From assembly GCA_013287815.1 (NCBI GenBank), contig JABDDC010000006.1, forward strand, positions 959 to 64,958: DNA of 64,000 nucleotides. Reading direction: 5' to 3'. Source of the DNA: Chlamydiota bacterium (GTDB lineage: Bacteria > Chlamydiota > Chlamydiia > Chlamydiales > Parachlamydiaceae). Below the pieces are notes generated by a model that ran no database searches, had not been told where the DNA came from, and was given only the letters and a program-made list of their open reading frames with translations. Below, piece after piece: positions 1 to 64,000 of the stretch; within the stretch, counting starts at the first letter, position 1, and every line of letters starts with the position of its first letter. Both the position numbers and the translations under genes were made by a program.

Positions 1-1
1 C

Positions 2-136
2 GCTTTAACAGCCCACGCAATGGTTGGAGATAAAGAAAAAACATTGGCTGCTGGTTGTGATGATTATGATACAAAGCCTATTGATTTTCCCCGGCTTATG
101 GATAAAATTCAGAAGTATTTGCAAGTTGCAAGCTGA
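2..136 (+). CDS. 3' end of a gene cut by the window edge: C-terminal part of a CheY-like receiver domain (response regulator or hybrid kinase)
   Basis: Frame 2 reads [44 protein letters not shown]. The pattern LTA..M......AG.DDY..KPI is the typical end of REC domains (conserved KP). It has no start in the window, so it is absent from the ORF track. Confidence 0.6.
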
Positions 137-142
137 AATAGG

Positions 143-162
143 TATACTGCGGGGCGCTGAAA
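143..162. repeat. Solo terminal fragment of palindromic repeat family 2
   Basis: tatactgcggggcgctgaaa matches the left terminus of the element at 50988 (tatactgcggggcgttgaaa) with one mismatch. No partner arm is visible. Confidence 0.4.
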
Positions 163-242
163 AAAAATATTGAGCGAAAATTAATTTTAGGCCATAAGAA
201 GTAAATGAACCTAATTGCAAGACATATCAACAAGGATTAAAC

Positions 243-608
243 ATGAAGAAATTAAACAAGTCAGTTGCCTTGACATGCCTGTTAGCTTTGCTATCAGCTC
301 AAGTACAAGGACAAGCATACGATGACAATGCTCCAAGCGAAGGACAAGAATACGCTGGCAGCATCACTCCAACGCAAGGAGAAGAACATGCTGACAGTAG
401 CGCTGCTTATAACGAAAGTGGAACGGCCTCTATCATGTCTGGAATAATTCCTCTGGGCACTGTGGTTATTTTCGGTATACTGATTGCTTCAACTTATCGT
501 AATAAAGAAGTAAGCGTCAGCAGCTCAAGTCTCGGTTTCAGCAACTTCTCTCATGGTCACTTTAGCAAGACCAGCTCTAGCTCCAGCTCTAGCTCAAGTT
601 CACCCTAA
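243..608 (+). CDS. Small secreted / membrane-anchored protein with an internal acidic repeat and a poly-Ser tail
   Basis: Signal-peptide-like N-terminus (MKKLNKSVALTCLLALLSAQVQG). Two similar EGQEYAGS / QGEEHADS units. One hydrophobic helix (IMSGIIPLGTVVIFGILIAS). The C-terminal tail is SSSSSSSSSSSP. No family recognised. Confidence 0.5.
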   Translation: MKKLNKSVALTCLLALLSAQVQGQAYDDNAPSEGQEYAGSITPTQGEEHADSSAAYNESGTASIMSGIIPLGTVVIFGILIASTYRNKEVSVSSSSLGFSNFSHGHFSKTSSSSSSSSSSP

Positions 609-745
609 ACGCTTGGCGTAAATTCGCTTACGGAGCCCTGGAGTGCGCGTGCTCTGCACGACCTTCTGGCATTATTGTGGAACGACTTAATAAAATTGTA
701 GATTCCATCGCATTGCTTTACAGCCTCTTCAAGGGGGAGTTTTTT

Positions 746-1594
746 ATGGTAACTCATGTTTTTCCTGGACAAGGATCACAGGCAATCGGGATGGGCGGTC
801 CCCTCTTCACGGAATTCCCAACAGAGGTGCAAAAAGCCGATCAGATATTAGGCTATTCGATTGAAAAGCTTTGCAAGGAAAATCCGAATGATCAAATATC
901 TCAAACCGAATTCACACAGCCGGCACTTTATGTGGTCAGTGCACTTTCTTATTTAAAAAAGCTTGCAGATACGGAACAAAAACCAAAATTCACTGCAGGA
1001 CATAGCTTGGGTGAATATAATGCACTACTTGCAGCCGAGGTTTTTGATTTTGAAACTGGCTTAAAATTGGTTCAAAAAAGGGGCCGTTTAATGGCTGCAG
1101 CAAAGGTAGGAGGCATGGCAGCTGTCATTGGCTTGCGGCCGGATGATGTCCAAAAGGTACTGCAACAGGAGAACCTCAATCAATTAACAATTGCCAACTA
1201 CAACTCAAAAAGTCAAATAGTTATTTCTGGAGCAAGAGATGAAATCAAGAGAGCTGAATCCTTATTTACTAAAGCTGGGGCCAAGTTATATGTTATATTA
1301 AAGGTCAGTGGAGCTTTTCATTCCCCTCTTATGAATGACGCTAAGCAAGAATTTGAATCATTTCTCAACAATTTTAACTTTTCACCGCCTAAAATCCCTG
1401 TCATCGCCAACATCAGCGCAAAGCCTTACGAACCCGATGAGATCAAATCGACATTGGCAAGTCAGATCAATCATCCAGTTATGTGGACGCAAACGATAGA
1501 ATATCTCATCGCCCAGGGAGAAACAGCTTTTGAAGAGATTGGACCGGGAAAGGTATTAGCGGGGCTGATAGCACGCATCCAGAAAGGGCAATAG
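746..1594 (+). CDS. fabD: Malonyl-CoA:ACP transacylase
   Basis: VFPGQGSQ start motif, GHSLGEYNAL active-site Ser motif and SGAFHSPLM. The ATG at 746 is preceded by aagggggag. The ORF track starts at an upstream GTG (677), which is probably too long. Confidence 0.85.
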   Translation: MVTHVFPGQGSQAIGMGGPLFTEFPTEVQKADQILGYSIEKLCKENPNDQISQTEFTQPALYVVSALSYLKKLADTEQKPKFTAGHSLGEYNALLAAEVFDFETGLKLVQKRGRLMAAAKVGGMAAVIGLRPDDVQKVLQQENLNQLTIANYNSKSQIVISGARDEIKRAESLFTKAGAKLYVILKVSGAFHSPLMNDAKQEFESFLNNFNFSPPKIPVIANISAKPYEPDEIKSTLASQINHPVMWTQTIEYLIAQGETAFEEIGPGKVLAGLIARIQKGQ

Positions 1595-1625
1595 TTATAA
1601 TCCTAGAAACGGCGATTGGAAGGGG

Positions 1626-2315
1626 GTGCCAGACGCAAGATTTTGCGTACGCTATAAACAGATTGTGGAGCGGCTTGTGGAAGGGAGCGCAACGCTGGAA
1701 CAAATTTGCTCTGCATTGAATTTAGAAAAAGGGGGAACCATTAGTGAATATCTCGAAGATTTGGTGGAGACAAGCTATATTGTTCGGGATCACACATGGA
1801 ATATTAAAGATGGTAAAGAATCCAATTTGTGCAAGTTCCGCCTTAAAGATAACTATCTGCGTTTTTATCTGAAATATATAGAACCCAAGCGTACCCAGAT
1901 TGAAAAAAATAGGGTTGTGGTGCCACCGTCATGGACAACGGTAATGGGACTGCAATTTGAAAATCTGGTGCTTAATAACTTTCATCGTGACTATGAACTC
2001 TTGGGAATAGACCCAGGAGAAGTGATTTATGACAATCCTTACTTCCAACGCCCAACAAAAACACATTCGGGATGCCAAGTTGATTATATGATACAAACCA
2101 GATTCAACACTCTCTATATTTGTGAAATCAAGTTTTCCAAAGAAAAGATTGGCCTTTCCGTCGTAAAAGAAATAAAACAAAAAATTGATCGGCTGGCGAC
2201 ACCCAAAAAATTTTCCATCCATCCTGTCCTTATTCATGTCAACGGTGTCACTGATGAAGTGATAGAAAGTGATTTTTTTGCAAAAATAATCGATTTCAGC
2301 CAATTCCTGAATTGA
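1626..2315 (+). pseudogene. 5'-truncated ATPase (C-terminal part of a DUF234/archaeal-ATPase-type ATP-binding protein)
   Basis: It has the winged-helix-like segment and the LRFYLKYIEP motif typical of the C-terminal half of this family, but no Walker A/B region. The first codons (MPDARFC) are translated from the repeat terminus itself, so the N-terminal ATPase domain is missing. Confidence 0.55.
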
Positions 2316-2320
2316 TAGGA

Positions 2321-2390
2321 GCTCCGAAGGAGCGGCAGAAGTGTTTCCCCGGGTGTAGCGCACAGCGCAAACCCGGGGCAGCTCTTCGGG
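2321..2390. repeat. GC-rich imperfect hairpin
   Basis: gctccgaagg...ccccgggt / acccgggg...gctcttcgg pair around a gcgcacagcgc loop. GC is far above the surroundings. It shares words (gccgaaga, gctcttcg) with the palindrome at 5971-6093. Confidence 0.35.
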
Positions 2391-2495
2391 CATGGGCGCG
2401 TTCAGAAACAATCTTGACGACATTGGACTTACGCCGCCAAGCTATCTCGCACCGGGATTACTCACCTCAGCACCCAATTGCCATTTTTAGGTTTA

Positions 2496-3299
2496 TTATG
2501 GAATTCCTTTTACGATAAGGATTCCTATAGCATAGGTATAAAAATATGCTCTGGGTGCTACTATAGGCTGCTTAATAGCTCTCCATTGCCAATATATATC
2601 AGCTTTGACATCCTCAAAAAATTTCCCCAATGGGGCATAACTCATTTGAACTCCAATCCTAAATCTATTATCGAAGAGCCCACCCACGTTTCTGTTTGTT
2701 CCCCGATAAAACCCTTCATTATAAATAAAGGGGTTGATTTTAAATTTGGTGTACTTCCAGGGTGAATGGAGATTTTGGAGTAGTCTAAACTGTGTAGAAT
2801 ATCCATAGTGGCTGCTTTCTGGACAAGCATAATCTAACCTCGTACGAAGAGTGTAATTCCAGTCGCGCCAACCAAAAAAAAATAGCGCCCAAATGGCAGG
2901 GATATTATGAGTCACCCATTTGACCTCGGACACGACAACACCACCTTTATTTATGGGAAAACTAGGTGCGATTGTATTTCGTCTTGCTAACTCAACAGTA
3001 AAAAAAACGCCTTTAAGAAGGGATTCTTTTTTATCAATTTTTCCAAGCAACTTGTCCATCACGTCAAATTCCATTCCGATAGCTTGATAATTAAAGAAGT
3101 ACTTACTATAGTCATTACCCCAATCATTAATGGTAGTAAGGGTTAAAGAAACGTCTTTACAAATTTTTTGATGAACAACTGCTTCAAACCAAAATTGGTG
3201 GTCATTTTGTAGATTTAAATGACCGAGATCGGCACTGAGAGTATTTATAAGAAAGAAACACCCCACTGCAATAAAATTTCTCAATTTCGCACACAACAT
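2496..3299 (-). CDS. Hypothetical secreted protein, possibly an outer-membrane beta-barrel
   Basis: Signal-peptide-like N-terminus (…FFLINTLSA). Aromatic-rich sequence with alternating hydrophobic pattern (YFFNYQAIGMEFD, IYWQWRAI). No family confidently recognised. Confidence 0.45.
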   Translation of the reverse strand: MLCAKLRNFIAVGCFFLINTLSADLGHLNLQNDHQFWFEAVVHQKICKDVSLTLTTINDWGNDYSKYFFNYQAIGMEFDVMDKLLGKIDKKESLLKGVFFTVELARRNTIAPSFPINKGGVVVSEVKWVTHNIPAIWALFFFGWRDWNYTLRTRLDYACPESSHYGYSTQFRLLQNLHSPWKYTKFKINPFIYNEGFYRGTNRNVGGLFDNRFRIGVQMSYAPLGKFFEDVKADIYWQWRAIKQPIVAPRAYFYTYAIGILIVKGIP

Positions 3300-3341
3300 A
3301 TTTCATTCCTTGTTAATCATTAAAGAGACTTATTAATTACT

Positions 3342-4829
3342 TTAGTGGCTAGTTCCATTGATATAAGATAAGGATTTTTCGTAATCCAGCTTAGCCACCT
3401 TTTTGCAAAGTCTTGCTCCCTGGATGATGGATGACTTAAATTGGTATCCGCCATATAACGCTGCCAGACTTGCTTGTTTAACAGCGACATCAAAGGTATT
3501 CCATTTTAATAACACAGGGGCATCGGGCGTCTCACCAATTTCAATAAAAGATGAACCTAGAGCTAAAACTGTAGAGTTTCCATATCTGGAAGTCCCTGTA
3601 AAACGGGTCAAGATGTATGCAGCACCTGCGGCATAGGAACCCTGGAAAGTACCGGGAAACTCCCCAGTCGCCGGTACAGGAGAAATATAAGACTTATAAT
3701 TTTGTCCCTTGATTCTTTCTGTTCCTTTAAACGGACCACCCCAAGACCTAACGTGCTTACCATTATAAAGGAAACGGATGGCAGTAATTGGTCTTTCAGA
3801 ATTGAAATGGACTTTATTGTAGTACCCTGCAATTTGAGAGTCTAAAGAATAGTTATTTAGAATAAAAAACAACTTTATATCTTCATCCAGATCATGTGAA
3901 TCCCTTATAGACACAAATTGTGCCGCCTGATTCCATAGGCCAAAGGTTGATACAGTGGGGGCTCCCGCACTCCAAAATTCGGCTATAGCTTTTTGTTCAC
4001 TCGTCAAATGAGCGGTAATTTTCAAGATTTGCTTTGCCTCTTTTTTATATGCTTTACTTGGGTAGAGGTGGGGGCCTTTAAGCGGAAATTGATTAGCTGA
4101 TGTGAGAGCAAAAGGTGTCACAAGATCCCAAAAGGGAGTAGCAAAAACCTGAGGTGTTGTAGTTCCATCAGGAATAACCGGCTGCCATTTATTTGGATTA
4201 TTAACTACATAAGTTCCATCGTTGCTAAATAAGGTTGGAGGGTTAACCGGTATATATCCGGTATAGTCGCCGTAAGCACTTTGGGGCGGCACATGGACTA
4301 AATTAGTACCGTTCCAGAAAAATCCGGGCTGATTTCCCAACTGATTTGATCCATCATTTTGTCGAGCGTTCATCAGTTCATTGGCAACATAATTTCCTAT
4401 TCCGGCGGAATTTTCGGTATTTTTGTTTATATAAGAGGGATCTAGCCCAAGGGTAACCATCAAAGCGGAAAATGTAGCAAGTTGTGGTGCTGCGGTAAAA
4501 AGACGGACTAGGGTGCTATAAGCAGCATAACTGACTGCTATTTCCTTGTTGATTTTGGTCCTCTTTTGGCGTGGTTGCCTTAAAAGACCTCCATTCTGAG
4601 TTGAAAGGGCGAAGTCATCATAAGCTGCCCATGCATTAAACATGGCAGTATGGACAAGGAATAAAGTTCTTCCCGGTATTGCTCCAGGTTGATGAGTTTG
4701 AGAGATAGCTGTTAATGTAGCTTTATTCCAATCCAGAACGACATTACGAGCCTGTATTTCCATTCCAAGAAAGAAACAAGCAACGAGCATGCAGATGCAA
4801 AGTTGGTATTTTTGTACAGTTTTGCGCAT
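3342..4829 (-). CDS. Secreted PAP2 / vanadium-haloperoxidase-like protein with degenerate catalytic motifs
   Basis: The N-terminal VVLDWNKATLTAI...LVHTAMFNAWAAYD resembles bacterial vanadium-haloperoxidase-like proteins. KVHFNSERPITAIR fits the KxxxxxxRP motif. The PSGH-equivalent reads FPGTFQGS and the SRxxxGxH-equivalent reads AALYGGYQF, so both His are absent. Confidence 0.5.
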   Translation of the reverse strand: MRKTVQKYQLCICMLVACFFLGMEIQARNVVLDWNKATLTAISQTHQPGAIPGRTLFLVHTAMFNAWAAYDDFALSTQNGGLLRQPRQKRTKINKEIAVSYAAYSTLVRLFTAAPQLATFSALMVTLGLDPSYINKNTENSAGIGNYVANELMNARQNDGSNQLGNQPGFFWNGTNLVHVPPQSAYGDYTGYIPVNPPTLFSNDGTYVVNNPNKWQPVIPDGTTTPQVFATPFWDLVTPFALTSANQFPLKGPHLYPSKAYKKEAKQILKITAHLTSEQKAIAEFWSAGAPTVSTFGLWNQAAQFVSIRDSHDLDEDIKLFFILNNYSLDSQIAGYYNKVHFNSERPITAIRFLYNGKHVRSWGGPFKGTERIKGQNYKSYISPVPATGEFPGTFQGSYAAGAAYILTRFTGTSRYGNSTVLALGSSFIEIGETPDAPVLLKWNTFDVAVKQASLAALYGGYQFKSSIIQGARLCKKVAKLDYEKSLSYINGTSH

Positions 4830-4917
4830 AGGTCAATCCTTTATGTTTATCTTTGTCAAAGATATAGATAAGCTAAATTATAATTTCAATCAATTATTTT
4901 TTTTTGATGCCGGTGAG

Positions 4918-5886
4918 TTAAGTATAAATATTGACGCGGGACCATTTTGCATTTAACTTTTTAATCTCTTTTTCCTTGATTTTACTATTGCATAAATACA
5001 AGATTTTCAGGAGTGGGCATTTATTTATTAAATCTTCGACACCTTCCAATGTCACAGAAGTGCTACTCAAATCAACAATTTCGAGCATTGGAGAATGGTC
5101 TGCCAAAGCGATTAATCCTTCATCTGAAATTTCGATGTAATCAATAAATAGGCTTCGCAATAAGCGGCAGCTTGCAGCTATTGCATGAAGGCTCTTGTCA
5201 GTGATATGAGTGCTGCTTAGGTAAACGTTTTCCAAGTTTGGACATCCAGCAGCCAAGGTTTTGATTCCTTTATCAGTAACTTTTGTACCACTAAGGTATA
5301 TTGTCTGAAGTGAGGGACAATGAGATGCTAGCTCAGCTAGCCCTATGTCTGTAATCTGATTAAAATTTAAATAAATAGTTTGTAGATTTGGGCAACCTGA
5401 TGATAACGCCTTTAAGCCCTTGTCGGATATTCCTGTTTCGGAGAGGCAGACATTCTGTAAATTGTGACAATTTGATGATAAGAAAATAATCCCTTTGTCT
5501 GAGATACGGGTAAAAGCCAGGTCAATTTTTTGGAGTTTTGTGCAAAAGATGCCCATAGCCATAGCCCCTTCATCTGAAATATTCAAGTTGCTAAGTTCGA
5601 TGATTTCAAGCTTTGGGCAATTTGAGATGAGTGCATGGAGTCCCGTATCGTCAATTTGAGTACCGTATAAATCAATATTACGGAGATTTGGAATACAGTC
5701 TGCGACAGACTTGATAAATTCATTGGAGACATTTGTCAGGTCAGTGATAATATTAATTAATTTCAGTGTGTGAATATGATGTCCATATTTTTTCAGATGC
5801 TCAAACAGGGTTTGAGTGGAAATCATGATGGATGAATGATTAATGCGATGTGAAAATTCATTTGGATCTATGGTCTGTACTTTCAT
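4918..5886 (-). CDS. Leucine-rich repeat protein, cysteine-containing (FBXL/RNI-like) subtype
   Basis: About 10 tandem 25-aa units of the form CPNLQTIYLNFNQITDIGLAELASH. This is the CC-type LRR consensus typical of eukaryotic F-box/LRR proteins. No signal peptide and no obvious F-box. Confidence 0.8.
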   Translation of the reverse strand: MKVQTIDPNEFSHRINHSSIMISTQTLFEHLKKYGHHIHTLKLINIITDLTNVSNEFIKSVADCIPNLRNIDLYGTQIDDTGLHALISNCPKLEIIELSNLNISDEGAMAMGIFCTKLQKIDLAFTRISDKGIIFLSSNCHNLQNVCLSETGISDKGLKALSSGCPNLQTIYLNFNQITDIGLAELASHCPSLQTIYLSGTKVTDKGIKTLAAGCPNLENVYLSSTHITDKSLHAIAASCRLLRSLFIDYIEISDEGLIALADHSPMLEIVDLSSTSVTLEGVEDLINKCPLLKILYLCNSKIKEKEIKKLNAKWSRVNIYT

Positions 5887-5970
5887 AATATAATTCTAGT
5901 TCTCAATTTTATATTCTTTTTTTAACCCTAATCAAAAAAAAATAATACGTCAAACCATTTCACAAAAAAA

Positions 5971-6093
5971 CTGCCGTCACGCGAGGGCAGCGCAGCCGTT
6001 TTGGAGGGCGCGTGGCTTGCCGAAGACGCTGCGTCGCCACCACGCTCTTCGTCTTCGCGCTTCGTAAAGAGTGGTTAAAGCGGCTGTGCCGCC
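5971..6093. repeat. GC-rich nested imperfect palindrome in a divergent intergenic region
   Basis: Three pairings are visible: ctgcc/ggcag (5971-5990), ggcagcgcagccgtttt (5986-6002) with taaagcggctgtgccgcc (6076-6093), and cgaagacg (6021-6028) with cgtcttcg (6050-6057). Confidence 0.5.
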
Positions 6094-6179
6094 TAAAGTA
6101 CTGTCTCAAAAATTTGTTTTGACTTTTTTTAATATTCCCTTCTATATTCTGGAAATAAACTTCCCGGGAGCCAATCGTA

Positions 6180-7637
6180 ATGATCTGTGCTGTGATTAAA
6201 GGACCCACACTTACTGAAGTACGCGATCAGTTGAAACGGGCTATGAATGGAGCTTCAATTGTTGAGCTGCGGCTCGATTTTTTTGCCCCCGAGGCATTAA
6301 AGCATCTACAGCAGCTCCTGAACGATTTCAGCTTACCAATGATCTTCACGCTAAGACCCCTTGACCAAGGCGGAGCCTTTTCAGGATCAGAAGAACGGAG
6401 GCTGGAGCAGATCAGGAATTTTGCCAAGTTGAAACCTGCCTATTTCGACCTTGAGTACACAATTCCAGCACAATTCGCCAGTGAACTTAAAGAGGAGCAT
6501 CCCCAGATTCAGATCATCATCTCCTTTCACGATTTTGACAAGATGCCTCCATTAGAAGCAACTTTGAGCAAGCTGAAAAAAGTTCAGGGAGACCTCTATA
6601 AGATTGCTGTGATGCCCCACTCTTCAGTAGAGGCACTCTCCCTTCTCAACTTTATGAGAAGCCATCGATCTAACGTCCTGGCGATGGGGATGGGACTCTA
6701 TGGGAAAATCACCCGTATTCTTGCTCCGATCTTTGGAGGTAGGTTCGTTTATGCCAGCTTGGAAGTGGAGTTAGCTACTGCAGAGGGACAGATCACCGTT
6801 GCAGACCTCAACACCATCTATCATTATACTGATTTGAGTCCTTCCACAGCTATCTACGGACTAATTGGAAATCCCTTAGGCACGAGTTTCGGCTATTTAA
6901 CACACAATGCGGTGATGCAAGCCGTAGGGCTCGATGCCGTTTATCTGAATTTCCCTCTTTATCCGGATCAGCTGAAACAATTCCTGGAGTTGGCAAAAAC
7001 GGTAGATATTAAGGGTCTTAGCGCCACCATGCCGCTGAAAGAGATGTGCATTCCCTATCTCGATCAGATTGACCCCTGGGCAAAGAAAGCAGGCTCAGTC
7101 AATACTCTGAAAATCGAACAGGGAAAGATCAGCGGGTGCAGCACTGACGGCGATGGGGCTCTTGATTCGATTGAAGAGAAGATGCCGGTGAAAGGAAAAA
7201 AGGTGATCTTCATTGGCGCGGGTGGGGCCTGCAGGGCGGCTGCTTCTGTAGCGATCCTAAGGGGAGCAGAAGTGATCATATTAAATCGCGATGAGGAGAG
7301 GGCGATCAAACTGGCCGATGAATTGGGCTGTAAAGGCGGATCTCTGACTCAGTTGAAAGTTGAGTTCCAGCGCGGTTATCAGGTTCTGATCAATGCAACA
7401 CCGGCTCCCATGCCCATCGACCCTGAGCTGATCCTTCCTCGCAGCATTGTGATGGATATGGTTATAAGCCCCATTGAAACTCCATTTTTACTGGAAGCAA
7501 AGAAAAGAGGCTGTTCTCTCGTCTACGGCTATGAGATGTTTGCCAACCAGGCGGTAGGACAGTTTCACTTCTGGTTTAGCAAAAAAATCACTCCAGACAC
7601 TATCAAAAGGGTTGTTTGGGACCGAGTAAAAAGGTGA
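6180..7637 (+). CDS. aroDE: Bifunctional 3-dehydroquinate dehydratase (type I) / shikimate 5-dehydrogenase
   Basis: The N-terminal half has VELRLDFF and YKIAVMP (Schiff-base Lys region). The C-terminal half has YGLIGNPLGTSFGYLTHN, GLSATMPLKE, NTL, TDGDG and GAGGACRAAA (the Rossmann fold). Confidence 0.9.
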   Translation: MICAVIKGPTLTEVRDQLKRAMNGASIVELRLDFFAPEALKHLQQLLNDFSLPMIFTLRPLDQGGAFSGSEERRLEQIRNFAKLKPAYFDLEYTIPAQFASELKEEHPQIQIIISFHDFDKMPPLEATLSKLKKVQGDLYKIAVMPHSSVEALSLLNFMRSHRSNVLAMGMGLYGKITRILAPIFGGRFVYASLEVELATAEGQITVADLNTIYHYTDLSPSTAIYGLIGNPLGTSFGYLTHNAVMQAVGLDAVYLNFPLYPDQLKQFLELAKTVDIKGLSATMPLKEMCIPYLDQIDPWAKKAGSVNTLKIEQGKISGCSTDGDGALDSIEEKMPVKGKKVIFIGAGGACRAAASVAILRGAEVIILNRDEERAIKLADELGCKGGSLTQLKVEFQRGYQVLINATPAPMPIDPELILPRSIVMDMVISPIETPFLLEAKKRGCSLVYGYEMFANQAVGQFHFWFSKKITPDTIKRVVWDRVKR

Positions 7638-7666
7638 TTAAACACGCTCATGAAGATAGTGAATAA

Positions 7667-9220
7667 ATGTTCAGAAAAATTAAAAATGCACATCTAGGAT
7701 TAATCCTTGCAAGCCTATTAGCCGGTTGCGAATTTAAATATGACCCGTCTAAAAAAGATGACGCTCCAAGCTCTCCTGGTACCAAGTCTCCTCAAATATT
7801 CCACTACAGAAAAAATGTAGAAGCCCCCTATACGACTGATGATCTGACAGAGGATATGCCACTAAGTAAGCTACTTGACATTGCACTTTACAATAACCCT
7901 CAAACGAGGTCCAGCTGGTATGCTGCACGTGCAGCGGCATACGGCTACCACGTATCCCTAAGTACAAATTATCCCACCCTCGCTTACCAGGGTAATCTAC
8001 AAGATCAGACATCGAATGGTGCCGCTAGCATATCTGGAGTTGGAGGAGCCGTTTTCCCAACAGGTAGCTCAGCCTCAGCGACGACGACAACGTCAGGCAC
8101 CTCCAGCAGCTCATCTACACCGTCTGTCTTTATCTCCTCCGCTTTTAACGAACTGACCCTTTCTTATCTTGTACTTGATTTTGGAGGAAGATACGGCCTG
8201 CAAGACCTTGCATTTCAGACACTAGTACAAGCCAATTGGCAGCACAACCTGACAATGCAGCAAGTCATGCTCTCTGTCATCAATGCCTATACCTCATATA
8301 TCGGCAATATAGCTCTTGTAAGTGCTTCAGAACAAAATTTGAAGGACGCCCAGGTGCTTCTTGATGCTGCCATTTTAATGAAAAAATATGGGCTGGCAAC
8401 AATGACCGACATCTTGACAGCGCAATCGACAGTAGAACAAATGAAGCTTAATCTGGAACAGGCCCGCGGAGCGGAAAAAACCTCCCTTGCGCAATTGCTT
8501 ATTGCGCTTGGACTACCTCCGGAAACTGAAATTTGTGTACTGGATTTACCTAGCAAACTTCCTGTTATCGAGATTGCCTGTGATGTCAATTCGCTCATTG
8601 AGCTAGCCAAAGAAAAGCGTCCCGACATTGGAACTGCCATAGCACTGGTCAATCAGCAGGAAGCTGAACTGCAAATCTCACGTTCGTCAGGCATGCCTGT
8701 GCTGACTTTTAATGGAAGTACAAGCCGGGTCGATTTTATTACGCCTAAAAAACCCTATATTTATAACAACAGTATTGCTTTAAATCTAAACTTCCCTATC
8801 TTTGCCGGATTCTACTACATCAACCAGCAAAAACAAATAAGGGCTCAGATTGCAGAGGCTATCGCCAATGTCGATGCAACAGTAGCGGTAGTCGTCACGG
8901 AAGTTGTCACCAATTACTACGCTTTCACAACAGCAGAAGCATCATTGCCATCCACTGAAGCTTTGCTGGAATACAGTCGCCGTGCCTATCGTGGGATGGT
9001 CAGTCAATATAAGGTAGGTACAGCTTCTATGCAAGACGTTGTCACTTCCCTCACTACCCTCAGCAATGCCCGTGCACAGCAAGTCATAACGAGGACACAA
9101 TGGGCGGCAGCGCTCGCCAATTTAGCCTTTTCAGTCGGTATATTAAATGATAATAGCGGAACGTGGAAAAATGCCCCTCCGCAAAGCCTCTATCGGCTTA
9201 ATTATAAAGATGAAGGATAG
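7667..9220 (+). CDS. Outer membrane efflux protein (TolC/OMF family lipoprotein)
   Basis: Lipobox LLAGC. LSKLLDIALYNNPQTR...AARAAAYGY is the classic OMF repeat start, with a second repeat (LIELAKEKRPDIG). It has an unusual Ser/Thr-rich insert (SSASATTTTSGTSSSSSTPS). Confidence 0.9.
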   Translation: MFRKIKNAHLGLILASLLAGCEFKYDPSKKDDAPSSPGTKSPQIFHYRKNVEAPYTTDDLTEDMPLSKLLDIALYNNPQTRSSWYAARAAAYGYHVSLSTNYPTLAYQGNLQDQTSNGAASISGVGGAVFPTGSSASATTTTSGTSSSSSTPSVFISSAFNELTLSYLVLDFGGRYGLQDLAFQTLVQANWQHNLTMQQVMLSVINAYTSYIGNIALVSASEQNLKDAQVLLDAAILMKKYGLATMTDILTAQSTVEQMKLNLEQARGAEKTSLAQLLIALGLPPETEICVLDLPSKLPVIEIACDVNSLIELAKEKRPDIGTAIALVNQQEAELQISRSSGMPVLTFNGSTSRVDFITPKKPYIYNNSIALNLNFPIFAGFYYINQQKQIRAQIAEAIANVDATVAVVVTEVVTNYYAFTTAEASLPSTEALLEYSRRAYRGMVSQYKVGTASMQDVVTSLTTLSNARAQQVITRTQWAAALANLAFSVGILNDNSGTWKNAPPQSLYRLNYKDEG

Positions 9221-9223
9221 TCC

Positions 9224-10336
9224 ATGAGAATCCCATTAATTTTTTTGTCGATTTTAGCATTAATAATTTCCAGCTGCGGTAATAAAACCGAGCCTAAAAA
9301 ACCGCCGCTAGTAACTGCGGTCAAAGTGAAGCAGCAAGACGTTCCAATTTACGTTGATGCTATAGGCCAGGCCATATCCACTGTTACTGTCGAAGTGCGT
9401 CCCCAGGTGGCCGGAAAATTAATCGCAACCTATATCCAGCAAGGGGACTTCGTCAAGAAGGGAAATGTAATTTATTCGATTGATCCAAGGCCCTATCAAG
9501 CATTACTTGACGAAGCCAAAGCACAGCTGGAACACGATCTTGCCCTCTTAAAATATGCAGAGGATACAGTCGAAAGATATAAGGCAGTTGTCGAAGAAGA
9601 TTTTATTGCCAAGCTTACTTATGACCAATATGTGAGTACTGCAGAAGCGGCAAAGTCCCAGGTCGAATTGGATCAGGCCTCAGTCCGCGCTGCTCAAATC
9701 AATGTGGATTTTTGCGATATCGTCGCACCTGTAACAGGCAAGATCAGCGAATTTGTTGTCGATGTAGGTAATATTTTAGCTGTCGACGACCCGACGGCCA
9801 TTACATCCATAAAGCCATTTTCTCCGATTGACATCCTGTTTTCCCTTCCACAGCAACAGCTGGAAAAGATTAGGAAAGTGCAAGGGAATCACGGGAAATG
9901 GAAATTCATTGCCATGCTGCCAGAACAGCCGGATATCAAATTCGAAGGGACAACCTTTTTCATAGATAATCAGGTCAATCAGAATACCGGAACGATATTC
10001 CTAAAAGGAAGGCTGCCAAACAGCAAGATCTTTTTCTGGCCTGGGGAATTTGTAAAAGTACAGGTCCTTCACATGATCGCCAAAAACGCTCTTGTAGTTC
10101 CACCTGGAGCAATTTTAATCGGAAAAAACGGACCTTATCTCTACACTGTCGATGATAAAGGCATCGCTAGAGACCATAATGTCACAGTCTTGGTTCGGAC
10201 AGATGAATACATTGCCATTGAATCTAAAGAAGTGCATGAAAATGATACTGTCATCATTGATGGACAAATTAATATTGCAACCGGCAAGCAAGTCACTCTG
10301 CAGACAGACAAAACAACTCCAAGTAAAAATCCATGA
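9224..10336 (+). CDS. RND efflux periplasmic adaptor (membrane fusion protein)
   Basis: Lipobox IISSCG. Biotinyl-lipoyl-like and coiled-coil pattern (PRPYQALLDEAKAQLE...; APVTGKIS). The start is 4 nt after the OMF stop, and the stop overlaps the RND start. Confidence 0.9.
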   Translation: MRIPLIFLSILALIISSCGNKTEPKKPPLVTAVKVKQQDVPIYVDAIGQAISTVTVEVRPQVAGKLIATYIQQGDFVKKGNVIYSIDPRPYQALLDEAKAQLEHDLALLKYAEDTVERYKAVVEEDFIAKLTYDQYVSTAEAAKSQVELDQASVRAAQINVDFCDIVAPVTGKISEFVVDVGNILAVDDPTAITSIKPFSPIDILFSLPQQQLEKIRKVQGNHGKWKFIAMLPEQPDIKFEGTTFFIDNQVNQNTGTIFLKGRLPNSKIFFWPGEFVKVQVLHMIAKNALVVPPGAILIGKNGPYLYTVDDKGIARDHNVTVLVRTDEYIAIESKEVHENDTVIIDGQINIATGKQVTLQTDKTTPSKNP

Positions 10337-13300
10337 ATCTCTCGGGGCCCTTCATCGCACGTCCGGTGATGACAACGCTTGCCATGCTTGCTCTTTTTGT
10401 CGCAGGGACGATTTCTTTTTTCATGCTTCCAATTAGCAGCATGCCCAATGTCAATTATCCGACGATCAATGTCAAAGTCACCTTTCCGGGAGCGCTGCCC
10501 GAAACGATGGCTAATTCAGTCGCTCTTCCACTGGAAAAACAATTTATGGCCATTCCGGGGTTAAGGCTTGTAAGCTCAAACAATACCCTGGGCAATACGA
10601 GCATTATTCTTCAATTTGAAATCGACAAGGACATGCTGACGGCAGCGCAGGATGTCCAGGAAGCCATCACGGCTGCCGTCCCTTATCTTCCGATCAATCT
10701 GCCCTATGGTCCGGTATATCGTAAAGTCAATCCTGCCGAGCAGCCCATTTTTTACCTCACCCTCACGTCAAAAACGATGTCCGGAATGGACTTATATACC
10801 TACGCCAATACACTTGTCGGACAGCGAATTTCAATGGTTAGCGGAGTTTCACAGGTATCAGTTTACGGATCATTGTTAGCGATACGTGTGCAAGTGGACC
10901 CCGGAAAGCTGGCTGCCAATGACATCACCTTGCAGGAAGTTGCAAAAGCCATCTCCATGGAAAACACCTTTCTTCCCACCGGCCAGCTGGATGGGGGGAT
11001 TGAAGCCCCAATCATTTCTGTTGATGGTCAGCTGTTGCACGGGTCTGATTACGATTCGATGATTGTCGCTTACAGGAATGGAACTCCTATCCGCATTAAA
11101 GACATTGGCCACGCTATCGAAAATTTTCAAAACAACAAAATCCGTCACGTGTATGTCGATAAATTAGGAGAAGAGGATTCGATCACATTGGCCATCCAGA
11201 AAGAACCCAACGGCAATACCGTTGAAATTTCTGAAGCGATTTACAAAATCATCGATGAACTTAAAGTTGAGATTCCGGCAGCCATTGATGTCCATGTCCT
11301 TTTTGACCGTTCGATTCCTGTTCGCGAAGCGATTAAAGATGCCAACATCACGCTGCTCATCTCCCTATTACTGGTAGTGCTAGTCATTTTTCTGTTCCTG
11401 GGTAAAATAGCTGATACCATTATCCCTTCCATTGTGTTGCCGATGTCTGTGATAGGCACATTTTTTGTAATGAAGGCATTGGGTTTTACACTGGATAACT
11501 TGTCTGTTCTGGCAATTACCCTCTCAGTTGGATTTATAATTGACGACTCTGTAGTTGTCATGGAAAATATCGTGCGCCATATCGAAGCAGGCGAATCCCC
11601 CCTCAATGCAGCTTTTCTCGGCTCAAAACAGATTGGCTTCACTATTATTTCGATGTCCCTGTCGCTCATAGCCATCTTTATTCCGATGCTCTTTATGGGC
11701 GGGCTGCTTGGAAAAATTTTCCACGAGTTTGCAATAGTAATTATGATTATTACAGCTTTGTCGGCTGTCATTTCACTCGTCTTGTCGCCCATGCTATGCA
11801 GTAAGTTCCTTACTTCCAGAGGAATTAGGGTTAAAAAAGAGACGAAGGTGTCAAAATGGTCTGAAAAAGCAAACAGCGCCATGAAAAGAATTTATCTTAA
11901 GTTTCTTGAAAAAGTTTTAGACCATCGCCTTTCCGCCCTAGGAGTCGCGACTCTATGTCTGATTGCCACCATTTTTCTTCTGAAATATATTCCTGTAGAC
12001 TTCATTCCCAATGATGACCTTAGTTTTTTTGTCATTTACACGCAAGAATTGGAAGGGGGATCATCTTACCGGCTATGGGAATATGAAAAAAAGCTCATTG
12101 AAATCGTGAATAGCAATATGGCAGTCGATAAATTTGTAGCCATCAGCTCCATCAGTAATGAATATCGGAAAGGAATAAATCTGATTCGCCTTAAACCTAT
12201 TGGGGAAAGACCCCCGATTGGAAAAGTGATTGAAGAAATGAATCGTGAACTCAGTAAGATTGATGGACTTCAATCATTCATAAAAAATATCCCGCTCATC
12301 GACCTTTCGACCGGTCAGGAAAGCAGGGCAGCTTATCAATTCGCCCTAAGGAGCATTTCATCAGAAAATATTTATGCTAATGCCAAGACCCTGATCGAAA
12401 AGATGCAACACGACCCGATGTTCCATAGTGTCAATAGTGATTTGGAAATCGACACTCCCCAAATTAATGTTTCGATCATGCGCGATAAGGCATCCACTCT
12501 CGGGATCTCTGCCACAGCAATAGAAAATATCTTTAATTTCGGCTATGCCGGAAACCTTATTTCACGCATCCAGACCCCTATCGACCAATATGATGTTATT
12601 TTGGAGCTTCTTCCAGAATTGCAAAAACAAATGAGCGTATTCGATTCCATGTGGCTGCGCTCACCGATTTCGAATCAGCTAGTGCCATTAAGTTCGACGG
12701 CAACCTGGAAAGAAGTCCTTGGTAAAACAAGCGTCAACCACATAGATCAGTTCCCCTCTGTCACTCTTTCTTTCAACCTGGGGACGGACGTCCCGTTGGA
12801 ATCCGCCCTGAATAAATTTAATTCGCTTACCAGAGAAATACTTAGTCCTGAAGTGCATGCCGAACCAATAGGAGCAGCAAGGACTTTTCTGGAATCAATC
12901 ACCTCCGCCGGCGCACTTCTAATTCTTTCAGTGATCTCCATCTATATCATTTTGGGAATCCTCTACGAAAGCTTCCTCCATCCGATTACAATTCTCACAA
13001 CCTTACCTCCTGCTATATTTGGAGGATTAATCATTCTTCTATTGTTCAATATTCCGCTTTCGCTTTACTCATTCCTTGGCATCATCTTTCTGATAGGAAT
13101 TGTCAAGAAAAATGGTATCATGATGGTCGACTTTGCCCTAGAGAATGCCCGTCTTAGAGGCATGCCTGTGAGGGAAGCGACAATCGATGCATGCCTAGTG
13201 CGATTCCGCCCAATCCTCATGACAACGGTCGCTGCCATTTTCGGCGTCCTTCCCATCGCCCTTGGACTTGGCGCCAACGGCGACTCGCGTCGACCTTTAG

Positions 13301-13416
13301 GACTGGTTATTATAGGAGGACTGATTATTTCTCAATTCATCACACTTTTTATCACTCCGATTCTCTATCTTGAAATGGAGAGATTTAGCGAAAAAATACA
13401 GAGGAAACTGAAATGA
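10333..13416 (+). CDS. RND multidrug efflux permease (MdtB-like)
   Basis: 1027 aa with the AcrB/MdtB-type N-terminus (PFIARPVMTTL..., ALPLEKQF). 12-TM architecture with two large loops. GIVKKNGIMMVDFALE motif. ATGA overlap with the next gene. Confidence 0.95.
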   Translation: MNLSGPFIARPVMTTLAMLALFVAGTISFFMLPISSMPNVNYPTINVKVTFPGALPETMANSVALPLEKQFMAIPGLRLVSSNNTLGNTSIILQFEIDKDMLTAAQDVQEAITAAVPYLPINLPYGPVYRKVNPAEQPIFYLTLTSKTMSGMDLYTYANTLVGQRISMVSGVSQVSVYGSLLAIRVQVDPGKLAANDITLQEVAKAISMENTFLPTGQLDGGIEAPIISVDGQLLHGSDYDSMIVAYRNGTPIRIKDIGHAIENFQNNKIRHVYVDKLGEEDSITLAIQKEPNGNTVEISEAIYKIIDELKVEIPAAIDVHVLFDRSIPVREAIKDANITLLISLLLVVLVIFLFLGKIADTIIPSIVLPMSVIGTFFVMKALGFTLDNLSVLAITLSVGFIIDDSVVVMENIVRHIEAGESPLNAAFLGSKQIGFTIISMSLSLIAIFIPMLFMGGLLGKIFHEFAIVIMIITALSAVISLVLSPMLCSKFLTSRGIRVKKETKVSKWSEKANSAMKRIYLKFLEKVLDHRLSALGVATLCLIATIFLLKYIPVDFIPNDDLSFFVIYTQELEGGSSYRLWEYEKKLIEIVNSNMAVDKFVAISSISNEYRKGINLIRLKPIGERPPIGKVIEEMNRELSKIDGLQSFIKNIPLIDLSTGQESRAAYQFALRSISSENIYANAKTLIEKMQHDPMFHSVNSDLEIDTPQINVSIMRDKASTLGISATAIENIFNFGYAGNLISRIQTPIDQYDVILELLPELQKQMSVFDSMWLRSPISNQLVPLSSTATWKEVLGKTSVNHIDQFPSVTLSFNLGTDVPLESALNKFNSLTREILSPEVHAEPIGAARTFLESITSAGALLILSVISIYIILGILYESFLHPITILTTLPPAIFGGLIILLLFNIPLSLYSFLGIIFLIGIVKKNGIMMVDFALENARLRGMPVREATIDACLVRFRPILMTTVAAIFGVLPIALGLGANGDSRRPLGLVIIGGLIISQFITLFITPILYLEMERFSEKIQRKLK

Positions 13417-16400
13417 ATATATCAGCCCCATTCATCCATCGCCCCATCATGACCACCCTTTTGATGATCGCCATCCTCCTTGGAGGCTATATTTCTTATC
13501 AGCGGCTGCCTGTCAGCAATTTGCCGAACGTCTCCTACCCTGCGATTACCGTCAGCGTCTCATTTCCTGGAATGACGCCGGAAATGATGGCCCAGGCTGT
13601 CGCCCTTCCACTGGAAAAACAATTCATGGCCATCCCGGGCGTCAAACTGGTCAGCTCCAATAATACGCTGGGAAGCAGCTCTATCGTCTTGCAGTTCGAT
13701 ATAGATAAAAGCCTGACTGAAGCTGCCCAGGATGTCCAGTCAGCCATCATCACTGCAACTCCAACACTCCCGCCGCAGCTTCCTTACGCTCCAACTTACC
13801 GGAAAGAAAATCCTGCTGAACTTCCAATCATCTATATCAGCCTAACATCCGATACCATGAAGTTAACAGACCTTTACACCTACGCCAACAACGTGATCGC
13901 ACAGAGGATCTCCATGTTATCTGGTGTTTCCGAAGTGTCTTTATTTGGCTCCCCTTTAGCTATCCGCATCCAGGTCGATCCGTCGAAAATGGTAGCCAAC
14001 GACCTTTCACTGGCTGAACTGGCGGCGACAGTCGTACTGGCCAACGCCAATCTCCCTACTGGGCAGCTGGACGGCCCCATTGAAGCTCCAAATATTTACG
14101 TTGATGGACAGCTGCTGAATGCTGAGGTTTGGGATAATTTCATTCCGGTCTATCGCAATGGTACCCCTATACGCATTAAAGATATAGGAAAGACGTTAGA
14201 AGGTTTTCAAAATGATAAAATCAAAGTTCAGTATCTCAAAAACGGAAAAGTAGAGTCTGCCATCATCCTTGCCATACAAAAGCAACCGAACGCCAATACA
14301 ATCGCCATTTCCGACTCAATCCATGAGCTTATAGGGAGTTTACGGGGAGAGATACCGAAAGCTGTCAATATAGAGACTTTTTACGACCACTCTATTACCA
14401 TTCATGAATCCATTTCCGATATGAAAAACACACTTATAGTCGCTCTGATCCTTGTTGTGATTGTGATCTCAATGTATCTGGGAAGGCTCGCCGATACGAT
14501 CATCCCCTCTGTCGTGATTCCCATGTCACTTATCGCCACTTTTATCGCCATGGACGGATTCAACTTTAGCCTGGACAACCTTTCTTTGCTTGCACTTACG
14601 CTCGCAGTAGGATTTGTCATCGATGATGCCATCGTTGTCCTGGAAAACATAGTCCGATATCAGGAACAGGGCGATAGCCGCCTGGATGCTTCCCTGGAAG
14701 GGTCCCGCCAGATTAGCTTTACAATTATCTCCATGACTTTGTCGCTTATTTCGGTCTTCCTGCCGATGCTGCTTTTAGGTGGTGTCATCGGGAAAATCTT
14801 CAAAGAATTCGCCGTTACCTTGACTGCCGTCACACTCATATCGGGCCTCGTCTCACTGACGCTAACTCCTATGCTATGCAGCCGATTCCTCCCCACGGTT
14901 GCCCCTAAAGATAGAAAAAAGCATGTGATATTTGAATGGTCCCACCGGCTAAACGAGCGGATGCGCGATAAGTATGGGAGAATGCTAAGGAGCGTTATAG
15001 ACCACCGCTTTACAGCCCTGGCCATTGGAGCTGCCTGCCTGATCCTCTCCATCCTCCTGTTCATCTATTTGCCGGTCGATTTCCTTCCCGATGAGGACTC
15101 CGGTTTTTTTATCGCCTACACTCAGGGAACAGAGGGTGGGTCATCAATACGCATGCACGATTATGAGAAAAAAGTCATGCAAACCCTTGCCGCCAACCCC
15201 TATGTCGACAGTGTAGTTGCAATCAGCTCTTATTCTGAATACCGCAAAGGCCAAAATTTGATCCTCCTGAAGCCCCAAAATCAACGGCCTTCAATGAAAC
15301 AAGTTATTACAGAAATCAATGAGCAGCTGGCAAGCATACCGGGCATTCAGGTTTTCATCAAAAGTGTCCCCTTGATCGATCTGTCAACGGGAGAAGAAAG
15401 CCGTGGGGATTATCAAATCGCCATGCAAAGTATCTACTCTGATAAAGTATACGACTCTGCAACTAAAATGATCGATGCCATGAAAAAAGATCCTATATTC
15501 GAAGGGATAAGCACCGATTTAGAAATCAACTCACCCCAAATCAATGTCTCAATTTTGCGTGATAAGGCATCCAGTCTTGGCTTGACGGCCACAGATATAG
15601 AAAATGCATTTAACTACGGATATTCCTATAACTATATCACAAGGATAAATACGGCGATCGACCAGTATAATGTCTTAACAGAACTCATTAAGAAGGATCA
15701 AACCAATACCGATATCTTTAATTTCTTATGGATGCGCTCATCCATTTCCAACCAGTTGATCCCAATGGGAGCTGTCGCCGAATGGGTAGAAGGCCTAGGC
15801 GCTTCAAGCATTAACCACATCAACCAATTCCCCTCGGTGACGATCAATTTCAACCTTGCCGACGGAGTTTCCCTAGGAACAGCCCTCCAGCGGCTTACAG
15901 AGTTAAAAAACCAACTGGTGAACCCTGAAGTTATAACCCAGAATATCGGCGCTGTGCAAGCCTTCCAGGATGCCGTGCAAAACGGAGGGTTTCTCCTTTT
16001 CATCGCTCTGTTCTCTATCTATATTATCTTGGGCATGCTCTACGAAAGCTTCATCCACCCCATTACCGTTCTGACAACGCTGCCTCCGGCCACCTTAGGA
16101 GGTTTATTGACTCTATTGATTTTCGGACTTCCCCTCTCCCTCTATTCCTTCCTTGGTATTATCTTATTGATCGGCATTGTCAAAAAAAACGGGATCATGA
16201 TGGTCGATTTCGCCCTCGAGAATATCCGGACAAAGAATATGACCCCCAGAGAGGCCATCATCGATGCCAGCCTCGTCCGTTTCAGACCTATCATGATGAC
16301 AACTCTCGCCGCTATCTTTGGCGCCTTACCCATTGCCCTCGGGATCGGCGCCGGCGCCGCAACGCGCCGCCCCTTAGGCTTGGTCATCATCGGCGGACTG

Positions 16401-16487
16401 CTCTTCTCGCAGCTCGTTACTTTGTTCATCACTCCCATTCTCTACCTTGTCCTAGAACGGATCAACGAAAAGATCCCCTGGAAATAA
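13413..16487 (+). CDS. RND multidrug efflux permease, tandem paralog (MdtC-like)
   Basis: 1024 aa, collinear with the preceding permease over the full length, with many identical blocks (e.g. ALPLEKQFMAIPG, GIVKKNGIMMVDFALEN). Confidence 0.95.
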   Translation: MNISAPFIHRPIMTTLLMIAILLGGYISYQRLPVSNLPNVSYPAITVSVSFPGMTPEMMAQAVALPLEKQFMAIPGVKLVSSNNTLGSSSIVLQFDIDKSLTEAAQDVQSAIITATPTLPPQLPYAPTYRKENPAELPIIYISLTSDTMKLTDLYTYANNVIAQRISMLSGVSEVSLFGSPLAIRIQVDPSKMVANDLSLAELAATVVLANANLPTGQLDGPIEAPNIYVDGQLLNAEVWDNFIPVYRNGTPIRIKDIGKTLEGFQNDKIKVQYLKNGKVESAIILAIQKQPNANTIAISDSIHELIGSLRGEIPKAVNIETFYDHSITIHESISDMKNTLIVALILVVIVISMYLGRLADTIIPSVVIPMSLIATFIAMDGFNFSLDNLSLLALTLAVGFVIDDAIVVLENIVRYQEQGDSRLDASLEGSRQISFTIISMTLSLISVFLPMLLLGGVIGKIFKEFAVTLTAVTLISGLVSLTLTPMLCSRFLPTVAPKDRKKHVIFEWSHRLNERMRDKYGRMLRSVIDHRFTALAIGAACLILSILLFIYLPVDFLPDEDSGFFIAYTQGTEGGSSIRMHDYEKKVMQTLAANPYVDSVVAISSYSEYRKGQNLILLKPQNQRPSMKQVITEINEQLASIPGIQVFIKSVPLIDLSTGEESRGDYQIAMQSIYSDKVYDSATKMIDAMKKDPIFEGISTDLEINSPQINVSILRDKASSLGLTATDIENAFNYGYSYNYITRINTAIDQYNVLTELIKKDQTNTDIFNFLWMRSSISNQLIPMGAVAEWVEGLGASSINHINQFPSVTINFNLADGVSLGTALQRLTELKNQLVNPEVITQNIGAVQAFQDAVQNGGFLLFIALFSIYIILGMLYESFIHPITVLTTLPPATLGGLLTLLIFGLPLSLYSFLGIILLIGIVKKNGIMMVDFALENIRTKNMTPREAIIDASLVRFRPIMMTTLAAIFGALPIALGIGAGAATRRPLGLVIIGGLLFSQLVTLFITPILYLVLERINEKIPWK

Positions 16488-16859
16488 GAACCATATCCTC
16501 AACCGGCTCACAATGAATTTGCTACTCTTTTCAAACCCAATAGAGACGATCACGCCAAAAATTTTTCCTTCTTGATGAATTCAGAGGGACAATGGACCAT
16601 CTCTCCAGCTTATGATCTGACATTTTCCTCCGGACCCGGAGGAGAACATTGCACCTCTATTATGGGAAATGGGAGACACCCTGGAATCTTTGATCTTTTA
16701 AAACTTGCCATGGTTGCAAAAATCAATGTACAAAGGGCTCATGTCATCATTGACGATGTCAAACAGGCTGTATCAAAGTGGGGTCAATTTGCCAAAGAGG
16801 CCTTTGTCAGCAAACAATCATCTAGGAACATTCAGACCAAGTTGTCGGAGATTAAATAG
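16488..16859 (+). pseudogene. hipA: 3' fragment of a hipA-type toxin kinase gene (HipA_C only)
   Basis: The frame is open from the RND stop codon and reads ...NRDDHAKNFSFLMNSEGQWTISPAYDLTFS...GEHCTSI..., the catalytic-loop and C-terminal part of HipA-family kinases. The N-terminal roughly 300 aa and a hipB partner are absent. Confidence 0.7.
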
Positions 16860-16913
16860 TTTGCAATTTAATTTTATTATGTTATATCAGATTTTAAATT
16901 AAGGAGAATACAT

Positions 16914-17336
16914 ATGAAAACAATACTTTCGATTGATGATGAACGTGACATGGAAATCCTTTTGAAATTAAATTTTGATAAACAGATTAATTCTGGTACA
17001 TATGCATTTGTTTTTGCACACAATGGCAAGGAGGCTTTGAATCTTTTAGATCAGGGGAAAAAATTTGATCTGATTATTACAGATCTTAACATGCCAGAGA
17101 TGAATGGGATTGAATTTTTGACCGAGCTTCACTTAAGAGTAGCCGAAGATAAACAGTTCAAAATTATTGTCATATCGGCATATAACGACATGGATAATAT
17201 CCGCCAAGCTATGAACTGTGGCGCTTGGGATTTTATCACAAAACCAATCAACCTCAGCGATTTGGAAGAAACCATTCAAAGAGCTTTTAAACCAAGAAAC
17301 GGCGATTGGAAAGGGATGCCAGATGCAATCTTTTGA
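16914..17336 (+). CDS. Single-domain CheY-like response regulator (C-terminus rewritten by a MITE)
   Basis: DLIITDLNMPEMNGIEFL, VISAY and FITKPI receiver motifs, with aaggag 8 nt upstream of the ATG. The last 13 codons (RNGDWKGMPDAIF) and the stop lie inside the inserted element. Confidence 0.85.
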   Translation: MKTILSIDDERDMEILLKLNFDKQINSGTYAFVFAHNGKEALNLLDQGKKFDLIITDLNMPEMNGIEFLTELHLRVAEDKQFKIIVISAYNDMDNIRQAMNCGAWDFITKPINLSDLEETIQRAFKPRNGDWKGMPDAIF

Positions 17337-17454
17337 TTCAGAACGCGTTAAGATGCGAGGAGAGCTTACCCATTTGGGTATGCCCCCCTTCGTCTCAACG
17401 CGTTATGAACCAAAATCTTGCGTCTGGCACCCCCTTCGAATCGCCGTTTCTTGG
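17292..17454. mobile_element. 163 bp MITE (repeat family 1) with 44 bp terminal inverted repeats and a TTAAA target duplication
   Basis: Left arm is 17292-17335 and right arm 17411-17454 (a few mismatches). An additional internal inverted repeat is gaacgcgttaagatgcgagg / ccttcgtctcaacgcgttatgaac. It is flanked by ttaaa (17287-17291) and ttaaa (17455-17459). Confidence 0.8.
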
Positions 17455-17480
17455 TTAAACCCTGATCTTAGTGATCATTA

Positions 17481-19715
17481 ATGAAATTATCTTTAAAACG
17501 TATCTTCCTAATTATATCCGTCGTTGCTTCGGCAGCATTTTTATTATTAAGCCTTCTCTCATTATTGTTTAATTACCGCATTACTCAAAATCAGCATTAT
17601 TTTATACAAGTCACCAAGATTGAGACTTCTCGATATATCATGAGCAATGCCTTAACGAATTTTCTGGCAGACCAATCAGCCATATTAATCCAAGAAAAAC
17701 CCGAAGATATGCCTAGATTGAAATCTCCTCAAATCAAGGAGCAACAGTTCATGTCGGGAATTAAGGGGCTTTCACAAATCTCCGAAAGCAATCCTGAGAT
17801 CGACAAAATTCTTCAATCCATCAAAATAAATATCGGAAAATTTCTGAAAAGCGATCAAGAAATCCTGGATTTAACCGAATCTATTTTACGCCTTCGCAAA
17901 CAATCGCAAGTTAACTTAGATAAAATCGATAAAGATATAAATTTAATCAAAACAACTTGGGAAGGAATAGGCGATCAATTAACGCTACAGGAAGAATCGT
18001 TAGATAATGAGATTAATAAATATTTAAATAACAAAGATTTTAGCAGCGATCCCGCAAAAGTCAAGGCATTGTCACTCTTCAATGCAGAAACTTCTCAGAA
18101 TTTTATTACAGCCAGGAAATTCTTTTTGGAATTGGATACGAATTTTGTCTCGTTATCCTTACTGCTGACTCGACTTGTGCAAGAAACCGATTCCGATGCA
18201 CTCAATAATTTAAAGGCAAATCAACTCACCCAACTTATTGATTATCTCATGAATCAATTCCTACAAATTAATAATATTGTAAATTATTTCAATCAATATC
18301 TTGAAAAAAATGGAAAGGAATTTAAATCATTACAGCCCATGATCGCCAACATTTCAAAATTACCTCCAAAGATAAAAGAAGCCACGGCCCAATTCGATCT
18401 CTTTTCCTCAAATTTGATGGGAGCACTCGACAATCCCTATGAATTACGTAAGGAATTAAATCAGAAAGAATCTGAGCGTATCACCGCCTTAGCTGATGTA
18501 GACGAATATTTATTTAACATAAACAATCTACTTGACAAATTAAATGTAATTGCAATAAAGCTGGAAACCTCTTTAACTGAGACCGCCAATCAACTTGACT
18601 TTAATAACAGAATTATTGTCATTTTAATAAATATTTTATTTTTGTTATTTATATTTATTTTTGGATTATTCATTTTTAGGTCCATTGCAAATTCATTGGA
18701 TTTATTAACAGGGGCGATGAAACAGATGGTCACTGAAGAAGGCGTTTTAAATATTCATTTGGAAAAAACAAATTATGAAGATCTTAATGAAGTGGTTGGA
18801 GCATTTAACACGATGTCATTTGAGCTTCATAATACTCAAAAAAATCTACAAGAAAGAACGATTCAATTGATTGATCAAAATGAACAGCTGGAAACGGCGA
18901 TGGACAAATTAACTCGGGCACAAAATCAGATCATACAACAAGAAAAACTTGCATCCATAGGGCTTTTGTCTGCAGGGGTTGCACATGAGTTAAAAAACCC
19001 TTTAAATTTTGTCGTCAATTTCACCGATTTATCGAATAGAGAAATTACTAAGCTTGTGAAAGAATTTGAAGACCCCTCGAAAATGGATATCGAGAAGATC
19101 AAATACTCATTAAAAGATCTGCAAATAATGGATGAAAAAATCAGGTTCCATGGCAAGCGTGCCAATGATATCATTAATAATATGCTGTCTAAAGCTCGTC
19201 AAGGAGTGGCCATAGCCAAAGAAACATCAGTTGAACAATTAATTGACCAGGCAGTACAATTCATTGAACAAGCTTTTAAAAAACGGGACCCCGATTTTAC
19301 CGTTTCCATAGTAAAGAAATACGATCCCGGTATTGAACCCATTGAAGTCTTTCCGGAAGATTTGGTCAGAGTTTTTATCAATCTTATCGACAATACTTTT
19401 TATGCGCTTCTTGAGAAGCAAAAAAATATCGGAAAATCATTTGTTCCACAACTTGCAATTACCCTTCAGAATATGCAGAATGAAATTTGTATAAGCTTAA
19501 AAGACAATGGAACCGGAATTTCAAAGGAAAACATCAATAAAATCTTTCAGCCCTTCTTCACAACCAAGCCTACCGGCTCTGGAACGGGGCTCGGCTTATA
19601 CATTTGTTACGACATCATCATTCAGCAACACAAAGGTAAATTTGAAGCTCAAAGCGTCAAGGGAGAGTATACCGAATTCATCATCCATCTCCCCAAAATC
19701 ATGGCACCAAAATAA
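17481..19715 (+). CDS. Sensor histidine kinase with a large N-terminal sensor region
   Basis: N-terminal TM helix, roughly 360 aa helical extracytoplasmic region, second TM, HAMP-like linker, H-box SAGVAHELKNPLNF, N-box NLIDNTFYA and G-boxes DNGTGI / GSGTGLGL. Confidence 0.9.
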   Translation: MKLSLKRIFLIISVVASAAFLLLSLLSLLFNYRITQNQHYFIQVTKIETSRYIMSNALTNFLADQSAILIQEKPEDMPRLKSPQIKEQQFMSGIKGLSQISESNPEIDKILQSIKINIGKFLKSDQEILDLTESILRLRKQSQVNLDKIDKDINLIKTTWEGIGDQLTLQEESLDNEINKYLNNKDFSSDPAKVKALSLFNAETSQNFITARKFFLELDTNFVSLSLLLTRLVQETDSDALNNLKANQLTQLIDYLMNQFLQINNIVNYFNQYLEKNGKEFKSLQPMIANISKLPPKIKEATAQFDLFSSNLMGALDNPYELRKELNQKESERITALADVDEYLFNINNLLDKLNVIAIKLETSLTETANQLDFNNRIIVILINILFLLFIFIFGLFIFRSIANSLDLLTGAMKQMVTEEGVLNIHLEKTNYEDLNEVVGAFNTMSFELHNTQKNLQERTIQLIDQNEQLETAMDKLTRAQNQIIQQEKLASIGLLSAGVAHELKNPLNFVVNFTDLSNREITKLVKEFEDPSKMDIEKIKYSLKDLQIMDEKIRFHGKRANDIINNMLSKARQGVAIAKETSVEQLIDQAVQFIEQAFKKRDPDFTVSIVKKYDPGIEPIEVFPEDLVRVFINLIDNTFYALLEKQKNIGKSFVPQLAITLQNMQNEICISLKDNGTGISKENINKIFQPFFTTKPTGSGTGLGLYICYDIIIQQHKGKFEAQSVKGEYTEFIIHLPKIMAPK

Positions 19716-20661
19716 TTTTTCCTTTTTGACCTGTTTGCTCGATTATTTGATGGGCTTTGGCAGCTTCGTTGAGAGGAATCTGCTCGTTGATAATAGGTTT
19801 GATAAGCCCCCTTTTTAAACAGCGTTGTAAAGCGTGATAATTAAGTGCCATCTCTTCTTTGGTCGCTAGAAGCATCGATACAGATAAAATTTTACCGTCG
19901 GAATCTTTGAGGTATTGAGAATCTATCTCGATTGTTCCCAAACTTCCAATCACTACTACTCTCCCATTTTTGGCTAGGAGTGTTAAATCATTACCTAAAT
20001 TAATTTGAGCTTGCATTTCAAGAATAACGTCGATTTTATTATTATGATTTAAGCTAATCATCTGCTTTAAATAGTCAGGTTCTCGGTGGCAAACAACTAT
20101 ATCGGCCCCTTCATTTTTGACTAATTGCATACCTTCTGGAGTTCCTGCGGTGCCGATAATGAAGAAACCGGCATTTCGAGCGAGTTGGAGTGCCGCCAAA
20201 CCAACCCCTCCGCTAGCTCCATGGATGAGGATGGTTTCTCCGGGAACTGCCAAAGCCCTTTGATATAAAGCCCTAAAGGCTGTTGCATAAGCGACCCCGA
20301 CTCCGGCCCCCTCGGCAAAAGAAACATTATCGGACAGAAGATGGACATGGTGGGCATGGCATAGAGCTTTCTCAGCATATGTCCCTGAGATCGAGCTCGA
20401 AATAAAAACTCGGTCTCCCACAGAAACATTTGTCACTCCCTTGCCCACTGATAAGACGATCCCGGCTCCATCGATGCCTGGTGTAAAAGGAGGCATATGC
20501 AAGGAAGGGTATAATCCATTCCTATATTGCGCATCTTTTGGATTTACGCTCGCTGCTTTAATTTCGACTAACACCTGGCCGGCTATGGGGTGCCATTCAG
20601 GCATTTCTCTTAGTTTCAATTCTTCAGGGCCGCCATACTGTTCAACTACTATTGCTTTCAT
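19699..20661 (-). CDS. qor: NADPH:quinone oxidoreductase / zeta-crystallin-type medium-chain dehydrogenase
   Basis: MKAIVVEQYGGPEELKL...VNPKD... and the HGASGGVGLAALQLA nucleotide motif. There are no zinc-ligand Cys clusters. Confidence 0.8.
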   Translation of the reverse strand: MKAIVVEQYGGPEELKLREMPEWHPIAGQVLVEIKAASVNPKDAQYRNGLYPSLHMPPFTPGIDGAGIVLSVGKGVTNVSVGDRVFISSSISGTYAEKALCHAHHVHLLSDNVSFAEGAGVGVAYATAFRALYQRALAVPGETILIHGASGGVGLAALQLARNAGFFIIGTAGTPEGMQLVKNEGADIVVCHREPDYLKQMISLNHNNKIDVILEMQAQINLGNDLTLLAKNGRVVVIGSLGTIEIDSQYLKDSDGKILSVSMLLATKEEMALNYHALQRCLKRGLIKPIINEQIPLNEAAKAHQIIEQTGQKGKIILVP

Positions 20662-20833
20662 ATCGAATCCTTACGATCTCTAGCCCCTAAAGGCAGCAGT
20701 TCAAGACGCCCGCTTGTTAGAAGATTATTTTTTGTTATAGCAGCAAATCACAGCTCCACACAAGTTAATTATCAATTGACAAAAAAAAGCTTATCATCAA
20801 TTTTATGGGTATTGAGCCCAAAGGACATAAGTC

Positions 20834-21916
20834 ATGAGTATTGAAGAACTAAATTCGATTAGAACCAAGATAGATGCGGTTGATTCTCAAATTGAAGAGT
20901 TAATTTGTCAACGTGGAGAACTTGCGAAAGAGGTTGGGAGAATCAAGCATAAAAGTGCCGAAAAAGAAATCAATTTTTATCGACCTGAACGTGAAGCTCA
21001 GGTCATGCGAAAAGTCTGTGAAAAAAATAAGGGACCGATAGATGACAAGCATATGATGACAATTTTTCGGGCGATAATGACCGCTTGCCTTGATTTGGAA
21101 CAACATTTGAAGGTTGCTTATTTGGGTCCTGAAGGAACATTCACTCAAGTAGCCGCTTACCAACATTTTGGAAGAGACATTAACGTCATTCCATTTTCAT
21201 CTACAAAAAGGGTGCTCCACGAAACCGAAATGAAGAGCGCTAATTTTGCAGTGTTACCAATTGAAAATTCGATTGTTGGAATGATGAATACAACATTGGA
21301 TGCTTTGCTTAATACAAATCTTAAAATTTGCGGGGAAGTCATTTTGCCTATCCATTATCATCTTTTGGGAGCCAATGAAGGGGGGATTGATTCAATCAAG
21401 AAAGTTTATGGGCATGAGCTGGCCTTTCAACAATGTAATCAATGGTTGGCCCAACATCTTCCACAGGCGAACAAAATTTCTCTTGAAAGCACATCTATGG
21501 CTGCAAAATTAGCTTTAGATGAACCTGATGCTTCAGCCCTCGGCGGCGATCTAACAGCAGAAACTTATTCATTAAAAATTCTTGCCAGTCAGATTGAAGG
21601 AAGTGCGCATAACGAAACCAGATTTATCGTGTTAGGTCAACAAAGTGTAGGGCCTTCCGGTAAAGATAAAACCTCATTATTGATATCGGCCCCTTATCAA
21701 CCTAGGTTTTTGGCCGAATTATTTAACTATTTTTCTGAAAAGAATGTTAATATCTGTCAATTCACATCGAGGCCTTATCATGAAAAAAAAGGCTATTATT
21801 GGTTTTATATTGATATTGAGGGACATCAAAATGAGAAGCCCATTGCAGATGTTTTAGAATTATTGGCAAATAAAACTATTCCCATAAATGTATTGGGTTC
21901 ATATCCTCGTTTATAG
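20834..21916 (+). CDS. pheA: Bifunctional chorismate mutase / prephenate dehydratase (P-protein)
   Basis: CM_2-type N-terminus (LNSIRTKIDAVDSQIEELICQRGELAKEVGRIK). PDT domain (VAYLGPEGTFTQ, ETRFIVLG). C-terminal ACT-like region. Confidence 0.9.
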   Translation: MSIEELNSIRTKIDAVDSQIEELICQRGELAKEVGRIKHKSAEKEINFYRPEREAQVMRKVCEKNKGPIDDKHMMTIFRAIMTACLDLEQHLKVAYLGPEGTFTQVAAYQHFGRDINVIPFSSTKRVLHETEMKSANFAVLPIENSIVGMMNTTLDALLNTNLKICGEVILPIHYHLLGANEGGIDSIKKVYGHELAFQQCNQWLAQHLPQANKISLESTSMAAKLALDEPDASALGGDLTAETYSLKILASQIEGSAHNETRFIVLGQQSVGPSGKDKTSLLISAPYQPRFLAELFNYFSEKNVNICQFTSRPYHEKKGYYWFYIDIEGHQNEKPIADVLELLANKTIPINVLGSYPRL

Positions 21917-21991
21917 GCACAATATTAATAACAGAGACAGAGGTGTAATCTGAACAACTTATTCACTATCCTATTTTATTTTTTCTTCAAC

Positions 21992-23161
21992 TTGAAAGAA
22001 CGTCTCTATCACGTTCATTCAAATACGGAAAAGACGTTGATCTCTCAAACGAATTTATTTCCTTCCAATGAAGAAATCATTAAATCCATTTTGGGATCCA
22101 TCCGTCTTGTCAAATATCACCCCTCCCGACTCATTCTTAAAGAAGGGGAAACCGGAGGAGATGCGATTTATATGGTCCAGAATGGTTCTGTACGCGTCTT
22201 TACTTATGACAGCAATGGAATAAAGATCCCCTTAGCCCGACTTGAGAGCGGGGACTATTTTGGCGAGCAAACTCTTTTAAGTGATTTACATAAAACGCGC
22301 TCTGCCAACGTTGAATCCATTACACCAGTCACTTTAATCCGCATTGATGCAAAAAGCTTCATAACCCTTTTAAGAGATGATCCTGAATTTCGGAAAAAGA
22401 TTGGCATACTAGGAGACGCGCAAGCATTTAGTCGCCTTCTTGCGATGAGCGAATATGAAAAAAGTCCATGGCTCTCTGCTATAATCAAGAAGGATAAGAA
22501 GCATAACTCGAATATTCAAAGCTATTCCATTAAATTGTCTCACGATAAATTTGATTCTTTTTACACTGGCCAATATGTAATGATCAGGGCTAAAATGGGT
22601 GAATATTGGCTGGAGAGACCTTATACCGTTTCTGACTTGCCGGTTGAGAATGAATTGAGAATTACTATTAAGTACAATCCTGAAAGTATCTTTACAGAGT
22701 GGCTGTTTCATCGAGCACCCGACGAATTAAATATCTTTGTGACTCAGCCTAGAGGGTCTTTCATATTAAACCTGAATAGTGATTCAAATATTTTATGTTT
22801 TGCCGGCGGAATAGGGATTACTCCGTTTATTACCTTTGCAAAGGCATTTGCCTTTCAAAACAGAAAAAGTGATAAGATGCATATCCTTTATTCTGCGTTG
22901 AATGAACTAGATTTTATTTTCAAGGATGAATTCAGCTCTATTGCACAAAGTACACCATCATTTTCTGTCAGGTATCGGGCCACGGACAAGGAAGGACTGC
23001 TTTCAGAAAAGGAAATTATTAAGGTTGTAGATTCCTTTAACCGCCCGGATATTTACATCTGCGGCCCGGAAGGTTTTATTAAATTGGTTCAGGATGCACT
23101 GCTATCAATCCGTTATGATGCAAAAAAAATTAAGATCGACCAATATGTTCATGCAGGTTAA
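21992..23161 (+). CDS. cNMP-binding domain fused to an FNR-like FAD/NAD(P)-binding oxidoreductase
   Basis: The N-terminus has a CAP/cNMP fold pattern (GDAIYMVQNGSVRV...GDYFGEQTLL...RSANV). The C-terminus has RPYTVSD (RxYS/T FAD motif), FAGGIGITP (NAD motif) and DIYICGPEGF. The start is a TTG in the ORF track and is uncertain. Confidence 0.75.
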   Translation: MKERLYHVHSNTEKTLISQTNLFPSNEEIIKSILGSIRLVKYHPSRLILKEGETGGDAIYMVQNGSVRVFTYDSNGIKIPLARLESGDYFGEQTLLSDLHKTRSANVESITPVTLIRIDAKSFITLLRDDPEFRKKIGILGDAQAFSRLLAMSEYEKSPWLSAIIKKDKKHNSNIQSYSIKLSHDKFDSFYTGQYVMIRAKMGEYWLERPYTVSDLPVENELRITIKYNPESIFTEWLFHRAPDELNIFVTQPRGSFILNLNSDSNILCFAGGIGITPFITFAKAFAFQNRKSDKMHILYSALNELDFIFKDEFSSIAQSTPSFSVRYRATDKEGLLSEKEIIKVVDSFNRPDIYICGPEGFIKLVQDALLSIRYDAKKIKIDQYVHAG

Positions 23162-23167
23162 CCATTA

Positions 23168-24157
23168 ATGGAAAAGAGAAAATTAGGACAGTTAGAAGTT
23201 TCTGCCTTGGGATTTGGCTGTATGGCACTTTCTGAATTTTACGGCGAACCTCTCGATCAAAAGAGCGCCATTCAGATCATTCACTGCGCCCTTGAATCGG
23301 GCATCACCCTGCTCGACACTGCAGATATGTATGGCTTTGGCGATAATGAGCTTTTAGTGGGGAAAGCTATCGAAGGACGCCGCAATCAAGTTGTGGTAGC
23401 TACTAAAACAGGGATCGTCCGAAAGAAAGAGGATCCTTCTTTTAGGGAATTCTGCGGGAAACCCGAGTATATCAAAAAGCAATGCGAAGGAAGCTTACTG
23501 CGCCTAGGCATCGAGACGATCGACCTTTACTACCTTCATCGGCTCGATCCCTCGACCCCCATCGAAGAATCAGTTGGAGCAATGAAAGATCTGGTCAAAG
23601 AGGGTAAAGTGAGATATATCGGCCTGTCGGAGGTAGAAGCAGAACAGATTGAACGAGCTCAAAAGATTCACCCGATCACAGCCCTCGAGACCGAATACTC
23701 TTTATGGAGTCGCGATCCGGAGGCCGAGGTCTTCGACCTCTGCAAAAGACTGAATATCGGTTTTGTTGCTCATAGTCCTATTGGAAGGGGTTTCCTAGGC
23801 GGCCAGATCAAATCATTCGACCAACTGCCCGAAGATGATTTTAGGAGAACGATCCCTCGCTTTATGGGGGAAAACTTCGACTTTAACCTCAAGATTGTCG
23901 ATATGATCGATCAGATGGCCAAGAAGAAAGGCTGCACAAACGTTCAATTGGTCCTTGCTTGGATACTGGCGCATCCGCTTGGAATCGTCCCCCTATTTGG
24001 AACTAAAGAGTCAAAACATATTCCGGAGAATGCGAGGAGCACCGATGTCAAGCTCACGGCTGACGAGTTTTACATTTTGAATCAGATGATACCGCCCGGC
24101 TTGGCCAAAGGTGTCCGCTACCCTGCCGTCTCCAAAAAACATTATGAGAAGCCATAA
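23168..24157 (+). CDS. Aldo/keto reductase
   Basis: LGFGCMALS, LLDTADMYG, KTG, LYYLHRLD and IGLSE motifs of the AKR11/13-type family. The start is 6 nt after the upstream stop. Confidence 0.9.
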   Translation: MEKRKLGQLEVSALGFGCMALSEFYGEPLDQKSAIQIIHCALESGITLLDTADMYGFGDNELLVGKAIEGRRNQVVVATKTGIVRKKEDPSFREFCGKPEYIKKQCEGSLLRLGIETIDLYYLHRLDPSTPIEESVGAMKDLVKEGKVRYIGLSEVEAEQIERAQKIHPITALETEYSLWSRDPEAEVFDLCKRLNIGFVAHSPIGRGFLGGQIKSFDQLPEDDFRRTIPRFMGENFDFNLKIVDMIDQMAKKKGCTNVQLVLAWILAHPLGIVPLFGTKESKHIPENARSTDVKLTADEFYILNQMIPPGLAKGVRYPAVSKKHYEKP

Positions 24158-24160
24158 TTG

Positions 24161-25846
24161 TTAACCTAATGCCATTGGTGTTTTACTCCTGGCGGCTTTA
24201 ATGGTCTCGCCAAGCTGCTGTAACATAGGTCCGCAGTCTAAGCGGTCGAGATGTATTTCAATGAAAGAGAGCTCCTGGCTTGCTTCGGCCCGAGTTAAGG
24301 CTTCTTCCAGGTCGCTTTCCTGCTTTACTTCACAGCTCCAGAAATTATCACCAAACACAGCTGGCAATTGATGATATTTCCAGGGTTGCAAATCATTGTA
24401 AATGGCCTCTCTGATCACTCTTTCAGTGGTGTAGCCATCATTATTGAGCAAAAATATAATGGGTTTACAGTTGTATCGCATGATTGTCGATAACTCTTGC
24501 GCCGTTTCTTGAAATGCGCCATCTCCAACAAGTAGAATAGTGCGACGATTGGGTGCAGCAGTGCAGACACCTAGCAGGGCGGGAGTTCCATACCCGATTG
24601 ACATATAGTCGGCTTGTCCAATATAAAGTACATCAGGCGGTAATTGCATTTGTGAACAACAAAATATAGCGCAGCCTGTATCCACAACGACAATATCATC
24701 CGGACGTAAAAAATGAGCTAATTTTTTGAAAAAAAACTGAGTGGTCATAGGGACCTGACGCCCCTTATCCATTTTTTGTCCGGGGGTATACTCAAAATGT
24801 TTTTTTATCGTTTTCTTACTTTGATTTTTTGTTTCTCCGAATTTTTTAGACAAGTTTTTTATAAAATCATTTATATGGACGGGAGTGTGTTTGTGGTGTT
24901 GAATCAACACTTGATCGGTTTTAGCTTCTATCATGATGTCATGTGAAAGTGCAGCAGTAAAACCGCCCATATCCGTTTCATTTAAATTAGATCCCATTAG
25001 TAAAACGGCATCCGCTTCTTCAACAATTTTGCATATCGCAGGATCTCCCCATTTCCCCTGATAAATTCCCATGTATTGTGGGTGCTGTTCCGAGATAATG
25101 CCTTTGGCAGAAAATAAAGAAGCACAAAGAAATCCGCTATTTTCTACAAGATCTTTATAGTCTTCCTTCAGGAGGTAGCTCATCAAATAGGGACCTCCAA
25201 TAATGACAGGATTTTTGGCTTTTGTTAACAACTGATAAGCCTTCTCAACTGCTTGTACGAGTGTCTCCCTGTGACTATTAGCAGGCGATAATTCAAATGG
25301 CCCCGGAGCTTCGCATGTGTGATAAATGATATCGGTAGGCAAAGATATATACACCGGTCTTTTATGGTAAAGGCAAGCTTGCAATGCTTGATCGATTTGT
25401 TTTGGCGCTTGTTGAGGGTCACTGATGAATTGGCAGTCGACCGTGATTTCTTCATACATCTTCATGGCCGCTAAATAATCGGTTTCAATGGAGTGATGAA
25501 TGTGTTTCGGTTTATGATGGTATTTTAAAGCCGGACTTCCTCCAATGACTACCACCGGAACATGTTCACAATAGGCGCCTGCAATGGCATTGATGGCACT
25601 AAATTCCCCTACGGAAAATGCCAAGCCAACAGCACTTAAACCATTGACTCTAGCATAGCCGTCTGCTGCATATCCTGCATTGAGTTCATTGCAGCAGCAA
25701 ATTAATTCTAAATCATTTTCCAGAGCGCAATCGAGAAAATTGAATAAATAGTCACCGGCAACGATGAACATTTGATTGACACCAAGCTGTTTCAACCGTG
25801 TAACCAAATAACTTCCAACAGTAAATTTTGAATCTGACTTTGTCAT
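24161..25846 (-). CDS. ThDP-dependent 2-keto-acid decarboxylase (indolepyruvate/phenylpyruvate/pyruvate decarboxylase family)
   Basis: The N-terminal TVGSYLVTRLKQLGVNQMFIVAGDYLFNFLD is PDC/IpdC-like. The ThDP motif is GDGAFQETAQELSTIMRYNCKPIIFLLNNDGYTTER. Confidence 0.85.
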   Translation of the reverse strand: MTKSDSKFTVGSYLVTRLKQLGVNQMFIVAGDYLFNFLDCALENDLELICCCNELNAGYAADGYARVNGLSAVGLAFSVGEFSAINAIAGAYCEHVPVVVIGGSPALKYHHKPKHIHHSIETDYLAAMKMYEEITVDCQFISDPQQAPKQIDQALQACLYHKRPVYISLPTDIIYHTCEAPGPFELSPANSHRETLVQAVEKAYQLLTKAKNPVIIGGPYLMSYLLKEDYKDLVENSGFLCASLFSAKGIISEQHPQYMGIYQGKWGDPAICKIVEEADAVLLMGSNLNETDMGGFTAALSHDIMIEAKTDQVLIQHHKHTPVHINDFIKNLSKKFGETKNQSKKTIKKHFEYTPGQKMDKGRQVPMTTQFFFKKLAHFLRPDDIVVVDTGCAIFCCSQMQLPPDVLYIGQADYMSIGYGTPALLGVCTAAPNRRTILLVGDGAFQETAQELSTIMRYNCKPIIFLLNNDGYTTERVIREAIYNDLQPWKYHQLPAVFGDNFWSCEVKQESDLEEALTRAEASQELSFIEIHLDRLDCGPMLQQLGETIKAARSKTPMALG

Positions 25847-25853
25847 AAAATTT

Positions 25854-26537
25854 CTATAACTTCCTCATTCCGGCAATGCCAACGCGTCGTGAAGGGTAGG
25901 TATAATAGATAACGCGAAGTCCGCGTTCCCCAAAACCTCCAACAACAGCCTGCCAACCATCATGTTCTTTTCCTTCTTCCTTGCACCGGGTATAGGTCCA
26001 TAGTTTGGGATTCTCCTGTGTACCACTTCTATAGTAGATATTCCCCGTAGAGATATACTCTAACTGGATGGCTATGGATGCAGTTAAAATATCAGGAACC
26101 TCATATCCTTTTTCCAGCACGAGGGGTTTTTGTTCAGAGTAGATCTTAAATCGGCTTTCGGGAATCACATCTTTTGTCAACAACGCCCAATAGGAGGCTT
26201 TAACCCGGATTTCTTTAAACTCTTGGGGAATCAGGTCTGCAATGTACTCATATTTGGTTAGGCGACCTGTTTGACGTTTCGCCAAAATCTCTTCCCATTT
26301 TTCGATGGAAAGGGGGACTTTCATTGGAGGATCGCCTACTTCAACAGTTGCGGGAACAAAAACAAGCCAGTCGGTCTCGTGCACTTTCTTATCCGGCCAG
26401 AATGGGCTGGGCTTCATGAATTCTTCAATCCAGTTTTCAGGAAGAGGAATCTCGTCAACTTGACCGATAAAGGCATTCCATTTTTCAGGACCAATGACAG
26501 ATTGATACAATTTATCTTTTTCGTTTAAATTAGCCAT
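25854..26537 (-). CDS. Hypothetical protein (no recognisable family) embedded in the P450 operon
   Basis: Clean 227 aa ORF. There is a 7 nt gap to the decarboxylase start and 24 nt from the upstream gene. No signal peptide or TM. No motif recognised. Confidence 0.6.
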   Translation of the reverse strand: MANLNEKDKLYQSVIGPEKWNAFIGQVDEIPLPENWIEEFMKPSPFWPDKKVHETDWLVFVPATVEVGDPPMKVPLSIEKWEEILAKRQTGRLTKYEYIADLIPQEFKEIRVKASYWALLTKDVIPESRFKIYSEQKPLVLEKGYEVPDILTASIAIQLEYISTGNIYYRSGTQENPKLWTYTRCKEEGKEHDGWQAVVGGFGERGLRVIYYTYPSRRVGIAGMRKL

Positions 26538-26561
26538 ACTTTTTTCCTTAATTTAAAAAAT

Positions 26562-27956
26562 TTATCGATGTTTGGCTATAAAACCTAGTACTATGCTATT
26601 AAAAAATTCAGGTTGTTCCCAATAGAGTGCATGTCCTCCCTCGGCGAGGATTGCTATCTCGCAATTGGGGATATGGCTAGCGTACGCCCTTAACATTGGC
26701 GGAGGCATGTAAAGGTCTGCATCCCCTCCAATCATCATCACGGGTGTTTTCACATGGGCGAGCTTCTCCCAAGTGACCTCATGTGCGTTTGCATTCACTT
26801 GGCCAATTCGAACGCCGGTAGCCGCTTTCTCCTCGAGAGCCGACCACATCTCTACCCCTTTTGGATTACTGACACGATAAGTGGGCGAAAGTTCGCGGAA
26901 CTCGGCTGGAAACTCGTTAAAGCCATTGGGACAAAGACGAATACACAACTTGATGTAATCGGGATCCTTAACTTCTCCAATTGGGCAGTAGGATGAGCTG
27001 ACAACGCTATAGAGATCTGCTCCATAAGAAAGGGCGTAATTCATGGCAAGACCCCCACCTGCTGCAGCTCCAACGAGATGACATTTGGTAATGCCCAGGA
27101 ATTTAAGCAGATTGCGCAAATCATTGACTGCGCTTCCCGGATTTTCCTTAGAAACCGGATCGGACTTACCATAGCCGCGTCTCGAATAAGTGATGACTCG
27201 ATAGCCGGACTTGGCAAAGACAGGTTGTTGATAACCCCAAACGGTCGAGCTTCTTTCCGGATGCAGCAATACGACAGGTTCACCTTTGCCGCCGGTATCT
27301 GAATATTCAAGTTGGGTGTCAGGAAGCTTGGCAATGCCTTGTTTTGCCGGAAACGGAGCTGGTATATGTACTGGACTTGCGGGGTTGAAAAGATGATCGG
27401 CAGCAAACACTCCACTTGCTATTTCATCTATCGGCTCCAAGACAAAATCAAAATGTCCAATCGGATATTGAATGACTCGCCCAGGTCTATACCAATGGTC
27501 TTCAGCATTGTGTTCATCGTCAGGAAAGTATAGCTGAGTCGTTATTAATTTATAACCATCCGCACTGATTTTGAAATGGAGATGGGCACAACGAATATCA
27601 AGTGGATCGTCGTTAATTTCATATCCGCCAGGAATTATTGTTTCCAATTTATAGAAACCATCACTATCTGATCTTAATTTTCCTCGTAATGTATAGCCTT
27701 CGGTGTCATAAACACCATCAGTAGTGGTCTGCCAAATGTCTAAAGTGGCCCCACCCAGTGGAGTGCCATCCGTAGAAAGAACCCGTCCAGATAAGGTCAG
27801 AGATCGATCTTCAGGAAGCTTGGGTGATGAAAAAACACCTGTTATTTCCGGTGCTCCCGCATAATAAAAAGGACCTTCAATATCTGACTCGGTTGGTTCT
27901 AGTCGTTGTCCACCGGTGATTGGTACAAATTTATTGTAAGCTTTATATATTTGCAT
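26562..27956 (-). CDS. Fusion of an intradiol ring-cleavage dioxygenase domain with an alpha/beta-hydrolase fold lacking the nucleophile
   Basis: The N-terminal half has LSGRVLSTDGTPLGGATLDIWQTTTDGVYD...YTLRG...CAHLHFKI (Dioxygenase_C pattern with Y,Y,HxH). The C-terminal half has VVLLHP...RVITYSRRGYGKSD...HLVGAAAGGGLAMNYA...GGDAD...GGHALYWEQPEFF. The GxSxG motif reads GAAAG. Confidence 0.75.
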   Translation of the reverse strand: MQIYKAYNKFVPITGGQRLEPTESDIEGPFYYAGAPEITGVFSSPKLPEDRSLTLSGRVLSTDGTPLGGATLDIWQTTTDGVYDTEGYTLRGKLRSDSDGFYKLETIIPGGYEINDDPLDIRCAHLHFKISADGYKLITTQLYFPDDEHNAEDHWYRPGRVIQYPIGHFDFVLEPIDEIASGVFAADHLFNPASPVHIPAPFPAKQGIAKLPDTQLEYSDTGGKGEPVVLLHPERSSTVWGYQQPVFAKSGYRVITYSRRGYGKSDPVSKENPGSAVNDLRNLLKFLGITKCHLVGAAAGGGLAMNYALSYGADLYSVVSSSYCPIGEVKDPDYIKLCIRLCPNGFNEFPAEFRELSPTYRVSNPKGVEMWSALEEKAATGVRIGQVNANAHEVTWEKLAHVKTPVMMIGGDADLYMPPPMLRAYASHIPNCEIAILAEGGHALYWEQPEFFNSIVLGFIAKHR

Positions 27957-27988
27957 AAGAATCCTTCAAAAAAATATTGTTTTTCATC

Positions 27989-29350
27989 TTAAGACATAGA
28001 TGTTTTCTGCTTTAATTTCAAATTATTAATGCTGGGCCTTATTGTGACGGCTGTGGACATCACGGGCTTCACTTCCTGATTAGGCAAAAATTCAAATGAG
28101 AATCGGCGCAGGATGATCACGAGTGCGGTGAGGATCTCTAGGAACGCGAAATTGCGCCCAATGCATCCCCTTTTGCCGCTGCCAAAGGGAAGGTAAGCGT
28201 AAGGATGGCTTTGTCCGAATGGATTATCCAAAAATCGCTGTGGGTTAAAAGTATTAGGCTCCTTCCAAAAATCAGGGTGGTGGTGAATTTGGTGGTTGTT
28301 AATAATTACACCTGCTCCCTTAGGAATAAAATATCCTTTCACGGAAGTATCAACAACAGCCTGTCTTAGCTGATTGAAGCTTGTAGAATTCATGCGCATC
28401 GATTCTTTAATCGTCGCTATAGTGTAGGTTAATTTATTAATTTGTTCATACGTCGGCTGTTCATCACCGAGCACATCCGAAATTTCCCGGCAGATTTTTT
28501 GCCTAATTTCGGGATGGCGTGTCAGTGCAATCAATACATAGAAAAGTGCCGGTGATGTTGTAAATAATCCAACCCCTGAAGCTGTGGAAATTTGAAATCC
28601 TATTTGATCAATGAGTTCTTCCCTGCTTAGTTCATTGCCATATTCATTGATAGCATTTCCAATAAAATCATCAATCTTATCACCTGATTCAAGCCGTCTT
28701 CTTACCCATTTTTTATAGGCTTCACGATTAGAGCCGATGGCCTCATCATACTGTTTTTTTTTCCAAGGCAATTTCCAAATCCAAGGGAAGTATGTGGTAT
28801 GATGCGCCATGAGGGTCCCAACAGAATGATACATCATGTCAACGGTCTCTTCGGGACTGTCTTCTATATAGTAGAAGAATGAATTGTTAACAAAGTTAAT
28901 GATAAGGCAAGTCAATTCATAGCCAACATCAACAACTGCGTTGTCGGGATATTTATCGAACCAGGCATCGACCCGTTTAGTAGCTATTTCATAAAATTTA
29001 GCCATATACCGTTCAAAAAAAACATGCACATTTACCGATTTTAAAGCCACTTCCCGATCCCTTTTCCACTTAACCGGATCGTTTTGCGTAAAAAAACTTA
29101 CTAAACCTGCCAGCGGCTCCAAGCCATGAACTAAGGCTGGATGTTTATTGAAGAAGTCGTCTTGCTTATCTCCCAGGATGATTTGGGCGTAATCCGGATG
29201 CGTAAAAAAATAGTTTGTAATCTTTCCTGTATCGAACTTGGCTATATCGCCGTATGTTTCAAAAATATGGGTTCTCAGACCGACCGGATCATCTCTATTC
29301 CATCTGAAGTACTTCCATTTTGACATTTTGATATCGGGAACATTTAACAT
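27989..29350 (-). CDS. Cytochrome P450
   Basis: Heme-thiolate loop PFGSGKRGCIGRNFAFLE, ExxR (KESMR) and an I-helix-like ASGVGLFTTSPAL. It appears soluble (no N-terminal anchor). Confidence 0.9.
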   Translation of the reverse strand: MLNVPDIKMSKWKYFRWNRDDPVGLRTHIFETYGDIAKFDTGKITNYFFTHPDYAQIILGDKQDDFFNKHPALVHGLEPLAGLVSFFTQNDPVKWKRDREVALKSVNVHVFFERYMAKFYEIATKRVDAWFDKYPDNAVVDVGYELTCLIINFVNNSFFYYIEDSPEETVDMMYHSVGTLMAHHTTYFPWIWKLPWKKKQYDEAIGSNREAYKKWVRRRLESGDKIDDFIGNAINEYGNELSREELIDQIGFQISTASGVGLFTTSPALFYVLIALTRHPEIRQKICREISDVLGDEQPTYEQINKLTYTIATIKESMRMNSTSFNQLRQAVVDTSVKGYFIPKGAGVIINNHQIHHHPDFWKEPNTFNPQRFLDNPFGQSHPYAYLPFGSGKRGCIGRNFAFLEILTALVIILRRFSFEFLPNQEVKPVMSTAVTIRPSINNLKLKQKTSMS

Positions 29351-29353
29351 AGA

Positions 29354-31396
29354 TTATTCCTTTACTTGTTCAGGGCCACCAACATTACTGAATTCTTCAA
29401 CGTATATTTTTTCCTGTGGAATCTTCAGATTTTCAATTAAGGTGTTTTTTATATTTCTCGTGTAGCTATCGGGGCCGCAAATATAAATATCTGCGTTTGC
29501 CATTAATTCTATCTGTCTGGAAATTTCATCTGAAGTTAATCTCCCCTCTTTAACGGTTTGTCGATACCTTACTTTAAAATTAGGATATTTTTCACTCATT
29601 TTTTCAAACTCAATTCTGAAAATATCCTCTCCGGCATTCCTGAAGGAATAGTCAATTGTCACTGAAATGGAAGGTTCATTTCTAATCATTTTTGCCATCA
29701 TGATAGCCGGAGTAATTCCAATTCCACCGGCATAAAAGATCACGGGAGTTTGGAAGGGATATTTAATCAAAAATTCTCCTTGAGGCTTGGACACGTAAGC
29801 TATCATATTCTCGGATGCATTTTCAAATAACCAGTTGGATAGGGCTCCTTTTTCTTCACGTTTTATAGTTATTTCATAAAAGTCATCCTCAGGATGACTT
29901 GTCAATGTGTAGGGCCTCTCCACCCAATTTCCATTAATTTGAAATCTGATAACCACATGTTGTCCCGGAAGAAAGGTTTTTTTATCTTCCGCATTGATCG
30001 GTTTAAGTTGAAAAGACCAGATGATATTATTATGTTTAATGATTTTGAAGATATTGCAAGATTTCCAAACATCATAGCCAAGCAATTCCTGTATTCTTGG
30101 TCTACAGCCTCCGCATACAGACCCCGCTCCTGTGCATTTCATCACTTGTTTGAGAGAGTTTGCTCCGGATTTAATAGTGTCTACAATCGTTTGAGTGCTA
30201 ATAAGCATGCATTTGCACAGTATATCTTCACCAACACTGATCAACTTGAAAGACTTGGTAGCCAATGAACCGCTAACAATAAATCTTTCGAGGATTTCAG
30301 GAGTCATTTTGGTTTTCTCGATGATCATTTGGACCAAATCGCTGTTGTCATCCCAATACCCGAAATTGACGACTCCTACCAATTCCCCATCCTTAACTCT
30401 AATCTCCCTTTTTTCTTGTTCGTTTCTCTGATAAACAAAGGTCTCATAGTCTTCTATTCCAAGCCGTGAGATGCAAAATATCCCATTACCTGTCACCTGA
30501 TAACCGATCAATTTCATCTCTTTTGAAACATCCATCTTTAAACAGATGGCGGGGAGCCCTAAAAATACTCCTTGATAACGTTTAACTCGACCAACATGTG
30601 GGGTCTTATAAACATTTTCGAGAGAGACTAGCACCTCTTTGAATCGGTCACTTGAACCGTACATTTTCAACAAGGTCTCTTTATCTAAAACAATGAGTTC
30701 AGAATTACCACGTGATACTGCCATTGCTATGCGTGGCAGTTTTTTTATAATTCCCAATTCACCAAATATCTCACCCGGCTCCAGGGTCACATTTAAAATA
30801 ATTTCCCCTCTTTCATTTTCAGTTCGGATATCCACTTCTCCGGACAAGATAATATAAGCGGCATCCGATTTGTCATTTTGATAAAAGATTACCTCTCTAT
30901 CTTTAAATTTCTCAACTCTTTCATCAATTTTGGCGACATCTATATTGCTTTCTTGAAGATACTGAAAATTCTCTTCTAACTGGTGAAATACAGACTCAAC
31001 TCCACGCTCCCTCGTTACCTTCAATATCGTTTCATTGAATTGACTTTCCGCTTTTAATACTTCTTTTGGGATCATTAAACATGTGCAATCTTCAGTAGCG
31101 CAAGCAGAAGAATGTCTGGCAGTTAAACCCAAACTTGTGGCGGCTTCCTCTCCAAAAAACTCCTTCTCCTTTCTAATGACTTGAACCTGCTCATCACCTG
31201 CCGAATTAATCGTAAATAGTTTAACTTTCCCCTTTTCAATGATATAAACGGAATCGGCCGCCTCTCCAACAGAGTAGATGGTTTGCCCATTGCAAAACTT
31301 TTTTTCTTGAGACTTTTCAAAAATCTCACCCGAAAAAGGGATGTTGAATATATTCAGAAGGCCAGAATCTCTGACCAATTTTTTTTGGATGTCCAC
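29354..31396 (-). CDS. Multidomain reductase: 2x cNMP-binding, an unknown domain, a BFD-like [2Fe-2S] domain and an FNR-like FAD/NAD(P) domain
   Basis: The two CAP-type domains read GEAADSVYIIEKGKVKL...FFGEEA...RHSSACA and SDAAYIILSGEVDI...IFGELGII...PRIAMAV. The Cys pattern CKC...CTGAGSVCGGC fits Fer2_BFD. The FNR part has RPYTLTS, YAGGIGITP and DIYICGPDSY. The stop is 3 nt before the P450 start. Confidence 0.8.
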   Translation of the reverse strand: MDIQKKLVRDSGLLNIFNIPFSGEIFEKSQEKKFCNGQTIYSVGEAADSVYIIEKGKVKLFTINSAGDEQVQVIRKEKEFFGEEAATSLGLTARHSSACATEDCTCLMIPKEVLKAESQFNETILKVTRERGVESVFHQLEENFQYLQESNIDVAKIDERVEKFKDREVIFYQNDKSDAAYIILSGEVDIRTENERGEIILNVTLEPGEIFGELGIIKKLPRIAMAVSRGNSELIVLDKETLLKMYGSSDRFKEVLVSLENVYKTPHVGRVKRYQGVFLGLPAICLKMDVSKEMKLIGYQVTGNGIFCISRLGIEDYETFVYQRNEQEKREIRVKDGELVGVVNFGYWDDNSDLVQMIIEKTKMTPEILERFIVSGSLATKSFKLISVGEDILCKCMLISTQTIVDTIKSGANSLKQVMKCTGAGSVCGGCRPRIQELLGYDVWKSCNIFKIIKHNNIIWSFQLKPINAEDKKTFLPGQHVVIRFQINGNWVERPYTLTSHPEDDFYEITIKREEKGALSNWLFENASENMIAYVSKPQGEFLIKYPFQTPVIFYAGGIGITPAIMMAKMIRNEPSISVTIDYSFRNAGEDIFRIEFEKMSEKYPNFKVRYRQTVKEGRLTSDEISRQIELMANADIYICGPDSYTRNIKNTLIENLKIPQEKIYVEEFSNVGGPEQVKE

Positions 31397-31535
31397 CTTA
31401 GCTTGTCCTTATTCTTGATAAATACTTTCTAACAACAAATGATTTTTATTGCATGAGATTTTTTTCTTTAGTACGGTCAGGGTGCAAGTAAAAGTGATGA
31501 TTTTATAAATATTCATTCCGAAAAGGAGAAAAGTC

Positions 31536-33017
31536 ATGGGAGCTAGAAACGGAAAAGCATATCTGGATTCTCTCGATAATATGCAAAGAGAGATATGGTT
31601 AGATGGAGAAAAGCTGACTCAGAATTTGAGTCAATATCCCTTATTTTCGGGTATCGCCAAGTCGATGGCCCAGCTGTATGATATGCAGCATGATCCTCTC
31701 TTGATAGATCAGATGACCTACAACTCACCTACCACCGGCGATCGCGTTGGGATGAGTTTTCTCGAACCTAAAACAATGGAGGATGTAGCTAAAAGACGGA
31801 TCATGATGAAAAATTGGGCCGATTGGTCAGGAGGCATGCTTGGAAGAACTCCCGATTATAAAAATAGTGAATTGATGGCTTGGGCTTCAGCTGCTGAAGT
31901 ATTTGGCAGAAAAGATCCACGCTTTGCTGAAAACATAAAGAGATATTATGAATACGTTCGAGAGAATGATCTTCTTTTAACCCATGCTCTCCTTGCGCCT
32001 CAAGTTAATCGTTCAGCATTGGCGCACGAGCAAAAAGATCAGTTCATCGCAGCAAAAGTCGTTGAAAAGAATACAAAAGGAATAGTCATTCGCGGAGCCC
32101 GATATCTGGCTACCTTCCCTTTAGCTGATGAAATTATTGTTTTTCCCCCTCCTCCTTTACTCGAACAAGTGAATTTTTCTGTAAAAGATATAAAAACTGC
32201 TGCTTTAGAAGCTCCTTATATGTTTGCTTTTTCAATATCCGTTGAAACACCCGGCCTCAAATTTATCTGCCGAGAGTCTTTTTCCAAAAAATCCATTTTC
32301 GACCATCCCCTGGCGGCCCGTTTTGATGAACAAGATGCTGTAGTCGTTTTCGATGATGTACTTGTTCCATGGGATAGAGTCTTTTTGCTGGAAGATATCG
32401 AAGGGCGCCATGCTATGTATGCCGAAACTGATGCCAGAATCCATATGACCCACCAAGTTCTTATTAGAAGGGTTGCTAAAACAGAATTCCTCTTGGGCGT
32501 TATCTGTAAAGTCGCCGAAATGATCGGAATCGATCAATTCCCCAATGTACATGAAAAGATTATTAAAGTGATCATGGCACTAGATACTATGAAGGCCTTA
32601 TTGGTCGCCAGTGAAGCTAATGCTAAAGTTAACCGCTGGGGTGTAATGACGCCCGATGATGAGCCATTAGCTACTTCCAGAAGTCTTTATCCACTGCTTT
32701 ACCCTCAAATTCGTGAGATCATTCAGCAACTTAGTGCCGGCGGCTTGATGGCTCTTCCAACAGAGTTGTCGATGGATAGTGCCATCAGAGAAGATATTGA
32801 CAAGTACTATCAAGGCAAAAATGCCAATTCAGAAGAGCGGATCAAACTTTTTCATCTTTGCTGGGATATTGCAGGAAGCTCTTTTGGGTCTAGACAAGAA
32901 CTTTATGAACGATTTTTCTCAGGTGATCCACTAAAGACTGCAACAGCATTTTATTATCATTATGATAAGGCGCCGGTGATAAAAAAAGTTGAAGAATTTC
33001 TCAATAGGAAAATATAA
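31536..33017 (+). CDS. hpaB: 4-hydroxyphenylacetate 3-monooxygenase oxygenase component family (HpaB-like, FADH2-dependent)
   Basis: The N-terminal GARNGKAYLDSLDNMQREIWLDGEKL, the length (493 aa) and blocks such as LLTHALLAPQVNRS and GARYLATF are typical of the HpaB/4HPA3H family. aaaaggag lies upstream. Confidence 0.8.
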   Translation: MGARNGKAYLDSLDNMQREIWLDGEKLTQNLSQYPLFSGIAKSMAQLYDMQHDPLLIDQMTYNSPTTGDRVGMSFLEPKTMEDVAKRRIMMKNWADWSGGMLGRTPDYKNSELMAWASAAEVFGRKDPRFAENIKRYYEYVRENDLLLTHALLAPQVNRSALAHEQKDQFIAAKVVEKNTKGIVIRGARYLATFPLADEIIVFPPPPLLEQVNFSVKDIKTAALEAPYMFAFSISVETPGLKFICRESFSKKSIFDHPLAARFDEQDAVVVFDDVLVPWDRVFLLEDIEGRHAMYAETDARIHMTHQVLIRRVAKTEFLLGVICKVAEMIGIDQFPNVHEKIIKVIMALDTMKALLVASEANAKVNRWGVMTPDDEPLATSRSLYPLLYPQIREIIQQLSAGGLMALPTELSMDSAIREDIDKYYQGKNANSEERIKLFHLCWDIAGSSFGSRQELYERFFSGDPLKTATAFYYHYDKAPVIKKVEEFLNRKI

Positions 33018-33032
33018 CCTCATCATCCGTCA

Positions 33033-34289
33033 CTAAGGGCTGCCGTTTCTAGATTTAAGTTTATTGAGATCAGTCCATTCAATGGGGATGGGCTTACCAT
33101 CTTTAATAAGCATTAGATAACTTTTATTGAGAAGTGTGTGATCATCTTTATCTATGGTAATTTTCTCTACTATGCCGATATCAACATCTCTAAAGGATTC
33201 GAAAGCATCGATGAGTCCTTCTCTCGTCAGGTTATTAGCCTCTAATGCCCTTGATAATGCAATATTAAGAATTTTAGCTCTAAGATAGCCATGTAAACTA
33301 GATTGACTATATTTCAGGTCAGATTGATATTTTTTAAAATCTTCCTGATATTCTCTTACTGCAGGTAAGCTTATATCAAAAGGAGATGGTACGGTTTGAG
33401 AAGCAATAAAATTAAAGTCTAAGCCAGTGAAATCACTATAAGTAATACTGCTGCCGGAATTGACAATTAGAGCATTAGGAATTAATTGCTTCACTAACTT
33501 GACAAACTCAACATCTCCGGGAGGTGTTGTCGCACTGATTATGACTTTGATCTCAAATTTATTCGCTCTAGCATCCCTCAAAAGATTGGCCACCCCTCCT
33601 TCCACATTCATAGTAGCTCGTGAATATCGACCATAGGGCAATTTCTCAGGATTAGGATAGCCAAATTTTTTTAATGCATCCATTGATCCTTTATAATATG
33701 AATCCCCAAAAGGATCATTTTGTAAAAAAAAAGCCATCTCTTCGGGTTTAAAGCCATTATCTAACAGATTTTTAATTATTATTTCACTTCCTTTACCGGA
33801 GCCAGTAGAAAAATTGATGACATAATGAAAAGGCGGATGTGTATATAAGAATTCAGAACCAGCATAAGGAGCATAAAGCAATACATGTTTTTCATTAATA
33901 ATGGGTAGTGTCACAAGAACATTTGCAGACCCTGCGATAATAATTGCCAAGACATTATCTTTGTCTATGAATTCCCTTACATTATGTGCGGTGATAACAG
34001 GATCTCTTTTATCATCCATAACAATTAGTTCTATTAGATGTCCATTAATACCACCTCGATCATTAATTTTTTTAAAATATGCTTGGAAACCGGCACGAAA
34101 TTCCTTAAGAAAAATTTCGTTTGGGTTGATTGATATTCCCAATTTAATAGGAGATAGATCTTTTTTTTCAGATGGAATATTTTTAGATGGGGGTGCTGAA
34201 TTCTGTTCGGAAGCTTCTCCATAAGATATATGGAAAGGAATAAAAAACAAATAAATTAAAATAATTTTTAATATTGACTTATTGGTCAT
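33033..34289 (-). CDS. Orphan periplasmic substrate-binding protein (LivJ/branched-chain amino-acid binding family-like)
   Basis: Signal peptide. IKLGISINPNE...FQAYFKKINDRGGINGHLIELIVMDDKRDP is typical of Peripla_BP_6 proteins. There are no adjacent permease or ATPase genes. Confidence 0.65.
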   Translation of the reverse strand: MTNKSILKIILIYLFFIPFHISYGEASEQNSAPPSKNIPSEKKDLSPIKLGISINPNEIFLKEFRAGFQAYFKKINDRGGINGHLIELIVMDDKRDPVITAHNVREFIDKDNVLAIIIAGSANVLVTLPIINEKHVLLYAPYAGSEFLYTHPPFHYVINFSTGSGKGSEIIIKNLLDNGFKPEEMAFFLQNDPFGDSYYKGSMDALKKFGYPNPEKLPYGRYSRATMNVEGGVANLLRDARANKFEIKVIISATTPPGDVEFVKLVKQLIPNALIVNSGSSITYSDFTGLDFNFIASQTVPSPFDISLPAVREYQEDFKKYQSDLKYSQSSLHGYLRAKILNIALSRALEANNLTREGLIDAFESFRDVDIGIVEKITIDKDDHTLLNKSYLMLIKDGKPIPIEWTDLNKLKSRNGSP

Positions 34290-34393
34290 GGAAACTCCAT
34301 CTCCGGTTTTCGATTAAGAATATCTGTAATCATAGTCTCAATTTATTAAAAAATCACTTAATATTATTTATTTGTCAAGCAAAGCTATGGGCT

Positions 34394-34621
34394 CTGAGAT
34401 TCGGAGTAGGTACTTATCGTCATTATAACCGCGGAGCCACAGAGATCGCTGAGCAAACGCAGAGAGTTTTTTCTACGATCAAAATCTCTCTGCGCTTGCT
34501 CAGCGATCTCTGCGGCTCCGCGGTAAAATCTTCTATACAACTTTCTAGCCACCCCTTACTAGAGCCACTTTCCTATACCCAAACGGTAACTCTGACATCT
34601 CGTTCCTACTCCGAATCTCAG
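34394..34621. mobile_element. 228 bp MITE with perfect 17 bp TIRs, a 7 bp target duplication and an internal 38 bp hairpin
   Basis: The TIRs are ctgagattcggagtagg (34394-34410) and cctactccgaatctcag (34605-34621). atgggct occurs immediately outside both ends (34387-34393 and 34622-34628). The internal arms 34429-34466 and 34486-34523 pair at 36 of 38 positions. Confidence 0.75.
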
Positions 34622-34977
34622 ATGGGCTATCACCTGTCGCCCTCCGTTTCACTAGGGGCGCTCCGCATTCGCTCAGCTTAATTGTTATGACTCCACAGTA
34701 GCTGGCGATGATCATTCACCCATCCGCAAACCGATACAAGTTTGTCTGAAGAGCCTCCCAGGGGAAAAGAATAATTTCGCTAATTTCTCCCTAAGTCCGA
34801 ATTGCTGTGAAAAAATGTGTAACTTGTATTTTATTCCAATATTAATTAATGTACCGTTTTGAAGACTCGTAGGATTAATTCTTGTCAGGAGTTACATCAA
34901 GTATGGTATCTTATCTATAAACAAGGGAAGTATGTCCCATTTAACTGGACTAATTACTCGAAATCTGGAGAGTCGAA

Positions 34978-36390
34978 ATGAAAAAATATGATCTTATTGT
35001 CATCGGTTCAGGCCCCGGTGGAGAAAAGGCCGCTGTGAAAGCAGCCTATTTTCTTAAAAAGGTAGCGCTTGTAGAAAAAGGGCCCCTTTATGGCGGTGGA
35101 ACAACCCATTTTACAATCCCATCCAAGATATTGAAAGAGATGGCGAGCAATCCAGAGTACGAAAAGAAAAATGTTTTCAAAGAATTTATCGTTAAAAAAA
35201 AGGAGCTGATGAACCATCACTCCCAGATGGTTCATGACAACCTAATTAACCACAAGGTAGATATCTATCAGGGAACCGCCTCATTTGTCGATGCAAACAG
35301 AATCGAGGTCTCTCATGATTCCGAGAAAACGATTATTTCCGGAAAAAATATCATCATTGCCGGCGGATTAAAGACCTTGCCTCCAAGCGACATTCCAATA
35401 GATGGAAAGCGGGTGCATGTTGTTGAGACAATCATGAACCTTAAAGAAATTCCATCCTCCATATGTATTTATGGAGCCGGTGTTATTGGCTGTGAATATG
35501 CTACAATGTTTGCTCATTTGGGAAGCAAAGTCTTTCTAATTAATGAGCGCAAAACAACTCTTAACCGTGTCGATAGAGAAATTGTTGAAATTTTGTTGAG
35601 TTCAATGAAAAGCGATGGCATAGACCTTCACTTCGGCGCAGAACTTAAATCAATAACTCCACCTAAAAGAGAAGATGATAAAGTTAAGATTTCTTTAAGT
35701 AATGGAGAAACAGTAAAAGCCGATATGTTCCTCATGACGGCCAAAAGAAGCAGTCAATTGGCAGACCTTAATTTTGCCAATGCAGGCATTAAAACTCGTG
35801 ATGCCGGGATGATACCCATTAATAAATATTACCAAACTAGTGTGCCGAATATCTATGCCGTAGGCGATGTGATTGGCAAACCCAATTTAGTCAATATAGC
35901 AATGGATCAGGGGCGTTATGCTGTTTCCCATATTTTGAAGTTGGATGATATGAGGCACTTTTCACTTTCAAATATGCCTCAAGGCATCTATACAATCCCC
36001 GAAATTTCTACTGTGGGCCTAAGCGAAGAACTTGCGGTTAATGATGGTTATGACATTGTGATTGGAAGAGCCTATTACAGTGATATAGCCCGAGGAATCA
36101 TCATGGGGTCAAAACATGGAATGTTGAAGGCCGTCATCGACAAAAAAACGCAAGTCATTTTAGGAGTTCATATCATCGGAGAACAAGCTTCCGAACTGAT
36201 CAACTTTGGCGTTGAATTAGTTGCAAATCAAAAAACCTTGAATGAAATGATCAACGCAAACTTTAATTTTCCAAGCCTCCACGAGCTTTATAAATATGCT
36301 GCATTCGACGGACTTAGCGCTATCACCGGCAGAAGAATGAAAAAACATAGCACTCTTGAACTTGTCAGCATAAACACAACGAAAAGATGA
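34978..36390 (+). CDS. sthA: Pyridine nucleotide-disulfide oxidoreductase family flavoprotein, SthA-like (soluble transhydrogenase-like)
   Basis: KKYDLIVIGSGPGGEKAA...YGGGTTHFTIPSKILKE parallels the SthA N-terminus. It has no Cys at all in the redox-disulfide position. A second Rossmann fold reads IYGAGVIGCEYA. A C-terminal dimerisation domain is present. Confidence 0.65.
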   Translation: MKKYDLIVIGSGPGGEKAAVKAAYFLKKVALVEKGPLYGGGTTHFTIPSKILKEMASNPEYEKKNVFKEFIVKKKELMNHHSQMVHDNLINHKVDIYQGTASFVDANRIEVSHDSEKTIISGKNIIIAGGLKTLPPSDIPIDGKRVHVVETIMNLKEIPSSICIYGAGVIGCEYATMFAHLGSKVFLINERKTTLNRVDREIVEILLSSMKSDGIDLHFGAELKSITPPKREDDKVKISLSNGETVKADMFLMTAKRSSQLADLNFANAGIKTRDAGMIPINKYYQTSVPNIYAVGDVIGKPNLVNIAMDQGRYAVSHILKLDDMRHFSLSNMPQGIYTIPEISTVGLSEELAVNDGYDIVIGRAYYSDIARGIIMGSKHGMLKAVIDKKTQVILGVHIIGEQASELINFGVELVANQKTLNEMINANFNFPSLHELYKYAAFDGLSAITGRRMKKHSTLELVSINTTKR

Positions 36391-36422
36391 ATTCAGCTCT
36401 ATTGCACAAAGTTCACCATTAT
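36387..36422. repeat. 36 bp relic copy of an internal segment of the cNMP-FNR gene (22926-22961)
   Basis: The segment atgaattcagctctattgcacaaagt is identical (26 nt; 27 with the preceding g), followed by 10 more positions with 2 mismatches. It lies between the sthA stop and the mini-MITE. Confidence 0.6.
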
Positions 36423-36502
36423 CCTAGAAACGGCGATTGGAAGGGTTGGCTTGTGTTACGCACTGACACAATCCTCCCCTTTGGGGGCTTTGCCGTTTTT
36501 AG
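36423..36502. repeat. 80 bp mini-palindromic member of repeat family 1
   Basis: It starts with cctagaaacggcgattggaaggg (as at 1602 and 17292) and ends with an inverted degenerate copy, ccctttgggggctttgccgtttttagg. Confidence 0.6.
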
Positions 36503-36509
36503 GTTTGAC

Positions 36510-37295
36510 CTAAACTTTAGCTTTCTCTTTTTTTTTGATCATTTCCATCACTTCTCTCATCTGTTCAAAAGTCAACTGTTGACTAGCATCTGTTTTAGCG
36601 ACATCAATGTTATCGTGAGTTTCAATCAAATACCCATCGAAATTATAGTTCAATGATTCATCAATAATTTTCATGACTTTGTGTCTTTCCCCACCTATAT
36701 GGGACGGATCAAGGAACATCGGAATTCCCATTTTTTCTTTCATTTCCATAGCCATTTCGAATTCAGGGATGTTGCGTAATTGCTTTGGATTTTCCCCATA
36801 CCCGGGTGTAAAACCTCTATGGCATGCCCATAGACGTTCTTTTGGAAAACCGACACTCATAATATGCTCATAGATTCCAAACCAATGCCTTTTATCCAGC
36901 CATATTTGATTTTTAAACATAAAAATGAGGTTTGGCGGACCGCTAGCTAAAATAGAAGCAATTCTTTTTTGTTCAAAATGATTTTGGTTTCTTGCTCCCA
37001 ACCAAACGACAGCGCCGGCATTTTTTATTCCGCAAATTTTTAATGCATCCACCATCATCTGCGCTTGAATAGCAGATAAAATTTCCGTACAAGGAATTAA
37101 TCCTCTATTTAAGGTCTCTTCAAAAAGCATGGGTATGCCATAAAATGCAAACCCTTCCCAACCGGGTGTTGTCCGGGGTTTCCATAAAGAAGCCCTTACA
37201 TATTTCAAGCCATCTTTTTTCAATTCCTCGGCACATGTGATAAGCTGCTCCCTTGATTCAAGGGCGCAGGGTCCCGCAATAATAGTTTTAGACAT
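36510..37295 (-). CDS. aroG: 3-deoxy-D-arabino-heptulosonate-7-phosphate synthase, class I-beta-like (unfused)
   Basis: IIAGPCALESREQ, LWKPRTTPGWEGF (KPRT motif), TEILS and DPSHIGGERHKV match the short DAHPS/KDO8PS I-beta fold. The shikimate context favours DAHPS over KDO8PS. Confidence 0.7.
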   Translation of the reverse strand: MSKTIIAGPCALESREQLITCAEELKKDGLKYVRASLWKPRTTPGWEGFAFYGIPMLFEETLNRGLIPCTEILSAIQAQMMVDALKICGIKNAGAVVWLGARNQNHFEQKRIASILASGPPNLIFMFKNQIWLDKRHWFGIYEHIMSVGFPKERLWACHRGFTPGYGENPKQLRNIPEFEMAMEMKEKMGIPMFLDPSHIGGERHKVMKIIDESLNYNFDGYLIETHDNIDVAKTDASQQLTFEQMREVMEMIKKKEKAKV

Positions 37296-37463
37296 TTTAA
37301 CACTCCTTTAATACATTCCCCCATCATATAAATATAAAATTATATTTCAACCTAAAATATTTTTTATATCTATGGCTACAGTGAAATATGGTCTGAAAGA
37401 TCTGAGGGTGAACCTTGGAGTCCTCAAGAAATTTGAAAGAATTCTGCATGAAACTGGATCACG

Positions 37464-38414
37464 CTACTTTCCAAAGCCAATCCAATGGAAGTAGAAATTC
37501 AATAATACAGCGATTACAAAGAGTGTGATGCCGACTAGGAAAATATTTTTAATGATCTGTACCGATTTGTTCATTCTTCGCATCAGCCGATTGTTAAGGA
37601 AGTCAAGGATACCGTTCAAAATTTCCCTGATGGAATCAACTTCAATAATCAGCAATTGAATATGCTCTAATAAATTAGAGAGAGATTGCCTGTTTGAATC
37701 TGAGATGACACTTATTTTCCTTGTTGAAACACGAAGCAAGACATTCCTCAACGTGCTGATATTGCTTTTAATCTTTACTATCTGATTTTTAATATTGATA
37801 ACATCGCTATAAGTGCCTTTCTTCAGCTCGCGGATAGCATCATCCAGTTTTTCTGCTGCCATTTCATAATCATGTAAGATATCGGAATAGTTACTGATGA
37901 CATTGTCAATGATAAGGAAAAGGATAAATCCCGGCGTCAATGCAAACTTGATATTTTTAAGGAAATCTTCCCGGAATTTAGCTGTACAAAGTAATGGTTC
38001 ATAAGTAGCGGTAAAGCAGATCTGGTCAGTTAAATAAATAAACAATTTGCCGAATAACGATTCGCCTTTAATATATGTATCTGTCAGCGACTTGGAATTG
38101 AAATTCAAATAGGTTTTCGGCACAATACATAAAATATCCGAGATTTTGACCGTTAGCGAATTTTCCGCATCGATGAATTTTTTTGAAGAACTATCATGAA
38201 GAGATACATTAATGGCCTCTTGAGGCAGTTTTAATTTTTTTACTAATTCCAAATACTGTTCCTGGTTCCTTAAATCACCATGAATCCAATAAATTTTGCT
38301 TTTATCAGCAGGATTGACCTCTATTTTATCTATAGCTATTTCTTTCGATTGTTTAGTTGTCAAATCGAATTCAATAGCTGTTGAAATTAGTGTCAAAATT
38401 TTTTCTTCCATCAT
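37464..38414 (-). CDS. CorA-like protein, divergent (no GMN motif, single C-terminal TM)
   Basis: The N-terminal KIYWIHGDL and the overall helical cytoplasmic-domain pattern resemble CorA/ZntB. At the position of YGMNF the sequence reads VLLNFY, and the protein ends about 10 aa later, so TM2 is missing. Confidence 0.4.
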   Translation of the reverse strand: MMEEKILTLISTAIEFDLTTKQSKEIAIDKIEVNPADKSKIYWIHGDLRNQEQYLELVKKLKLPQEAINVSLHDSSSKKFIDAENSLTVKISDILCIVPKTYLNFNSKSLTDTYIKGESLFGKLFIYLTDQICFTATYEPLLCTAKFREDFLKNIKFALTPGFILFLIIDNVISNYSDILHDYEMAAEKLDDAIRELKKGTYSDVINIKNQIVKIKSNISTLRNVLLRVSTRKISVISDSNRQSLSNLLEHIQLLIIEVDSIREILNGILDFLNNRLMRRMNKSVQIIKNIFLVGITLFVIAVLLNFYFHWIGFGK

Positions 38415-38428
38415 TGCACCTTGGTTTA

Positions 38429-39727
38429 TTATAGATCCTTATGAAGAGACTCTTCGTTATCGGAAACGGGCCTTGTAATAATTCGAACGCGACGTTTATT
38501 AGTTATGAATGTGTTAAACCACTGGAGAATCACGTGCGTCCTGTTTGTAAAACTGACTATATATAAGAGGTGGATAAAACACCATGAAAGCCAAGCAACA
38601 AATCCTGAAATTTTAATGTTTTTTATAACTGCTATGGCCTTAGCTTTTCCAATAGTTGCCATCATCCCCTTATCGCGATAAACAAAAGGTTTCCGTTGGT
38701 CCGGGGAGATTTTACTTTTTATGATATTAGCGACATATTTGCCTTGTTGAATAGCTACAGGGGCTATTCCAGGCAAAGGATTGCCATTGCCAGATTGGCA
38801 GCAGGCCGCATCTCCGATGACAAAAATTTCAGGGTGGTCGGGAATGGTAAGGTCGGGATTCACGATGGCCCGCCCCATCCTATCCAAAGGGATATTCAAT
38901 GTTTTTATTAGTTTTGATGCTTCATTCCCGGCAGCCCAGAAAATATTTGGACCCTCCAGAAATTTCTCGCCAATCCAAACGCCTTCAGAGGTCACGTTGG
39001 TCACCATTGTTTTTAGTAAAACTTCAACTCCTAATTTTTCCAGGTCTTCTTGGGCCTTATCTGCCAGGACCTTTGGAAAACTAGGCAAAATTTGACCTGT
39101 CCCTTCGATCAAGTATATCCTGGAATGTTGCGATTTAAAGTGTTTGAAATCGCTAATCAGAGTTTTATGAGCGATCTCCCCGATAGCGCCTGCTAATTCT
39201 ACCCCTGTTGGTCCTCCGCCAATAATAATAAAACGCAAAAATCTCATGGCCTGAGTTAGACTATCGCTTCGTTCAGCCCTTTCATAACTGATTAAAACAC
39301 GGTCGCGAATCCTGAGGGCATCATTAATGGTTTTCAGACCGGGGGCCTTCTCTTCCCATTCCGGATGGCCAAAATAAGAGTGTCGAGCGCCTGTGGCAAT
39401 GATTAAATAATCATATTTAAAGACTTCCTCATTGCCGGCAATGACCTCTTTTCTTTCTTTATCGACTTTGGCTATGTGGGCCAATAGGATTGTCGTATTA
39501 TCTTGTTTTGCCAAAATTTCCCTTAAGGGAGCAGCAATATTGCCGGGGGATATAGTAGCTGTGGCTACTTGATAGAGCAGAGGCTGGAAAAGATGATGAT
39601 TTGTTTTGTCAAGTAAGAGAATATCTACCGGAGCCTTTGCGAGATTTTTGGCAGCATTCAGACCGCCAAAACCTCCTCCGATGATAATAACTTTAGCAAA
39701 TCCCATTTTGAAGACCTCGTTATTCAT
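38429..39727 (-). CDS. ndh: Type II NADH dehydrogenase (NDH-2)
   Basis: Two dinucleotide folds (VIIIGGGFGGLNAAKNL and FIIIGGGPTGVELAG) plus FVIGDAA, with a C-terminal membrane-anchoring helix. An alternative start lies at the internal Met (MGFAKV). Confidence 0.9.
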   Translation of the reverse strand: MNNEVFKMGFAKVIIIGGGFGGLNAAKNLAKAPVDILLLDKTNHHLFQPLLYQVATATISPGNIAAPLREILAKQDNTTILLAHIAKVDKERKEVIAGNEEVFKYDYLIIATGARHSYFGHPEWEEKAPGLKTINDALRIRDRVLISYERAERSDSLTQAMRFLRFIIIGGGPTGVELAGAIGEIAHKTLISDFKHFKSQHSRIYLIEGTGQILPSFPKVLADKAQEDLEKLGVEVLLKTMVTNVTSEGVWIGEKFLEGPNIFWAAGNEASKLIKTLNIPLDRMGRAIVNPDLTIPDHPEIFVIGDAACCQSGNGNPLPGIAPVAIQQGKYVANIIKSKISPDQRKPFVYRDKGMMATIGKAKAIAVIKNIKISGFVAWLSWCFIHLLYIVSFTNRTHVILQWFNTFITNKRRVRIITRPVSDNEESLHKDL

Positions 39728-39878
39728 GGATATATGAAATTATATTTTTTTAAAAGTTTTTTTTATTGAACCGGGATTCGGGGGTGCAATTAAAAGTATA
39801 GGTTTTGATTGCGCCCTGTATTAATGCAACATTAAAAAATTATGTTGAATTTTAATTCAAACCAATTAAGATAGGTTT

Positions 39879-40976
39879 ATGGCGACAAATTCTTTTGGCA
39901 CACTTTTTAAGATCACCACATGGGGGGAATCACATGGTAAAGCTCTCGGTGTGGTCATCGACGGCTGTCCGGCAGGGCTTGAAATCAGTGATGATGAAAT
40001 CAATCTTGAATTGGCCCTACGGGCACCAGGCAGAAATCCTTATACAACCCCCAGAAAAGAATTGGATATTGGGGAAATTTTATCCGGCGTTTTTGAAGGC
40101 AAAACTACAGGGGCTCCTATTTGCATCATGATCCGTAATAAAGACCAGGATTCAAGCAAATATACCCCGATCAAAGATTTACTTAGGCCTGGCCATGCTA
40201 ACTTCACCTACCTCGAAAAATACGGTATATTCGATTACCGTGGAGGAGGAAGATCTTCAGCCCGAGAAACTGCTGCAAGGGTAGCTGCCGGGGCCATCGC
40301 TAAGAAAATCTTGAAGCATTATCATATTTTTGTAGCAGCTTATATCAAGCAAATAGGAACGATAGTAGCAGAAATCAATTACTTGGATATACACGCATTA
40401 AGGCAAACAGCCTACAACGATCCACTATTCTGTCCCGATCCGAAGGCTTCTGCGAAAATGAGCGAGTTGATAGAGCAAGCAAAAAAAGAGGGTGATTCCC
40501 TTGGGGGTGTCATCGAATTTCTTGCGGTTTCCGTTCCTGTCGGACTTGGCGATCCTATTTACGAAAAACTGGAAGCCAAGTTGGCGAGTGCGATGATGAG
40601 CATTCCTGCTACAAAAGGATTTGAGTTTGGATCGGGTTTTCAGTCAGTCACGATGAAAGGTTCGGAACATAACGATGCCTTTATTTATGAGGATGGCAAA
40701 GTAGAAACAAAGACAAATTTTGCCGGTGGCACGCTTGGGGGTATTTCAACGGGGATGCCAATCATTGGCCGGGTCGCTTTCAAGCCCACTTCGAGCATTA
40801 AAAAACCCCAGGAAACATTGGATATTAAAGGGGAACAGAAGACATTTGAACTGCCGGAAGGATCGAGGCATGATCCATGCGTTGCGATCAGGGCTGCTCC
40901 TATTGTAGAGGCCATGACAGCATTAACGATAGTCGATTCCCTGCTCATGAACAGATGCGTAAGGTTAGATGTCTAA
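39879..40976 (+). CDS. aroC: Chorismate synthase
   Basis: FGTLFKITTWGESHGKALGVVIDGCPAGL, RPGHANFTY, GGGRSSARET and GSRHDPC signatures. Confidence 0.95.
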   Translation: MATNSFGTLFKITTWGESHGKALGVVIDGCPAGLEISDDEINLELALRAPGRNPYTTPRKELDIGEILSGVFEGKTTGAPICIMIRNKDQDSSKYTPIKDLLRPGHANFTYLEKYGIFDYRGGGRSSARETAARVAAGAIAKKILKHYHIFVAAYIKQIGTIVAEINYLDIHALRQTAYNDPLFCPDPKASAKMSELIEQAKKEGDSLGGVIEFLAVSVPVGLGDPIYEKLEAKLASAMMSIPATKGFEFGSGFQSVTMKGSEHNDAFIYEDGKVETKTNFAGGTLGGISTGMPIIGRVAFKPTSSIKKPQETLDIKGEQKTFELPEGSRHDPCVAIRAAPIVEAMTALTIVDSLLMNRCVRLDV

Positions 40977-41532
40977 TATCATAAAGAAGACCATTATTCT
41001 GTGCGGATTACCGGGCTGCGGCAAGACGACCGTAGGCAATTGCCTAGCAGAAAAAATTTCCAGCTCATTCATTGATGTGGATACCTTAATAGAAAAAGAA
41101 TATGCCGACACCATGGGTGAATTGCTGACATGCCGCCAGATCTTCGCTCATCAGGGAGTTCCATTCTTTCGAGAGTTGGAAAAAAGGGTGATTTCCTCTC
41201 TAGCACAAAAATCGCATCAAGATGCAATTATCTCAATTGGCGGTGGCGCTATGGAGAATCCCGAAAATGTAAAAGTATTAAAGTCAATTGGACTCGTTGT
41301 CTACCTTAAGGTTAATCTAAAAGAACTTTTTAAGAGAATTAACCGAAAGGGACTCCCCGCTTATCTCGATCCCGCCGATCCACTTGGTTCTTTTGAAAAG
41401 TTGGCTCAGAAACGAATCCCCATTTACAGTAATGCTGCTGACATTGAAATAGAAGCAGATTCATTGACACCGGAAGAAATAGCCACCAAAATTGTTGAAA
41501 AAATTTTGCAAATCGGGAAGTCGACTTACTAA
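40969..41532 (+). CDS. aroK: Shikimate kinase
   Basis: Walker A LCGLPGCGKTTVG, IDVD, FRELE and SIGGGA. It overlaps the aroC end by 8 nt. Confidence 0.85.
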   Translation: MSNIIKKTIILCGLPGCGKTTVGNCLAEKISSSFIDVDTLIEKEYADTMGELLTCRQIFAHQGVPFFRELEKRVISSLAQKSHQDAIISIGGGAMENPENVKVLKSIGLVVYLKVNLKELFKRINRKGLPAYLDPADPLGSFEKLAQKRIPIYSNAADIEIEADSLTPEEIATKIVEKILQIGKSTY

Positions 41533-41612
41533 TCTACATGAATTTTATGTAATTTCTTGTGTAGATTGGGTGCTTAAGGTATTATTCTAATAAAGAAGGT
41601 CAAAGGTCCACG

Positions 41613-42794
41613 ATGAATATTGCGCGGCATATAGTAAAAGAATTGCTAAAAGCGGCTAAAGAATATCCTGTTTTAGCCATTTTAGGTCCACGGCAATCCG
41701 GAAAAACAACTGTCGTAAAAACGACTTTCCCTCATCATAATTATGTTCTGCTTGAAGAGCCTGACATATTGGAATTTGCACTTTCAGACCCAAGGGCCTT
41801 TTTAAAACACTATTCCAATGAAAATGGACTCATCATTGATGAAGCTCAGCATGCACCTGACCTGTTTTCTTATATCCAGGGTGTCGTCGACGCAGAACAG
41901 ATACCGGGCAGATTTATCCTTACCGGATCGCAAAATTTCTACTTAAACGAGCAAATCTCTCAAACACTGGCAGGCCGTGTAAATATTTCCATACTCTTGC
42001 CGCTTTCTTTGGGTGAAATAAAATCAACTTTACAGCTCCCGGACAGTTATGAAAGCTTACTATTTGAAGGACAATATCCCAAAGTAATTGCACAAAACAT
42101 AGATCCCCATAAATGGTATCAGAATTATATCCATACTTATATAGAACGTGATGTCAGACAGATAAAAAACATTACGGACCTGCATCTTTTCCAAAAGTTT
42201 TTGGCTCTTTGTGCAGGAAGAATAGGGCAGGTTGTGAACTGGTCTGATTTAGGAAGAGATTGTGGAATTTCCACAAAAACAGTTACTTCATGGATCTCTC
42301 TTCTACAAGCTAGCTATCTTATATTTTTGCTTTACCCTCATCACGAAAATTTCAACAAACGTATAATAAAATCACCTAAACTTTATTTTTATGATGCTGG
42401 AGTAGCCTGTGCCCTTTTAAAAATCAGAACACAGGATCAGTTGAGTATGCATTATCTGAAAGGGCAATTATTTGAATCTTTTGTGCTCGCAGAAATCACC
42501 AAACAGTCATTTAATCAAGGTTTAAATCCGCACCTTTATTTTTGGGCAGTTCAGTCAGGCCATGAGGTCGATTGTCTTCTAGGAAAAGATAATGATTTGA
42601 TTCCAATTGAAATAAAATCCTCTGAAACGATTAACTCGAAATTCTTTGAAGGTTTGCAGTATTGGAGCAAACTAGCCTCAAAAGACCCAGCTAAAGGCTA
42701 TTTAATTTATGGTGGAAAAGAACGGCAAAAACGCAGCCTTGGTACTGTTCTCGGTTGGGATGCAATAGATAAAATAGAACAGGAGATATTATGA
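41613..42794 (+). CDS. AAA-family ATPase with a DUF4143-type C-terminal domain
   Basis: Walker A GPRQSGKTT and Walker B LIIDEAQ. The C-terminal half (PKLYFYDAGVACALL..., EVDCLL..IPIEIKSS) is typical of AAA_14+DUF4143 proteins with a restriction-endonuclease-like fold. ATGA overlap with aroB. Confidence 0.8.
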   Translation: MNIARHIVKELLKAAKEYPVLAILGPRQSGKTTVVKTTFPHHNYVLLEEPDILEFALSDPRAFLKHYSNENGLIIDEAQHAPDLFSYIQGVVDAEQIPGRFILTGSQNFYLNEQISQTLAGRVNISILLPLSLGEIKSTLQLPDSYESLLFEGQYPKVIAQNIDPHKWYQNYIHTYIERDVRQIKNITDLHLFQKFLALCAGRIGQVVNWSDLGRDCGISTKTVTSWISLLQASYLIFLLYPHHENFNKRIIKSPKLYFYDAGVACALLKIRTQDQLSMHYLKGQLFESFVLAEITKQSFNQGLNPHLYFWAVQSGHEVDCLLGKDNDLIPIEIKSSETINSKFFEGLQYWSKLASKDPAKGYLIYGGKERQKRSLGTVLGWDAIDKIEQEIL

Positions 42795-43930
42795 CAAGAC
42801 AACTATCAATTACACTACCTTCAAAATCATATACCTACCCGATAGTCATTGGTGAAGGTCTTTTGCAGACGGATCAGCTGATTAAACATCTTCTCTCCCT
42901 CAAAGTTTCACAATATGCCATTATCACAGACACTACTGTAGAGACGCTACACGCAAAAATTTTAGCAATGCATCTAAACAATCATAAACTTAAAACAATA
43001 CTCATCTCCTTTCCTCCCGGCGAAGATCACAAATCCAGGGCAACGAAAGAGTTTTGCGAGGACAAGCTTCTTGGCATAGGAGCAGGAAGGGATACGTGCA
43101 TTATTGGCATGGGAGGGGGCATCGTCACAGACCTGGCAGGTTTTGTAGCCTCCACCTATTGCCGCGGCGTTCCTTCTGTCATGATTCCAACCTCTTTGCT
43201 GGCAATGGTGGATGCAAGCATCGGAGGTAAAACAGGCCTCAATGTTCCACAAGGAAAAAACTTGATAGGTACCATCACCCAGCCTACCGCTGTTTTCATT
43301 GATACTGCCACATTAACAACACTGCCGTTAGCTGAAATCAAAAATGGAATGGCTGAGATCATAAAACACGGATTGATAGCCGATAAAACTTATCTCGATT
43401 TCCTGAAAGCTAACGCCAAAAAGCTGCTTAATCTGGATTTACAGCTTATGGAAGAGGCCATTTACGGCAGCGTTGTCATCAAAGGAAAAATTGTCGAGGA
43501 AGATGAAGCCGAAAAAGGGAAAAGGCGCCTGCTTAATTTTGGCCATACTGTCGCACATGCCGTTGAGATTGCCACGGAGCATGATATCCCCCATGGCAGG
43601 GCAGTCGCCATTGGGGTCATCACAGAGAGCTACCTGGCCATGAAAATGGGACATCTGCAATTATCTGATTTCAATGCAATTTGCGACATCATTGACCTTT
43701 ACCAAATCGACCTCACCTGGCAAGGAACGCTCAAACCCGGTCATCTCCTGGATATTATGAGGATGGATAAAAAATCATTACGTCAAACACCAAGATTTGT
43801 CATCTTGAATGAAATTGGAAAACCTCTTGAATTTGATGGGCAATACTGCACGGTTGCTGAAGAAAAATCACTTCATCAAGCAATTGAATGGATGTGTTCA
43901 CATTTGATGATCAAAAACGGTGTTTGCTAA
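42791..43930 (+). CDS. aroB: 3-dehydroquinate synthase
   Basis: [57 protein letters not shown] and HGRAVAIG metal-ligand motifs. Confidence 0.9.
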
Positions 43931-43959
43931 AAAAAAGTCTTTCTGTTAAAAAAAGAAAC

Positions 43960-46899
43960 ATGAAACTATCGTTAAATTCCATCCTTCTTGGCATACTTAT
44001 AGTAGCAATGCTTTCTCTGTTATTGCTGGGCGGACTTACCCTCTATTTTAATAATCAATTAGCTAAGAATCAGGAATATTTTCTCGAAGCCAGCACAATA
44101 GAATCATCTCGTTTTACAATGAGCAGCGCCTTGTCAGGCTTTCTGGCTAGGCAAGCAATCGTTTTATCTGAAAGCGAATTGGAAAATATCTCTAAGCTCC
44201 CCTCCCGCGACGTCATAGAGCAACAATTCCTGGAAGGTTTTGACAGTTTGTCCTCACTAGCAAAAGGAAATGCTGAAATCACTCAAGCTCTCAATTCTAT
44301 TCAGGAAAACTATCAGAAGTTTTTGACGAGTGACCAAGAAATCTTAACCCTTACAAAATCTCTCTTAACCCTTCGAAATGATTTAAAAACTAAGTCAGAT
44401 GATGTTGTTGATGAGCTAAAAAATATCAGTGATTTATCTGTAAGCATAGATGGAGTCCTTGCCTTGCAAAAAGAAAAATCAAAAGAAAGCATTGATCTTT
44501 TGCTGCACGACAAAGAAGTAAAAACCAACGACACCAAATTTACCCAGCTCGAAGAATCTCTTAATAAGGTTTTGTCAAGCACCGAAGCTGACGCACAAAG
44601 CCTTAGTCAAAAATTGATCACTGATTTCGCAACTTTGGCAGCATTGATGCATCAATTGACTCAGGAAAGGGATCCGGACATTCTAAATAATCTAAGGGGC
44701 AATCAGATTACTCAGCTCATTGATTTGATTAACAGGGAAATGGACCAGCTCAAGAAAAATATTAGCGAATTCCCCGACCTTGTTACTATTACTAAAGAAA
44801 TCGATACTCAATTTAATAACATTACAAAACAAATGATTAATGGGTCGGGCAGCATAGCTGACTTAAGGCAAGATTACAACAACAAACAACTGGCCATCCA
44901 AACGACAATACAACAGATTCAAGTCTATCTATTGGAAATTAAAAAACAGTTCAGTCAACTTGATGAGCTGACGATTAAATTCAGAACGTCGTTGATTGAA
45001 ACTGCACAGCAGTTAACTTTCCGAAATCGATTGACCGTTATCAGTATTGTAGCATTATTCCTGCTCGTCATGTTGATTATCGGATTCTATGTTCATAAAA
45101 CGATTGCGAGTTCACTGGGATCTCTCTTGGGCGCCATGAAGGAAATTGCACACGAGGGCGCTAACTTAAACTACGAATTGGCAGCCACAAGTTTTGAAGA
45201 TCTCAATAATGTTGTCACGGCTTTCAACTTAATGGCTTCCAATCTTCACAATATGCAGGGACATCTTCAAGAACTTGTGGCATCAAGAACGGAGGAGCTC
45301 AATGTTGCAAATCAAAATCTGGCCCAGCTAGTTATTGAGCATAAAGAAGCAAAAGAACAGGCAGAGACAGCAAATAAAATTAAATCTGATTTCGTTGCGA
45401 ATATGAGCCATGAACTGCGAACGCCGCTTAATGCCATCATCGGTTACAGCGAAATGATGAAGGAAGAAGCTGAGGATGAGGGAAAGGAATCTAGCGTCAA
45501 AGATCTTGGTAGAATTATTGGATCCGGTAAACATCTTCTCAACTTAATCAACGACGTCCTTGACCTGTCAAAACTTGAGTCAGGAAAAATCGAAGTCTAT
45601 CTTGAAGATGTTGTTATTACCGATCTTCTAAGAGACCTCATTGGAATTATTACGCCCCTATTCGAAAAGAATAGTAACGTGTTTAAATCAATTGTTGAAG
45701 ATAATTTACCTATTATGCGCACCGACATGATCAGGGTCCGGCAATCCCTCCTGAACCTGTTGAGCAATTCCAGCAAATTTACCAAAAACGGCATCATTAC
45801 ACTGGAGACAAAAAAGGTCTTTACCGATGGGAAAGAATGGATACAATTCAATGTGACCGATACAGGGATCGGGATGTCTCCGGAAAAACTCAAAAAGTTA
45901 TTTCAAGCCTTCTCACAAGCTGATACAAGCACTACAAGAAAATATGGTGGAACGGGATTAGGGCTATATCTTTCAAAGCAATTTGCTGAAATGCTTGGCG
46001 GGCATATCATAGTTGAAAGTGAAGAGGGAAGGGGATCAACCTTCACGTTAATGCTTCCGGTGAGAAGTGAAGAAAATCAAGTAAAGTCGGAAGAAAAAAT
46101 AAAAAGCGAAGAACAAGCAAAAAAATCAAGCGAGCAAGAGGTTTCAATAGGTTCCAAGACTGTACTAATAATAGATGATTCTCCGGAAATGCATGAGGAA
46201 CTACAGAAAGCCCTTGAATCTCAAAATTACCGCTTTCTTCACGCCTACACCGGTGAAGAGGGTCTAGCGATTGCGCGCCAACACAAACCCGATGTTATCA
46301 CTTTGGATGTGATTATGCCTGTCATGGATGGATGGAGCGTGATGACCATTCTTAAATCTGATCCGGCACTCTCCTCTATCCCTGTCATCCTGGTCACTAT
46401 CACTTCGGATGAAGATCTCGGATTTGCTCTAGGGGCTGTCGATTTTATTCAGAAACCGATCGATCAGAAAACTGTTATTGATAAAATTAAAGAAGCCATT
46501 CCTAAATCAAATAAGGGTATAATTCTTATTGTCGATGATGAACCAAATGCACGCGATCTTTTAAGTAAGATGTTAAAAAAAGCGGGGTGGGAGTCCTATC
46601 AGGTTGCAAATGGACGTGACGCGATTAACTACCTTGAGAAAAATGATCCGCCATCAATAATCCTCCTCGATTTGATGATGCCTGAAATGGATGGTTTTGC
46701 AGTGCTTCATGAGATGCAAAATCATCCCATCTGGAAGACAATCCCTGTGATCGTTGTGACAGCAAAAGATATTACTAACAAAGAAAAAGAATTATTATCG
46801 ACACTCGCTAAGTCTGTTCTTAAAAAAGGCTCCTTCACACGCGGTGAGCTAATTTCAGAGATCTCAAAAAAGGTTAATATGATAACGAAAAAAGACTAA
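43960..46899 (+). CDS. Hybrid sensor histidine kinase with two C-terminal receiver domains
   Basis: The likely start is [11 protein letters not shown] (the ORF track starts 72 nt upstream, inside aroB). The sensor region is paralogous to that of 17481-19715. H-box [16 protein letters not shown], then DTGIGM and [10 protein letters not shown]. The two REC domains read VLIIDDSPE...[10 protein letters not shown] and ILIVDDEPN...[10 protein letters not shown]. Confidence 0.9.
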
Positions 46900-46904
46900 G
46901 AAAA

Positions 46905-48713
46905 ATGTCTAATACTCGTGTAGAAGTATCTCCGGAAAATCGCTGGAACATTGAATCATTATATGCTGATCTTTCAGAATGGAGAAAAGCTTTTCAAGCT
47001 TTTATCAAGGATCCTCAACAAAAGCCTCGGTGGCCATCTCTCGCTAAGAATAAAGGGAAGCTGGATCAGGGGCCGGAAAAAGTGAAAAAAACATTCGAAG
47101 AATTAGTCGTTATTGACCGAGCACTAACAAAACTTCTTACCTACATCCAGTTGAGACATAATGAAGATATTGCCAATCCCGAAGTTAAGGAAGCGTTGGG
47201 AGAAACCTTAATTTTAGCAAATGATTTGGCTCAAGAAACAGCCTGGATTCATACTGAGTTGTTGGCATTCCCCGAGGAGCTTTATCAAAAATACAAGTCT
47301 GATCCTGTCTTGGCTGATTTTAGCATCTATATGGAAAAAATATATCGATTTAAAAAACACTCTCTCTCCCTCGAAAATGAAGTATTGCTCGCTCAGGCGG
47401 ATCTCCCCTTGCAGGCCACTTTTAAAACTTTTAGCGCCATCAATGATGCCGACTTCAACTTTGGCCTTATCTTAGACAGTCAAGGCAGTGAAAGGCAGCT
47501 CACAAGTTCTAACTATAAGCTTTATATACATGATCGGGATCGACTCCTTCGTGAGAGGACGTTCAAACAATATCATGGACTGTATTTATCATTTGAAAAC
47601 ACCCTTTGCGAATTGCTTTCCGGTCTTGTCCAAAATCATATTTTTCAAATGCGAGCAAGGAATTACCGTTCCTGTTTAGATGCCTCTTTATTTTATAATA
47701 ATATTCCAACATCAGTCTATCATGCTCTGATCAAAGCGGTGAATAGTCGCCTCTCTTCTTATCAGCGCTATATGGAGCTGAGAAAACGAGTGTTAAAAGT
47801 TAACGAGCTTCATTTTTATGATCTTTTTGTCCCATTGACTCCGGAAGTCGATATTAATATGCCTTATAATGAAGCTGTGGAAGTGATTATAGACTCGGTA
47901 GCACCTCTTGGATCGCAATACCAAAATAATCTTGCAAAAGGTCTAAAAAAAGACCGCTGGGTAGACCGCTATGAAAACCTGAATAAGCATTCAGGTGCTT
48001 TTTCAGGAGGATGCTACGACAGCATGCCTTTCATCATGGTTAATTACAATGCCATTTTAAAAGACGTGTTCACATTAGCCCATGAAGCCGGTCATAGCAT
48101 GCACAGTCTTCACAGTTGGAAGCATCAACCCTATCAATATTGCGATTACCCTATCTTTGTAGCGGAAGTAGCCTCTACTTTTAATGAAGATCTTCTCACC
48201 CGTTCCCTTCTCAAAAAATGTACAGACAAAGCAACAAGAATCTACTTAATTAATCAAAAAATTGAAGACATTTGTGCTACCCTCTTTCGTCAAACGATGT
48301 TCGCTGAATTTGAACTGTTTATCCACGACCAGGCAGAAAAAGGAACCCCTTTAACTCCACAACTGCTTAAAAAGGAATATGGCGTCTTAAATCAAAAGTA
48401 TTTCGGTTCTACCATCTATCCTGATGAAGAGATTGAGATCGAGTGGGCACGCATCCCACATTTCTATTACAATTTTTATGTCTTTCAATATGCTACAGGC
48501 CTCAGTGCTTCACTTTATCTGTCAGAAAAAGTGGTTTCAGGAGGAGAGAAAGACCGTGAAGACTATTTGAGATTTTTAGAAGGTGGAAGTAGTAAATATC
48601 CGATCGATCTACTTAAAATAGCAGGAGTTGATATGGAATCTCCCCTTCCGGTTTTTTCCGCCATCGACAGGTTCGATAATTATTTGGCCGAATTAGAAGA
48701 ATTGTTAAAATAA
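46905..48713 (+). CDS. pepF: Oligoendopeptidase F (M3B)
   Basis: The HEAGHSMHS zinc motif, the length and the N-terminal W.L..LY pattern are typical of PepF. Confidence 0.9.
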   Translation: MSNTRVEVSPENRWNIESLYADLSEWRKAFQAFIKDPQQKPRWPSLAKNKGKLDQGPEKVKKTFEELVVIDRALTKLLTYIQLRHNEDIANPEVKEALGETLILANDLAQETAWIHTELLAFPEELYQKYKSDPVLADFSIYMEKIYRFKKHSLSLENEVLLAQADLPLQATFKTFSAINDADFNFGLILDSQGSERQLTSSNYKLYIHDRDRLLRERTFKQYHGLYLSFENTLCELLSGLVQNHIFQMRARNYRSCLDASLFYNNIPTSVYHALIKAVNSRLSSYQRYMELRKRVLKVNELHFYDLFVPLTPEVDINMPYNEAVEVIIDSVAPLGSQYQNNLAKGLKKDRWVDRYENLNKHSGAFSGGCYDSMPFIMVNYNAILKDVFTLAHEAGHSMHSLHSWKHQPYQYCDYPIFVAEVASTFNEDLLTRSLLKKCTDKATRIYLINQKIEDICATLFRQTMFAEFELFIHDQAEKGTPLTPQLLKKEYGVLNQKYFGSTIYPDEEIEIEWARIPHFYYNFYVFQYATGLSASLYLSEKVVSGGEKDREDYLRFLEGGSSKYPIDLLKIAGVDMESPLPVFSAIDRFDNYLAELEELLK

Positions 48714-48862
48714 CTGGCATTCACATCTGTACCCATAGTTGCACGGATAAGGGCATCTAAAATGCCGGTTCTGTTGATGCGTGTCCTGCGTCTGCGTAGT
48801 GTAATTTGAAGATGCTTGATAGATAATTTTTCGTCAAATTTAAGCTTGAAATACTGACCGCA

Positions 48863-50932
48863 GTGCAGTATATATTAAATATGAAAAAAAAATCACCAAA
48901 AATGCTCATAGATTATGAGCAACGCCATAAATTAATTGCTGGTTATCCACTGTTTCGAAATTTGACAAGCCCAGAAATTGATGATTTGGTTTTGATCTCT
49001 TTCGAAAAAACTTATAGTCCACAAGAGGCAATTGTCAGCCAAGGTGATATCGTCGATTCCGTTTATCTTATCGCCGCCGGCGAAATTGAAGTAACCAGCC
49101 GGCAAGCTGATAGCGATGCAATGGTCCCTATACTTGTCCTGAAGACGGGGGATGCCATCGGACTTGACCCGCAAGGATTTTTTAGTCAAACGGGCGAACG
49201 CAAAGCCACCCTACAGGCAATATCAGATGTCATTTTGATTGGCTGGAAATTGGACATCTTTCACAAATTTCTACAAACACATCCTCAATTTCAATCGGCT
49301 TTGCTGCAAATCTCAGAATTGATGCTGCGGATGAGTTTTATTAAACAGGTTGATCCCTTTGCTAATCTACCTGTTGAAAAAATTTCGTGGCTGGCTAACC
49401 AGATCGAAGAAGTGACTTTCCCTGTAGGGACAGTCCTATTTCGCCAGGGAGAAATAGGAGACCGGTGTTATCTTGCGTGTTCCGGTAAAGTTGAGATTTT
49501 AATTGTTAATCAGCACGGTCAGGAAGAGAGATTTGCTATTATTGAGCCTCCCTCATTATTTGGTGAAATCGCCCTATTGGCAAATACACAACGGAATGCT
49601 ACAGCCCGCATGTTGGAAGACGGGAAATTGCTTATCTTAAAAAAAGATCATCTGCAAGAATTGATGAAATATCAATCGACTTCAGAATCAATCATGTCAC
49701 TTATCGTAGACCGTTGCCGACCAGTTCGGAAGCCAAACATTGAAATCTACCAGATTCAGACACAGGACAATCAAACCTCAACGATCCTTAAAGACAAGGA
49801 AAATGGGCGTTATTTTAAACTTTCAAAAGAAGGATTGCTTCTATGGCAGCAGCTGGATGGAACAAAAACATTGCAAAATATAGTGGTGGAGCTTCTTAAA
49901 ATATCCAGAAATTTTACTTTAAACGGCATAGCCACGACGCTATTTAATTTAGCAGACGCCGGCTTTGTGCTTCTGCCTGAAGTCGAATCACCCCAAAAAC
50001 CGGAAATCAGACAACACCTGACAATTTTTCAAAAATTGAAAACCGATTTTCAAAAACTAACTCACCTGAGCTTTGTTTTTAAAAATGTGAATGATAAGTT
50101 CACTTCCGTTTATCAAATCATGGAACCGCTATTTTTTTCGACAGGTCAAATTGCTATCTCACTATTGGTCTTTTCAGGGCTGATTTGTTTTGGTCTATAT
50201 TTTTCTAAGGCAATAGTGGCTATACAAGCCACCCACCATCTTTTAATCATACTGATAGCTCTATTTGCAGCTAATCTTCTATCCGTGGTCTTTCATGAAT
50301 TAGGCCATGGCCTAGCCGCAAAATTCTATAAACGCGATGTGAGTATGGCAGGACTCAAAGTGATTTGGTTTGGACTAGGGTTAGTTGTTTTTGTTGACAC
50401 TTCTGACATGTGGCTAAGCCATCGGCGATCCCGTATCATCGTTAGCCTTGCTGGACCTTATGTCGATATGCTATCAGCCGGGATTTCTAGTTTGCTTGCC
50501 TTACTAATTCCACAGCAAGAAATCTCCCTGTTTTTTTGGTTGCTTGCATTGACACTTTATTACGGTGTCTACAAAAATTTAAATCCTTTGACAGAAAATG
50601 ACGGCTACTCTGTTTTAAAGGAGGCATTAAACAATTCATATTTAAATCGATCAGCCTATTCCTGGCTGGTTCAGTTAAAATTAAAGGACCTTAAGGATCC
50701 CAAAGTCTGGAAAGAAAACTGTCCTTTAATCATCTATTGGTCCACCTGCCTTCTATTTCTGGCCATTGGTCTGACTATTGCTTTCGCCTTTGCGTACTTC
50801 TTGCAATTAATCCTTCCGCCAACTGTATTCGATATTCCAACTTTTCATCTCATGTGGTTCCTTCCTTTCCTCGTGATTTTAGGCTTTGTAAGTGCTTTTA
50901 GAAAGGAATACAAAAAATTAGTGAAGAGGTGA
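48863..50932 (+). CDS. 2x cNMP-binding domains, a PqqD-like domain and a membrane-embedded M50 (site-2 protease) metalloprotease
   Basis: The CAP-type blocks read GDIVDSVYLIAAGEIEV and GDRCYLACSGKVEI...LFGEIALL...RNATARM. GRYFKLSKEGLLLWQQLDGTKTLQNIV resembles PqqD/RRE domains. The TM region carries FHELGHGLAAKFY (HExxH) and NLNPLTENDGY (the NxxPxxxxDG motif of M50). An alternative ATG start lies at 48881. Confidence 0.75.
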   Translation: MQYILNMKKKSPKMLIDYEQRHKLIAGYPLFRNLTSPEIDDLVLISFEKTYSPQEAIVSQGDIVDSVYLIAAGEIEVTSRQADSDAMVPILVLKTGDAIGLDPQGFFSQTGERKATLQAISDVILIGWKLDIFHKFLQTHPQFQSALLQISELMLRMSFIKQVDPFANLPVEKISWLANQIEEVTFPVGTVLFRQGEIGDRCYLACSGKVEILIVNQHGQEERFAIIEPPSLFGEIALLANTQRNATARMLEDGKLLILKKDHLQELMKYQSTSESIMSLIVDRCRPVRKPNIEIYQIQTQDNQTSTILKDKENGRYFKLSKEGLLLWQQLDGTKTLQNIVVELLKISRNFTLNGIATTLFNLADAGFVLLPEVESPQKPEIRQHLTIFQKLKTDFQKLTHLSFVFKNVNDKFTSVYQIMEPLFFSTGQIAISLLVFSGLICFGLYFSKAIVAIQATHHLLIILIALFAANLLSVVFHELGHGLAAKFYKRDVSMAGLKVIWFGLGLVVFVDTSDMWLSHRRSRIIVSLAGPYVDMLSAGISSLLALLIPQQEISLFFWLLALTLYYGVYKNLNPLTENDGYSVLKEALNNSYLNRSAYSWLVQLKLKDLKDPKVWKENCPLIIYWSTCLLFLAIGLTIAFAFAYFLQLILPPTVFDIPTFHLMWFLPFLVILGFVSAFRKEYKKLVKR

Positions 50933-50987
50933 AGAGGTAGCTTGCATAAAAAAGTTTGGGAAATTGATACCGATCCTCCGATTAAAT

Positions 50988-51151
50988 TATACTGCGGGGC
51001 GTTGAAATTTTGCGTTTTACGCCGCGTGAAAGCTCTCGCGGTAAAACGATCGTCAGCGGGTTAATATTTATAATATGAACCCGTTGACGATCGTCGAATC
51101 CCGAGGCTTTGACGCTCTGGAAAACCCAAAATTTCAACACCCGGCAATATA
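50988..51151. mobile_element. 164 bp palindromic MITE-like element (repeat family 2), copy 1
   Basis: The two halves are inverted copies (tatactgcggggcgttgaaattttgcgtttt...acgatcgtcagcgggtt / aacccgttgacgatcgt...caaaatttcaacacccggcaatata). It ends 1 nt from the doc stop codon. Confidence 0.7.
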
Positions 51152-51152
51152 C

Positions 51153-51536
51153 CTATTTTGTTTTATCACTTTTTTTAAAAAAATGGGCTATTTCAGGCTT
51201 CTCAACTTTGCCATTAGCGCAGTGTATAATCATTTCTTCCATTTCGTAATCGTCATATTTTAAAATGACATGGTTAACTTCCAAAAAAGTTAAGGCAGCT
51301 ACTGTACCGGTTCGTTTATTTCCATCAATAAAAGGGTGGTTGCAAACAATGTGATAGAGATATGCTGCAGCTTGATCATAAATAGTAGGATGTAGAAATT
51401 CCCCGAACATGGAAGCTTTTGGCATTTCTATGGCAGAAATTAGTAGTCCCATTTCTCTAATCCCATGGGCTCCGCCAAACTCATTAATGATTTCGGTATG
51501 AAAATCGATCACTTCTTCTACTGACAAAAAAATCAT
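51153..51536 (-). CDS. doc: Doc-type toxin (Fic/Doc family)
   Basis: The HPFIDGNKRTG motif (Doc variant of the Fic motif), 127 aa length and a 4 nt overlap with the upstream small gene. Confidence 0.85.
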   Translation of the reverse strand: MIFLSVEEVIDFHTEIINEFGGAHGIREMGLLISAIEMPKASMFGEFLHPTIYDQAAAYLYHIVCNHPFIDGNKRTGTVAALTFLEVNHVILKYDDYEMEEMIIHCANGKVEKPEIAHFFKKSDKTK

Positions 51537-51766
51537 CTATTTGTCAACCTCTGAAGTAGTTCATATTTTTTTTTAAGCACCTTTCTAAAAGCTGACTTAA
51601 CTAAATTGTCATTTGTCGCTTGTACAGACTGAATAACCATACCTCCATTTGGATTAATCACTATTTGAAATAATGCATTTTCATCTAATCCCGCGGCTTG
51701 TAGCAAGGTCTTATCAATAACAATGGCTTTACTATTTCCACTCTGAGTCAATTGTTTGATTATCAT
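51533..51766 (-). CDS. AbrB/MazE/SpoVT-fold antitoxin partner of Doc
   Basis: 77 aa. LTQSGNSKAIVIDKTLLQAAGLDENALFQIVINPNGGMVIQ fits the swapped-hairpin AbrB-like pattern. ggaggag lies upstream. It overlaps the doc start. Confidence 0.75.
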   Translation of the reverse strand: MIIKQLTQSGNSKAIVIDKTLLQAAGLDENALFQIVINPNGGMVIQSVQATNDNLVKSAFRKVLKKKYELLQRLTNR

Positions 51767-51786
51767 ACTTTTCTCCTCCCCTCTTG

Positions 51787-51953
51787 TATACCCTGGCCTG
51801 CATCAAGATTCGAATTTCGACTGAGCCAAAGCCCCGGGGTTGAATCGATCGTAAGTCACCCCCATATTATTAATATTGGGTGACTTACGATCGTTCAACC
51901 GCGGGAGCTTTCGCGCTGTCCAAATTCAAATATTGATGCAGGCCTGGGTGTAA
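51787..51953. mobile_element. 167 bp palindromic MITE-like element (repeat family 2), copy 2
   Basis: Inverted halves are tataccctggcctgcatcaagattcgaattt...gttgaatcgatcgtaagtcaccc / gggtgacttacgatcgttcaacc...caaatattgatgcaggcctgggtgtaa. It shares the blocks acgatcgt and ccgcgNgagctttcNcgc with copy 1. Confidence 0.7.
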
Positions 51954-52189
51954 TTACAATGATATAACATAACATGATTTTTTGTCAATACGCTGCAAAA
52001 CGAGTCAGCAATTAGGAGTGGGTGTTAATTGCTGATGAAAACGAGTGAACATTGACAAAAATATACTTAAACCTTAAAATTTTGATTTTTCATTTTCTCC
52101 TTGACAGGAAAGGCTTAATTATTTAGGTTAGGGTTAAGATTAGTTTAGTTAAAAGCGCAGTAAAATGATTAATTAACAGGAGTCGATCA

Positions 52190-54670
52190 ATGAACTTTAT
52201 TCAAAAATTTGATGAATTAGGTAAGGATGATACGGCTTTAGCGGGAGGTAAGGGTGCTTCCTTAGGAGAAATGACCCAGGCAAAAATCCCCGTGCCTCCC
52301 GGCTTTGTTATACTAACCACGACCTTTGATAGATTACTTCAAGAAACAGAACTCGATGCCGAAATTACGGGAATTTTAGACTCGGTTAACCCCAAAATAA
52401 TCCATACTATCGAAAATGCCTCTGTACAAATTCAGAACTTAATTATTAACACATCTATGCCTGGGGATATAGAACAAGAGATCTTTTCATCCTTTAACAA
52501 TTTACGGTCAACATATGTTGCAGTGCGATCAAGCGCCTCGGCAGAAGACAGCTCATCGGCTTCCTGGGCAGGACAGCTTGATTCTTATCTTAACATCACT
52601 GAAAACAACTTGATTAAAAGCATTTTAAAATGTTGGGCTTCGCTCTTTACACCAAGGGCAATTTTCTATCGTTTTGAAAAAAGGATGCAAAACGAACCTA
52701 TTTCTGTTGCTGTGGTAATTCAGAAAATGGTTAATTCAGAACTCTCGGGAGTTGCCTTTTCTGTGCATCCTGTGACGGGAGACCATGAACAAATACTCAT
52801 TGAAGCAGGTTTTGGACTTGGTGAAGCAATCGTTTCTGGTCAGATTACTCCCGATAGCTACGTTGTCAGGAAAAAGCCTCTACACATCACAAACCTCCAT
52901 GTTAATGTTCAAACAAAAGCACTTTATCGCACTGAGGATGAAAATTTGGAAGAATTAAGTGCCTGGGAAACCCTTTCAGAAAAACAAGGAGCTCAACAAG
53001 TTCTTTCTGAACAACAAATTCTAGAACTATCAGAATTGATAATAAGAATCGAAAATCATTACAATTTCCCCTGCGACATCGAATGGGCTTTTGAAAATAA
53101 TGCCTTCTATATCGTCCAATCAAGGCCCATTACTACCTTAAAGACAAAACACAAAATTACCCCAATCATCCATGAGGAGCCAAAAAAAACCGGCTTAATT
53201 AAAGACGAAATTATGATTATGCGTGACCGATATGTTCCGTGTATATGGCCCCGATTTGCTATTACCTGGAAAGGGTTTGGTGATGTATACAAAGATGCAG
53301 GTATAACCGGATACACTCACATATGCCTCTATGACAAAGGGGAATTTCAGTCATTCCATCCCAAAAAAAACTTTGATGATTTCGCATCATATAATCTTAA
53401 TTTGCTCTTTAGTAAATCATTTGGTGACTTAAAAAAAATTCGGCAAAAAGGAATAGTTGCAGCAAAAAAGGCCAAAGCATTCTGTAAGGAATTTTCCAAA
53501 AAAGCTATTACTAAAATTGACCCTTATATAAAATTTTTAGATGAACTTATTCAAGTATATGGCGAAGTCGGTCGTGATAATGCCCGTTATTGGTTTTCTA
53601 CAAATTATATAATAGAGCAAGAGATCAAAAAATGCCTGGAAAAATACAACTATGAACAAATTCTAGAAATTTCACGTATAATGTCGCAATTAAACGAGCC
53701 ATCTTATAGTGAAGTTCAAGAGATGGATTTTGATCAAATGCTAGAAGAATATAAATCGAACAAAAACAAAAATGAGCTTAAGAAGACAATAGAAGCTTTT
53801 GTTGATAAATATTTTTGGTTTCCATATGAGTATATTGGTCCAGCGATTTGGGATTTTGATGCCGTTGTAAAAAGACTTGAAACCGGGAATTCTTTTCATG
53901 CATCTAGGGACTATAAATCAATAGCCAGGGATCAAAAGGCCTGTATTAAAAAATATTCCCTTTCGAAAAAAGTTGTGAAGTTATTCGGAATCAGCCAACT
54001 TCTGGCCCTTATGCGCGATGACAGAAAGTCCCTCATGTCGGAAACCTGTTACTATTTAAACGGAATTATTTTGCCAAATTTAGCCAAGTTATTGACAGTA
54101 TCCAGAGATAAGATTTTGTATGTCGATTCAGAAGTACTTCGAATGTTTAAAAAAGATCCCGACAAGGCAATCTCCATCCTCAAAGAACGGTCCGGTTTTT
54201 GTCTCTTCTACGCAATGATGAAAAACAGCTACGAATCAAAATTACTGCAGGGTGACGAAGCGCGTCAAATGATCAAAGAGATGGGAATTAATTTAAAAAC
54301 CGATCAGCAGGTCATCCAGGAGATTAAAGGCCAAAGTGCGTGCAAAGGAAGAGTTATCGGCAAAGTAAAAATCATGAAGACATCTCAGATTAGTTCATTT
54401 GAAGATGGTTTAATTCTCGTAACAGGAATGACTACCCCGGATTTTCTCCCCTTAATTAAAAAATCGGCAGCCGTTATTACAAACGAAGGTGGAGTGACTT
54501 GCCACGCGGCTGTCATTGCGCGAGAACTTGACAAACCCTGTATCATTGGCACAAAAATTGCGACCAAAGCTCTTCATGATGGAGACACAGTGGAAGTGGA
54601 TGCAGACAACGGGATAATAAGGGTTTTAGAACTCTTTTCCAAACCCGCTGTTACCCCTAAGGCTGCTTAA
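52190..54670 (+). CDS. PEP-synthase-like dikinase-type phosphotransferase with rifampin-phosphotransferase-like architecture (paralog 1)
   Basis: N-terminal PPDK_N ATP-grasp (AGGKGASLGEMTQAKIPVPPGF, VAVRSSASAEDS, CWASLFTPRAIFYR, DIEWAFENNAFYIVQSRPITTL). An unassigned roughly 400 aa central region. A C-terminal swivel domain with GGVTCHAAVIARELDKPCIIG. There is no PEP/pyruvate TIM-barrel domain. Confidence 0.8.
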   Translation: MNFIQKFDELGKDDTALAGGKGASLGEMTQAKIPVPPGFVILTTTFDRLLQETELDAEITGILDSVNPKIIHTIENASVQIQNLIINTSMPGDIEQEIFSSFNNLRSTYVAVRSSASAEDSSSASWAGQLDSYLNITENNLIKSILKCWASLFTPRAIFYRFEKRMQNEPISVAVVIQKMVNSELSGVAFSVHPVTGDHEQILIEAGFGLGEAIVSGQITPDSYVVRKKPLHITNLHVNVQTKALYRTEDENLEELSAWETLSEKQGAQQVLSEQQILELSELIIRIENHYNFPCDIEWAFENNAFYIVQSRPITTLKTKHKITPIIHEEPKKTGLIKDEIMIMRDRYVPCIWPRFAITWKGFGDVYKDAGITGYTHICLYDKGEFQSFHPKKNFDDFASYNLNLLFSKSFGDLKKIRQKGIVAAKKAKAFCKEFSKKAITKIDPYIKFLDELIQVYGEVGRDNARYWFSTNYIIEQEIKKCLEKYNYEQILEISRIMSQLNEPSYSEVQEMDFDQMLEEYKSNKNKNELKKTIEAFVDKYFWFPYEYIGPAIWDFDAVVKRLETGNSFHASRDYKSIARDQKACIKKYSLSKKVVKLFGISQLLALMRDDRKSLMSETCYYLNGIILPNLAKLLTVSRDKILYVDSEVLRMFKKDPDKAISILKERSGFCLFYAMMKNSYESKLLQGDEARQMIKEMGINLKTDQQVIQEIKGQSACKGRVIGKVKIMKTSQISSFEDGLILVTGMTTPDFLPLIKKSAAVITNEGGVTCHAAVIARELDKPCIIGTKIATKALHDGDTVEVDADNGIIRVLELFSKPAVTPKAA

Positions 54671-54703
54671 GCACCCCCAATTGGGCCGAGACAAAATAAC
54701 TAT

Positions 54704-54732
54704 TTGACATCTACATTCGAGTATCTTATGGT
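54704..54732 (+). promoter_or_regulatory. Candidate sigma70-type promoter for the second dikinase-like gene
   Basis: TTGACA (54704-54709), a 17 nt spacer, then TATGGT (54727-54732), 61 nt upstream of the ATG. The -10 hexamer lies inside the first copy of the direct repeat. Confidence 0.3.
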
Positions 54733-54779
54733 ACGAATAAAAGTAAATCAAGTATCTTATGTTACGAATAGAAGTAAAT
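54721..54779. repeat. Two tandem 28 bp direct repeats (31 bp period) in the leader of the second dikinase-like gene
   Basis: gtatcttatggtacgaataaaagtaaat (54721-54748) and gtatcttatgttacgaatagaagtaaat (54752-54779) differ at 2 positions. Confidence 0.6.
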
Positions 54780-54792
54780 TGGAAAAAAAATT

Positions 54793-57249
54793 ATGAGTAT
54801 TACAAAAAAATTTGAAAGCCTAAGCATGCACGATAGTGATATAGCAGGTGGAAAAGGAGCCTCTTTGGGTGAAATGACCCAAGCGAAAATCCCTGTGCCC
54901 CCTGGGTTTGTTATACTCTCCTCTGCATTTGATAGATTCCTTGAAGAAACAGAGCTCGATGCAGAAATTGATGGGATCCTGGATTTCGTAGATATCAATA
55001 TGGTTCATACCATCGAAAATGCCTCCAAAAAAATTCAAAATTTGATCATAACCTGTCATATGCCCGATGACATTAGGCAAGAAATAATGGGGCCCTTTAA
55101 AGATTTAGGTGCGAAATATGTAGCCGTACGCTCAAGCGCATCAGCAGAAGACAGTGCCGCAGCAGCCTGGGCGGGACAGCTTAATAGCTATCTTAATGTG
55201 ACGGAAGAATATCTGATTATCAGCGTTCTAAAATGTTGGGCTTCACTCTTTACTCCTCGTGCAATTTTCTACCGAGTTGAAAAGAAGATGCATGACGAAC
55301 ATATTTCTGTTGCAATCGTTGTTCAGAAAATGGTTAATTCCGAAGTCGCAGGCATAGCCTTTTCGGTCCATCCTGTCACTGAAGATTACAATCAAATGAT
55401 CATTGAGGCCGGTTTTGGGCTAGGTGAGGCAGTTGTTTCCGGCCAGATTACTCCTGACAACTACATCATAAAGAAGGAACCCCTCCATATTACAAACATC
55501 CACGTGAAGGTGCAGAGTAGATTACTTTACCGTGTAGAAGACAAGGAGCTTGAGGATCCTAATATTTGGAAAACTCTTTCAGTCGAAGAGGGATCCAGAC
55601 AAGCCCTTTCCAAAGAACAAATTCTCGAGCTAGCCAAAATCATTCTTAGAATTGAAAAACATTACAAATTCCCATGTGATGTAGAATGGGCTTATGAGAA
55701 TCAAAATTTCTATATCGTACAGTCAAGGCCCATCACGACCTTGCAACCAAAGCAACACAAGAGTGCTGATTTAATATCAGTCACCGAAAGCTCCAAAATG
55801 ACCTCTAAGGAACAAAAAAAAATCAGTGAAGGTAAATATCGCTGGAATGTACGCCGCGACAGATATATCCCTTGCATATGGCCGCAAATCACGCATTATA
55901 ATCCAAGATTTTATAAATATACAGAAATTGATATTCCCGTGATTCATGCAACTATTTGGGAAAAGGGATATTGTAAGGTGCTAAGAGAGGAAGAATGCGA
56001 TAAAAAACTTGGGGAAAAGCAACTTAACATCCTCCTTCAACAATCTGCTAACTTAAAAAAAATTAGAGAAAAAGGAATCACTACGTGCACCCTGGCTTTA
56101 GATTTCTGCAAGGAGTTTTCTAAAAAAACTTATGAGAGGATAGACCCTTATATTAAATTTTTAGATGATTTTATTCCATTATATGAAGCAGTCATGTGGG
56201 ATAATATGATTTTCTGGGTTCTTACAAACACACCTCTTGAGAAAAGAATCATGACGCACCTCCAAAAATATAGTGAGGATGAAAGACAAGAAATAATTAA
56301 TACAATGTTTCAACTGACCACGGACTCTTATAGTGAAATTATTGAGGATGAATTTCAAAAACTTTTGAAGGAATTTAAGTCCGGTGAAGAAAAAAAAGAA
56401 CTTAGAGAACATATTAAAAACTTCTCTGATAAGTATTTTTGGTTTCCGTATGAATATGTAGGGCCTGGGATTTGGGATTTTGATACAGTTGTCAAAAAAC
56501 TTGAAACAAGCGAATTAGACCATAAGGAGAAAGATTATGTGTCTATAGTAAATAATCAGAAGGCATGCATCGAAAAATACTCCCTTTCTGATGAGATCGT
56601 GACCTTATTTAAAGTCTTCGAATTGACAGCCCTGATGCAAGACGACAGGAAGGGAACAATGTCTGAAACTTGCTACTACTTAAACGGTATTATTTTGCCG
56701 AAGTTAGCTGAGTTACTCGCTGTTTCAAGAGAAGAAATATTGTATGTCGACCAGGATATCCTCCGGCTTTATAAAAAAGACCCAGGCAAGGCAATCTCCA
56801 TTTTGCGCGAGCGAGTCAATTTTACACTGTTATTTCAAATAGATCAGGAAGTAACAATCGTAGAAGGGGAAAAAGCGCGCCAGATGGTCGAAGAATTAGG
56901 GATAGTCTTGCATGAGACTCATCCTGATTCAAAAAAAATAAATGGTCAAATAGCTAATAAAGGAAAGGTTGTCGGTAGAGCGCGTATTTTGAAAACGTCT
57001 CAGATCGATTCATTTGAAAACGGGTTAATCCTTGTAACCGGGATGACGACACCGGATTTTATGCCGCTCGCAAAAAAGGCGATTGCCTTAATTACAGATG
57101 AAGGAGGAATCACGTGTCATGCCGCTATCATTTCACGCGAACTGAATATCCCCTGCATCATAGGCACCAATATCGCAACCAAAGTTCTTAAAGATGGTGA
57201 GTTGGTAGAGGTAAATGCAGATCAGGGTGTGATTAATATTTTAGAGTAG
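54793..57249 (+). CDS. PEP-synthase-like dikinase-type phosphotransferase (paralog 2)
   Basis: It has the same three-part architecture as 52190-54670, with long identical blocks (GGKGASLGEMTQAKIPVPPGFVIL, YFWFPYEY.GP.IWDFD, MSETCYYLNGIILP, LILVTGMTTPDF). The swivel His is in GGITCHAAIISRELNIPCIIG. Confidence 0.8.
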   Translation: MSITKKFESLSMHDSDIAGGKGASLGEMTQAKIPVPPGFVILSSAFDRFLEETELDAEIDGILDFVDINMVHTIENASKKIQNLIITCHMPDDIRQEIMGPFKDLGAKYVAVRSSASAEDSAAAAWAGQLNSYLNVTEEYLIISVLKCWASLFTPRAIFYRVEKKMHDEHISVAIVVQKMVNSEVAGIAFSVHPVTEDYNQMIIEAGFGLGEAVVSGQITPDNYIIKKEPLHITNIHVKVQSRLLYRVEDKELEDPNIWKTLSVEEGSRQALSKEQILELAKIILRIEKHYKFPCDVEWAYENQNFYIVQSRPITTLQPKQHKSADLISVTESSKMTSKEQKKISEGKYRWNVRRDRYIPCIWPQITHYNPRFYKYTEIDIPVIHATIWEKGYCKVLREEECDKKLGEKQLNILLQQSANLKKIREKGITTCTLALDFCKEFSKKTYERIDPYIKFLDDFIPLYEAVMWDNMIFWVLTNTPLEKRIMTHLQKYSEDERQEIINTMFQLTTDSYSEIIEDEFQKLLKEFKSGEEKKELREHIKNFSDKYFWFPYEYVGPGIWDFDTVVKKLETSELDHKEKDYVSIVNNQKACIEKYSLSDEIVTLFKVFELTALMQDDRKGTMSETCYYLNGIILPKLAELLAVSREEILYVDQDILRLYKKDPGKAISILRERVNFTLLFQIDQEVTIVEGEKARQMVEELGIVLHETHPDSKKINGQIANKGKVVGRARILKTSQIDSFENGLILVTGMTTPDFMPLAKKAIALITDEGGITCHAAIISRELNIPCIIGTNIATKVLKDGELVEVNADQGVINILE

Positions 57250-57262
57250 AGAGGTAGTTGCT

Positions 57263-57889
57263 ATGGCATTTTCATTAATTCCCAGAGAAGAAAAATTTTT
57301 CGACCTTCTGAACGAGCTAGCTACGGACGTCCATGATGGAACGGCTCTTTTTCTTGAAATTTGCAATACCTGGACACCTCAACATCCCGGTATCGCCCGT
57401 ATCAAAGAAATCCAACACGAAAGCAATATGACATCTCATGAAATTTTAAATATGCTCAACAAAACTTTCATAACTCCGATTGACCGGGGAGATATCCATC
57501 TTCTTGCAAAACAACTCAACGATATCATTAACAATACCTATAATACTGCCATCTGGATGGTATCGTATGGGATTCAGAAAAGTACCCAGGAGATGGGCGA
57601 GCTTGCTTCAATTCTCAACGAAACTCTTACCGTTGTTGCTAAAGCAGTTGCTAGCATCCGAAACTTGCAGCGACCTCAGCGCGTACTTGATTACTGTAAC
57701 GAAATAATCCTCCTGAAAAATTCCGGTGACCTTTTAGCACAAAAAGCAATTCTCAACCTTTTTTTACATGAAACGAATGCCATTGAGATCATCAGATGGA
57801 GAGCAATTTACAATCTAGTCGAAAAAGGTATAGATATGTGCGAAGATGTTTCACATACTATCGAAGCAACTGTGGTTAAATATGGATAA
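57263..57889 (+). CDS. DUF47 / PhoU-like phosphate-transport accessory protein
   Basis: 208 aa helical protein of the typical DUF47 size, with a typical N-terminus (REEKFFDLLNELA). It lies directly upstream of a PiT transporter, the usual partner arrangement. Confidence 0.75.
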   Translation: MAFSLIPREEKFFDLLNELATDVHDGTALFLEICNTWTPQHPGIARIKEIQHESNMTSHEILNMLNKTFITPIDRGDIHLLAKQLNDIINNTYNTAIWMVSYGIQKSTQEMGELASILNETLTVVAKAVASIRNLQRPQRVLDYCNEIILLKNSGDLLAQKAILNLFLHETNAIEIIRWRAIYNLVEKGIDMCEDVSHTIEATVVKYG

Positions 57890-58882
57890 TTGATGGACAT
57901 AGCCCTATTGATAGTTTTAATCCTCGTCCTGATTGCGGAATTCACTAATGGGTGGACAGATGCCCCAAACTCAATCGCTACTGTTGTCTCGACACAAGCC
58001 CTTACCCCCATGCAGGCAATTATCATGGCAGGCTTCTTTAATGCTTTAGGAGCAGCCCTTTCCGGTACCGCCGTCGCCTATACGGTCGGTACAGAATTTA
58101 TAAAGCTTGAGTTTATTACTTTGACGACAATAGGCGCTGCCATGTTTAGCCTTATTCTCTGGAGCGCTCTAAATGCTCTTTGGGGAATGCCTGTAAGCAA
58201 AAGCCATGCTCTATTAGCCTCATTAACCGGTGCAGGGTTTGCTACCGGGGGGGTAGAGGCTTTATTATCGAGCGGATGGATCAAGGTAATGATTGGACTT
58301 TCGTTTTCTTCTATTGTTGGATTTCTAGGCGGACTTCTAATAATGACAGCCGTTTATTGGATCTTCCGCAAGACAAGTTTACGTAAGGTAAAAGGTTTAT
58401 TTCGCTTCTTACAGATCTTCTCATCAGCATTTGTCTCTTTCAGTCATGGTTCAAATGATGGTCAAAAAATTATGGGGGTTTTCTCATTAACGTTATTAAT
58501 CGGAGGAATCATCCCTTCTTTCTATGTTCCTCTATGGGTCATCATGTTGTGTGCGTTGATGATCGGGTTGGGGACTTTAATCGGGGGCTGGGAGATATTA
58601 AAGACTGTAGGATTTAAGATCACGCATTTGGACACTTCGCAAGGATTTGCAGCTGAATCGGCGGCGGCGAGTATCATATTTTTAGCCTCACGGTTCGGGA
58701 TTCCATTAAGTACAACCCACACGATTAATTTTGCCATTATGGGAGTAGGATCTACAAAAAACCTTTCAGCAGTACGCTGGGGAGTCACAACTCAAATTTT
58801 CTCTTCCTGGATCATAACCTTTCCATTTACTGCGTGTGTTGCCTATGTGATAACAATAACCCTTCAATGGCTTGGATTATAA
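57890..58882 (+). CDS. pit: Inorganic phosphate transporter, PiT (PHO4) family
   Basis: GWTDAPNSIATVV and SHGSNDGQK signature halves, in a polytopic membrane protein. The ATG at 57893 is the likely start. Confidence 0.85.
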   Translation: MMDIALLIVLILVLIAEFTNGWTDAPNSIATVVSTQALTPMQAIIMAGFFNALGAALSGTAVAYTVGTEFIKLEFITLTTIGAAMFSLILWSALNALWGMPVSKSHALLASLTGAGFATGGVEALLSSGWIKVMIGLSFSSIVGFLGGLLIMTAVYWIFRKTSLRKVKGLFRFLQIFSSAFVSFSHGSNDGQKIMGVFSLTLLIGGIIPSFYVPLWVIMLCALMIGLGTLIGGWEILKTVGFKITHLDTSQGFAAESAAASIIFLASRFGIPLSTTHTINFAIMGVGSTKNLSAVRWGVTTQIFSSWIITFPFTACVAYVITITLQWLGL

Positions 58883-58884
58883 TC

Positions 58885-59634
58885 ATGCACGGCGAAGAGA
58901 TTATTTATCAATGTCATGGGATCCAATTTAAGGGCTATTTGGCCTATGATATGTCCTATGAAGGCAAACGCCCGGCAGTGATTGTAGCGCATGGTTGGAC
59001 GGGTCAGGGTGAATTTACCAGGAAAAAGGCTGAAGCTCTTGCGGAGTTAGGGTATATCGGCTTTGCTATAGATATGTATGGCGATGCTAAAACCGCCGCT
59101 AATCAACAAGAATCCGAAGCTCTTATGTCTCCCCTGTTTATGGATCGAAAGCTATTGCAAGAAAGGATTTTAGCCGCGTATGAGACAGTGTCTAAATTCC
59201 GGTTGACCGATTCAAATAAAATCGGTGCGATAGGATTTTGCTTTGGCGGCCTCGTTGTAGTCGAACTTTATCGATCCGGAGCTCCCGTTTCGGGGGTTGT
59301 AAGTTTTCATGGAGTATTGGTCGACTCCCTATTTGGCTTTCAAGCGAAAAAAGTTCCCTTAGCACCAAAGATTAGCGGTTCTCTGTTAGTCTTGCACGGC
59401 TATAAAGATCCTCTAACCCCGCAAGACGACCTCCTGAAATTTGAAGCAGAAATGAACGAGGCCGGCGTGGATTGGCAGTTGCTCACTTATGGACAAGCTT
59501 GTCACGCATTTACAAATCCGAAAGCAAAGGCTCCCGATTTAGGACGTGCTTACGACCCTCTTACCGATCATAGATCCTGGCAGTCCATGCGTCTTTTTTT
59601 TAAGGAAGTGTTTCACTCTTTATCGGCAGACTGA
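58885..59634 (+). CDS. Dienelactone hydrolase family protein
   Basis: RPAVIVAHGWTG, GAIGFCFGG (Cys nucleophile elbow) and LVLHGYKDP...CHAF. The start is taken at MHGEEIIYQ, 3 nt after the pit stop (the ORF track starts 51 nt upstream, inside pit). Confidence 0.8.
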   Translation: MHGEEIIYQCHGIQFKGYLAYDMSYEGKRPAVIVAHGWTGQGEFTRKKAEALAELGYIGFAIDMYGDAKTAANQQESEALMSPLFMDRKLLQERILAAYETVSKFRLTDSNKIGAIGFCFGGLVVVELYRSGAPVSGVVSFHGVLVDSLFGFQAKKVPLAPKISGSLLVLHGYKDPLTPQDDLLKFEAEMNEAGVDWQLLTYGQACHAFTNPKAKAPDLGRAYDPLTDHRSWQSMRLFFKEVFHSLSAD

Positions 59635-62600
59635 ATTGTAAGCTTTTTATTGAGTTTTTCCAGCGAAAGGTAAAGTACGGGTGTAATAAAAAGTGTGATT
59701 AATTGTGAAAGCATGAGCCCTCCGATGATGACAAGTCCCAAAGGACGCCTGGCTTCGGCTCCAGCCCCGATCCCGATGGCAATAGGGAGTGCACCCGCGA
59801 TAGCCGTTAAAGTAGTCATCATGATGGGACGGAACCGGACAATGCACGCATCATAGATGGATTCTTCGGGAGATGTCCCTTTTTCGCGGATATTTTCTAA
59901 AGCGTAATCTATCAATATTATCCCATTTTTCTTCACGATTCCGATAAGCAGTATAATCCCCAGGAATGAATACAAAGAGAGGCTATACCCCGTCAGTTCC
60001 AGGGTCAATAGACCCCCTAGAATTGCTGGGGGCAGCGTCGTCAAGATAGTGATTGGATGGATATAACTTTCATATAAGATTCCCAGGACAAGATAAATGA
60101 CGAGAATCATCACCAGAAGCAAGATTCCTGCACTCTGCAAAGACTCCTCAAATATCTGAGCTGTTCCAATCACTTCCCCTTTCACACTTTCCGGCAGTAC
60201 TTCCGTATTCATCTTTTGCAATTGTTTAAGAACATCCTCTAAAGAAAAATTGGGGTCAATATTAAACGATATCGTTACGCTGGGAAATTGGTTAATGTGA
60301 TTAACGCTATCGGATCCGAGCCCAACCTTCCACTCTGCAACAGAGCTCAATTGAACAAGCTCGTTTGTTATGTTAGAACGTACCTCAAGGAGATCGAGGG
60401 CGGTTGGATCCTTTTGTAAAGAAGGGAGCACTTCCACGATCACATTATATATGTTCGCCGGTGTGTAAATCCTCGAAATTTTTCCTCCACTGAAGGCGAG
60501 ATCCAGTGTACGTTCTATATTTTCAGCACTGATTCCAACTACGTAGGCCTTATCTCTAAGGACATTGACAAAAAGCTGAGGGGTATCGACCTCCAGATCA
60601 CTGCTTACCCCCTGCAGTTCCGGCATGGCTTTCATGCGCCTTTCAAATTCTTTGGCAGCAGGAAATAAATCCTCCGGGTGCAAGCTTTGCATCTTGTACT
60701 GGTAAGCACCTTTGACTACATTTCCCACAGACAAATCGATCATAGGAATAACTTTATACACCGTACTAAGCCCAACAATCTGTGATGTCTGACGGGATAA
60801 CTCACTTATGACTTGTTTCATAGGCTTCCTTTGACTAAGCGGCTTTAAACTAACAAAGGAACGTCCATTGCGGTATCCCTTATAGGGGGCTACAGAAAGA
60901 AATCTTCCGATATTTGGATCTTTTTCAAAGATATCGGTAACATGCTTTTGATACTCTCTCATTCTATCCGGAGAGGTACCCTGAGCTGCCTGACTATAAA
61001 CAACGAAATATCCAATGTCCTCATCAGGCATGAAATCTTTTTTAAGGACGATAAAAAGGTAAAGGCTGTACAATGTGCAGATTAAAAACAGGGCTATAGA
61101 GACCCAACGGTGCTTTAGAACCCATTTTAAACTTGGTTTGTAATATCCAACCATAAAGTTATTCACCCGATCGCCAAAATGGAGCCGCTTTTTTTCTTCT
61201 TGTTCGCTTCTTGGATGGATAAAGAAGCTGCAAAGCATCGGGGTCAGTGTCAAAGAGATGAATCCGGAGAGAAGGGTAATAATCGTCAGCGTCACGGCAA
61301 ATTCGGAGAGTACCCTTCCAAACAATCCGGACATGAATAAGATAGGAATGAATACGGCAACCAAAGATAAAGTCATTGACAAGATAGTAAACCCTATCCG
61401 CTTAGACCCTTCCAGAGATGCTTTCCAAGGGCTTTCCCCAGCTTCCACACGGCGGACGATATTCTCAATAACAACAATCGCATCGTCAATGATGAATCCC
61501 AATGATAAAATTAGCGCTAACAGAGAAAGGTTATCCAGACTATAGTTAAACATTTTCATGAAGATAAATGTTCCGACCACAGACAACGGAAGCACCAGGG
61601 CCGGAATAAGAGTTTCAACAGGCTTTCCAAGATAGAAAAAAATAATTAATACAACTAAAAAGAAAGCTATGACCAGGTTAAGTTGGACATCCCGTATTGA
61701 ATCGCTAATAGATATGGAACGATCATGAAAGGCATTCAAAGTTAGGGTGGGAGGGAGCTCGGCAATAATCGAAGGAAGATATTTATTAGCATCCTTGGAA
61801 ATCTGAACAACATTTGCACTGGGTTGAGGTCTTATCACTATCGAGACAGACGGAAGCTTTGAATCCTTGGTAAAATAGGTCCAAACCGTTTTATAATCTT
61901 CCTGACTGTCAATAGCTTTTCCGACGTCTCGAATGCGAAGGAAAGCCCCTCGTTGATATTTAATGACTAAATCTTCATAAAATTTTGCTTTCCTCAACTG
62001 TCCCGATGTGTTGACAGTCAGCGCCTTATTAGGCCCTTCTAACCTCCCTGAAGGCAAATAGGGATTGGCTTGAATAACCGTTCTTGAAATGTCATCCAGA
62101 GAAACATTCTGGATCGCCATTAGCCTTGGATCCACCTGCACACGAACGGCCGAAGGGGATCCGTAAAGTTGTACGTCTGCAACACCATTGATCAACGCAA
62201 ACCGTTGGGCGATGATAGTGTTGGCATAGTCGTACATTTCGCCGGAAGGCATCGTGTCAGAAGTCAATGTGTATAGTAATATAGGTTCCTGAGCAGGGTT
62301 AACTTTTCTAAAGCTGGGTGCGCTTGGGAGATCCGCAGGCAAGAAAGGAAGTGCTCTGGTGATAGCTGTTTGAACATCCAAAGCCGCTACATTGATATCT
62401 TTGCTAAGATCGAATTGAAGAATAATATTGGTATCGCCAGGAGTGTTGTTCGAGAGGACTTGAAGCAAGCCTGAAATCGTAAGAAATTCTCTTTCTAATG
62501 GGGTAGCAATGTTATTTGCCATCTCGTCAGCATTGGCCCCGGGGTATGGTACATCCACATTAATAAAGGGATAAGCTACATCCGGCATATTGCTCACCGG

Positions 62601-62696
62601 TAATTGCATGTAGCAGGCTATTCCCGCGATTAGGAAGGCAGCCATCACCAAACTAGTCATTACCGGCTTTCTAATAAATGGGGAAGAAAGATTCAT
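59613..62696 (-). CDS. RND multidrug efflux permease (third paralog)
   Basis: 1027 aa, collinear with the two permeases at 10333-16487 (PFIRKPVMTSL, GIVKKNGIILIDYALEN). ATGA-type overlap with the upstream adaptor gene. Confidence 0.95.
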   Translation of the reverse strand: MNLSSPFIRKPVMTSLVMAAFLIAGIACYMQLPVSNMPDVAYPFINVDVPYPGANADEMANNIATPLEREFLTISGLLQVLSNNTPGDTNIILQFDLSKDINVAALDVQTAITRALPFLPADLPSAPSFRKVNPAQEPILLYTLTSDTMPSGEMYDYANTIIAQRFALINGVADVQLYGSPSAVRVQVDPRLMAIQNVSLDDISRTVIQANPYLPSGRLEGPNKALTVNTSGQLRKAKFYEDLVIKYQRGAFLRIRDVGKAIDSQEDYKTVWTYFTKDSKLPSVSIVIRPQPSANVVQISKDANKYLPSIIAELPPTLTLNAFHDRSISISDSIRDVQLNLVIAFFLVVLIIFFYLGKPVETLIPALVLPLSVVGTFIFMKMFNYSLDNLSLLALILSLGFIIDDAIVVIENIVRRVEAGESPWKASLEGSKRIGFTILSMTLSLVAVFIPILFMSGLFGRVLSEFAVTLTIITLLSGFISLTLTPMLCSFFIHPRSEQEEKKRLHFGDRVNNFMVGYYKPSLKWVLKHRWVSIALFLICTLYSLYLFIVLKKDFMPDEDIGYFVVYSQAAQGTSPDRMREYQKHVTDIFEKDPNIGRFLSVAPYKGYRNGRSFVSLKPLSQRKPMKQVISELSRQTSQIVGLSTVYKVIPMIDLSVGNVVKGAYQYKMQSLHPEDLFPAAKEFERRMKAMPELQGVSSDLEVDTPQLFVNVLRDKAYVVGISAENIERTLDLAFSGGKISRIYTPANIYNVIVEVLPSLQKDPTALDLLEVRSNITNELVQLSSVAEWKVGLGSDSVNHINQFPSVTISFNIDPNFSLEDVLKQLQKMNTEVLPESVKGEVIGTAQIFEESLQSAGILLLVMILVIYLVLGILYESYIHPITILTTLPPAILGGLLTLELTGYSLSLYSFLGIILLIGIVKKNGIILIDYALENIREKGTSPEESIYDACIVRFRPIMMTTLTAIAGALPIAIGIGAGAEARRPLGLVIIGGLMLSQLITLFITPVLYLSLEKLNKKLTIQSADKE

Positions 62697-63799
62697 TTTG
62701 CGCTCCTATTCTCGACAATCTCGACTGTTGTTCCGTTCTTCAGGTTAAATTGACCGTTAGTTACAACAGTGTCTCCGGATTTCAAACCGGAGAAAATGAC
62801 AATTTCCTTGTCGATGATGTTTCCTACTTCTACACGAGTGGACTGAGCAGTCATATCGGGATGGATGACATAAACATAATACCCTTCAGGGCCTAATTCA
62901 ACGGCAGAATCAGGGATCACTATCGCATGGGACTCAGTTCGTAAAATGATGCGTATATCAGCCATCTGACGTTCTATGACGAATACATCCGGATCTTCGA
63001 TAACAGCCTTCATAAAAATCTTATCATTTAGTGGATCGTAAGAGTTGTCGATGTATTTGATGGTTCCCACGTATTTTCTCTCCGGATCGTGGAAGGGGGA
63101 AGCCTCGATTTTTAGTGGCCAGTTATCTTTTACTTCCAGCATCTTCAGATATTTTCTTTCCGGTAATGAAAAATCGACGTTGAGCTCCTTTACAGGGAGA
63201 GAACTTGGACTCATTTGTGTAATACTATTGCCGCCTGGAAAAACAAGAGATCCGGGCCATGAGTCAAAAGTAGCCATTCTTCCTCTGATTGGAGCGGTGA
63301 CTATGGTATAACTCAAGTTGACTTTTGCAGCATCCACAGAGGCTAAATCGATGTCAACTTGTGCTTCAGCAATCTTGACGGCTGCCTGATATTCTTCAAA
63401 GATGAGTTTTGAGATATAATTTTTTGTTGCCAGATCCTTGTTTCTTTCTACTGTGATTTTTGCCAACTCAAGAGTCGCCTCATCCTTCCTCAGTGTTGCC
63501 ATAGCTTGTTGCAGTGCAGCTTGAAAGGGGCGATCATCCAACTGAAAAAGAGGATCCCCTTTATTTACGATCGCTCCTTCATATAAGAAGTGCTTGGTGA
63601 TGATTCCTGTTACTTGCGCACTGACGCTTAAGCTTCCTGATGCTGCTGAAAAGATTCCTTTGGCAGTTAACATGATGGGAACATCCCTCTCTTCCGCGAC
63701 AGTTACTTCAACCCTCGATACGTGGTGTTGCGCTTTTTTTTGATCATGCGCGGAGCATCCGGTCATTAATAAGCATACAATAAGGATAAACCTATTCAT
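62693..63799 (-). CDS. RND periplasmic adaptor (MFP), proximal copy
   Basis: Lipobox LMTGCS. Coiled-coil hairpin (DDRPFQAALQQAMATLRKDEATLELAK). APIRGRMA. C-terminal VTNGQFNLKNGTTVEIV. Confidence 0.9.
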   Translation of the reverse strand: MNRFILIVCLLMTGCSAHDQKKAQHHVSRVEVTVAEERDVPIMLTAKGIFSAASGSLSVSAQVTGIITKHFLYEGAIVNKGDPLFQLDDRPFQAALQQAMATLRKDEATLELAKITVERNKDLATKNYISKLIFEEYQAAVKIAEAQVDIDLASVDAAKVNLSYTIVTAPIRGRMATFDSWPGSLVFPGGNSITQMSPSSLPVKELNVDFSLPERKYLKMLEVKDNWPLKIEASPFHDPERKYVGTIKYIDNSYDPLNDKIFMKAVIEDPDVFVIERQMADIRIILRTESHAIVIPDSAVELGPEGYYVYVIHPDMTAQSTRVEVGNIIDKEIVIFSGLKSGDTVVTNGQFNLKNGTTVEIVENRSAK

Positions 63800-64000
63800 T
63801 CTGCGCCCCTTTATTTACAATCTCTACAATGGCGCCATTCTTTAATCCAATCAGATTGCTTGTTACCAGTTTATCACCGGCTTTTAAACCGGATAATACG
63901 ATGATCTCATTGTCGACAACATCGCCGGTTTCAATGTGAACAACTTTAGTGCTCATATCAGAAAGGATCATGTAAACGAAAGGACCTTTAGAGCCTTGTT
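63792..64000 (-). CDS. C-terminal end of a second, upstream RND adaptor (MFP) gene, cut by the window edge
   Basis: The minus-strand translation ...QGSKGPFVYMILSDMSTKVVHIETGDVVDNEIIVLSGLKAGDKLVTSNLIGLKNGAIVEIVNKGAQNE* aligns with the C-terminus of the adjacent adaptor. Its stop (63792-63794) overlaps the next ATG by 8 nt. It is not in the ORF track because it has no start in the window. Confidence 0.7.
   Translation of the reverse strand, partial: QGSKGPFVYMILSDMSTKVVHIETGDVVDNEIIVLSGLKAGDKLVTSNLIGLKNGAIVEIVNKGAQNE

Follow-up and report, generated by a model that had tools for sequence, protein, structure and literature searches.

The termini of the Correia elements of Neisseria begin with TATAG, and their transcripts are processed by RNase III. 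These elements (CREE/NEMIS) are found on both the 5′ and the 3′ sides of genes, are co-transcribed with them and have reported effects on promoters and on mRNA stability (PMC3184786). In Enterobacteriaceae, ERIC/IRU and ERIC-like (YPAL-type) repeats occupy the 3′ regions of genes, where they are co-transcribed and can change mRNA decay (PMC3184786), and Coxiella burnetii carries QMITE1 and QMITE2, families of about 50 copies, which come in large and small versions and lie in 3′ UTRs or overlap the ends of ORFs (PMC5896051). Finally, in the known mobilisable MITE composites, IMU and NFM2-MITE, the copies are identical and a single 5-bp duplication is present at the outer ends; for IMU, mobilisation has been obtained experimentally (PMC3184786).

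The window analysed here, that is, the whole 64-kb stretch of DNA, comes from a Parachlamydiaceae MAG. On its minus strand, at 51153-51766, lies an intact operon of doc and its antitoxin that, as the original prediction had described, is flanked by two palindromic elements, E1 and E2 (Table 1). Their spacing had also been given correctly, with E2 starting 20 nt from the antitoxin ATG and E1 ending 1 nt from the doc stop codon (51153-51155), and only the length of E2 has to be corrected, from 167 to 166 nt. This geometry had been taken for that of a composite unit able to move the toxin-antitoxin module, but our analysis favours, with a probability of about 0.75, two independent MITE hits on a resident, single-copy operon.

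Table 1. Features of the doc/antitoxin locus and of a related remnant, in window positions.
Feature	Position	Strand	Remarks
E1, palindromic MITE	50988-51151		164 nt; body 50990-51149 (160 bp); TA at 50988-89 and 51150-51
doc toxin gene	51153-51536	-	127 aa; Fic/Doc fold; HPFIDGNKR motif; intact; alignment with 24 homologues
Antitoxin gene	51533-51766	-	77 aa; 4-nt ATGA overlap with doc
Shine-Dalgarno GGAGGAG of the antitoxin	51773-51779	-	outside E2; predicted unpaired in the fold of the predicted leader
E2, palindromic MITE	51787-51952		166 nt; body 51789-51950 (162 bp); TA duplication 51787-88 and 51951-52
Native promoter of the operon (predicted)	51953-51995	-	-35 TTGACA 51988-51983; -10 TATCAT 51964-51959; promoter scan 11/12
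Decayed family mini-variant	143-176	+	TATACTGCGGGGCGCTGAAA...TTGAGCG; right terminus missing; L011 has a comparable mini-element of 48 nt that is intact

The doc/antitoxin operon

The Doc protein matches both Pfam PF02661 (Fic/DOC; 6.7e-20, 72 bits, cutoff 24) and TIGR01550 (DOC_P1; 1.1e-17, 64 bits, cutoff 38.65), and its HPFIDGNKR motif is invariant across the homologue alignment. With a domain above the curated threshold and the HxFx(D/E)GNKR motif, the product is, as judged from its sequence, a type II toxin of the Doc (Fic-fold) class. Truncation of Doc by E1 was considered and rejected, as the Doc domain is complete and the C-terminal tails are variable among homologues.

The antitoxin is conserved as a 77-aa partner in homologous doc cassettes, and its N-terminal domain is probably of the AbrB/MazE type (doc_partner family). 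This assignment comes from weak matches: to TIGR02609 (doc_partner) at 7e-4 and 19.9 bits, below the cutoff of 55.9; to PF04014 in four of ten antitoxin homologues, all sub-threshold (best 8.7e-4); and to AbrB/MazE chains in the PDB at E = 0.1-0.6, with 7d2n_E at E = 0.1. A single-sequence AlphaFold model of the antitoxin (pLDDT 61) was too poor for structure search.

Exact-protein look-ups returned no protein identical to Doc, to the antitoxin or to the M50/cNMP protein encoded next to E1, and the sole match of the PPDK-like protein was to this genome itself, where the contig is broken within E2. Likewise, no syntenic relative of the M50-PPDK locus was found; the homologues of the M50/cNMP protein (65-43% identity) and the relatives of AroC (86%) were not syntenic.

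A mosaic family of TA-flanked palindromes

E1 and E2 had been described as diverged members of one family, and their shared blocks bear this out. The two are 62% identical overall; within each of them, the two termini match each other at 25 of 30 positions, and the 30-nt termini of one match those of the other at 13-14. All three ACGATCGT octamers of the window fall within these two elements. Family members share TA-flanked TAYAC termini, blocks of GAAAGC, CGCGG and CGATCG and an AT-rich loop, in a mosaic arrangement, and in a comparison of four members, 38 of the 73 pairs of the whole-length hairpin show compensatory change. The predicted RNA folds are very stable in both E1 (MFE -87.5 kcal/mol, z = -12.4) and E2 (MFE -105.4, z = -15.1), and the 75-nt arms of E2 are 80% complementary; as a chance control, shuffled sequence contained no comparable palindromes. 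A solo terminus at 143-162, also part of the original prediction, proved equally sound (no matches in 100 shuffles).

The family is multicopy. In X1, the one public run that holds the locus, the E1 terminus has a depth of about 1950 against 65-81 for single-copy sequence, that is, about 25-fold, and at the left boundary of E1 (50987/50988) at least 11 contigs diverge exactly, each with a different flank. The outer arms of E1 are of the abundant TACTGCGGGGCGTTGAAATTTTGCG type, and elements in L002, L006, L007 and L013 match its first 31-55 nt with 94-100% identity. Five of 13 matches in genome contigs belong to Chlamydiae/Parachlamydiaceae MAGs, other than the one studied here, and include variants of 166, about 100 and 48 nt, all of them TA-flanked. 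A cyanobacterial origin of the window, which the CGATCG motifs might suggest, is ruled out by the taxa of these matches and by the homologues of Doc and AroC. We estimate about 10-30 copies per genome. Between genomes whose AroC is only 72% identical, the outer 55 nt of the family are 94.5% identical. In L013, L006, L100 and L007, as at E1, members lie 1-38 nt after stop codons.

On these sequence features, namely terminal inverted repeats, dispersed copies and a small size without a transposase, E1 and E2 belong to one mosaic MITE family. Their interiors have only ORFs of 40-62 codons, which are read-throughs, and no transposase gene. No description of this family was found in the open literature searched; the only Rfam hits were sub-threshold and to generic hairpins (miRNA precursors), and no copies were found in plasmid and phage collections or in IMG/VR. 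Nor was a transposase with matching ends found: the 20 window ORFs scanned included no transposase, tnpA or RAYT gene, and the only transposase next to a family member, a DDE_Tnp_1 that abuts a truncated copy in L007, shows no matching ends. We infer mobilisation in trans by a TA-duplicating transposase of the IS630/Tc1-mariner-like kind. On an autonomous IS of the family, the ends would be expected to read TACTGCGGGGCG or TACCCTGGCCTG.

Alternatively, these could be hairpin-dependent repeats (REP/RAYT-like or IS200/IS605-type) that insert 3′ of a TTAC/ATAC-like tetranucleotide without any duplication. Whole-length hairpins with strong covariation would suit such a mechanism, as would the TTAC at the E2 empty-site junction, where a TACA microhomology (see below) permits a duplication-free model. 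However, in the nine copies examined, TA adjoins each preserved end on the outside, irrespective of the sequence beyond it. Their termini are symmetric, whereas in IS200/IS605 derivatives the left end differs from the right, and the window ORFs scanned include neither tnpA nor a RAYT gene. We therefore regard this mechanism as very improbable.

The insertion site of E2 and the origin of the bracketing

In homologous doc cassettes, a conserved promoter, TTGACA-N17/18-TATCAT, is followed by the palindrome TTGTAA(T/G)TACAA directly before the ribosome-binding site. At this locus, TTGACA-18-TATCAT at 51988-51959 is the best sigma-70-like promoter of the region and lies just outside E2. A promoter inside E2 was rejected, as the candidate matches at only 9 of 12 positions and its -10 box overlaps the start codon. 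Thus, of the two alternatives in the original prediction, a transcription start within the upstream element or beyond it, the predicted promoter points to the second. The palindrome TTGTAATTACAA, presumably the operator of the antitoxin, is split by E2 at TTGTAAT^TA^CAA, with the promoter-side part at 51959-51953 plus TA and the remainder (TTG) at 51784-51786. The promoter-side junction regenerates 11 of the 12 positions of the palindrome (as the variant GTGTAATTACAA). Most probably, the operon continues to use its native promoter.

When E2 and one TA are removed, the sequence becomes ...TATTGACAAAAAATCATGTTATGTTATATCATTGTAATTACAAGAGGGGAGGAG..ATG, colinear with the cassettes of L020 (TATTGACAAAAAAAACTATTTGTCATATCATTGTAATTACAGAAGGGGAG), L016, L022, L021 and L104. 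This comparison was made by explicit excision and MAFFT alignment, and its references are homologous cassettes of other organisms, not alleles; blastn homology to them extends only from 51995 to the doc stop codon. As the promoter and most of the putative operator lie outside E2 and the sequence is contiguous once E2 and one TA are taken out, E2 is, on this comparison of filled and empty sites, a simple insertion with TA duplication into the operator/5′ UTR of the operon. The 4-nt microhomology TACA at the junction means that the length of the duplication is formally 2-4 nt. Both elements are TA-flanked; for E1, insertion at a TA is deduced from these flanks, and the comparison of filled and empty sites covers E2.

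These results bear directly on the proposal that E1 and E2 are the ends of a transposase-moved unit carrying the toxin-antitoxin genes, like IMU- or MITE-flanked integrons. Two related palindromic elements do bracket the 614-bp cassette, both outer junctions are TA, and MITE pairs mobilising cargo have precedent (PMC3184786). The outer TA flanks nevertheless tell nothing either way, since E1 and E2 each come with a TA duplication of their own. E2 lies inside the cassette, between the conserved promoter/operator and the ribosome-binding site, so the bracketed segment is devoid of a promoter and cannot have arrived at the locus as a unit. Additionally, E1 and E2 are diverged and have dissimilar termini, whereas the copies of IMU and NFM2-MITE are identical, and in lying directly behind a stop codon E1 behaves as members of its family typically do. 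The cassette was not found elsewhere with the same flanks either: in X1, the only run holding the locus, it is a single contig of single-copy depth (65), and none of eight homologous cassettes (L015 (89%), L103, L104, L020, L016, L021, L022 and L023; Doc identity about 58-89%) has E1- or E2-type elements. Near-identical flanking copies, a cargo ending at the inner ends of the elements and more than one locus would mark a composite, and none of the three was found. Recombination between E1 and E2 was also considered and rejected, as the shared blocks measure only about 26 nt. As an account of how the operon arrived here, the composite is largely refuted and we give it hardly any credence; the bracketing is ordinary mobile-element litter and not a vehicle for toxin genes.

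Is it plausible that two members of one family would land so close together by chance? Two members 636 bp apart are somewhat unlikely under uniform insertion, with about 0.1-0.4 such operons expected per genome. Given this low expectation at 10-30 copies, some local preference (for AT-rich, 34.5% GC, dispensable DNA) has to be assumed. By contrast with that single-family estimate, the genome as a whole is loaded with at least three MITE families (two further ones have about 25-35 and about 60-75 copies), and the window alone holds four full long palindromic/TIR elements and one remnant, so two neighbouring insertions are not improbable.

A different history would be that E2 was already in the leader of the cassette when the latter was horizontally acquired from a chlamydia rich in E2-type elements, and that only E1 inserted locally. 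The outer arms of E2 (TACCCTGGCCTGCATCAAG) are nearly unique in this genome, with about 1-2 copies in X1 against about 25 for E1-type termini, and the sequence closest to its core comes from a different genome (L100, 87% over 86 nt). The toxin-antitoxin cassette has a GC content of 34.5% against 41% for the window, and doc cassettes are widely shared among Chlamydiae. However, the leaders of all eight homologous cassettes are free of the element, and we consider this history unlikely.

According to the preferred reading, two non-autonomous palindromic MITEs of 160-162 bp, inserting at TA dinucleotides and duplicating them, would have hit the resident operon independently. E2 would have landed in the TA of the putative operator, between the -10 box and the ribosome-binding site, and E1 1-3 nt after the doc stop codon, the usual position for the family, in the space that separates doc from a convergent M50/cNMP gene (stop 50932). 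A search of RNA-seq runs returned none that contains the locus. The mRNA would, on this reading, start at about 51952, the edge of E2, which would form a leader hairpin of about 160 nt with the Shine-Dalgarno sequence free, while E1 would form a 3′ hairpin. Transcription presumably runs through both elements and, by analogy with Correia and ERIC elements, the hairpins may affect the processing or stability of the mRNA.

It might be further supposed that these hairpins set the stability or processing of the toxin-antitoxin mRNA, as RNase III/RNase E targets or as exonuclease barriers, and that the bracketing has been selected. The compensatory changes, the free Shine-Dalgarno sequence in the predicted leader fold and the regenerated operator positions could all be read in this way, and there are known cases of mRNA stability being altered by MITEs within the transcript (PMC3184786, PMC5896051). 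On the other hand, decay has brought the complementarity of the arms in both copies down to about 80%, and the homologous cassettes function without such elements. Palindromy, moreover, is seen throughout the family, wherever its members lie, and consequently says nothing specific about this operon. Selection of the bracketing thus seems quite unlikely to us. Similarly doubtful is a broader scenario, prompted by the 94.5% identity of the outer 55 nt and by the compensatory changes, in which a hairpin-dependent mobile lineage would be exchanged among environmental chlamydiae with amoebal hosts in common. In this scenario, E2 would have rewired the control of doc by adding a 160-nt processing/stability hairpin, while the Shine-Dalgarno sequence stayed free and the operator retained 11 of its 12 positions.

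Significance and comparison with known systems

A vehicle for a toxin-antitoxin module built from MITEs was an attractive reading, but a wrong one, and it is now removed. The use of homologous cassettes of other organisms as empty-site references is a general method. What is documented instead is a Parachlamydiaceae MITE family with mosaic subfamilies, in which the TA flank is fixed, lengths of 48, about 100 and about 165 nt occur, and members strongly tend to lie right after stop codons. Short-read assemblies of chlamydial MAGs break at such repeats, E1 and E2 in Logan contigs being two examples, and its copies can add codons and stops to genes, as in L100, and may alter the expression of neighbouring genes.

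As for the operon, it resembles Phd/Doc-type type II modules in its Fic/Doc-fold toxin with HxFxDGNKR, in the small upstream antitoxin with a 4-nt overlap, and in having a palindromic candidate operator behind its promoter. It differs in its antitoxin, which does not resemble Phd and whose AbrB/MazE matches stay below curated thresholds, and in the 162-bp element that interrupts its operator and leader. With the IMU and NFM2-MITE integron composites, the locus shares two MITE copies bracketing a short cargo, although here the copies are 62% identical, one of them is inside the transcription unit of the cargo, and the cargo is single-copy.

Among the repeats, Correia elements are similar in their size of about 100-160 bp, with TA at both ends and several size variants (PMC3184786). 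They belong to another phylum, have no sequence similarity to the chlamydial family, and consist of 26-bp TIRs around a non-palindromic core, whereas in the chlamydial elements the palindrome runs from one end to the other. In this respect, ERIC/IRU and YPAL-type repeats are alike: they measure about 127-170 bp, form imperfect palindromes throughout and have a 5′-TA-3′ motif at both termini (PMC3184786), but the sequences are unrelated, and the chlamydial family has tens of copies per genome and mosaic subfamilies. QMITE1 and QMITE2 are likewise MITE families with size versions in an obligate intracellular bacterium; their direct repeats are variable, of 2-3 nt or 7-11 nt, in contrast to the fixed TA of the chlamydial family, and their sequence and host phylum are different.

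The doc/antitoxin operon and its flanking palindromes

The two-gene toxin-antitoxin (TA) operon in 50988-51953 is intact and lies on the minus strand, between the palindromic elements E1 (doc 3′ side) and E2 (antitoxin 5′ side). On sequence criteria, the identification of the toxin as Doc can be considered secure. Its profile scores (Pfam Fic/DOC, 6.7e-20; TIGR01550, 1.1e-17) both exceed the curated cut-offs, and the HPFIDGNKR motif is invariant in an alignment of 25 homologues. The AbrB/MazE-type label of the antitoxin is plausible but weak: it scores 19.9 bits against TIGR02609 'doc_partner' (cut-off 55.9), PF04014 gives sub-threshold matches in 4 of 10 homologues, and PDB AbrB/MazE chains are matched with E = 0.1-0.6.

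Features of the doc/antitoxin locus
Feature	Position	Strand	Characteristics
E1, long imperfect palindrome	50988-51151		RNA MFE -87.5 kcal/mol, z = -12.4
doc toxin gene, 127 aa	51153-51536	minus	Pfam Fic/DOC + TIGR01550
Antitoxin gene, 77 aa	51533-51766	minus	4-nt ATGA overlap with toxin gene
E2, long imperfect palindrome	51787-51952		RNA MFE -105.4, z = -15.1

The spacings in the original prediction (E1 1 nt from the doc stop, E2 20 nt from the antitoxin ATG) are correct, and the sequence blocks that it described as common to both elements are present, as is its solo terminus at 143-162. The latter is a decayed copy of a mini type, comparable to a 48-nt hairpin in a Parachlamydiaceae MAG (L011).

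The Doc homologues carry the names Parachlamydiaceae, Rhabdochlamydiaceae or Protochlamydia, and for the chorismate synthase of the window, every named homologue is Parachlamydia or Parachlamydiaceae (73-77% identity). The gene content is ordinary chromosomal (shikimate pathway, RND efflux, LRR and cNMP-binding proteins), with no transposase in the 20 window ORFs scanned. In 52190-57249, there is also a tandem pair of paralogues (826 and 818 aa) that have PPDK_N and PEP-utilizers domains; PhoU_div, PHO4 and a dienelactone hydrolase-like gene come after this pair.

The E2 insertion site and the native promoter

Metagenomic homologous doc cassettes were used as references to test the end of the cassette. 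In these, a conserved promoter, TTGACA-N17/18-TAT(C/T)A(T/C), is directly followed by the palindrome TTGTAA(T/G)TACAA, a Shine-Dalgarno sequence and ATG. The promoter predicted in the window, TTGACA-18-TATCAT (11/12), is found at 51988-51959, outside E2, in agreement with the second alternative of the original prediction, namely, that TA transcription starts beyond the upstream element. When 51789-51950 and one TA dinucleotide are deleted in silico, the sequence becomes ...TATCATTGTAATTACAAGAGGGGAGGAG...ATG, which is gap-free and colinear with the cassette in L016 (TTGTAAGTACAAGAAGGAGG) and matches that in L020 (ATATCATTGTAATTACAGAAGGGGAG). Nucleotide homology to other cassettes is confined to the stretch between 51995 and the doc stop. 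As excision restores the promoter-palindrome-RBS order of the homologous cassettes, E2 is a simple insertion into the operator/5′UTR with duplication of a TA dinucleotide (51787-88, 51951-52); a 4-nt microhomology, TACA, at the junction makes a duplication of 2-4 nt formally possible. TA duplication is a trait of IS630/Tc1-mariner-type transposases, and its presence suggests mobilisation by an enzyme of this type; a parent element for the E1/E2 family was not found.

The promoter-side junction regenerates 11 of the 12 palindrome positions (GTGTAATTACAA), and the leader is predicted to fold into a self-contained hairpin with GGAGGAG unpaired. The two insertions leave both genes, the promoter, nearly the whole palindrome and the ribosome-binding site intact. 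Transcription is predicted to start at the edge of E2, about 7 nt past the -10 box; the resulting mRNA would include both elements, with E2 forming a hairpin in the leader and E1 one at the 3′ end. By analogy with Correia and ERIC elements (PMC3184786) and QMITE elements (PMC5896051), which are co-transcribed with genes, these hairpins could alter mRNA processing or stability. A T-rich tract (CCTATTTTGTTTT) comes after E1 on the plus strand, and both together could also contribute to termination of the convergent M50/cNMP gene.

An 11-nt inverted repeat, ATTGACAAAAA, is common to the divergent promoters of the TA operon and the PPDK-like gene (51979-52061), and between these promoters there is a hairpin with a 10-bp stem, TCAGCAATTA...TAATTGCTGA (52005-52035), with direct repeats, AAAACGAGT, on either side.

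Copy number and relatives of the E1/E2 family

Of the public runs, X1 (labelled soil metagenome) alone contains the locus; its Logan contigs were placed on the region. Summed depth is ~1950 at the E1 terminus (50986-51021), against 65-81 in the flanks, and 50987/50988 is the exact point at which at least 11 contigs part into different sequences. Repetition is only 2-3-fold in the E1 core and ~8-fold in 51885-51911, a block common to both elements. The E2 outer arms are repeated 1-2-fold; given that this genome has hardly any other copies of them, E2 may have been part of the leader already when the cassette was acquired. The contigs break inside both elements (L001, from the same genome as the window, at 1-38; X1 contigs at 50995, 51050, 51821 and 51915), isolating the operon on its own 775-nt contig, an example of how repeats fragment chlamydial MAGs.

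A scan of one genome per GTDB species with a degenerate 20-mer of the terminus gave 13 matches. Five are in Chlamydiae/Parachlamydiaceae MAGs and belong to TA-flanked elements with ends TATACTGCGGGGCG as in E1; the other eight, in unrelated taxa, match over only ~20-23 nt and are within the chance expectation, which we estimate at ~17. Together, X1 depth, differing flanks and copies in other chlamydial MAGs confirm a real, multicopy, mobile-type family. Relatives vary in size, from a full palindrome of 166 nt (L013) to ~100 nt (L006) and the L011 mini-hairpin, and the element in L100, from another relative, has a core 87% identical to that of E2 over 86 nt and outer arms of a third type. The family is thus a mosaic in which outer arms and cores can be exchanged. 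Common to all members are TA + TAYAC ends, GAAAGC..CGCGG blocks, CGATCG, an ATATT loop and a length of ~160 bp, and 38 of 73 hairpin pairs (E1, E2, L013, L100) have compensatory changes. Between E1 and the L013 element, identity over the outer 55 nt is 94.5%, although AroC of the two organisms is only 72% identical, which suggests that the ends are constrained or that there has been exchange between lineages. The elements were not found in Rfam, plasmid, phage or IMG/VR searches, nor was a description of chlamydial MITEs in the literature searched.

Some copies have particular surroundings. In a Chlamydiae bacterium MAG (DAIDIM010000095.1; L002, 1-130), 38 nt separate the end of a member from the probable downstream start (GGAG..ATG) of a gene with a Fic domain (PF02661, 3.5e-09), a second case of a member 5′ of a Fic/Doc-family gene. 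The L100 element (2654-2819) occupies the entire spacer of two convergent genes, provides the final codons and stop of a Peptidase_C65 gene, and has its first 8 nt (TACCGAAG) repeated in the right flank. In L007 (5871-7725), a DDE_Tnp_1 (IS4-like) transposase gene is found 38 nt from a member that has lost its right terminus, and insertion of this IS into the MITE is a possibility. Immediately 3′ of the doc stop in L104 (901-925), there is a 17-nt hairpin, CACCCCAGGCTGGGGTG, with arms similar to the E2 termini (CACCCAGGCC), which may be a coincidence or a mini-variant.

Double insertion and the composite-transposon reading

The genome carries a heavy load of MITEs: besides E1, E2 and the remnant at 143, the window contains two further MITE-like elements. 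One (17287-17459), from a different family, is palindromic over its whole length of 173 nt, with ends TTAAACCAAGAAACGGCG...; it overlaps the 3′ end of ORF 16914-17336 and has ~25-35 copies in X1 with many flanks. The other (34392-34624) is a ~230-bp element with 17-19-bp TIRs (CTGAGATTCGGAGTAGG / CCTACTCCGAATCTCAG) that encloses a 97-nt palindrome (34428-34524) and belongs to a family of ~60-75 copies in X1; a 1284-nt X1 contig with both ends of this type and 1181 nt between them may be its full-length parent IS. A 275-nt palindrome in L011 (4408-4682), with 131-nt arms 93% complementary, is unrelated in sequence to E1/E2.

Assuming ~2,500 intergenic spacers, at least 100 elements of all families would leave several operons per genome with both spacers occupied, while the E1/E2 family alone (10-30 copies) gives ~0.1-0.4 doubly flanked operons. 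As this expectation is low, some local preference (AT-rich, dispensable DNA; the cassette has 34.5% GC, the window 41%) has to be assumed, although the value does not call for a special mechanism. That E1 lies only 1 nt from a stop codon is in keeping with its family: members lie 3 nt past aroA (L013), 12 nt past coaE (L006) and 17 nt past a patatin-like gene (L100, which also overlaps the Peptidase_C65 stop), with a spacing of 38 nt in L007.

Thus, the observation, the MITE family and the promoter beyond the element all stand, but the proposed MITE-flanked composite that moves the TA module does not. For this locus it is largely refuted, as the cassette promoter is missing from the bracketed segment; the sequences to the left and right of E2 form one continuous whole, which excludes arrival of the block at this site as a unit. 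It is also contradicted by the dissimilarity of E1 and E2 (termini agreeing at 13-14 of 30 positions) and by the TA genes, which are single-copy in X1 (one contig, depth 65). Such elements are absent, at the sides that can be seen, beside eight homologous cassettes, the closest being those in L015 (89% Doc, 86% nucleotide identity), L103 (84%) and L104 (79%). In the mobilisable IMU and in the NFM2-MITE composites, the flanking copies are identical and there is one outer duplication (PMC3184786), whereas E1 and E2 are 62% identical.
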